36,508 nt of DNA from Promethearchaeota archaeon (GCA_016839745.1 JAEOTS010000128.1:1-36508); one strand, 5' to 3'; numbered from the stretch's first letter, positions 1 to 36,508 are shown. Made by a program: numbers and translations. Notes: generated by a model from the letters alone, not told the origin.

Positions 1-141
1 CAAAAAGTCTTGAAGATGATGGGACTTGAAAAGAGATTTAAGCTTGAATGGGTAAGTGCGTCTGAGGGCAAGCGATTTTCTGATTTAATAACAGAGTTTA
101 CTAGCGAAATTAAAGAATTAGGTCCTCTTAAGATTAATTAA
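1..141 (+). CDS. mvhD: 3' end of MvhD/FlpD (hydrogenase delta, [2Fe-2S]) protein or domain, truncated by window edge
   Basis: Frame 1 reads QKVLKMMGLEKRFKLEWVSASEGKRFSDLITEFTSEIKELGPLKIN*. This closely matches the C-terminus of MvhD at 5001-5438 (RLEWVSASEGKRFADLITEFTNQIKELGPLKS). Not in the ORF track. Confidence 0.9.
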   Translation, partial: QKVLKMMGLEKRFKLEWVSASEGKRFSDLITEFTSEIKELGPLKIN

Positions 142-155
142 ATTACTGTTTTAAT

Positions 156-178
156 TTAAAGATTAGTGGAATCTTTAA
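156..178 (+). terminator. Hairpin just downstream of the first mvhD, possible terminator
   Basis: TTAAAGATT-agtgg-AATCTTTAA, a 9-bp perfect stem beginning 15 nt after the stop, in T-rich context. Confidence 0.35.
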
Positions 179-377
179 TTCTAATTATTTTAACTTCTTA
201 TATTTATAATAGAGTTTCAAATTGAAACTTAAAGATATTGCTTAATTTCGAAATGTCACTTTTAGATCACGATTCTTCAAATATTTCACAAATCGATCAG
301 AATATCGATAACAAATATCGCAAAACAAAAAGAAACCCACTTTATTTGTCACTTTTCGAAGATTTTTCATGATAATA

Positions 378-385
378 TTTATATA
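378..385 (+). promoter_or_regulatory. Candidate TATA box for the hdrD-hdrA-mvhD operon
   Basis: TTTATATA matches the archaeal TATA consensus. The AT-rich background lowers specificity. Confidence 0.35.
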
Positions 386-619
386 ATAATCTTGCCTCTC
401 CATTATTCATAGCAAAGTTGTTAAAGAAGATTAATTACAAATTTTATTTCTTAAAAAGGTGTTCACAATAATGGAAGCCTTCTACTTATCAAGTATAAAA
501 CAAAAAAATAATAAATATCTATTATTTTCAAAATTAAGTGTTAGAAATACTATATTTTTACTTATTTTGCAAAAATTATTAGTAATTTAAGAAGAATTTA
601 GAGTAGAGAGGAGTAAATC

Positions 620-1891
620 ATAACAGAGTCAAAGAAGGATCTAAAAAAAGAAGACGCCTTAGATGATACATCAAAATATCTCGATAAAATTTACAATCCT
701 GATCTAAGAGCCATTTTAAGAAGATGTTATCAATGCGCTCGTTGTAGTGGGGTTTGTCAATTAAGCAAAGTCCAAACCTACACACCTAGTAAGATTATTC
801 AACTCATAATAGAAGGATTTGAAGAAAAAGTATTAGAAAGCGAAACTTTTTGGGACTGTTTAACTTGCAATCAATGTCTTAAAGATTGCCCAGAGAACAT
901 TAACTTTGCTGAATTAGTAAGAATGGCTAGATTTAAGATGAGACAATCAACAAATAAAGATGTTGATGATTTGATCGCCCACAAAGGAGTTTACACATCG
1001 ATCACGGAAATTATGAGTCAACCCTATATAAATCCAGATAGATCTCTTGAGTGGGTACCTAAAGGTATAAAAATTGCTGAAAAAGGTAATGTTTTATATT
1101 ATGTAGGGTGTATTCCTTATTTTAATTACGAATTTGACAAAATAGATCCCATAGCGATGAGCACTTTACAAATATTAAGCGAAGTTGAAAAAGAACCGAT
1201 TGTTCTCTTTAAAGAAGAAATCTGCTGTGGTCATGATGTTTATTGGGGGCAAGGAAAACTAGAAGTATTTATTAATTTAGCTAAGAAAAATATTGATATG
1301 TTCGAGAAAACAGGAATCTCCACTATTGTAACTGCATGTGCAGAATGCTACAGAACCTTTAAAGTCGATTATCCGAAACTATTTGAAGATTTTAGCCAAA
1401 AGTTCGAGGTTAAACATATCATTGAATATATTTACGATAATTGGAAAGAAGGTAAAATTGAAATTGTAGGAAAAAATGAATCTGAAGAGGAAACATCGTT
1501 TACCTATCACGACCCATGCAGATTAAGCAGATTTTTACCCGAAGATAACAAAATTACAGATAAGTCACGCGAAATCTTTAAAGAGTTTAAAAAATTAGGA
1601 TATATCTTTACAGAAATGGAGCATAATAAATCAAACTCTTTATGCTGTGGAGTGAATTCTTGGATGAATTGTAACGAGAAATCAAAAGCTCTAAGGTATA
1701 AAAGAATGCTTGAAGCCAAAACTGCGGGAGAAATAATGCTAACTGCTTGTCCAAAATGTAAAATTCACTTATCATGTTTACAAGATGATTACGCGGACAT
1801 TTCTTCAGTTGAAATATCAGATTTCTCAGAATTTTTAGTAAATCACATTAAAGTAATAAAACCTAAAAAAAAGAGTGAGGGGGAAAAATAA
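620..1891 (+). CDS. hdrD: HdrD-like Fe-S oxidoreductase (2x[4Fe-4S] HdrC-like domain + two CCG domains); probable start at ATA 620, not ATG 923
   Basis: The frame is open from 617 (in-frame TAA at 614). The part upstream of 923 encodes CYQCARCSGVCQ and CLTCNQCLKDCP. The called ORF has YYVGC..CCG..ACAEC and YHDPC..CCG..ACPKC. GAGGAG at 608-613 lies 6 nt before ATA. The stop overlaps the hdrA start (TAATG). Confidence 0.85.
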   Translation: MTESKKDLKKEDALDDTSKYLDKIYNPDLRAILRRCYQCARCSGVCQLSKVQTYTPSKIIQLIIEGFEEKVLESETFWDCLTCNQCLKDCPENINFAELVRMARFKMRQSTNKDVDDLIAHKGVYTSITEIMSQPYINPDRSLEWVPKGIKIAEKGNVLYYVGCIPYFNYEFDKIDPIAMSTLQILSEVEKEPIVLFKEEICCGHDVYWGQGKLEVFINLAKKNIDMFEKTGISTIVTACAECYRTFKVDYPKLFEDFSQKFEVKHIIEYIYDNWKEGKIEIVGKNESEEETSFTYHDPCRLSRFLPEDNKITDKSREIFKEFKKLGYIFTEMEHNKSNSLCCGVNSWMNCNEKSKALRYKRMLEAKTAGEIMLTACPKCKIHLSCLQDDYADISSVEISDFSEFLVNHIKVIKPKKKSEGEK

Positions 1892-4800
1892 TGGAAGGAG
1901 CTGTGTTGGTCATAGGGGCTGGTATTGCTGGAATACAAACATCTCTCGATTTAACCGAGTTAGGATTTAAAGTTTATCTCGTGGAAAAATCTCCTTCAAT
2001 AGGTGGAAGGATGGCTCAACTGGATAAAACTTTTCCTACAAACGATTGTTCTCTTTGTATCCTCGCACCTAAAATGGTTGAGGTCTATAGAAATCCTAAC
2101 ATCGAACTAATGACTTATCACGAAGTCAAGGCAATTTCAGGAGAAGCCGGTAATTTTGATGTATCAGTGTTAAAGAAACCTCGATATATCGACGAGGACA
2201 AATGTAAGGGATGCGGTGACTGCGCTGCTAAATGCCCAAAAATCCAAGTACCTAACTTATTTGATATGAATCTTGGAAAAAGGAAATCAGTCTATATTCC
2301 TTTCCCTCAAGCAGTACCTCCTATTTATCTAATAGATCCAGAATTGTGTTTAATGTTAACTAAAGGCGTGTGTGGCGTCTGTGAAAAGGTGTGCGAGGCA
2401 AAAGCAATCAACTACGAGCAAAAAGAACAAGAAATTAATATTAAAGTAGGTGCGATTGTAGTCGCCACAGGTTTTGACATGCCGGCAGAAGATTTGTCTC
2501 CACGATGGGGGTATCGATTCCAAAACGTAGTAAGTGCGTTGGAGTACGAAAGAATCTTGTGCGCGTCTGGTCCTTTTGGAGGTCATGTTCTAAGACTTAG
2601 CGATGAAGAAGAACCTGAGAAAATCGCTTTTATTCAATGCGCAGGATCCAGAGATTTACACGAAAATGTTCCCTATTGTTCAAGCGTTTGTTGTATGTAT
2701 ACTGCTAAAGAAGCTATAATAACTGCTGAACACTCTGAAAACGCTAAATGCTTTGTATTTAGACACGATATCAGAGCCTATGGTAAAAACTTTTATGAAT
2801 TTACCCAAAGAGCTCAAGACGAATATGGCGTAAAGTATTTCCAAACAAAAATAAGTACTATCGAAGAAGATCCCGAAACGAACGATTTGTTAATTCACTA
2901 TGAGGATTTGAAAACTGGAAAATTTAACGATTTTGTGGCTAATTTAGTTGTTTTAGCGACCCCATTAGTTCCTAAAAAAGGCATTGGAGATTTAGCCAAA
3001 ATTCTTGATGTAGAACTCGATAAATACGACTTTTTCAAAGAAAAATCTTATTTCCATAAATCGTTATCGTCGAGGGAAGGAATTTTCTTATGCGGTTTTT
3101 GCCAAGGACCAATGGATATTCCGGAAACAGTCGCTGACGCAAGTGGTGTTGCATCTCAAGTAGCTACGTTACTTAATACTGCAAAATTTACAAAAGTTAA
3201 AGAAAAAGTATTTGAAGTAACTGAGAAAGAAGTAAGCCCTACAGATGAACCCCGAATAGGTGTGCTTATATGTCATTGTGGGATTAATATTGGCAAATAT
3301 GTCGATGTTCCTAATGTTAGAGATTATATAAAATCATTGCCAAATGTAGTTTGGTGCGAAGACAACTTATATTCGTGCAGTTCTGATTCCCAAGAACTAA
3401 TTAAAGAAAAGATTAAAGAACATAATCTTAATAGACTTATTGTAGCTTCATGTACTCCTAGAACTCACGAACCATTATTCCAAGAAACATGTCAAGAAGC
3501 AGGAATGAATAAATACTTGTTTGAAATGGTAAACATTAGAGACCAATGTTCCTGGGTTCACATGACTGAAAAAAAGGCAGCGACCAATAAATCGATGGAT
3601 TTAATAAGAATGGCTGTCTCGAAATCCAAATTAATCAAACCTCAAAAGGAGGAGAAGATTGCAGTTATACCTACTGCTTTAGTAATAGGTGGAGGTATCT
3701 CAGGAATGACTGCTGCTTTAGAATTAGCTAATCAAGGATTTAAGACATACATTATAGAAAAGGAAAAGAAACTTGGGGGTAATTTAAATAGTCTTAACAT
3801 TCTTTATCCCATCCAAGAAGATGCTTCAATCCTTTTAAAAGATACTATAGATAAGGTTGAAAGCAATAACAATATTGAAGTTCATTTAGAGACAACAATC
3901 AAAGATATCAAGGGGTATATCGGAAATTACGAAGTCTCAATTTATGACTTGATAGATAAAGCAACAGAAATAAAAACCGGAGCGATAATCGTTGCTACTG
4001 GCGGACAAGAACTGAAGCCAAAAGGATTGTTTCAATATGACGGTAAAAATAAACAAGTTATGACACAACTCGAAATTGAACAAAAACTTCAAGAACCTGA
4101 TAAATCTTGGCTTGATAAATTAAAACGTGTTACTTTCGTTTTATGCGCTGGTGCAAGACAGAAGGAAGGTATTACTTATTGTTCAAATGTTTGTTGCGGA
4201 ACCTCAATCAAAAATATTAATATTCTAAAAGAGTTAAACCCAAATCTCGAGATTATTGTATTATACCGAGATTTTCAAATGGCTAAAAAAGAATTCGAAG
4301 AGTATTACCGTAATCGAAGAAAAGACGCTATGTTTTTGCGATACGATTTAGATCAAATTCCAAAAATAACTCAAGTAGGCAAGTCGCCTGAAAAATATAA
4401 AGTAGAAGTATTCGATACTAATTTACAAGATAAACTCGATTTTGAAACCGATTTAATCGTGTTAGCTACACCAATGGTTCCTGCAGACAATATGAAAGAT
4501 TTAGCAATGATGCTTAAAGTTCCTTTAGATAGGACCGGATTTTTTTTAGAAGCTCATGTTAAACTAAGGCCATTAGATTTTGCAACGGACGGTATCTTCC
4601 TTTGCGGAGTTGCTCAATGGCCCAAAAATATTCAAGACTCCATATCTCAAGCAAGTGGGGCTGCTGGTCGAGCAAGTAGATTTCTGAGCGCTGGAGAAAT
4701 AACAACTTCAGGCTTAGTCGCAGAAGTTACTCAGAGCAAATGTATAGGATGCGGAGATTGCGAGGAAGTCTGTCCTTATAAAGCAATTGAACTAATAGAA

Positions 4801-4998
4801 ACTACAAAAGATTTTGAGGAAGTATCAATAGTAGTAAAAAAATCATCAATAAATTCAGCTCTATGTAAAGGATGCGGTACTTGCGCAGCTACATGCCCTG
4901 TAGGCGCGATATCCGTAAAGCACTACGATTTTGATCAAATTGGCGCAATGATCGATTCATATCTTTTAGAAAAAATAACAAATGGAGGGAGTACTTAG
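1891..4998 (+). CDS. hdrA: Heterodisulfide reductase subunit A-like flavoprotein, double-FAD-domain form (1035 aa)
   Basis: Two Rossmann motifs (VIGAGIAG, VIGGGISG); DKTFPTNDCSLC; two CAGxR..YCSxVCC motifs; internal RIGVLICHCGINI..CS..SCTPRTHE; ferredoxin motifs CKGCGDC, CGVCEKVC, CIGCGDC, CKGCGTC. Confidence 0.95.
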   Translation: MEGAVLVIGAGIAGIQTSLDLTELGFKVYLVEKSPSIGGRMAQLDKTFPTNDCSLCILAPKMVEVYRNPNIELMTYHEVKAISGEAGNFDVSVLKKPRYIDEDKCKGCGDCAAKCPKIQVPNLFDMNLGKRKSVYIPFPQAVPPIYLIDPELCLMLTKGVCGVCEKVCEAKAINYEQKEQEINIKVGAIVVATGFDMPAEDLSPRWGYRFQNVVSALEYERILCASGPFGGHVLRLSDEEEPEKIAFIQCAGSRDLHENVPYCSSVCCMYTAKEAIITAEHSENAKCFVFRHDIRAYGKNFYEFTQRAQDEYGVKYFQTKISTIEEDPETNDLLIHYEDLKTGKFNDFVANLVVLATPLVPKKGIGDLAKILDVELDKYDFFKEKSYFHKSLSSREGIFLCGFCQGPMDIPETVADASGVASQVATLLNTAKFTKVKEKVFEVTEKEVSPTDEPRIGVLICHCGINIGKYVDVPNVRDYIKSLPNVVWCEDNLYSCSSDSQELIKEKIKEHNLNRLIVASCTPRTHEPLFQETCQEAGMNKYLFEMVNIRDQCSWVHMTEKKAATNKSMDLIRMAVSKSKLIKPQKEEKIAVIPTALVIGGGISGMTAALELANQGFKTYIIEKEKKLGGNLNSLNILYPIQEDASILLKDTIDKVESNNNIEVHLETTIKDIKGYIGNYEVSIYDLIDKATEIKTGAIIVATGGQELKPKGLFQYDGKNKQVMTQLEIEQKLQEPDKSWLDKLKRVTFVLCAGARQKEGITYCSNVCCGTSIKNINILKELNPNLEIIVLYRDFQMAKKEFEEYYRNRRKDAMFLRYDLDQIPKITQVGKSPEKYKVEVFDTNLQDKLDFETDLIVLATPMVPADNMKDLAMMLKVPLDRTGFFLEAHVKLRPLDFATDGIFLCGVAQWPKNIQDSISQASGAAGRASRFLSAGEITTSGLVAEVTQSKCIGCGDCEEVCPYKAIELIETTKDFEEVSIVVKKSSINSALCKGCGTCAATCPVGAISVKHYDFDQIGAMIDSYLLEKITNGGST

Positions 4999-5000
4999 TT

Positions 5001-5438
5001 ATGTCTAAGTCTAAAACAAAACCCAAGAAAGTCAAAGACTTTGAGCCTGATATCTTAGTTTTCTGTTGTAATTGGTGTAGCTATGCCGGCGCGGACTTAG
5101 CAGGAGTGTCAAGATTTCAATATCCTCCAAATATTCGAGTAATTCGGGTGATGTGTTCGGGGAGAGTTGATCCTTCCTTTGTTCTAAAAGCTCTTAAAGA
5201 TGGCGCAGATGGAGTTCTTATTAGTGGCTGTCACATTGGTGATTGTCACTATATTTCAGGTAATGAATACGCGAGAGATAGATTCGCAAAAATGCATAGT
5301 ATAATTATAAAACAATTAGGCGTTAACGAGAAACGCGTTAGATTAGAGTGGGTTTCAGCTTCTGAAGGTAAGCGTTTCGCCGATTTAATTACAGAATTTA
5401 CTAACCAAATAAAAGAGTTAGGACCTCTTAAAAGCTAG
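5001..5438 (+). CDS. mvhD: MvhD/FlpD [2Fe-2S] subunit (Cys form)
   Basis: FCCNWCSYAGAD, RVMCSGR, GCHIGDCHY, WVSASEG. GGAGGGAG ribosome-binding motif upstream; directly follows hdrA. Confidence 0.95.
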   Translation: MSKSKTKPKKVKDFEPDILVFCCNWCSYAGADLAGVSRFQYPPNIRVIRVMCSGRVDPSFVLKALKDGADGVLISGCHIGDCHYISGNEYARDRFAKMHSIIIKQLGVNEKRVRLEWVSASEGKRFADLITEFTNQIKELGPLKS

Positions 5439-5483
5439 GTAATCTTTTTTATTTTTAACTTCTCCCTCTTAAATAGTATTTTT

Positions 5484-6692
5484 CTATTTGGATACCTTCT
5501 TTGCAAATTTATACAAGAATATTAAAACTACAAGAAGTATTGCAGAAACCATAAAAATGATGATGTATACTAAGGAAATTCCTCCAAAATTAAAAAAGGG
5601 TTCTAGAGTTATAGGAACGAAAGCTATTCCAATAAATTGAAACGCCGTTGTTAATCCCGCGAGAGCACCACGTCTTTCTAGAGATAAAGTTTGGCTATAG
5701 AACATTACTAATGTTATTAATATACCTCCGGCTAGACCCATGAAGGTAAGACCTATGGAAGTGAACGGAAGCGCTTCGAAACTGTTATTACCGAAGAGTA
5801 TTAAAATTATGTCTGCGATAAATAATGAAATCAATCCCATTATCATAGTAAGTTTTACACTTTTTTTCTTAATAGTGAATCCGGTTAAAATACCACCTAT
5901 AAAGCCCATTACTCCAAATAAGGCAATTACTAATCCTGAAATCGCCGGTGGTATCGAGGCTATAGAACGCGAAGTCCAGATTATAGTTGCAATAGAGGTA
6001 TGTGAAAGTAAAAAAGCTGAGATAACCAATAAGATAACTGGTAAACGACGAATTTCTCGGGCGATGTGAGAGAAAAATGTTCGAATTCCATCATCACTTT
6101 TAGTGACAGATTGACTCTTTCTTAATGTAAAAATAATTATGATTCCTAATACAGTAATAACCAAAAATATTATGTATAAATACCTCCAGCTTACATTGAT
6201 TATTTGACCTGCAAGTAACGGTCCCAAACCAACTCCTATATTAGCAACTGCACCTAGCAAGCCTATTTTTTTAGAAATTTTCGGTCCAGGAGTGATATCC
6301 GTAAGCAAAGCTATTAATACAGGATTGACGAAACCGAAACCAATACCAGCTAAGACATTTGCAATAATAAATACTATTAACGAAAATGAAAATGTTGCTA
6401 TAACCATTCCAATTGCAAAAACAGATAAACCTAAAAGAATCACGGGGAACCGACCTTTCGTATCTGAAATAGCGCCTGAGAATAGTTGAACTATGGCAAA
6501 TGGGAACATGAATGATGGAATTGCAATCAATACTGCATTTTGAACGATTGAAAATTCTACTGAAAGTACAACATATAATACTAAAATAACATTGCCAGTT
6601 AGAGGTCCCAACGCAAAAAGGACAAAGATAATTACCTCTGCTAATACGAAAGTTTTCTTAGGTTCTACACTCAAGATATATCGTCTATTCAA
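5484..6692 (-). CDS. MFS transporter (drug/metabolite efflux-like)
   Basis: About 12 hydrophobic segments; motif A GAISDTKGR; motif C-like GLGPLLAG; TTG start. Confidence 0.85.
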   Translation of the reverse strand: MNRRYILSVEPKKTFVLAEVIIFVLFALGPLTGNVILVLYVVLSVEFSIVQNAVLIAIPSFMFPFAIVQLFSGAISDTKGRFPVILLGLSVFAIGMVIATFSFSLIVFIIANVLAGIGFGFVNPVLIALLTDITPGPKISKKIGLLGAVANIGVGLGPLLAGQIINVSWRYLYIIFLVITVLGIIIIFTLRKSQSVTKSDDGIRTFFSHIAREIRRLPVILLVISAFLLSHTSIATIIWTSRSIASIPPAISGLVIALFGVMGFIGGILTGFTIKKKSVKLTMIMGLISLFIADIILILFGNNSFEALPFTSIGLTFMGLAGGILITLVMFYSQTLSLERRGALAGLTTAFQFIGIAFVPITLEPFFNFGGISLVYIIIFMVSAILLVVLIFLYKFAKKVSK

Positions 6693-6778
6693 TTTTTAGC
6701 AAATATACTATAAAAAATTAGTCTCTAATATTAAACTCTCTGTTATTAAAAAATAAAAAAAAAGGATTATATTTAGAT

Positions 6779-7252
6779 TTACGATACATAAACCGCTATC
6801 TGCGAGAAGAACGTTGTAACGATTATAACAAATAGAATTAGCCCAGCAAGTATAAGGTAGATACGCCTCGCTTTTTCGTCAAATTTATCGTTTAAAGCAA
6901 AACTCAAAAACGCTATTGCAATAAAAAACATGCCAATATTAACCCCAATTCGAGCAATATTGCCTACTATGACTACTTGGTATTCCATCCAATAAGATAT
7001 AAGATTAGCTCGTTCAATTTTTACGATGTAATCGTTATACCCGTACAACCCTTGCATGTAATTCATTTCGTTTTGTTGGTTTTCAAGGAGTAACCATGTA
7101 GAGGCGTTATCTGCAATTGATTTACTTATCATGAGTACCGTGCCAAAGACTATAGCTACTAATAGACCGTATATTAAGAACTTAGTAGCTCTTTGCTTAT
7201 CCATCATTGGTAACATGTCATACAAACTTCCTTTTCTCTCTTCTGTCCCCAT
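6779..7252 (-). CDS. Hypothetical multi-pass membrane protein (~3 TM)
   Basis: 157-aa ORF with three hydrophobic stretches, 6 nt downstream of the 7259-7927 gene. Confidence 0.75.
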   Translation of the reverse strand: MGTEERKGSLYDMLPMMDKQRATKFLIYGLLVAIVFGTVLMISKSIADNASTWLLLENQQNEMNYMQGLYGYNDYIVKIERANLISYWMEYQVVIVGNIARIGVNIGMFFIAIAFLSFALNDKFDEKARRIYLILAGLILFVIIVTTFFSQIAVYVS

Positions 7253-7258
7253 TTTTTA

Positions 7259-7927
7259 TCACCTTAAGTAATTTGCTTTTAAAACTGATATTAATGCTAA
7301 CATTACGTAAACAATTATAATGGCAGCACCTATAAATATGAAAAGATTGTTTAGAGTTTCTCCTGGACCGTCTACTTTTATTGTGATATCGAAAGCAACA
7401 TCTGTAACGGAAGGAGGACCCGAATTAGAGCCATAAACGATAACATAATAATCACCTGGCCAAGAAACCAACGAATCACCCACTCTATCCCCCATAAATT
7501 CTATGTATAAATAAATTCCATTCGAGGGTAACGATAAAGAATTCGCACCAAATGTGCTTCCCGCGGGCGATGAACCCCAACCAAACTCAGAATATACAAA
7601 CTGCAAGCCTGAAGGAGGAGGGTTATCCAAACTGTGTTCTCGGTCGTATACGCTTTTAGCAATGATCCTAATTGTGACCGATGAATTTGGGTAAAATTCA
7701 GAAATTTCGATTATCAGTTTTTGATCTTTACTTAATGTCACTTGTTGAGCGAACGCATTTCTTATACTTGCGCTGCTATCTTCTTGAATAACTACAGGTT
7801 TTCGGTCGTAAATAGTTACTTTATCTAGTAAAATCCCAAAAAAAGGACCGAGTACTAGACATGCTAGACCTATTCCAATGATGATGTAAGCGGTTTTCTT
7901 TTTTAAAAGTCGACTAATTTTTAACAT
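7259..7927 (-). CDS. Hypothetical membrane protein: TM / beta-rich extracytoplasmic domain / TM
   Basis: N- and C-terminal hydrophobic helices flank a Ser/Pro/Gly beta-rich domain containing PGDYYVIVYG. AAGGTG precedes the ATG. Confidence 0.75.
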   Translation of the reverse strand: MLKISRLLKKKTAYIIIGIGLACLVLGPFFGILLDKVTIYDRKPVVIQEDSSASIRNAFAQQVTLSKDQKLIIEISEFYPNSSVTIRIIAKSVYDREHSLDNPPPSGLQFVYSEFGWGSSPAGSTFGANSLSLPSNGIYLYIEFMGDRVGDSLVSWPGDYYVIVYGSNSGPPSVTDVAFDITIKVDGPGETLNNLFIFIGAAIIIVYVMLALISVLKANYLR

Positions 7928-8088
7928 GTAGACACCTTTATAGACTTATTTTTTTTTAAATTAAATTCTGGTCAAATAAAAATAGGGCGTTTCGAAATAA
8001 AAATTTGAGTTTGATAATTATTAACAGATGAATTAAAGCTCGAAATTGATGAATGTTTTAATAAAAAAAAAGAAATAATTGTAAACTC

Positions 8089-9501
8089 TTATTTGTTTGA
8101 AAAAATCTTCTTAGATTTTTTGGATTTAATGAAGAAGTAATAGAGATTAATTAGAATAAAGAAGGCGATGAGTGCTATTTGAAAAGGCAACCAATCGGTG
8201 ATCATAGAGAGACCGAGTAAAGTTAGTAGCAGGTTTGTAGTTATGTCTTTAAGAAATTCACTTTTCTCCATTGATTGTTCTAGTTTTTCCTTGATTATCC
8301 GGTCAGTGTCGATATCTTGCAGGTATTCATCTATTAACTTTTTCAATTCTTCGTCTTCTTTTAGGTAATTTAATGCTTTCGTTGGATTAATTATCCAGTC
8401 TTCCAAGATAGCATTTGAAATAAACGATTTAGTCTGAAACTCAAAAGTAGCATCGAAGAATTTATAAAATGATTCTATATCGAATTTCTCGTCTGACATT
8501 TCGTTTGAAATAAGAGATATTTTTCCATAAATCAGCTTACTATCGAATTTCTGAGGAAAATCGTATAAAATTCTTAAAGCGTTTGTAAATTTAGTCTCAT
8601 AGAATGCGCCTTTTTCTTTAGCCCTGAACACTGGAACGACGGGTATAAACATAGTATCGTTCTTATTTATTATCGTTAATACTTCAGATTTCCTCAAACT
8701 GAGTTTAATCAATTCTTCAATTAGTTTCCTTCCTATTTGAATAATGCGATAAAGAGATTTGTTGGCGTCTTTGTCTTTTGTTTGGCATTTTAGTATTAGT
8801 TTATCTTCGTCGAAATACCCATCCATATCGTCATCAATTATGTGAAAACTACTCGTTTTTTCGTACTTTTTATCGACTTTTAACTTAAATCCATCAAAAT
8901 CAGCGTATGGATATAGACTACTAAGTAAATGATGAGGATTCATATCTCTTCCCGGAACTTTAAAGACGACATATATTTCATTATTTCCATTAGGGATGCT
9001 ATACTTCTTCCAATCAAAATCCAGTTTAAACTCTTTAGGTCTTAGCGTTTTTTTATTAAAATCAGTATAATAAACGTGAGCCCCCTCATCAATAGAAAAG
9101 TGTACCTTTTCGCTAAACCGCAATCTTTTCAATACATTTCCTATTAGAGGTATTTCGGGATTTAACACGTTCTGAATTAAATTTATTCGGAAAGTGTAGT
9201 CTTTGATCCCTGAATTGAGAAGTAAATTGGTCAAATCATATTTAGAAACAACTTTACCCTTCCTTAATACCGTCAAAATTTTCTGTCGTAATAAATCTCG
9301 ATGGGCAGCTTTCTGTTTTTTTTCTAATTCGCTTTCCAGTTTTTTTTTATCTTTAAGTTCTTTAAGCTCGCTTTTTCTCCTTTCTATTTCCTCTTCTGAT
9401 AAGCCTTCCGTCTTCTCTTCTTCTGTAATTATTTCCTCTTCTACATTTTCGTCATAAATAATAAATTTTGATTTAGGAGTTTTTTCGCTCATGTTAAACA
9501 A
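8089..9501 (-). CDS. Hypothetical protein: charged coiled N-terminus, putative winged-helix domain, C-terminal 2-TM anchor
   Basis: E/K-rich N-terminus; RQKILTVLRKGKVVSKYDLTNLL..LIGNVLKRLRFSEKVHFSIDEGAHVYY; hydrophobic hairpin and Lys-rich tail. Start may be ATG 9492. Confidence 0.75.
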   Translation of the reverse strand: MFNMSEKTPKSKFIIYDENVEEEIITEEEKTEGLSEEEIERRKSELKELKDKKKLESELEKKQKAAHRDLLRQKILTVLRKGKVVSKYDLTNLLLNSGIKDYTFRINLIQNVLNPEIPLIGNVLKRLRFSEKVHFSIDEGAHVYYTDFNKKTLRPKEFKLDFDWKKYSIPNGNNEIYVVFKVPGRDMNPHHLLSSLYPYADFDGFKLKVDKKYEKTSSFHIIDDDMDGYFDEDKLILKCQTKDKDANKSLYRIIQIGRKLIEELIKLSLRKSEVLTIINKNDTMFIPVVPVFRAKEKGAFYETKFTNALRILYDFPQKFDSKLIYGKISLISNEMSDEKFDIESFYKFFDATFEFQTKSFISNAILEDWIINPTKALNYLKEDEELKKLIDEYLQDIDTDRIIKEKLEQSMEKSEFLKDITTNLLLTLLGLSMITDWLPFQIALIAFFILINLYYFFIKSKKSKKIFSNK

Positions 9502-9638
9502 TTCATTAGGTGTTTCAGAATAGTATTGAATAATATTATTTGAATTTTTAGAAAAATCGAAAAAATGTGATACAAATAAAATTCATGTTTAATTCTTTAT
9601 CGTAATTAATTTTGCTAATATTATGTTGAGAATTGCTT

Positions 9639-10895
9639 ATGAAAACTGATGAGTCGTGTTCTGATTATATGTTTAATTTCATAGATACAATCTGTAAAAA
9701 GTTTGGACCAAGATATTCGTGTAGTGAATCTGAAAAAAACGCAAATATTTGGATAAAAGAAGAACTTGATGAGTTTTGTGACGAAACATTTATCGATGAG
9801 TTTGAAACTCGACCTGCCCTGTATCCTCAAGGTTTTATCAAGGTAGCGGGATTCTTGGGAGGCATTTCTCCGTTATTTATGCCTTTAAAATTCCCGTTTC
9901 CGATAATATCTCTAATTCTTGTGATCCTCGGTATTACTGTGCTCTATAGCGAGTTATTTCTAATGAAAGAGTGGATTGGGTTTCTTTTTAAAGCTAAAAA
10001 ATCTACAAATGTGTTTGGTGTAATAAAACCTACACAGGAAGTAAAATTTCGTATCATATTTGAAGGTCACACCGACAGTGCTAAAGAAATGAATATTGCC
10101 AGCTATAAGCCCCGAGCGCGCCAGATAATAGGGATAACAGGACTTTACTTTTTATTTCATACAATTATTTTTTCATTATGGAAATTCATTGCTCAATTAG
10201 TTTCGGGAGTGTCCATTGTAATAGTGAATTGGGGAGTCTTTTCTATGACGACAATAGATTTGATTTACTTTATTCCGCTCGCTATAATTTACCCCTTTTT
10301 CATCTTGTTGTTAAAAGGTTTCTTAGGAAAATCGGTTGTATTAGGAGCAAACGATAACCTATCTGCCTCTGCTGTTGCTGTCGCAATAGGGAAATACCTG
10401 AGCAAAAATAGACCGAAAAATGTGGAAGTTTGGATTGGCTCACAAGGAAGCGAAGAAGTAGGTGATAAAGGAGCTAAAGCTTTCGTTGAGAAGTATGGGA
10501 AAATGGGAAAGCTTGATAATTCTTATACCGTGGTGTTAGAATGTTGTGGAGCCGCAGAAGATATAGTTTTAATTGAAAAAGACATGCACCGAGCAGTTTA
10601 TAATACGGAAATCAATAATATGCTTATAAAAGCCCATGAGGAAGCAAAGAAAGAAAATCCTGACTTATTAAATCTACGAACTGGAAGTCTTAAGATTGGA
10701 GCATGTGATGCTTGCCGGTATATTCACGAAGGATTCAAAGCAGCAGCTTTAATGGGAATGGAACACGCAAAAAACAAAGCAGTTAACTGGCATTCTGTTA
10801 ACGACTCTCCAGAAAACATAAATAAAAAGATTTTGGGTGATTTTCTAGATGTTTCGCTCAAATTTGTTGAATTAGTTGATAACAAATACAATTAA
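9639..10895 (+). CDS. M28-family Zn peptidase with transmembrane insertions
   Basis: GHTDS, GANDN, GSEE and WHSVNDS metal/catalytic motifs with hydrophobic inserts between them. Start is ATG 9639 or TTG 9633. Confidence 0.85.
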   Translation: MKTDESCSDYMFNFIDTICKKFGPRYSCSESEKNANIWIKEELDEFCDETFIDEFETRPALYPQGFIKVAGFLGGISPLFMPLKFPFPIISLILVILGITVLYSELFLMKEWIGFLFKAKKSTNVFGVIKPTQEVKFRIIFEGHTDSAKEMNIASYKPRARQIIGITGLYFLFHTIIFSLWKFIAQLVSGVSIVIVNWGVFSMTTIDLIYFIPLAIIYPFFILLLKGFLGKSVVLGANDNLSASAVAVAIGKYLSKNRPKNVEVWIGSQGSEEVGDKGAKAFVEKYGKMGKLDNSYTVVLECCGAAEDIVLIEKDMHRAVYNTEINNMLIKAHEEAKKENPDLLNLRTGSLKIGACDACRYIHEGFKAAALMGMEHAKNKAVNWHSVNDSPENINKKILGDFLDVSLKFVELVDNKYN

Positions 10896-10929
10896 AAAAA
10901 AGAAAAAACGAAAAATTAGGTCTAAATTG

Positions 10930-12381
10930 TTATTTTAATCCTAATTCTCCTAATTTTACTTGGGTTGCATCGATTTTTTCAGGTGTAAGGTCATAATATT
11001 TCCAAAAGAAAAAAGCACCAATAAAGATAAATATAGCCGGGATTAACCCTAAATGTATTTGGATTCCCACTAATGCTTCTGGTGGTTGGATACTTGGATC
11101 TCCACCTTCAATAAATCCCGTTAAAGTATGAACGATAGCAAAAGTTATAGTCTGAGCTATTATTCCTATACGAGCAAAAAACTGCGAAAATCCGCTATAT
11201 ACTCCCTCTTCACGTCTTCCTGTAATTACAACAGATTCATCAATTACATCTGACATAACTGGAAAGATCATAACCCAGAAACCTCCAAGAAAGATACCCC
11301 ATAAAAACATGACAGCAATAACAGCCCAATAATTTGTTACGAAAAGCAGTGGTAAAGCAAATACTCCTAAACCAATAGCAGAAATTAACATAATCTTCTT
11401 GTTATTATTTACTTTATGAGAATATTTAACCCAAACTGGTGATGAGACAATCACTCCAACAAGAAAGGAAGCAAATATTAACGTAGCCATTAAATTAACT
11501 GATATGCCCGGAACTTTTTCTATCACATACCCAACTTCATAATTTAGAGAATTCTGCATCGTAACAACCAGACATTGATACAAAGTATATATTACCATGT
11601 ACACTAGGAAGGATTTTTGCTTTAATGCAATAACTAAGGACTTAAAAAAGGACTCTCTTTCTGGATTTTTTTCGTAAGTTTCCAGATATTTTCCTACAAG
11701 ATCTTTATCTTCTCGAAATCCAGGGATTGCTAAAAGCATTCCAATCAGACCTATTAAAGCAATTACCACTCCTTGTACAATAAATGATTGTAAAACTATA
11801 TCTGGAGCTGCAGTGCCGGGATATTTAAATACTAAAGGAGGTACTAATGCTCCTAACGCTACTCCAATTACACCGATTGGGATATAGATTCCACTAGCGA
11901 CTCTTCGTTCTTTGTTGGACCTGTGTTTCTCAGGAAACAGTGCCATAAAGTTTACAAAAAAGAGTGAATGAAAAGTATCAAATAAACACATTGTCAAAAG
12001 CATCCATGCAAACAAAAACCACGCACCGGATGTGGGATCTGTCACGGGTGGCATAAATACAATTATGTAACTGGCACATAAAGGTATTCCTCCAAGTAAC
12101 AACCAAGGAAATCGCCTACCATATTTCTTTGTAAACTTAAATGGACGGTTAGTTAAGTATCCAATAAAAGGATCGTTGACCATATTATACAAGGCAAATA
12201 GAAATGTCGCTAAAAATATGACCCATACTTCTAGACCTACCACAGCTTCGTAATAAAAGAATACTGTCCCCGTAAATGCCATATTTAAGAATTCTCTTGC
12301 CGCACTACCCGAACCATAAGATGCCATATTCAATTTACTATGACGAACTTCTAACACATCTTCTTTCATTGCTAATACCAA
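10930..12381 (-). CDS. GPH/MelB-family (MFS_2) glycoside:cation symporter
   Basis: NDPFIGYLT, KYGRRFPW, SDVIDE..TGRREEGVYSG and YDLT motifs; about 12 TM. Start may be ATG 12369. Confidence 0.9.
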   Translation of the reverse strand: MVLAMKEDVLEVRHSKLNMASYGSGSAAREFLNMAFTGTVFFYYEAVVGLEVWVIFLATFLFALYNMVNDPFIGYLTNRPFKFTKKYGRRFPWLLLGGIPLCASYIIVFMPPVTDPTSGAWFLFAWMLLTMCLFDTFHSLFFVNFMALFPEKHRSNKERRVASGIYIPIGVIGVALGALVPPLVFKYPGTAAPDIVLQSFIVQGVVIALIGLIGMLLAIPGFREDKDLVGKYLETYEKNPERESFFKSLVIALKQKSFLVYMVIYTLYQCLVVTMQNSLNYEVGYVIEKVPGISVNLMATLIFASFLVGVIVSSPVWVKYSHKVNNNKKIMLISAIGLGVFALPLLFVTNYWAVIAVMFLWGIFLGGFWVMIFPVMSDVIDESVVITGRREEGVYSGFSQFFARIGIIAQTITFAIVHTLTGFIEGGDPSIQPPEALVGIQIHLGLIPAIFIFIGAFFFWKYYDLTPEKIDATQVKLGELGLK

Positions 12382-12601
12382 TTTCTTTTTATTTTTTAAT
12401 TAATAATAATTAGTAATTTAATTATTAGATTCTAATGTTTATAAAATTTTTAGTTTTTGAAAAAGAAACCACATTAACTGATGAATTACTCTATAATCAA
12501 GCTTTTTCTTCATAGTTACAGTTTAGTAAGAAATTTGATATAAGTATATCTATGAAAGAAAAATTATTTTTAATCCACTCACTCTAATAAAATGAGATAA
12601 G

Positions 12602-13900
12602 TTGAAAAAGCCAAACATAATACTTTTCATATCACACGATCAAGGGCAATTTTTAGGCTGTTACGATTCCCCTCAAACACCAAATTCATTGAACACGCCT
12701 AATCTGGACAAACTTGCAAAAGAGGGCATCCGTTTCACGAATTATTTTTGTACAGCACCTCAATGTAGTCCTAGTCGAGGGGGTATACAAACATCGCTAT
12801 ATCCACACCAAAATGGATTAATGGGGCTTGTGAATAAGGGATGGACATTACCTCCTAATAACAAAACGATACCAATGTATTTAAGAGAAAATGGATACTC
12901 AACCCATCTTCTTGGTTTACAGCACGAGAGCGTGGATGCCAAAACATTAGGATACGATACCATAAGTAAAAGGAAGAAGGATTACAATTACGATACGAAA
13001 AATATGTTAAGCGAATACAAGAAATTTATTGAAAAACACAAAGATGATAACAAACCCTTTTATGCAAATTTAGGCGTAATTGAGATACATCGTCCATTTG
13101 ACATATGGAGTGAACCAGTGGATCCAAAAACGGTTATAGTTCCTCCTTTTCTACCTGAATCTGATAAAGTCCGAGAAGATTTAAGTCTATTTTATGGAAT
13201 TATCAACCCAGTAGACGAAACTATAGGAAAAATTATTGAAATTTTAGATAATACTGGTTTAAGAGAGAATACCCTTTTTATTTACACTACTGATCATGGT
13301 AGCCCTTTCCCGAGAGCTAAGTGTACGCTATATGATCCGGGCATAAAGACGCTTCTCATAATGAACTGTCCTAATAACATTTTTTTTACTGGTGGAAAAG
13401 TCTTTGAGCAAATGATAAGCAATATCGATCTTATGCCGACATTATTAGATTTTATTGGAGCAGAAATTCCAAAAAACATAGAGGGGAAAAGCTTTCTACC
13501 TGTTCTAAAAGATACTAATCTCCCTTTTAGGAGAGAAATCTTTACAGAGAAAAACTATCACGAGATTTACGATCCTATGAGGAGCATCAGAACTAGAGAA
13601 TTCAAATACATTCGCAATTATGAACCAAGCCAAAGTCTGTATCAAATACCTATATATATGGAAAAAGGTCTTTCTGGTCCAGAGCTGATGAATAAAGCAA
13701 AAAAGCAAAGGCCGAAAGAAGAACTTTACGATTTAAAGCAAGATTCAAACGAAATCCATAACCTTGCTTATAATCTTGCGTATAATGATATTTTACTCGA
13801 ATACAGACTCATACTTCATAATTGGATGAAAAAAACTCACGATCCTTTGTTAAAAGGGAAAATAAAGGATGAAAGGCAAAAACCACCAAAAAAATATTAA
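12602..13900 (+). CDS. Formylglycine-dependent sulfatase (N-sulfoglucosamine sulfohydrolase-like)
   Basis: KPNII, TPNLDKLAKEG, CSPSR signature, HRPF, TDHG, KCTLYDPG, EELYDL. No signal peptide seen. Confidence 0.92.
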   Translation: MKKPNIILFISHDQGQFLGCYDSPQTPNSLNTPNLDKLAKEGIRFTNYFCTAPQCSPSRGGIQTSLYPHQNGLMGLVNKGWTLPPNNKTIPMYLRENGYSTHLLGLQHESVDAKTLGYDTISKRKKDYNYDTKNMLSEYKKFIEKHKDDNKPFYANLGVIEIHRPFDIWSEPVDPKTVIVPPFLPESDKVREDLSLFYGIINPVDETIGKIIEILDNTGLRENTLFIYTTDHGSPFPRAKCTLYDPGIKTLLIMNCPNNIFFTGGKVFEQMISNIDLMPTLLDFIGAEIPKNIEGKSFLPVLKDTNLPFRREIFTEKNYHEIYDPMRSIRTREFKYIRNYEPSQSLYQIPIYMEKGLSGPELMNKAKKQRPKEELYDLKQDSNEIHNLAYNLAYNDILLEYRLILHNWMKKTHDPLLKGKIKDERQKPPKKY

Positions 13901-13996
13901 GAAATTCATGATTTCTAAATTGTAAGATAATATGAAGATATGTATGTTTGATCATGAAAGGATTCTTTCACGAATAATAAAATAAGAGACGGTAAA

Positions 13997-15142
13997 ATGA
14001 CTGAAAAGTTATACTGGGATGCTCCTTATGAAACATCCTTTAAAGCTGAAGTTATTGATTTCACACCAGAGGGTATTATATTAGATAGAACTTTATTTTA
14101 TCCTGAGAGTGGAAATCAGATAAGCGATAAAGGCGTTATTATTAAGGATGGTAATAAATTTAATGTAGATTTTGTATCAAAGAGGGACGATCTTATAGTT
14201 CATCATTTATCTGATCCTTTTCGTGAGAAATTGAAAATCGGTGACATTATAGAGGGAGAAATTGATTGGGAATATCGGTACGGTATAATGAGAGCTCATT
14301 CTTCACAACATGTATTGTCTGCTATTTTTAAAAATCAATTAGATATTGATACTCTAAAAGCAAATATAAGTTTCGAAGAGGTCTCTCTTCACATAAGTAA
14401 ACGCGTAAGTGAAAATGAGTTAAAAGATGTCTTACGGCAATTCCTTAAGTTTTGTACAATTGAAAAACTACAGTTTCGAAGTAAATTAATACCCAAAGAT
14501 GAAATCAAGCAGTATAGTAAACAGTTGAGAGGGGGAATTTCAGCTGAAAACAACCTTAGAATAATAGAAATAGAAGATTATGATATAAACTGCTGCGGAG
14601 GGACCCATATTGGGGAATCATCGGAGATAGGGTCTGTATATTTTTATGAAATCAAAAAGGGAAGTGAGTTTAAGTATTTTGTGGGAAGCAAAGCGATTAA
14701 AATGCTTTCTAAACAAAATATTGACACACTTGATTTAGCAAGCACATTAAACGTATCTGTTACAAACCTGTTTACCTCTCTTAAGACACAATATTTTAAA
14801 CTTAAGGAGGAAAATGAAAAATTGATTGAAAAAGCGTTAGAACTAATTGCTATCTCTCCTAATACCACCTTAGGGGGTATAAAAATCGGAGTGGTAAATT
14901 TTGAGGTAGATTATAAGTTTTTGTCTAAAGCCTTTAAAAAATTTCCTCCAAAATATCTTTTAATAATGAATTCTGACAGTAACAAAGTACATATTCTTTC
15001 TAATAATGAAGCTTTCAAAGCAAACGAAATTATTGATGAGTTAGTCAAAAAGTTTGGGGGAAAAGGAGGCGGAAGCCCAAGATCAGCTCAAGCTACTCTA
15101 ACTAATGAACTCGTTGATATTATCTCAGAATTAACCTTTTAA
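13997..15142 (+). CDS. alaX: Free-standing alanyl-tRNA editing protein AlaX (long form with DHHA1 domain)
   Basis: LDRTLFYPESGNQ.SD.G, HSSQH and CGGTH zinc motifs, C-terminal GGKGGG. Confidence 0.9.
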   Translation: MTEKLYWDAPYETSFKAEVIDFTPEGIILDRTLFYPESGNQISDKGVIIKDGNKFNVDFVSKRDDLIVHHLSDPFREKLKIGDIIEGEIDWEYRYGIMRAHSSQHVLSAIFKNQLDIDTLKANISFEEVSLHISKRVSENELKDVLRQFLKFCTIEKLQFRSKLIPKDEIKQYSKQLRGGISAENNLRIIEIEDYDINCCGGTHIGESSEIGSVYFYEIKKGSEFKYFVGSKAIKMLSKQNIDTLDLASTLNVSVTNLFTSLKTQYFKLKEENEKLIEKALELIAISPNTTLGGIKIGVVNFEVDYKFLSKAFKKFPPKYLLIMNSDSNKVHILSNNEAFKANEIIDELVKKFGGKGGGSPRSAQATLTNELVDIISELTF

Positions 15143-15238
15143 ATTTTTGAATAAAATTGGGACTATGAGTTTTTATGGTTTAGTAATTAATCTTCTTACA
15201 TCTAGACAGATATTTTAATAAATTTATTTTATTACGGG

Positions 15239-15652
15239 TTAAATTTCATAGGTTTCTATTGTTAATCCAAAATCTTGAAAGTGACGAATATTTCTTGTTA
15301 TCAACTTTTCGGTATTCATTAGTTTTGCTGTTGCACCAATTATACAATCTGCTAAATCAAGTATAATTCCCTTTGCTCTTAAATGACCTTTCAAACTTCC
15401 TGATTCTTGGAGGATTTGTAAATTTAGAGGAATTACATGAAATTCAGAAAGAATTTTTTCTATTTGGTCCTTGATTTGATTATAAATTTTCTCATTCTTT
15501 ATTTCTTTTGTATATCCTAATCCATCGTAAATCTCGGCAATAGTTATAGCAGAAATACATATGGATTGGTCAGAATAAGGCTTTAGAACAGATTTTACTT
15601 TAGATCTACCACGCCAAATATCAATAACTACTGTAGTATCCACGATTATAAT
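15239..15652 (-). CDS. vapC: VapC PIN-domain toxin (probable ATT start at 15652; ORF track starts at GTG 15643)
   Basis: (M)IIVDTTVVID, SAITIAE, DCIIGATA and TRNIRHF PIN motifs, immediately downstream of the antitoxin. Confidence 0.9.
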   Translation of the reverse strand: MIIVDTTVVIDIWRGRSKVKSVLKPYSDQSICISAITIAEIYDGLGYTKEIKNEKIYNQIKDQIEKILSEFHVIPLNLQILQESGSLKGHLRAKGIILDLADCIIGATAKLMNTEKLITRNIRHFQDFGLTIETYEI

Positions 15653-15654
15653 AA

Positions 15655-15909
15655 CTAATCTCCCCAGATTTCTGAGAATTTTGAATATGAAATAATAGCA
15701 TCTTTCTTTTTTCCTTCCTTAATTGTTATTTCAAACTCATCTAAAATATCATCCGAAAGATTATTTGCGATACCAAAATGTTTTAAAGGGTCCTTCTTTT
15801 GATTTTTAATCAACCGTTCTAATAATTCTGAAAAGCTTTCATTCGGATTTTTTAATTTCTTCAGGTTTTTATATATATCGTCCCTAATTGAAATCATTTT
15901 AGAAGTCAT
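15655..15909 (-). CDS. vapB: Archaeal VapB-type antitoxin
   Basis: MTSKMISIRDDIYKNLKKLK..NESFSELLERL is the typical archaeal VapB N-terminus; gene lies upstream of the PIN toxin. Alternative ATG at 15921. Confidence 0.85.
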   Translation of the reverse strand: MTSKMISIRDDIYKNLKKLKNPNESFSELLERLIKNQKKDPLKHFGIANNLSDDILDEFEITIKEGKKKDAIISYSKFSEIWGD

Positions 15910-15925
15910 ATCTTTAACCATAGAT

Positions 15926-15949
15926 ATAAATATTTATATAAATATTTAT
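15926..15949. promoter_or_regulatory. Tandem palindromic operator overlapping the TATA box of vapBC
   Basis: ATAAATATTTAT twice head to tail, forming a 24-bp perfect palindrome that contains TTTATATA on the minus strand about 26-33 nt before ATG 15909. Confidence 0.6.
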
Positions 15950-15979
15950 CCGTGAAGACTTATAATCTTTTCTGAATAC

Positions 15980-16225
15980 TTAAGAAATTCTTGGTTTTAT
16001 AATCATCTTTAAGGCTTTATCAATGGGTAATTCCTTTAATCCACTAGCTTTTTCATAATGGTCTCCACAAAACCATTCTGCATAAGGAGGATGTCCAACC
16101 ATTCCTTTCTCTTCCATCATTGTATCCCATTTTTTATCAGAAGGTCTCTTTTTAAAATATATTAAACCTCCTTCATCGGGATAATCTAATCTTTTATCAC
16201 AAATACAACAAACTGGGGGTTTCAT
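15980..16225 (-). CDS. Small hypothetical Zn-binding protein
   Basis: 81 aa with CCICD near the N-terminus and WFCGDH later (CxxC...CxxH). Confidence 0.75.
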   Translation of the reverse strand: MKPPVCCICDKRLDYPDEGGLIYFKKRPSDKKWDTMMEEKGMVGHPPYAEWFCGDHYEKASGLKELPIDKALKMIIKPRIS

Positions 16226-16380
16226 TTTACTTAGTCTCTTATCAATTCATCACTATAGTTTTAATTAAATTTGAAAACTTAGAATTTTTCTATAATATGC
16301 AAAATGTTTTGTATCAAATTTATTTGAAAAAAGTCATTATTGATATTAAATTTATTTTTAATCATAAAGAAGTGTGTAGT

Positions 16381-18351
16381 ATGGATATTGAAAAATTCCT
16401 TAACGATATCTTAGGTGTAGTAAATGGGCAAAAAGCGTGGGATTGGGTGGCTAAAATTTCCCAGTATAATCGTGTTCAAGCATCTAATGGATATCACGAT
16501 AGTCTAGAGACAATTAAGGAAGAACTGGTGACTTTAGGTTTTGACGATATAGAACATTTTAAATCTCCTGCTGACGGGGAAACTACCAATTGGGGATATC
16601 AAGCGCCGTATCAATGGGAGATCGAAACAGGGGAATTATGGACTGTAGAACCTGAAAAGATGAAACTATGTGATTTCAACGACATACCAACTTCAATCAT
16701 TACGCATTCAAAATCGTGTGATGTTACCACAGAAATAATAGATATTGGTAAAGGAGAGAATAAGGAAGATTATGAAAGACATGACATAAATGGAAAAATC
16801 ATATTGATGTCAGGCCCAATCTTTATGTATCGTTCATACATCGAAGAAAGTGGGGCTATAGGAGTCATTTATTATCCTGATTTGAACAGAACGAGAGATA
16901 ATTTTGATCGTCGTATTTATAATGGATTTTTTACTACCAAGGAAAGAATCAATAACTCAAAAATTGGTTTTAGCATATCTTATAATCAAGCAATGCATTT
17001 AAAGGAATTATTAGAAAAAGGTCCTATTAAGGTAAAAGCCAACATTAAAGCCGAGTTTCTGGAAGGTAACTTAGAAGTACTAACTACTTCTATTAAAGGA
17101 ACGGAATTCCCCGAACAAGAAATTGTTATTATTGCTCATTTGTGCCATCCACTCCCAAGTGCAAACGACAATGCGAGCGGTGCTGCAGGTTTACTTGAGC
17201 TAGCGAGAGCCTTTAAATATTCAATTGATAATGAAATATTAGATAGCCCTAAGCGAACGCTAAGATTCGTATGGGTTCCAGAATTTAATGGAACTGTACC
17301 TTGGATGAATCATCACGAAGATAAGATGAGAAATGTATTAGCGTGTATAAACTTAGATATGATAGGAGAACATCCTTTAAAGATAGGTTTCCCCTTAGAA
17401 GTTAATCTTGCTCCTCGTTCTACACCGTCGATTCTTAACGATATTACATCTTTCTTTGTAAAAAAAATTGCAGATCACCCAAAGGGAATTGCCTTCAATG
17501 GGACTAAAACTCCAATGTCTTATCGCCTTAGAAGCTTCGATGGAGGTAGCGATCACGTTCTCTTTATAGATTCCTATTTTGGAATTCCCTCCCTCATGTT
17601 TGGTCACGAGGATTTACACTATCATTCTTCTATGGATACCGTCGAATATTGTGATTCAACCGAATTAAAAAGAGTAATCTCAATGGCTTTAAGTATCTCT
17701 TATGTCCTTTCAACTTTTGAAGTAGTGCGTATAAAGAAATTTTGGCCTTTGTATCGTCAAGGATTATTTAAAAGAATTGGAAGCTCGGTCAAACTTCAGG
17801 AAGAGTTATCCCTGTCTATTGATTCTTTAGAAACCTCAAATGAAACAGGGTCTCGAAAAGATTTATTCTTGTTGGGTAGAGAAATCCTAAAATCGAGTCT
17901 ACAATATGAGTTTGAATCTTTAGAATGGATAAAATTAACAGATGCTTCTTCAGAGATTCTCTTACTAATAGAGTCCACGAAAGATGAGATGAACAAATTA
18001 ATTGAATACCAGAATGTAAAGTGGAATGAAAAATTCAGTTTTGATGAAAATGATATAAAAATTCTTGAGTCAAAATATGCTGATATTTACGAACCTAACA
18101 ACCAAGGACCATTTGTTGTAAGAGAACTTTTTAAATTATTTAGGATGCCTGTTTTTAAAGAATTTATGGAAGAATTGAAGTACGAATATTTAGGGCCACT
18201 TAACGAGTTGATAAATCTGTTAGGGAAAGGGTACGATATAATAAAAATATCCGCTTTTCTCTCGTTAGAATATGAAACAATTATAACGCCAGGCCAAATA
18301 TTAGAACTAGTTAGCCATCTCGAAAAAGAAGAATTGATCAAAAAAAAGTAG
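16381..18351 (+). CDS. M28-like aminopeptidase with PA domain (DUF4910-like)
   Basis: AHLCHP..ANDNASG, WVPE, INLDMIG, GSDH, YHSSMDT; PA-like DY..DINGKIIL. ATG 16381 preferred over the AT-rich extension to 16297. Confidence 0.85.
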   Translation: MDIEKFLNDILGVVNGQKAWDWVAKISQYNRVQASNGYHDSLETIKEELVTLGFDDIEHFKSPADGETTNWGYQAPYQWEIETGELWTVEPEKMKLCDFNDIPTSIITHSKSCDVTTEIIDIGKGENKEDYERHDINGKIILMSGPIFMYRSYIEESGAIGVIYYPDLNRTRDNFDRRIYNGFFTTKERINNSKIGFSISYNQAMHLKELLEKGPIKVKANIKAEFLEGNLEVLTTSIKGTEFPEQEIVIIAHLCHPLPSANDNASGAAGLLELARAFKYSIDNEILDSPKRTLRFVWVPEFNGTVPWMNHHEDKMRNVLACINLDMIGEHPLKIGFPLEVNLAPRSTPSILNDITSFFVKKIADHPKGIAFNGTKTPMSYRLRSFDGGSDHVLFIDSYFGIPSLMFGHEDLHYHSSMDTVEYCDSTELKRVISMALSISYVLSTFEVVRIKKFWPLYRQGLFKRIGSSVKLQEELSLSIDSLETSNETGSRKDLFLLGREILKSSLQYEFESLEWIKLTDASSEILLLIESTKDEMNKLIEYQNVKWNEKFSFDENDIKILESKYADIYEPNNQGPFVVRELFKLFRMPVFKEFMEELKYEYLGPLNELINLLGKGYDIIKISAFLSLEYETIITPGQILELVSHLEKEELIKKK

Positions 18352-18359
18352 TTATTATC

Positions 18360-19664
18360 TTATTGTAAGTCGATATAATCCTTATTTATTTTTAGCATTT
18401 CTTCAAACATTTCCTCGGCTTTGGAGGCATTGTCTATTGTTGGGTCCAAGAGCAGAGCTTGAAATGCGATTTCTTTTGATTTTTTAAGAATCGCTTCTAC
18501 TACTAAGTCTTGAACCGAAGCTTGATTGCGTATTAATGCTGCTAATCCTTTTGGATAATCTCCAAGTTTGATCGCTTTTAATCCTTTCTTGGTGACAATT
18601 GCGGGACATTCTACAACTAAATCGCGGGGTATATTAGTAATAACATCTTCGTTCGGTAGATTTACTGAAGCCTCTTCATGATTAGAATCAGTTATTATGC
18701 CCTCAATAATCGGAATTGCTCGTTCATAGTCTGGTGCTACAAGCCTTGCGCCCTTTCCTCCCTTTATTGACCGTAGAAGTCTTCTTCCATTCAAAAGTGT
18801 ATTGCGTTTGTAAAAGGTATAAAAATCTCTTACGCCTTGGATGTTTGCTTTTTCCCAACCCCACGAGATATACTCTCCATAATGGGAATCTTGAGTGTAC
18901 GGGATATATCCAAACTTTTCAAGAATATATTTGATTAAATCAACATCGTATATAGGTTCTTTTATGGTACTAAGATATTCTGGAGCCTTTTCTCTCAGAT
19001 CCGGATATGCATCTTTATCCTTATCGATATATCGTATTGAGAGAACAACACCAAAATGATTTAGGCCTCCAGCTCTTATCTCAAGATTAGATAGTGGTGT
19101 GTTGAGAATCTTGGAATAATGAGGTGCAAAGTCGGGAAATTCATGACATAAACCTACTATCTTTAGTGAAGGAACTTTTCGCTTGATTGCTAAACAGATT
19201 CTACTCATAGGGTTTGAGTAATTAATCATAAAAGTATCGGGACAAATTTTATCAACATCTTCGCAAATTTCAAGGATCGGAGGAATCACCCGTAAAGAAT
19301 GAAATAGTCCTCCGGGACCCCCATTTTCGCCCATAACTTGTTTATTTCCATATTTACGAGGGATTTCGTAATCTTTCTCAAACCATTCAAATCTTGGAGG
19401 AACTTCTATGGAGTTAATGATGAAGGTAGCATCTTTTAAGGCTTTTTTCCGATCCACTGTAGATTCTAAATCAAAATCTAACTTCTTTTGCTCAATTGCT
19501 TCTCTGCACGATTGGGTCACTAAATCTAAATTTTCTCGGTTAATATCGTGCAAACTTATTGTAGATCCCTTTAAGATATCGCTATGAATTATACTTCCCG
19601 CTGATCCCAATCCAAATTGTAAAGAACCAGCCCCAATTATTACTATTTTTTCCTTCTTTGTCAA
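18360..19664 (-). CDS. Glycoside hydrolase family 4 (NAD+/Mn2+-dependent alpha-glucosidase/alpha-galactosidase)
   Basis: IGAGS, GENGGPGG, NYSNP, GLCH, GLNH, VECPA, LDP; TTG start. Confidence 0.93.
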   Translation of the reverse strand: MTKKEKIVIIGAGSLQFGLGSAGSIIHSDILKGSTISLHDINRENLDLVTQSCREAIEQKKLDFDLESTVDRKKALKDATFIINSIEVPPRFEWFEKDYEIPRKYGNKQVMGENGGPGGLFHSLRVIPPILEICEDVDKICPDTFMINYSNPMSRICLAIKRKVPSLKIVGLCHEFPDFAPHYSKILNTPLSNLEIRAGGLNHFGVVLSIRYIDKDKDAYPDLREKAPEYLSTIKEPIYDVDLIKYILEKFGYIPYTQDSHYGEYISWGWEKANIQGVRDFYTFYKRNTLLNGRRLLRSIKGGKGARLVAPDYERAIPIIEGIITDSNHEEASVNLPNEDVITNIPRDLVVECPAIVTKKGLKAIKLGDYPKGLAALIRNQASVQDLVVEAILKKSKEIAFQALLLDPTIDNASKAEEMFEEMLKINKDYIDLQ

Positions 19665-19725
19665 AATTTCAATCCTTTACTTTCTAATTGAATTATGTAT
19701 AATATTTAATTAGAAAGTAAAAAAT

Positions 19726-22365
19726 TTATGAATTTTCCAATAAATCGTATAACGATTTCACCGAAAAATCCTCTTTTTTAACGCTTTTATACGCGGGTTC
19801 CGATGAATATACCAAACCTAAATTTTTCAGCGTAATAGTTCTCGATTCGCCTGGTTCTAAAGAGAAGTAATTATCCGAAGCTATAAAATCAAACTTTTTT
19901 GAATCTACATGAACATATAGAGCAATTTCATTTGCAGATATTTTAAGTTCGTATTCTTTTTCATTAGTATCTTCACAGTAGTATTCGCTGAGTTCCCAAT
20001 GTATATTAGGATCCTTTAGCTGAAATTTTTTTGGAGCTGAAAACAACCTAAATCCGTGAAATTCTTGTTCACCTTCAAGATTTTGGTATCTTAACACGAA
20101 AAAAATAGCATAATCCGATAAATCCTTATCTTCTTGATTCAGATCAGAAATACCGACCATTCCAAGCTTCTTTGATGAACACGGAAAAATCTTTGATTCA
20201 TAAGAGCCGTTTTTTTCTACTCTTCCATCTGATTTGTAGATTTTCCATTCGAAATGTAATTTTTGAGAGGTACGAAGATCGTTTGTTACCCAAAACTCTA
20301 CAGATTTAGCATCTTCTTTAACGCTAGGAAACACAGGTTGATAAAACCTTTTAGCATAGTAATGTAATGCTTTCCAACGATTATAATAATCCAGAGACGC
20401 CCAGCTAGCTACTGGCCAACAATCATTCAATTGCCAGTAAAGTGCACCCATACAATGGTAAACGTTTCGATTTCGGCGCCAATGTTCAACTCCATATTCG
20501 ATGGCTTCTGCTTGTGTTACCTGTGATAAAATTACTTGATTTTCAAACTCTTGAGGTATAGTAAATCGCTTTTTCATATATTTCAATATTTTCCTGTTCC
20601 CAGCTAAGTTTTTTTGATGATTTTCCATGATTGGCGAGAAAAAATCAAATTGCTCTGTAGGACAAAAATCTTCAATAGTTTTTATAGATGGGAAAGATTC
20701 ATAGCCGAATTCTGACATAAAACGCGAATTGAATTCACGATACGCTTTAAACGGTTTATTTCTATGCCAAACGTCCCAAAAGTGCGAATCACCCGTATTT
20801 GGTGAATTAGAATTATTTTCACCAAATTTTTTCCCTACAAAGCCATTAGAAGGAGAACTAGGCCAATATTGATGATTAGGATCATATTCTTCAAGTAATT
20901 TGGGTAACAAATTTTCGAATATTTTTAAATATCCTATTATGAACTCGTTGATGATGTCTCCATCAGTAATTTCAGACCTCATTACCAGGTATTTCCAAAG
21001 CCACTCAATCTCATTATTCCCACACCATAACGCTAAGCTTGGATGATTTCGTAATCTCTTAATATTTTGAGTAGCTTCTTTCTTTATATCTTCTGTAAAC
21101 TCTTCATCATATGGATAGAACGCACACGCAAATGGGAAATCTTGCCAGACTAAAATACCTAATTTATCGCATAAATCGTAAAAAATATTATCCTCATAGA
21201 TTCCTCCGCCCCAAACGCGAAGCATGTTCATGTTAGCTTCTTTTGCGTTGTATAAGTTTGATTCATAGAGACCTCTCTTTTTCCCTCTGGGAATAAAGCT
21301 ATCTATTGGAATCCAATTAGCTCCTTTAGCAAATATAGGAACACCGTTTAACCTAAAGAAAAAGGATTCTCCCCACTCATCAGAATTCTGTATTAAACGA
21401 ATCTCTCTTATACCAACCTTCTGCTTAAAGGAATCTATTACCCCGTTTTTAAAAATCTCAACTGTAAGATCATACAAATTAGGCATACCAAGATCATGGG
21501 TCCACCATAGATACGGGTATTCGAGATTAAACTCCACTTTAGGTATTAGATTATCGATAAATGTTTCAGATGTAAAAATTTTACTATCGGGAGCTTCCAA
21601 TTTAATTTTTAAACAATATTGATGGAGTTCATTGATTGGTAAATCCGACTCTAAATATACTATAATAGATAAATCAGTTGACATAACCCCTAGATCAGTG
21701 ATCTCTTCTAAATTAGTTAATCCATCAACATTCTTATTATAGTGTAATTTTTGGTTTACATAAATAGAATCGATTTTAAGAACATCGTATCCTATTAATT
21801 CAACTGGTTGCCATATCCCTATGTCAGGTAGTTTAGGCCCCCAATCCCAACCAAAAGAATACTGGGCTTTACGGAGATATGGTACTCCTGGAATCGCATC
21901 CTCCCCCGTATTTAAATTCATACCCCTCTTTTCTATCTCTTCACGTGCTTTTATAGTAGGACTTTTGAATTTAATAATCAATTTATTACTTTTTCTCTTT
22001 AATATTGATTTTACTTTAAAATCGTATCTGACGAACATGTTATTAGTAAATCCAAGATTTTCATTATTTAAAATAATCTCCGATATAATATCTAGCCCGT
22101 AGAAGTGGAGTAAAATGTTTTGATGTTCTAAAAAACTTTGATCGAGATCAAACTCAGTCTCATAATCCCAATCTGATTCGTAAACCCAAGAGACTTCGTG
22201 TTCTCTTACTCCATAGAAAGGATCATCAATTATATTATTATCAATCAATGCCTCGAATACAGATCCCGGTACTTCAACTGGAATTTCAATTGATTTTCTT
22301 TTATTTATTTGATTCCAACTAGTGTTTATAGGTATAACATCGACTTTTTTCATAATTTTAATCAT
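19726..22365 (-). CDS. Glycoside hydrolase family 2 beta-mannosidase
   Basis: [34 protein letters not shown] (acid/base), SEFG (nucleophile), YWQLND. Confidence 0.93.
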
Positions 22366-22380
22366 CCTTCATCTATTTTT

Positions 22381-23181
22381 TTAAATTATATATTTAAAAT
22401 TATCGTCTTCTAAAATCCAAGCTCGAAGAAATTTATATCTTTCTTTAGAATCCCAAATATTTTCTATATTATTAATTCCATCATATAGATTATCAAGTAA
22501 TTCTCGCCCTACAGCGAATTGTTCGTGAGAAGGATATATCTCTTGAGCAATATTTACATCAAATAAATCTTTTAACCTAGATATACTATTCAGAATCATT
22601 GGAAATTCTTTTTTCTTTGGGAGATACATCGTACCGTAATGAGCGGTATCCCCTGTGAACAACTCTCCTTTACTTGTTAAAAGAGATATGGAACCTATTG
22701 AATGACCCGGAGTGTGGATGATTTCAACTGAAATATCCCCTAAATCAAACCGATCACCATCCTTCAAAGGTTCTACTGTAATAGAAGGTTGGTATATAAA
22801 CTTTTTATTAGAATATCGGTTTACTATTTTTTTTGATGAGTCTTTTAGAATGGATATATCAAACGGCATAGAAGCGTTTTTCACTTCATTCTCGTGAATG
22901 AAAATTGTTTCGAATTCATCATTAGAGCCTCTATGGTCGAAATGAGAGTGAGTATTAATCACTAACAATTCCCTTTTTTCAATTAATTTATCTACTGTAG
23001 GTTTAAGAGGAAAGAGTCCGCTACCCGTGTCAATCAATAAAGCTTTATCAGGACCCAAAATCAAATAAAGGTTAGTATAAGTTGTAAGAAAGCGAGGATC
23101 TATTTCATCCAGCCTTTCTCGAATGATATATAAGTATTCTTTTTGTTTTATGACTTCAAACCAATCATTACCATTTGACAT
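22381..23181 (-). CDS. Metallo-beta-lactamase-fold hydrolase
   Basis: LIDTG, THSHFDH, TPGHS, TGD, PSH. Confidence 0.9.
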   Translation of the reverse strand: MSNGNDWFEVIKQKEYLYIIRERLDEIDPRFLTTYTNLYLILGPDKALLIDTGSGLFPLKPTVDKLIEKRELLVINTHSHFDHRGSNDEFETIFIHENEVKNASMPFDISILKDSSKKIVNRYSNKKFIYQPSITVEPLKDGDRFDLGDISVEIIHTPGHSIGSISLLTSKGELFTGDTAHYGTMYLPKKKEFPMILNSISRLKDLFDVNIAQEIYPSHEQFAVGRELLDNLYDGINNIENIWDSKERYKFLRAWILEDDNFKYII

Positions 23182-23276
23182 AAAAGCAATAGTTAGATGA
23201 TTTATTTAAAATTTATTAGTAAAGCATATTTTCCTAGAGTATCTAAGTATTTTGAATTTGTAAAAGGATTGAAATT

Positions 23277-24089
23277 TTGAAAACGCTTACATTACCAAAT
23301 GGAGAAGTCATTTCATACATAGATAAATTAACCGCACTTGATGTTTACGATGAGATATATGTTAAAAACGAATATCTTCGCCATGGTATTCATGTAAAAG
23401 AAAATGATATAGTTTTTGATATTGGAGCAAATATCGGTTTATTCTCTCGTTATATAGCAACGAAAGCGAAAAATTTACAAATATTTACTTTCGAACCCGT
23501 ACCCATAATATTTGAAGTGTTAGAGGAAAATCTCAAGAATATACCTGCTGAAGTTAGAAATTTTAACATTGGATTAGCTGAAAGAGAGGAAATCACGGAA
23601 ATTCATTACTACCCGAAAGTTAGTGCCGATTCTGCCATTATAGAATTTGATTGGGACCTGAAAGTGAATCAATTTCTTCGTAATTATAATGAAACTGTTG
23701 TTGATTTTATCCCAGGTGCAAAATTTGTTCCAAAATTTATGCGAAAGAGTATTATCAAGAGGGGATTGAAACGTATGTATAAAGCAGAATTAGTTCCCTG
23801 TAAATTGCGGACCATTTCAGATATAATTCAAGAAAATAATCTTAAAACCATAAATCTAATGAAAATTGATGCTGAGAATTACGAATTCCAAGTACTTGCA
23901 GGCATTAAACAACCTGATTGGGATAAAATTCAACAAATTTCTATGGAAGTTCACGAACATATCGAAGGCGGAAAAAATCTTCTTGACAAATTAGGGGATA
24001 TGTTAGAAGAAAAAGGATTTCATGTGATAAAAGAAAAAAATAGTCGATTTTCCCTTATGGGTGTTTACATGCTTTATGCAAAAAAGTAA
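23277..24089 (+). CDS. FkbM-family SAM-dependent methyltransferase
   Basis: VFDIGANIG, FEP, MKIDAE.YE, I.QISMEVH; TTG start. Confidence 0.9.
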   Translation: MKTLTLPNGEVISYIDKLTALDVYDEIYVKNEYLRHGIHVKENDIVFDIGANIGLFSRYIATKAKNLQIFTFEPVPIIFEVLEENLKNIPAEVRNFNIGLAEREEITEIHYYPKVSADSAIIEFDWDLKVNQFLRNYNETVVDFIPGAKFVPKFMRKSIIKRGLKRMYKAELVPCKLRTISDIIQENNLKTINLMKIDAENYEFQVLAGIKQPDWDKIQQISMEVHEHIEGGKNLLDKLGDMLEEKGFHVIKEKNSRFSLMGVYMLYAKK

Positions 24090-24134
24090 ATAATAAATTA
24101 AATTAAGGGAAAATAATCTTTTAGCCCCAAACTT

Positions 24135-25280
24135 TCAAAATGTTAAAGGTTTTGATTTTGTAATAACTTCAACCTTTCCATTAAGAATTGCTACATCGTT
24201 TTCAAGTCGCTGGCCTCCCAATCCTTGTTTCATAACTCCTGGTTCTATTGTAAATACCATTCCATCTTGAATTGTTTCTTCTTTCCAGTATTTTTTAGAA
24301 TATTCATCAGTGGGTTTACGGGATATTAAAGGAGAATCGTGGACACTTAAACCCAACCCATGGCCTAAAGAATATGGCATTGAAAATCCTCCTTTTTTAA
24401 GTATTTGTTCTGCTCTATCATGGATTTTCCATAGGGGTACATTTATATCAATTGTTTCAATTGCTGCTTCATAAGCTTTGATAGTTACCTCACGCATTTT
24501 AATCTGCTCATCTGATAATTTCCCGAAACTTATTGGTACAGTAATATCACTGCAGTACCCTTCGAATTTTGCACCAAAATCAATTAAAGCTAATCCCGGC
24601 AAATTAAATCGTTGATCGCTAGCAAAGGGATGTTGGTGTATCTCGTGTGCACGGGAAGAATTGGCAACAAGAGGTTCAAAAGATACATCATCAGCTCCAT
24701 AATCTGCCATTTTTTTTCGCACGAGAAAAGATAAATCCTTCTCTGTACCATCATGAGCATTTAAACAAAAATCTTGAATATCCTCGATCGTTCTTGTTCC
24801 AATTTGCGCAGCTTCTATTAATTTCTTAATCTCAAAATCGGTTTTGGTTGCTCTTAGTTTTTCTAAAATGTTATCAATTTGTATAGGTTCTTCAAAATAC
24901 TTTACTCCAGGAATAAGCGCTTTCATCTTTACAATGAAGCCATAATAAGTCATTGAATGGACTCCTACCATAATAGATGATTTTTTCCAACGATTCTCAA
25001 ATAAATCTTTCAAAGCTAAAAATAGATTATAACTAAAATTAGCTGGATTTATTATATCATCAACCTCAGAATGTTTTGCAGCTAAGGCAACATCCCACGG
25101 TATTAAAATCGATTCTCCACTTGAAGTAATTAATAATGTTGCGTCGGTTGGATGACCAGATAGATATTGTAAGTTAACATTCCTACTGTTTTCGTAATCT
25201 GTTATCATTAGAATATCGATTTTCTTATCTTCTAATAAATCTAAAATTAACTCGAATTTTTCTTCAGTAATAGGTCGCAT
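24135..25280 (-). CDS. M24 Xaa-Pro aminopeptidase/dipeptidase (PepQ-like)
   Basis: Metal ligands in LIDFG, CSDIT, GHGLGLSVHD, TIEPG, RLEND; creatinase-like N-domain. Confidence 0.92.
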   Translation of the reverse strand: MRPITEEKFELILDLLEDKKIDILMITDYENSRNVNLQYLSGHPTDATLLITSSGESILIPWDVALAAKHSEVDDIINPANFSYNLFLALKDLFENRWKKSSIMVGVHSMTYYGFIVKMKALIPGVKYFEEPIQIDNILEKLRATKTDFEIKKLIEAAQIGTRTIEDIQDFCLNAHDGTEKDLSFLVRKKMADYGADDVSFEPLVANSSRAHEIHQHPFASDQRFNLPGLALIDFGAKFEGYCSDITVPISFGKLSDEQIKMREVTIKAYEAAIETIDINVPLWKIHDRAEQILKKGGFSMPYSLGHGLGLSVHDSPLISRKPTDEYSKKYWKEETIQDGMVFTIEPGVMKQGLGGQRLENDVAILNGKVEVITKSKPLTF

Positions 25281-25300
25281 TATCTCGCCTTCTTTTGGAG

Positions 25301-26389
25301 TTATTTTAACACATTTTTTTCAAACATCTCTTTATTAATCTCTACTCCCAATCCCGGTTTCTCTAGCGCTTTAATTTTTCCTTTATTTGCCCTTATTGGT
25401 TCTTCAAGCAATTGAAACTCCTCAGGATAAAAGGGAAACTCGCACCATTCACACCGCGTTGCCATGATCACATGCAAAGCAGCTGCTATAATATGCCCAA
25501 AACCAAAAATATGTGGTATACATTCAACTCCTTTAACTTCTGCCATAGCGTCGATCTTCTTTGATTGTAGAAAACCGCCAACTCGCGTAACATCTGGTTG
25601 AATGACATCAAAGCATTCTCTGGAAAGAATTTCCTCAAATCGAAATATTCCCATGTCATTTTCACCTCCAGCTATCTGAACCGGTGATTTTGCCCTTAAC
25701 TTTGCGAGTCCATTGGTATTATCTGTAGGAATCGGTTCTTCTAACCATAAAACATCGTATTTTTCGCATACTTTTGCTACTCTAAAAGCATCGTTAACAG
25801 AATGATAAGCCGAATTTGCATCTACCATAATTTCAATATCAGGAAAAGCATCTCTGACTTCCTTCAAAATTGCTGCGTCTTGATCAACTCCCATTCCAAT
25901 TCGCAATTTTACCGCCTTAAAACCACCTAACTCTGGGTTTATAGCGTTTTCGACCGTTTTGACAGCAGGTTTAGGTTTATAAGCACGTAGGATAGAAGCA
26001 TAACATTTAACCTGCTTTTTCCGTCCTCCGAGCAATTTATAAATTGGTTGTTTAGTTGCTTTTCCCATTATATCCCAGCATGCAATCTGTATAGCAGAAG
26101 TAGCTTGAGGTATTCCGAACATAATTCTATTAGTGTTTTGATATACTTCATGAAAGATTTCCTCAACCATAAAAGGATCTTTATTCAAAACTAGTCTTTT
26201 CAGTGCGTCATCGATGAATTGTTTTTGAGCGAGGTTGCTCAAATTCCAATGCGTTAAGGCCCAGCCTTCAATACCCTCATCTGTTTTGAGGTTTGTATAA
26301 AGACCGCTCGCTTGAAGTCTCGGCATACTTCCAATTTTAACTTTAAAATCCATTTTTAAAACATATGTTTTAATATCTGTTATTTGCAT
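25301..26389 (-). CDS. Enolase-superfamily enzyme (mandelate racemase subgroup, possible acid-sugar dehydratase)
   Basis: WDIMGK..QPIYKLLGG, VDAN, LEEP, GGEN, IQPD, IPH, PGLG. Start at MQITDIKTY (26389). Confidence 0.88.
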   Translation of the reverse strand: MQITDIKTYVLKMDFKVKIGSMPRLQASGLYTNLKTDEGIEGWALTHWNLSNLAQKQFIDDALKRLVLNKDPFMVEEIFHEVYQNTNRIMFGIPQATSAIQIACWDIMGKATKQPIYKLLGGRKKQVKCYASILRAYKPKPAVKTVENAINPELGGFKAVKLRIGMGVDQDAAILKEVRDAFPDIEIMVDANSAYHSVNDAFRVAKVCEKYDVLWLEEPIPTDNTNGLAKLRAKSPVQIAGGENDMGIFRFEEILSRECFDVIQPDVTRVGGFLQSKKIDAMAEVKGVECIPHIFGFGHIIAAALHVIMATRCEWCEFPFYPEEFQLLEEPIRANKGKIKALEKPGLGVEINKEMFEKNVLK

Positions 26390-26508
26390 AAATACCCACT
26401 TCAAAAATGATATTAATAATAATACATATTTTTTAATTAAACTTTTAGACAAAGAATTATTTAATTCTATAGTATATTACGAAATTAATCAACTAAAAGG
26501 ATAAGTTC

Positions 26509-27540
26509 TTGGCTGATTTATTTGATTCATCATCGGTAAAAAAACCTTTTGAAGACTTAGCTGTAGTCTATGTAATGTATTTTGACGAAGCTCAAGGTCA
26601 TATGCCCTTATTGATTTACCCCGATGATCAATATAGAAATAATAAAAAATTCATGCGCCCGATTAAATATCATCCTATTTGGTTTTTAACCTTAGACGAA
26701 TCTGACGCATTAGACCATATAGATCTCGAATTTAAAGGGCTTACTTTCTTTGGTAAGAAATTTTTGACGCACTCTAAGAGGCAAAAAAGAAGAGCTGGAC
26801 TCGAGGAAGAAACTCCTGAAACTATCGTAGTTATCTTATCGCTGCCAGACAAGATTGAACTTTTCGGAGATGAGTTAATTAGACTTCTTACTCAAGCAGT
26901 GCAAGATAAATACAAGAACAAGTTGTTTGAAATAATTGACTCTGAGATTTTAAAAGGGGAGGTAATTAAATCACCGAAAATTAAGGACCGTATAGAAGAG
27001 GGCGAATCAATTAAGAAAGAACTCAGAACTGAAATTGAAACTACTACTAATAAATTTTTTTCCGATGTAATAAAGAATTCTGACACTACTTCAATAAGAA
27101 TGCAAAAAGCCATAGCCTATTTAGCATTTAAAGGTATAGATGTTTCGCATATATATGGCAAAGATTATAATGGCACATTCTCAAACATTCAATTATTTGA
27201 TCCTAGTTTAAAAGGAGAAGTGAATTTCGTTGATAAGAAACCCTTCATGATACTTAAAATTAATATTATAGAAGATAGCCAAGAATTAGAGATATTAGTC
27301 CAAAATAACTCGCTTCACGCTATTAAAGGGACAGTAGTGAAAATTAATCACCTTAAAGAGTATTTTGAGAAAGAAGTGATGATCGAAACAATCGATGTCT
27401 GGGACGCTCAAGAAGAATTAGTATTTATTTCACCGATCATTCCGTATATCGACGATTATATCTTCTTTATTATTGACGAGGTAACGAATGAAAAATTACT
27501 CTCAAAAAGGATTGATTTAAAACTTTTAAAAAAATCTTAA
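26509..27540 (+). CDS. Putative uDENN/longin-like domain protein with beta-rich C-terminal domain
   Basis: VVYVMYFDEAQGHMPLLIYP fits the uDENN opening hairpin hhhxF[DH]xxxGxxhxxxYP; later TFFGKKF and ETIVVILS strands; C-terminal LEILVQNNS..IKGTVVKI strands. Confidence 0.55.
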   Translation: MADLFDSSSVKKPFEDLAVVYVMYFDEAQGHMPLLIYPDDQYRNNKKFMRPIKYHPIWFLTLDESDALDHIDLEFKGLTFFGKKFLTHSKRQKRRAGLEEETPETIVVILSLPDKIELFGDELIRLLTQAVQDKYKNKLFEIIDSEILKGEVIKSPKIKDRIEEGESIKKELRTEIETTTNKFFSDVIKNSDTTSIRMQKAIAYLAFKGIDVSHIYGKDYNGTFSNIQLFDPSLKGEVNFVDKKPFMILKINIIEDSQELEILVQNNSLHAIKGTVVKINHLKEYFEKEVMIETIDVWDAQEELVFISPIIPYIDDYIFFIIDEVTNEKLLSKRIDLKLLKKS

Positions 27541-27565
27541 TTATTAAAGGAATGGTGAATGACAA

Positions 27566-28045
27566 ATGACTGAAGAGATATTAAAAGAAGATGAAATAAT
27601 TATTAGAAATTATAGAACATCTGACTATCAAGCAACTCTAAAAATATTAAAAGAACTCCAGAGCCAATATAATATTGGGTTCGTTGAATCAAAATGGAGA
27701 GAAACTTCCGGTCTACGGCAATTTAAACCCAACTTGAAACGAATAACCTTAATCGCAGAACTTAAAAAAACAGGTCAAGTTGTGTCGATGGGGATGTTGG
27801 AAGCAGTAAAGAGCAACTTAGGACAATATATCGGTTATTTAAATAATTGGGCTACCGAAAAAGAATTCATCGGTAAAGGCGTAGGCAAAATTCTCGCAGA
27901 TAGAGCCATACAAATACTCAAATCTTGGGGCTGCGAAGCCGTACGAATTAATATGGCATATTTAGGGGACCAAAAATTAATAGACATCTTTGGAAAAACG
28001 GGATTTGAGCCAATAATTATTGTTTTAGAAAAAAAGTTCGAGTAG
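27566..28045 (+). CDS. GNAT-family acetyltransferase
   Basis: IIIRNY, acetyl-CoA motif FIGKGVGKIL, F.KTGF. Lies 25 nt downstream of the uDENN-like gene with a GGTGA RBS. Confidence 0.85.
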   Translation: MTEEILKEDEIIIRNYRTSDYQATLKILKELQSQYNIGFVESKWRETSGLRQFKPNLKRITLIAELKKTGQVVSMGMLEAVKSNLGQYIGYLNNWATEKEFIGKGVGKILADRAIQILKSWGCEAVRINMAYLGDQKLIDIFGKTGFEPIIIVLEKKFE

Positions 28046-28191
28046 TATTTAACATTTTTTAATAGTTTTACTTCTTTTGGCGAACTATTTTATACTTATT
28101 CTTCAAGGAAGGTAGTTACTAAATTGAAGAAAACTCGAAATTAAAAACCAAAATATATTTAATTTCAAAAATTGAGAATCATATAACTAAT

Positions 28192-28199
28192 TTTATATA
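28192..28199 (+). promoter_or_regulatory. Candidate TATA box for the HMGS-like/thiolase operon
   Basis: TTTATATA about 45-50 nt before ATG 28243; GAGGT RBS at 28227-28231. Confidence 0.4.
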
Positions 28200-28242
28200 T
28201 CCAAACAACAGAAATATAAGATATAAGAGGTAAAAAATTAAT

Positions 28243-29688
28243 ATGCCAATTGGTATTAAAAGTTATGGTGCTTATCTACCTAAATACATGCTATCCAGAG
28301 AACTTATTGCGAAAGCATGGGATTTTCCCTCAGTTCCAGGGACTAAAGCAGTAGCGATGATAGATGAGGACAGCTTAACAATGTCCGTAGAAGCAGGACT
28401 CGATTGCTTGGCGGGAATTGACCCAAAAACAGTTGATGGAATCTTCTTTGCTTCAACAACACAAGTATATACCGAAAAGGATTCAGCTTCATTAATCGCT
28501 ACCGTACTCGATATGAGAGCTGATATCATTACCGCAGATTTCACGGATTCTACTAAAGCAGGCACAACAGCCTTAGCTAGGGCTGCTGATACAATCAAGG
28601 CTAACAAAGACATCAATAGTATCTTGGTAGTAGCAGCTGATACTAGAAAACCTGAACCCTCAACTATGTGGGAATTTGGGTTTGCAGATGGTGCTGCAGC
28701 TATACTCGTTGCGGATGAAGAAAATATTCCAATTTCGATTGATGATTATTATTCAGTCTCAGCGAATGTGACTGGACCGTGGAAAAGAGCGGATAAAGAT
28801 GAGTTCATCAGAACTTTTGAAGTTAAAATGGACGCGAAGTTTTATGTGGAAAGCATCACAAAAGTAATGTCGGAAATCTTGAAACGCAATAATTTAAATC
28901 CTTCCGAAGACATTGATATTGCAGCTTATTACTATAATAACCCCCGAATGCACAGTAGAATCTCTAAAATAATGAAGTTTGGCCAAGGAGTCGCTCAAAA
29001 TAGCTTATTCTTTCAAGTAGGAGACACAGGGACGCCAATGCCCTTCATGCTCCTCATTGCCAGTTTACGAAGACCTAAACCAGATGCCAAAATTATTATG
29101 GCTGGCTTTGGAGATGGAGCAGATGCGATTCTAATGCACATTCGAGATAAAGATGGTGTTAAAGATATTGGTAAAGGAAGAATGGGTTTTATCGGTCACC
29201 AAAAATCGATGGCCCTCCTCAAGAATTACAACAAGTTCGTTGAGTCTAAAGAATTACTCCATAAAGACAGATATACACGTAAGAGCTCAGCTGTTTTAAT
29301 CTGGCGCGACACTGCTTCAGTTTATAAGTGGTATGGGGTAAAATGCAAGAATTGCGGTGCCGTGCAATATCCAGACATGTCACGAGCTTGTTCCGTTTGT
29401 AGGGCTGATGATCAACTTGAAAGCGTGAAACTCGAAAAGAAAGGAGAACTCTTTACATATACCCTTGATCACTTGGTTGGTGGAGCATATCTCAACACAC
29501 CTGTCCCTCGATGCGTGATAGACCTCGATGGTGGTGGTAGAGTGCTCGTCAATATGACTGAAATTGAAAATCCCGAAGAAAACGTCAAAATTGGGATGAG
29601 AGTTGAGTTGACCTTCAGAAAAGAACACGAAGGTGCTGAATTTAAAAATTATTATTGGAAATGTCGACCCGTGAGGGGGAGACCTTAA
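28243..29688 (+). CDS. HMG-CoA synthase/KAS III-like domain (catalytic residues degenerate) fused to DUF35 Zn-ribbon + OB-fold
   Basis: GIKSYGAYLP, DEDSLTMSVEA, KAGTTAL, DGAAA, VGDTG, GFGDGADA; C-terminal CKNCG..CSVC, GELFTYT, IGMRVELTFR, YYWK. Confidence 0.88.
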   Translation: MPIGIKSYGAYLPKYMLSRELIAKAWDFPSVPGTKAVAMIDEDSLTMSVEAGLDCLAGIDPKTVDGIFFASTTQVYTEKDSASLIATVLDMRADIITADFTDSTKAGTTALARAADTIKANKDINSILVVAADTRKPEPSTMWEFGFADGAAAILVADEENIPISIDDYYSVSANVTGPWKRADKDEFIRTFEVKMDAKFYVESITKVMSEILKRNNLNPSEDIDIAAYYYNNPRMHSRISKIMKFGQGVAQNSLFFQVGDTGTPMPFMLLIASLRRPKPDAKIIMAGFGDGADAILMHIRDKDGVKDIGKGRMGFIGHQKSMALLKNYNKFVESKELLHKDRYTRKSSAVLIWRDTASVYKWYGVKCKNCGAVQYPDMSRACSVCRADDQLESVKLEKKGELFTYTLDHLVGGAYLNTPVPRCVIDLDGGGRVLVNMTEIENPEENVKIGMRVELTFRKEHEGAEFKNYYWKCRPVRGRP

Positions 29689-29702
29689 AGGAGGTAATAA
29701 AT

Positions 29703-30890
29703 ATGGTAAGACATGGTATTAAAGACAAAGTCGCAATTATCGGTTGCGATATGACAAAATATGGAGAACTGTGGGACAAGTCGCAACACGACCTACTTTT
29801 CGAAGCGTTCCAAAGCGCAATAAAAGACGCCGGAATCACTAAGGATGAGGTTGATGCGAGCTGGATTGGAATATTTTACTATTTTACTGGATTATCAGGT
29901 GCAATGGTAGAAGATATCCTAAGATTGGACGGTAAACCTGCCACTCGAGTGGAAAATTATTGCGCTTCTGGCATGGACGCGTTTCGTAACGCCTCATTTG
30001 CTGTTGCTTCCGGAGCGTACGATATTGCTCTCGCTTGTGGAGTAGAGAAACTAATGGACGAAGGAGGCAGTGGATTGCCAGGCTTTACACAATTCGGACA
30101 TCCATTATATCCTACGCCTTCCGCACCCGCAATGTTTTCGATGGCAGCAACTAGATGCTTCCACGAATTTGGTTGGACAAAGGAGGATCTTGCTCGAGTT
30201 GCCGTAAAAAATCATGATAACGGTTCTCATCATCCAAAAGCACACTTTCGAAGACCGATTACAATTGATGCTGCGATGAAAGCCCCCATGATTGCTGACC
30301 CTCTAGGCCGCTTCGATTGTTGTGCGATGTCGGACGGAGCAGCCGCGTTGATTCTTACAAGACCAGAACTCGCAGAGTCTTACGCTCATGCAGATGATTA
30401 TGTATTAGTTAAAGCCAATGCGATTTCAGCTCACACCAATTTTCCATGGTACATCCCTTCAAATGGACCCGGGGCAGATTTTACATCTTTTCCATCAACG
30501 GTAAAAGCAGCGCAATACGCATATAAAGAAGCAGGAATCACCGATCCAAGAAAGCAAATTGATGCCGCAGAAGTTCACGACTGTTTTACGATCACAGAAC
30601 TCATAAACTGTCAGGATTTACAATTCTGCGATAGAGGTCAAGCAGCTGAAGAGCTTAAGAATGGTACATTCAATTGGGATGGAGAAACTGCCGTTAATCC
30701 TTCTGGAGGGTTAAAAAGTTTTGGTCACCCGATTGGAAGTACTGGTTGCAGGATGCTTACGGAGATTGCTAAACAAGTTCAAGGACGCGCTGAAGGAAGG
30801 CAAGTACCCGACGCCAAGATTGGTTTGGCTCATAACCTCGGCGGTGCGTTTAGCGTTTGTTCCACGACCATATTAGGTCAACGAGATTAA
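29703..30890 (+). CDS. SCP2-type/archaeal thiolase (acetyl-CoA acyltransferase family)
   Basis: VAIIG, VENYCASG, GVEK, KNH.NG, SDGAAA, EVHDCF, NPSGGL..GHPIGSTG, HNLGG. GGAGGT RBS at 29690-29695 supports ATG 29703. Confidence 0.92.
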   Translation: MVRHGIKDKVAIIGCDMTKYGELWDKSQHDLLFEAFQSAIKDAGITKDEVDASWIGIFYYFTGLSGAMVEDILRLDGKPATRVENYCASGMDAFRNASFAVASGAYDIALACGVEKLMDEGGSGLPGFTQFGHPLYPTPSAPAMFSMAATRCFHEFGWTKEDLARVAVKNHDNGSHHPKAHFRRPITIDAAMKAPMIADPLGRFDCCAMSDGAAALILTRPELAESYAHADDYVLVKANAISAHTNFPWYIPSNGPGADFTSFPSTVKAAQYAYKEAGITDPRKQIDAAEVHDCFTITELINCQDLQFCDRGQAAEELKNGTFNWDGETAVNPSGGLKSFGHPIGSTGCRMLTEIAKQVQGRAEGRQVPDAKIGLAHNLGGAFSVCSTTILGQRD

Positions 30891-30893
30891 AAA

Positions 30894-30921
30894 TTTTTCT
30901 ATTTTTTTTTCTACTTTTTTT
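30894..30921 (+). terminator. Poly-T archaeal terminator
   Basis: TTTTTCTATTTTTTTTTCTACTTTTTTT immediately after the thiolase stop. Confidence 0.6.
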
Positions 30922-31048
30922 AACAATAATTTTCAGGATGAAATATATTTTTAAATAACTCACTTCATTAATGTTGAGTAGTATATTATGTAGTTTTTTA
31001 TGATATTGTAATATCTCAGATAGATTGTAAATCACTTTATGATATAAA

Positions 31049-31993
31049 ATGAAAAAAAAATATAGATTTGGAAAACCTAAAAAGAGAAGGTTTGACGACC
31101 TTAAGGAATTCTACAAGGTTCTACAAGGTAAATCTGATCTTGGGGAAGAAATTGATAATCTCGTAGATAAAGCTGAGAAAATGGCAACGGATTACGAATT
31201 AGCACTGGAGGAAGGGAGACTAAAAGAAGAATCACCATATCGTAAGATAATTGAAATATACAAGCGAATAATAGATATTTTTATTTCAAAAGGGTGGAAA
31301 GAGCAAGCATTAATTTATGCTGATCAAATTAAATTTTATCAAGATGAATGGGAGAGAGACAAGAAGCTGCGTAAGTTAGAGTATCAAAAGATTCAGAGAC
31401 AAAAAGACTATAGAGATTCATTAAAAGTTAAAGCGATAACTGAAAATAGAAGACGATACAACTACGATGATACTAGGGGAGAAGGATTTCCCTATATAAT
31501 AAGAAGGTTCGAAGATCGCGAGGGAATAGCGGGTGTGATCATTTGCGATCTGAATGGTAGACCGATTGATTCGAACATAGATATCGATATAAGCGAAAGC
31601 ACATCAGCTGATATTACATCCTTAATTAGAATTGGAAAACAACTCGTTGAAGCGTTGAAAGAAGGCGGACTCAAATTCATACGCTTAGAAACCTCGAAAG
31701 GAGAAATTATGATTGCTTTAGAGGAACAACTTATTTTAATCATTCTGAAAGGCGAAAAACGCGCGAGAAAAAGATTTGGGGGCGATCGCTTTCCATATCC
31801 TTACATTTTCACACATCCAAGACCGCCGGACGATTTCGCAGCAGCAACTCAAGTCCAAGTTCGTGCTCCCTTTTTAAAAGAAAAAGAATCCGAAGGTGAA
31901 AATAATTGTCAGTATTGCGGTATGAAGCTTACGAAAGAGGAACAATTAACTCATTCCTGTAAAAAGAAACCTGATAAAAATAATAAATTATGA
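31049..31993 (+). CDS. Helical N-domain + Roadblock/LC7 domain (dynein light chain roadblock-like) + shared Pro/Tyr-rich Zn-knuckle tail
   Basis: EGIAGVIICDLNGRPIDS..LKFIRLETSKGEIMIA..LIILK; tail PYPYIFTHPRPPDDF..CQYCGMKLTKEEQLTHSC. Confidence 0.85.
   Translation: MKKKYRFGKPKKRRFDDLKEFYKVLQGKSDLGEEIDNLVDKAEKMATDYELALEEGRLKEESPYRKIIEIYKRIIDIFISKGWKEQALIYADQIKFYQDEWERDKKLRKLEYQKIQRQKDYRDSLKVKAITENRRRYNYDDTRGEGFPYIIRRFEDREGIAGVIICDLNGRPIDSNIDIDISESTSADITSLIRIGKQLVEALKEGGLKFIRLETSKGEIMIALEEQLILIILKGEKRARKRFGGDRFPYPYIFTHPRPPDDFAAATQVQVRAPFLKEKESEGENNCQYCGMKLTKEEQLTHSCKKKPDKNNKL
31793..31974 (+). repeat. Direct repeat copy 1 (coding, C-terminal module)
   Basis: Aligns to 32404-32582 with one 3-nt indel and 28 mismatches over 179 aligned nt by manual count (~84%). 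Confidence 0.95.
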
Positions 31994-32586
31994 GTGGTGT
32001 AACTATGGTTGACGATAGTTTAGATGATTTTTTGAAAAAACTACTCGGAGCAATCCCCGAAGTAAAATCTGCCGCTATTGTATCTGCTGAAGGACTTCCA
32101 ATAGCATCTGCACTTCCGCAAGGTGTCGACGAAACGAGAATCGCAGCAATGACTGCAACCTTACTCTCTTTATCTGAAAAGGCAATTATAGAGATTAAAA
32201 AAGGAGATTTTGATCAGTTGTATATAAAAGGGAGCGAAGGGTATCTCTTGGTAATGCAAGCAGGTCAAAACGCCGTTTTAATCTTATCTACTACGAGGGA
32301 TGTTAGACTTGGATTAACTTTATTAGAATTTAGAAGATTTTTTGAAAAATATGCGCGATTTGGATACTTTAAGGATGATGATGATGATAGTGAGGATTAT
32401 CCTCCATATCCTTATATTTTCACTCATCCAAGACCCCCTGACGATTTCGCAGGGGCAGCTCAAGTACAAGTTCGTGCCCCCTTAAAAGAAAAAGATTCAG
32501 AGGAGAAAATTTCTTGCCAATATTGCGGTATGAAGCTTACTAAAGGAGAACAAGCTACTCATTCTTGTAAAAAGAAGCCTGAATAG
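31990..32586 (+). CDS. Roadblock/LC7 (MglB/LAMTOR2-like) domain + shared Pro/Tyr-rich Zn-knuckle tail
   Basis: SAAIVSAEGLPIASALP..RIAAMTATLLSLSEK..LYIKGSEGYLLV..AVL..LGL. ATGA overlap with the upstream gene; alternative start 32005. Confidence 0.9.
   Translation: MSGVTMVDDSLDDFLKKLLGAIPEVKSAAIVSAEGLPIASALPQGVDETRIAAMTATLLSLSEKAIIEIKKGDFDQLYIKGSEGYLLVMQAGQNAVLILSTTRDVRLGLTLLEFRRFFEKYARFGYFKDDDDDSEDYPPYPYIFTHPRPPDDFAGAAQVQVRAPLKEKDSEEKISCQYCGMKLTKGEQATHSCKKKPE
32404..32582 (+). repeat. Direct repeat copy 2 (coding, C-terminal module)
   Basis: See copy 1; 50 of 59 aligned residues are identical. Confidence 0.95.
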
Positions 32587-32632
32587 AAGTTGGCAACAAA
32601 GAATTCCTTTTACTTTTTTTGATTAATCCATT

Positions 32633-33271
32633 TTAAGTAGTATTATTAGGATTTCGAACCATCTCATAATTAGGCAAATCATAATTATTAATTTTGATAT
32701 TAATTTCCTTGATGACTTTAAATCCATGTTTCTTATAGAAATCTACATTATCAATATCAGCGCTTACATATGTACTGTATCCACAACTATCCGTTTTTTT
32801 AAACATTGCTTTTAGTAATTTACTGGCAATACCTTTTCTTTGATATTCAGGATCAACTGCTAAACTCATTAGGTCTAAATAACGTTTCCCAACCATGTTT
32901 TTGGCCCTATCCTTATCTAATTGACTTAATCCTTTCACTGAAGCTAAAAAATCTCTGCCAATTTTAACCAATTTGAAGCTATTTTTAAATCCCCCAGATC
33001 GAATCAATCTCCACATAGTCATATCAGCTTTTTCATGCGGTATCCAAATTGAAATTCCTTCTAATTGTTCTGAAGGAGCATAAGGAAACCCATATTTTAG
33101 TCCATAACGAATTGCTACTTCAAAAAATGTTTTCAATACTTGTGATTTTTCTTCTACATCCTCAAGAGCTTTTTCATAGAGTTTAATTTTAGAGTAAGCT
33201 CTAGCATAAACTTCAGTTGCTTTTTTAATATCATTATTAGTTAATCTGTAAAAATTATTAAGTTCAAACAT
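32633..33271 (-). CDS. GNAT-family acetyltransferase
   Basis: LAVDPEYQRKGIASKLL, NVDFYKKHGF. AAGGAG precedes ATG 33271, preferred over 33409. Confidence 0.88.
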   Translation of the reverse strand: MFELNNFYRLTNNDIKKATEVYARAYSKIKLYEKALEDVEEKSQVLKTFFEVAIRYGLKYGFPYAPSEQLEGISIWIPHEKADMTMWRLIRSGGFKNSFKLVKIGRDFLASVKGLSQLDKDRAKNMVGKRYLDLMSLAVDPEYQRKGIASKLLKAMFKKTDSCGYSTYVSADIDNVDFYKKHGFKVIKEINIKINNYDLPNYEMVRNPNNTT

Positions 33272-33710
33272 AGTCTCCTTTTCAGTATAGTCTGATGTTA
33301 TTTTAGAAAGATTGTCAATATCATTATTCACATTCATATTAGAATTATAATTAAATTCTATTATAAAAAATTTGGAGACCAGTATTTCCTCATCAGAATA
33401 AATTGTCATACCCTAACATTTTTCATTGAAAACAGATTACCTTTTCATACATCTGAAAAACTTAATTGAAGCAATTTAATTACTGCTACATAAATATTTT
33501 AATGAGAGTAATTTTAAATTATTTTATGTAATTAGAAGATGGTTTAATTCGTTTTGCAATAACCAAATTAGGTCTAAGAGATTAAAATTTTTTCTATTTT
33601 TTTTTTTTATTCTATAACCATTCTCTCTATGAGTTACGTGAAATTATTAGTAACAACAAGTTAGCTTATTCTAGATATATCTTTCGAAAAGAATTAAAAA
33701 AAAAAGGAAA

Positions 33711-36101
33711 TTATTCAGTTTCTTTAATAATTTTATTGAGAGTCTCTATCGCATTTTCTATAATGCTTTTTGAGAACACTTTTTTTATGGTTTTTGCCAT
33801 CATTTTATAGGATCCTGTGACTTCCATTTCTATTTCAATAAAGATGCCAATACCTGAATCTATATCCTCAAAACTTATAGTATAAAAAGTTGTACCAGGA
33901 GAAGGAACAACTTCAAATTTTGTAGAATGTTCAGTTCTTGGGCCAATCTCATTGGTTGATATTTCTTTTCCCTGAGCTACCGTAGTATGTTGTCCAATTG
34001 TATCAAAGAACTTGTTTATTATATTTCCCAAATCGGCTCGTTTCTCTTTTAATTCAAAAATTAATTGCTTAGCTTCAGGTTCTTGTTTTCCTCCACCACT
34101 TACTACGACCCTCACGCGACCGATGTTCCGGATTCGTGCATTGGGAGTTTGAGAGTCACCTTGCCTTTGCGAGGTTACAAGAACTGCTGGAAAGTATGTG
34201 CCACTTTCGGAAAAGGTATAAGTGGTCTTCACCTTCACACGATTGCTCTTGGTGTCTTTGAGTTGCTCGGTAATTGGATAATCGCCATTACCCTCGAAAT
34301 CCCATTCCACACCAACAATAAAACCGGTATCTGGCGGTGCTTCGATAACCGCGGAAAACTTAACTTTCTTCCCGACATTGACCTCTGCACGCATACCTCC
34401 GTTTACTGTAAGATTGACCACCGGTTGTACTCCCTTGCGCTCCGCAGCAGTCGGTGGTACTTCCACTTGGCCATCTACCACTTTATATATAGTGCTCGCA
34501 GGAGGTGCCACGCCTTTTTCAACCCATGCGCTCACATCGCGCAGTGCCTGTTGCAAGATACCACCATAGTTGATAACTCGAGTGGTTATTGCTGGATGGG
34601 AGTCTATAGGTGAGATCACAGGTGGTGTATGCATCGCATTGTCAATGAACCAGAGCCGATAATTATCATCGAATTTTTCTCCCAATGCGGCTTTCACCTT
34701 CGAGCGATACCAGTCAGCTTGCCAAGGATAGGCAGCCTCATCCGTTAACATTTCTACAACTATCATCTTGCCCTCAAACTTGCCAGTCTGGACCGAACCA
34801 GCGCCCTGATACGCATGACGCGGACCCAGTATCTCGGGTCGTTGCGGATACAGCGGTTTACCATCAGCGCCCCGGAACTGGTCCCAGACATAATATTCAG
34901 GTGACGGAACCTGATGGCGATGATAGGTTTGAGTTGCGAGATAATTAGAGTTGTCGATCTGCACTTTGTCACCCACCTTAACAGCTGCCAGTAACCGGTA
35001 GTTTTCCTCACCATAGGCTAGCATTACCATGTTATCGAACGCTGCAACAGCGTAAACAACGCAACCCTCTGCTTCACCGCTCTTCAAGAATATTGAAGCA
35101 CCCTGTATGTCACCTTCAGGCACGCTTTCTAATTCAAATCCTGCTGGGACTACATTACCCGCTTGCCCCGCAGATATAGACAATGACCCTCCCATTTTCC
35201 TGATATCTTCGGGCATAATAAGCTTGCTTATGGTTGTATCGTGTTTTATCCGGGCGTCTAAGAGCGATTGGGGCGGGTTTGCACCGAGGTAGCCCGGTTC
35301 CTTCCAAAAATCCTCAAAGTAATTAGAATCCCATTTCATCATTGGGTCAAGGAGCGTAGTTAAGACTCCGGTGTAACCGAACGCTATTCTCCTGTAATTG
35401 AACCAAGCTCGTGGCGGAAAACCCATCTTAGTCACTTCGATAAGCGCCTCTCGTTCCTCTTCATTTAGATCAGCATATATATCTCCGCTACCACCAGGTT
35501 CTACCGCATCGATGATGGCGGGTATTTTATCTTTCAACACGCGCATTGCGTGAGCCTGTACCGAGAATACATTGATCATGGCCATTGGTGTTGCGTGAAT
35601 AAATGGCACCACGCCATCCCAGACACCAACTGTGTTTTCTATGCAACTAATTGTCTTATATCCTCCACCGCTACCGCCAAAAGCATACCCATACGAGCGG
35701 TGGGGACCATACATTTCAGAAGCCAAAACACGCGAATATTTCGCCACTGCCACACTGGTCCGATATCCGGCGATGGTGGGATCATCCCCTGGGAACATGT
35801 CCAACCTCCCTAAGTTCGATTCCAAAAGATAGCCGCCACTCTCGAAGGCAAAGTCTAATGAGTAGGGAGGATCTGGGTAACTTGGATTCTGTACTTGATT
35901 TTCATTCCCAGACATCGGCATGATATACTGGAAGAACCGACCATCGTATTGTTCCTTAGGTGGGAAGTATAACGAGAATCGAGCATCTGTGTCCTTAAAA
36001 CCGCCATGGACGTATCGATGGCGTACAGGCTCGTCCCGCCACTCATCGATATCCACATATGGCTGGGTAAAAAACGGATCAATTGATTCACTTGTTTGCA
36101 T
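33711..36101 (-). CDS. Tannase/feruloyl-esterase-like alpha/beta hydrolase + PKD domain + unrelated C-terminal domain
   Basis: RFSLYFPP..YDGRFFQ, nucleophile elbow GGSGGG, WDGVVP, YRLWFIDNAMH; PKD-like VEWDFEGNG..YTFSESGTYFPAV. GC content clearly above the neighbouring genes. Confidence 0.75.
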   Translation of the reverse strand: MQTSESIDPFFTQPYVDIDEWRDEPVRHRYVHGGFKDTDARFSLYFPPKEQYDGRFFQYIMPMSGNENQVQNPSYPDPPYSLDFAFESGGYLLESNLGRLDMFPGDDPTIAGYRTSVAVAKYSRVLASEMYGPHRSYGYAFGGSGGGYKTISCIENTVGVWDGVVPFIHATPMAMINVFSVQAHAMRVLKDKIPAIIDAVEPGGSGDIYADLNEEEREALIEVTKMGFPPRAWFNYRRIAFGYTGVLTTLLDPMMKWDSNYFEDFWKEPGYLGANPPQSLLDARIKHDTTISKLIMPEDIRKMGGSLSISAGQAGNVVPAGFELESVPEGDIQGASIFLKSGEAEGCVVYAVAAFDNMVMLAYGEENYRLLAAVKVGDKVQIDNSNYLATQTYHRHQVPSPEYYVWDQFRGADGKPLYPQRPEILGPRHAYQGAGSVQTGKFEGKMIVVEMLTDEAAYPWQADWYRSKVKAALGEKFDDNYRLWFIDNAMHTPPVISPIDSHPAITTRVINYGGILQQALRDVSAWVEKGVAPPASTIYKVVDGQVEVPPTAAERKGVQPVVNLTVNGGMRAEVNVGKKVKFSAVIEAPPDTGFIVGVEWDFEGNGDYPITEQLKDTKSNRVKVKTTYTFSESGTYFPAVLVTSQRQGDSQTPNARIRNIGRVRVVVSGGGKQEPEAKQLIFELKEKRADLGNIINKFFDTIGQHTTVAQGKEISTNEIGPRTEHSTKFEVVPSPGTTFYTISFEDIDSGIGIFIEIEMEVTGSYKMMAKTIKKVFSKSIIENAIETLNKIIKETE

Positions 36102-36276
36102 AATTATATACCTATTTTTTCGATATGAAATTATATTTTCAATTCAATTTTAATTCTTTTTTTCTTTTTCATACTTTATTTGTTTCTCAACATATATATA
36201 GCATATATTAAAAAAAAGGAATTCTCTCTGAAAAATAAGAGAATCGTAAAATTATCAGAAATAAATAATACAACGA

Positions 36277-36508
36277 TTATGACGAACTTGAACCGCCTGA
36301 AGACATTAAATCAACAATGGTTTGGGATGATATAACTGAATCGCATTTTGAACAAGAGTGGAATATTAGTGGCACAGCTCCAATTTTATCTAAATACCGT
36401 TTAACAAATTTTAAACTATATTGTGCCATTCGTTTCATCATCTTTCCCCCAAATGGGACGACCTCAGCTTGAATTTCTATGAAATTTTCGTAAGTTTTCA
36501 TGAGATCA
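36277..36508 (-). CDS. 3' end of hypothetical protein, probably truncated by window edge
   Basis: The frame is open to the window end; contains CSKC and a Ser/Gly tail. Confidence 0.55.
   Translation of the reverse strand, partial: DLMKTYENFIEIQAEVVPFGGKMMKRMAQYSLKFVKRYLDKIGAVPLIFHSCSKCDSVISSQTIVDLMSSGGSSSS

Follow-up and report, generated by a model that had tools for sequence, protein, structure and literature searches.

The window analyzed here, the whole of a 36,508-nucleotide stretch of DNA from a Promethearchaeota archaeon (GCA_016839745.1, JAEOTS010000128.1:1-36508), contains two adjacent genes, ORF A and ORF B, each of which encodes a Roadblock domain followed by a C-terminal tag (Table 1). 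The genes overlap in an ATGA sequence (31990-31993), in which the TGA stop codon of ORF A shares its bases with the ATG of ORF B. Upstream of ORF A lie a thiolase gene and a gene for a condensing enzyme with a ChsH2-type OB/zinc-ribbon domain, and downstream of ORF B, across a gap of 46 nt, a convergent gene for a GNAT acetyltransferase; no GTPase gene adjoins the pair. The T-rich tract in this gap is a possible archaeal terminator for the pair, and ORF A and ORF B would be co-transcribed, yielding two Roadblock proteins of the MglB/LAMTOR type. The source genome spans 3.5 Mb in 192 contigs and is 89% complete, and in the public protein collection ORF A is its own representative (P0001).

Table 1. 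Features of the ORF A-ORF B locus, in coordinates of the window.
Feature	Position	Strand	Basis
ORF A, 314 aa: helical N-terminal region, A-type Roadblock domain, C-terminal tag	31049..31993	+	ORF list, Pfam
Roadblock/LC7 domain of ORF A, aa151-233	31499..31747	+	Pfam Robl_LC7, E 2.6e-10
C-terminal tag of ORF A, aa246-314: acidic/Arg lead-in, motif, spacer, knuckle, basic end	31784..31990	+	tail profile E 5e-41, alignments
Proline/aromatic motif PYPYIFTHPRPPDDF of ORF A	31793..31837	+	read from sequence, family-wide conservation
Putative zinc knuckle of ORF A, Cx2Cx11HxC, aa287-304	31907..31960	+	alignment with C4 zinc ribbons
ORF B, 198 aa: B-type Roadblock domain, C-terminal tag	31990..32586	+	ORF list, Pfam, AlphaFold2, Foldseek
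Roadblock domain of ORF B, aa7-123, helix-2 strands-helix-3 strands-helix	32008..32358	+	AlphaFold2, Pfam, Foldseek
C-terminal tag of ORF B, aa129-198: acidic run, motif, spacer, knuckle, KKKPE end	32374..32583	+	tail profile E 1e-39, AlphaFold2
Proline/aromatic motif PYPYIFTHPRPPDDF of ORF B	32404..32448	+	sequence, codon alignment
Putative zinc knuckle of ORF B, Cx2Cx11HxC, aa176-193	32515..32568	+	alignment
T-rich tract (T4, then T7) in the 46-nt gap before the GNAT gene	32608..32620	+	read from sequence

Roadblock domains work as homodimers or heterodimers, as in DYNLRB, LAMTOR2/3 and MglB, pairing by way of the central helix and edge strand, and the coupling of the two genes by itself makes a heterodimer of the ORF A and ORF B domains plausible. 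Both domains score above the Pfam Robl_LC7 (PF03259) cut-off of 23 bits, ORF A with 40.3 bits and ORF B with 68.2 bits (aa12-99, E 5e-19), and they share 17 of 81 aligned residues (21%), in agreement with a first-pass annotation of this DNA that had described adjacent, ATGA-coupled Roadblock genes with little mutual similarity. In a tree of tagged Roadblock domains, the domain of ORF A falls in a well-supported clade (SH-aLRT 100) apart from the B-type Roadblocks, and a long, fully supported branch divides the A-type from the B-type clade. For ORF B, the one of the two proteins that was modeled over its full length, AlphaFold2 predicted a complete alpha-beta(2)-alpha-beta(3)-alpha fold with pLDDT above 90 (helices 7-21, 48-69 and 107-123; strands 25-32, 37-41, 76-80, 85-90 and 95-101). 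Foldseek returned as best matches Roadblock structures from Thorarchaeota (7f8m, E 6e-13) and MK-D1 (7yh1 and Roadblock3, 9jue), with target-normalized TM scores of 0.84-0.89 and 27-38% identity, and MglB was also matched. These Asgard structures are dimers, and their chains comprise 116-121 residues, approximately the size of the Roadblock domain alone, whereas ORF B adds the C-terminal tag.

Despite the divergence of their Roadblock domains, the first-pass annotation had reported that the two proteins end in nearly the same sequence, and its figures were reproduced to within one codon. Over 60 aligned codons with a single one-residue gap, the tails share 50 identical residues (83%) and 83.9% of their nucleotides, and 13 of the 23 codons that differ (rather than 13 of 22) do so synonymously; BLASTP aligns the pair with an E-value of 7e-38. 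Both tails are identical in their opening 16 residues (PYPYIFTHPRPPDDFA) and at the C, C, H and C positions of the knuckle, all of which had been proposed as invariant. Nei-Gojobori estimates for the two tails (dS 0.655, dN 0.096, dN/dS 0.146) point to purifying selection acting on an old copy and not to an assembly artefact, in line with the protein-level selection first suggested from the codon differences.

The tail is not restricted to this gene pair. A profile search identified four full copies in the source genome, on two contigs, with the third and fourth in adjacent genes of contig C116; the first of these encodes a receiver domain, a coiled coil and an unrecognised domain, and the second a 241-aa protein with no Pfam match. 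The tails of this second pair display a dN/dS of 0.19. Within this genome the Pro/aromatic motif occurs in the four tagged proteins only, and never without the knuckle. A profile built from the four tails and searched against 1.84 billion representative proteins recovered 164 proteins at E<=1e-3, 100 of them at E<=1e-10. Among the best 150 of these 164 matches, 134 contain the whole module, and in 132 of the 134 it ends no more than 9 residues from the C-terminus.

The hosts of the tail are diverse. Pfam annotation of the best 150 of the 164 matches identified Robl_LC7 (22 proteins), Ras (15, with Roc in 12 and Arf in 11), Response_reg (7) and Gelsolin (6) domains, and iterative searches extended the tally to 38 Roadblock, 29 gelsolin-like, 25 GTPase and 13 receiver proteins, as well as 13 with an N-domain of the C116a type. 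A further ~45 tagged proteins carry unrecognised domains, and combinations such as GTPase plus Roadblock and GTPase plus gelsolin were also found. In all, approximately 140 protein clusters carry the full module, on at least five recognisable classes of host domain besides the unrecognised ones, bearing out the earlier proposal of a portable C-terminal module, appended to unrelated proteins and maintained by selection on the protein. The search and host tally that the first-pass annotation had called for thus returned many hosts and an almost exclusively C-terminal module. None of the three findings that it had named as counter-evidence was fully borne out, since the module extends well beyond two genes, departs from neutrality in its dN/dS and can be assigned to a named family in its knuckle only. 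Public annotations of the tagged proteins name the host domain only.

The tag comprises ~65 residues, organised as an acidic lead-in, an extended motif, a spacer, a mini zinc ribbon and a basic end. The motif is near-invariant and takes the form [FY]P[YF]PY[IV]F-[KT]-[PH]-P-x-PP-[DG]-D, and the spacer is variable, charged and ~20 residues long. The consensus of 157 non-identical tails consists of an acidic run, the segment [FY]-P-[YF]-P-Y-[IV]-F-K-P-P-x-P-P-[DG]-D, a stretch of variable sequence containing a conserved Q, a charged spacer and the terminal segment C-x-[YH]-C-G-x2-L-x7-C-H-x-C-x-K-K. Family-wide, the prolines of the motif are conserved at 97-100%, the tyrosine at 90%, the I/V position at 95%, the phenylalanine at 83% and the aspartate at 92%, so that the motif is conserved as highly as the putative zinc ligands (P14 100%, P17 99%, P8 98% and Y9 90%, against 100% for both C43 and C46). 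In the knuckle, C287, C290, G291 and C304 of ORF A are near-invariant among 150 relatives, and the corresponding C176, C179, G180 and C193 of ORF B are invariant in the alignment.

Comparison with these relatives clarifies the nature of the knuckle. Most of them carry a classical Cx2Cx10Cx2C zinc ribbon (Cx2C-G-x9-Cx2C-G), and 59 of the 150 match Pfam Zn_Ribbon_1 (PF13240) at E<=1e-3. In the subtype to which ORF A and ORF B belong, the third cysteine is replaced by threonine and the adjacent histidine is retained (T-H-S-C versus C-H-V-C). That histidine is present in ~75% of all tails and is already common in the C4 forms, and the C4 and C2HC forms align continuously. The alignment of T-H-x-C with C-H-x-C, together with the prior presence of the histidine, identifies Cx2Cx11HxC as a derived zinc ribbon and not as a UBZ finger. 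The knuckles of ORF A and ORF B reach no Pfam zinc-ribbon threshold, that of PF13240 included, and on this alignment they are homologous to the PF13240 ribbon but derived, presumably using the adjacent histidine as a ligand in place of the lost cysteine; the knuckle of the tag is predicted to bind one zinc ion.

The resemblance to ubiquitin-binding UBZ fingers raised by the first-pass annotation was therefore abandoned. The last ligands are spaced HxC (CxxC in most relatives) and not Hx3-4[HC], the model contains two short strands and no ligand-bearing helix, and Pfam scans of ORF A, ORF B and 150 relatives returned no UBZ family. The statement that the module belongs to no named family holds in part: the knuckle falls within a generic zinc-ribbon family, whereas the motif and the composite module are covered by no existing model.

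Structure prediction suggests that most of the tag lacks a fold of its own. Folded alone with AlphaFold2, the tail of ORF B reached a mean pLDDT of 64, with no packing and with the two strands of the knuckle as its only secondary structure, and in the full-length prediction the means of successive blocks of ten residues were 46-51 over aa131-170 and 74-79 in the knuckle. The tail of ORF B is thus predicted to be flexible and not to pack on the Roadblock domain. A segment that is highly conserved yet unstructured is as expected of a ligand that folds on a partner. A sequence search of the PDB with the tail profile returned no solved relative; its matches were weak, knuckle-only noise from unrelated C2H2 fingers (best E 0.006) and a stretch of Lamassu LmuB (E ~0.01). 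A search of the ESM Atlas gave no usable match.

Relatives of the tail belong to the Promethearchaeota/Promethearchaeia, the Loki-type Asgard archaea. Among 400 Asgard genomes, the full module was found exclusively in two genera of the source's own family, where it is present in 35 of 96 genomes (16 of 42 in one genus, 19 of 54 in the other), and in none of the other 304. These 35 genomes hold at least 53 full copies, ~1-4 each, the counts being minima because no more than 15 candidates were scored in each genome. A broader profile matched the knuckle of ordinary zinc ribbons, without the rest of the module, across the whole phylum, and the few weak 'full-length' matches in other families (G091, G083 and G040) proved to lack the motif: the sequence before their C-terminal zinc ribbon, itself of an ordinary kind, is unrelated. 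The tag looks like a lineage-specific elaboration of a common C-terminal zinc ribbon, and its patchy distribution and low copy number fit an accessory function and not a core localisation machinery.

The association between tails and hosts has not been stable. Both C2HC and C4 knuckles are found on every major host class, and both forms are mixed within the A-type as well as within the B-type clade of the Roadblock tree, which forces at least three changes. For 46 of the 95 tails with a known host, the nearest tail resides on a different host class; it resides on the same class for the other 49, against 27 expected under shuffling, which shows that inheritance of the tail together with its host also occurs. 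A syntenic ortholog of ORF B lies directly after the same thiolase gene in a sister genome (G249) that has no ORF A. The two orthologs exhibit a dS of 0.61 in the Roadblock domain and 0.62 in the tail, and their tails are 70% identical, so that at similar synonymous divergence the tail of ORF B is closer to that of ORF A (83%, dS 0.66) than to that of its own ortholog. A rare T-H-P-R-P-P variant of the motif is common to three of the four tails of this genome. Tagged genes are adjacent in 7 of ~26 loci examined, five of eight neighbour comparisons place the neighbouring tail among the five nearest of 156, and in one genome (L023) C2HC and C4 tails lie side by side. Together, the mixture of forms in the tree, the nearest-tail counts, the greater identity of the ORF A and ORF B tails than of the orthologous tails and the clustering of tagged genes point to repeated transfer or homogenisation of tails between genes of one genome. 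Comparison of these sequences indicates that tails have moved between host genes, and this supports a portable module in the evolutionary sense, with a tail type that does not follow the host-domain tree.

Our preferred reading, which we hold to be reasonably probable, is that the tail of ORF A and ORF B is a bipartite docking tag for a common untagged partner. The motif would bind in extended form to a surface on this partner or site, with a second contact made by the zinc ribbon and basic end, and the tag would thereby assemble tagged regulators, and both tails of one Roadblock dimer, at a single location. More tentatively, the tag might be an address label that gathers Rab/Arf-like GTPases, Roadblock regulators, gelsolin-like actin regulators and two-component receivers onto one hub, such as a cytoskeletal, membrane or ESCRT-linked receptor. 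If so, it would constitute a primitive, lipid-free counterpart of the C-terminal targeting of eukaryotic small GTPases, and the tag could serve as bait for the hub.

We searched for such a partner in gene neighbourhoods and in the source genome. Apart from paralogous GTPase, Roadblock and gelsolin genes, the neighbourhoods of tagged genes at 24 loci offered no untagged candidate that recurs. Judged from their sequences alone, the other recurring neighbours (TPR-like repeat, repeat-rich surface-type, helicase-like and zinc-finger proteins) look like common, unrelated Asgard families and were not retained as candidates. No match to the Pfam WW, SH3_1, UEV or BRO1 domains was found in this 89%-complete genome, in searches most of which had no working positive control; BRO1 (PF03097), in particular, was matched neither here nor in the control genomes. 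The earlier suggestion that the motif fits the YPx[LI] ligand of ALIX-type proteins gains no support, within the limits of a BRO1 search that lacked a working control. Profilin-like and ubiquitin-like genes are present in the genome. The 16 near-invariant residues form a segment much longer than a typical linear motif, and could instead fold with a second tail or with the ribbon.

This last observation bears on the main alternative, namely that the tag is homotypic and that tails bind each other, for instance by strand exchange between motif and ribbon, joining co-encoded tagged proteins, such as ORF A with ORF B or the C116 receiver protein with its neighbour, into one complex with no third partner. 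The frequent adjacency of tagged genes, the tendency of neighbours' tails to be close relatives, a conserved segment that is long for a simple peptide ligand and a motif left unpacked in the monomer prediction all agree with this scheme. We nevertheless regard it as unlikely, given that many genomes show one full copy only (copy numbers being lower bounds), that Roadblock domains already dimerise by themselves (9jue, 7f8m) and that C2HC and C4 tails occur side by side in one genome (L023).

Alternatively, the ribbon and basic end (CKKKPKK or CGKKV) could anchor the hosts directly by binding acidic lipids or RNA/DNA, replacing a polybasic or prenyl tail. On the 25 GTPase-containing proteins the tag does occupy the place of the Ras/Rab membrane-targeting tail, K62 and K63 are conserved at 73-86%, and a C-terminal cysteine lipidation signal was not found in MK-D1 GTPases (PMC10933270). 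The basic patch, however, amounts to 2-4 residues only in most members and follows a strongly acidic region, the tag contains no amphipathic or hydrophobic segment, and its best-conserved part, the Pro/aromatic motif, is not a lipid- or nucleic-acid-binding feature, which makes an anchor of this kind decidedly improbable. Still less credence can be given to a signal for regulated turnover or processing, by which a degron at the C-terminus, or recognition by a protease or a modifying enzyme, would control a few signalling proteins together: the tag is C-terminal, flexible, exposed and present on few regulators per genome, but known C-terminal degrons are short and need no zinc knuckle, and the surrounding genes show no conserved protease or modifying enzyme. 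The 84% nucleotide identity of two adjacent gene ends might suggest a local duplication without function, or an artefact of assembly, limited to ORF A and ORF B, but this is refuted by the dS of 0.66 and dN/dS of 0.15, by four copies on two contigs and by ~140 clusters in public data, across 35 genomes.

The docking-tag reading matters chiefly for the proteins involved. In Asgard genomes, eukaryote-like GTPases, Roadblock/longin proteins and actin regulators number in the hundreds. To our knowledge, almost nothing is known of where in the cell these proteins act or how they are recruited. A tag common to exactly these protein classes offers a handle on the question, as bait for a common receptor, and membership of the tagged set is a prediction of which regulators act together at one site. 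Within a narrow lineage, the tag further provides an example of shuffled domains and exchanged tails. It is confined to two genera, with few copies per genome (as lower bounds) and with most genomes even there devoid of it, and it is probably an accessory, lineage-specific solution rather than an ancestral Asgard or eukaryotic feature. In the openly accessible literature, we found no description of a module combining the PYPYIF/PPxPP motif with a ribbon; the feature itself is genuine, is under selection and has moved between genes.

Three known systems invite comparison. At the level of the knuckle, most members of the tag family resemble Zn_Ribbon_1 (PF13240; also Zn_ribbon_3, PF13248, and DZR, PF12773), a family that has itself no associated upstream motif and no assigned function. 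At the level of architecture, the closest likeness is to the 'Zn domain' of Loki2DGel and MKD1-2DGel described by Akil et al. 2022 (Commun Biol 5:890, PMC9433394), a small, zinc-binding, Loki-restricted and exclusively C-terminal domain that is found on gelsolins and on unrelated multi-domain proteins, for which no F-actin binding was seen and for which the authors suggest binding to a cellular feature. Both are lineage-specific C-terminal zinc modules on varied hosts. The two 2DGel paralogs of the source genome (contigs C74 and C23), however, terminate in a ribbon of the form CxxC-x32-CxxC whose long loop bears a Tyr, and they lack the PYPYIF/PPxPP motif, whereas the spacing in the tag is x10 and the upstream Pro/aromatic motif is obligatory; the tail profile misses the 2DGel tails even at E<=10, and we rejected the identity of the two. 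The tagged gelsolin-like proteins, moreover, are single-domain proteins of the Thor ProGel type (7c2f), unlike 2DGel. By these comparisons of sequence, the tag adds to the 'Zn domain' another C-terminal zinc tag, similar in kind but separate from it.

The third comparison, offered as an analogy only, is with the hypervariable, polybasic and prenylated tails of eukaryotic Ras/Rab proteins, which likewise sit at this position on small GTPases as a flexible linker followed by a short basic targeting element; the tag is shared between GTPases and other proteins that would have to meet at one site. The narrow distribution of the tag accords with the lack of terminal cysteines that Tran et al. 2024 (PMC10933270) report for MK-D1 GTPases. 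Unlike the Ras/Rab tails, the tag contains no CAAX or CC lipidation signal, its terminal cysteines forming instead a putative metal site, and it is carried also by Roadblock regulators, actin regulators and receiver domains.

The two overlapping Roadblock genes of the window, ORF A and ORF B, lie just downstream of a thiolase gene and a condensing-enzyme gene, the latter encoding a ChsH2-type OB/zinc-ribbon domain. The two upstream ORFs overlap each other by 34 nt, and the pair presumably resembles the acetoacetyl-CoA thiolase/HMG-CoA synthase pair of the archaeal mevalonate pathway. In a sister genome, a syntenic block shares with the window the genes for a 343-aa protein, a GNAT protein, the condensing enzyme and the thiolase, directly followed by the ortholog of ORF B. 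ORF A is missing from this block and, judged from this synteny, is therefore a lineage-specific insertion or loss.

The window's own genome (G000) encodes a second pair of tagged genes, the first of which specifies a protein of approximately 430 aa composed, in order, of a receiver domain, a coiled coil, an unknown domain and the tag. The next gene encodes a 241-aa protein in which the tag follows an unknown N-domain with the motif IPGT.YRIQL..INGKW. This N-domain was found again on 13 tagged proteins and, among tagged proteins, is at times fused to GTPase or gelsolin-like domains.

Locations of the loci and genes discussed
Feature	Location	Strand
Thiolase and condensing-enzyme genes	Window, 28243-30890	
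Syntenic block, sister genome	L029 (G249:C50:13000-25000), 6021-11112	
Second tagged gene pair, G000	C116:10663-12814 (L003/L004)	-
Three-gene tagged locus	L023 (G263:C30:1-12000)	
Actin-fold protein, G000	C93:46103-47632	-
228-aa protein, G000	C93:64082-64801 (= L005, 973-1659)	+
2DGel paralog, G000	C74:18861-19892	-
2DGel paralog, G000	C23:1187-2245	+

Elsewhere, locus L023 holds three tagged genes within 5.6 kb, with both C2HC and C4 tail types present. The intervening genes encode a multi-pass membrane protein and one of 387 aa; the order membrane protein, 387-aa protein, tag is common to this locus and L012. A 513-aa metagenomic protein (P0022) carries, besides a full C-terminal tag, an internal copy of the motif (..YPYPYNFKPPGPPDDF..) devoid of a knuckle. 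Two tagged genes may have fused here, or the internal copy may be what is left of a tag that has decayed.

Other proteins with zinc-ribbon-like or knuckle elements are encoded in G000. A 510-aa actin-fold protein presents an insertion with three CxxC...CxxC zinc-ribbon-like units. A 228-aa acidic/basic protein harbors CxxC-x9-H-x3-C knuckles, the last ending in ...SCPKKPE; this end is like that of the tag, but the Pro/aromatic motif is absent; the protein matches the tail profile at E 6e-4. Two near-identical 2DGel (two-domain gelsolin) paralogs have at their C-termini the 'Zn domain' already described for Loki gelsolins, with the pattern CxxC-x32-CxxC, a C-terminal zinc tag distinct from that of the Roadblock pair.
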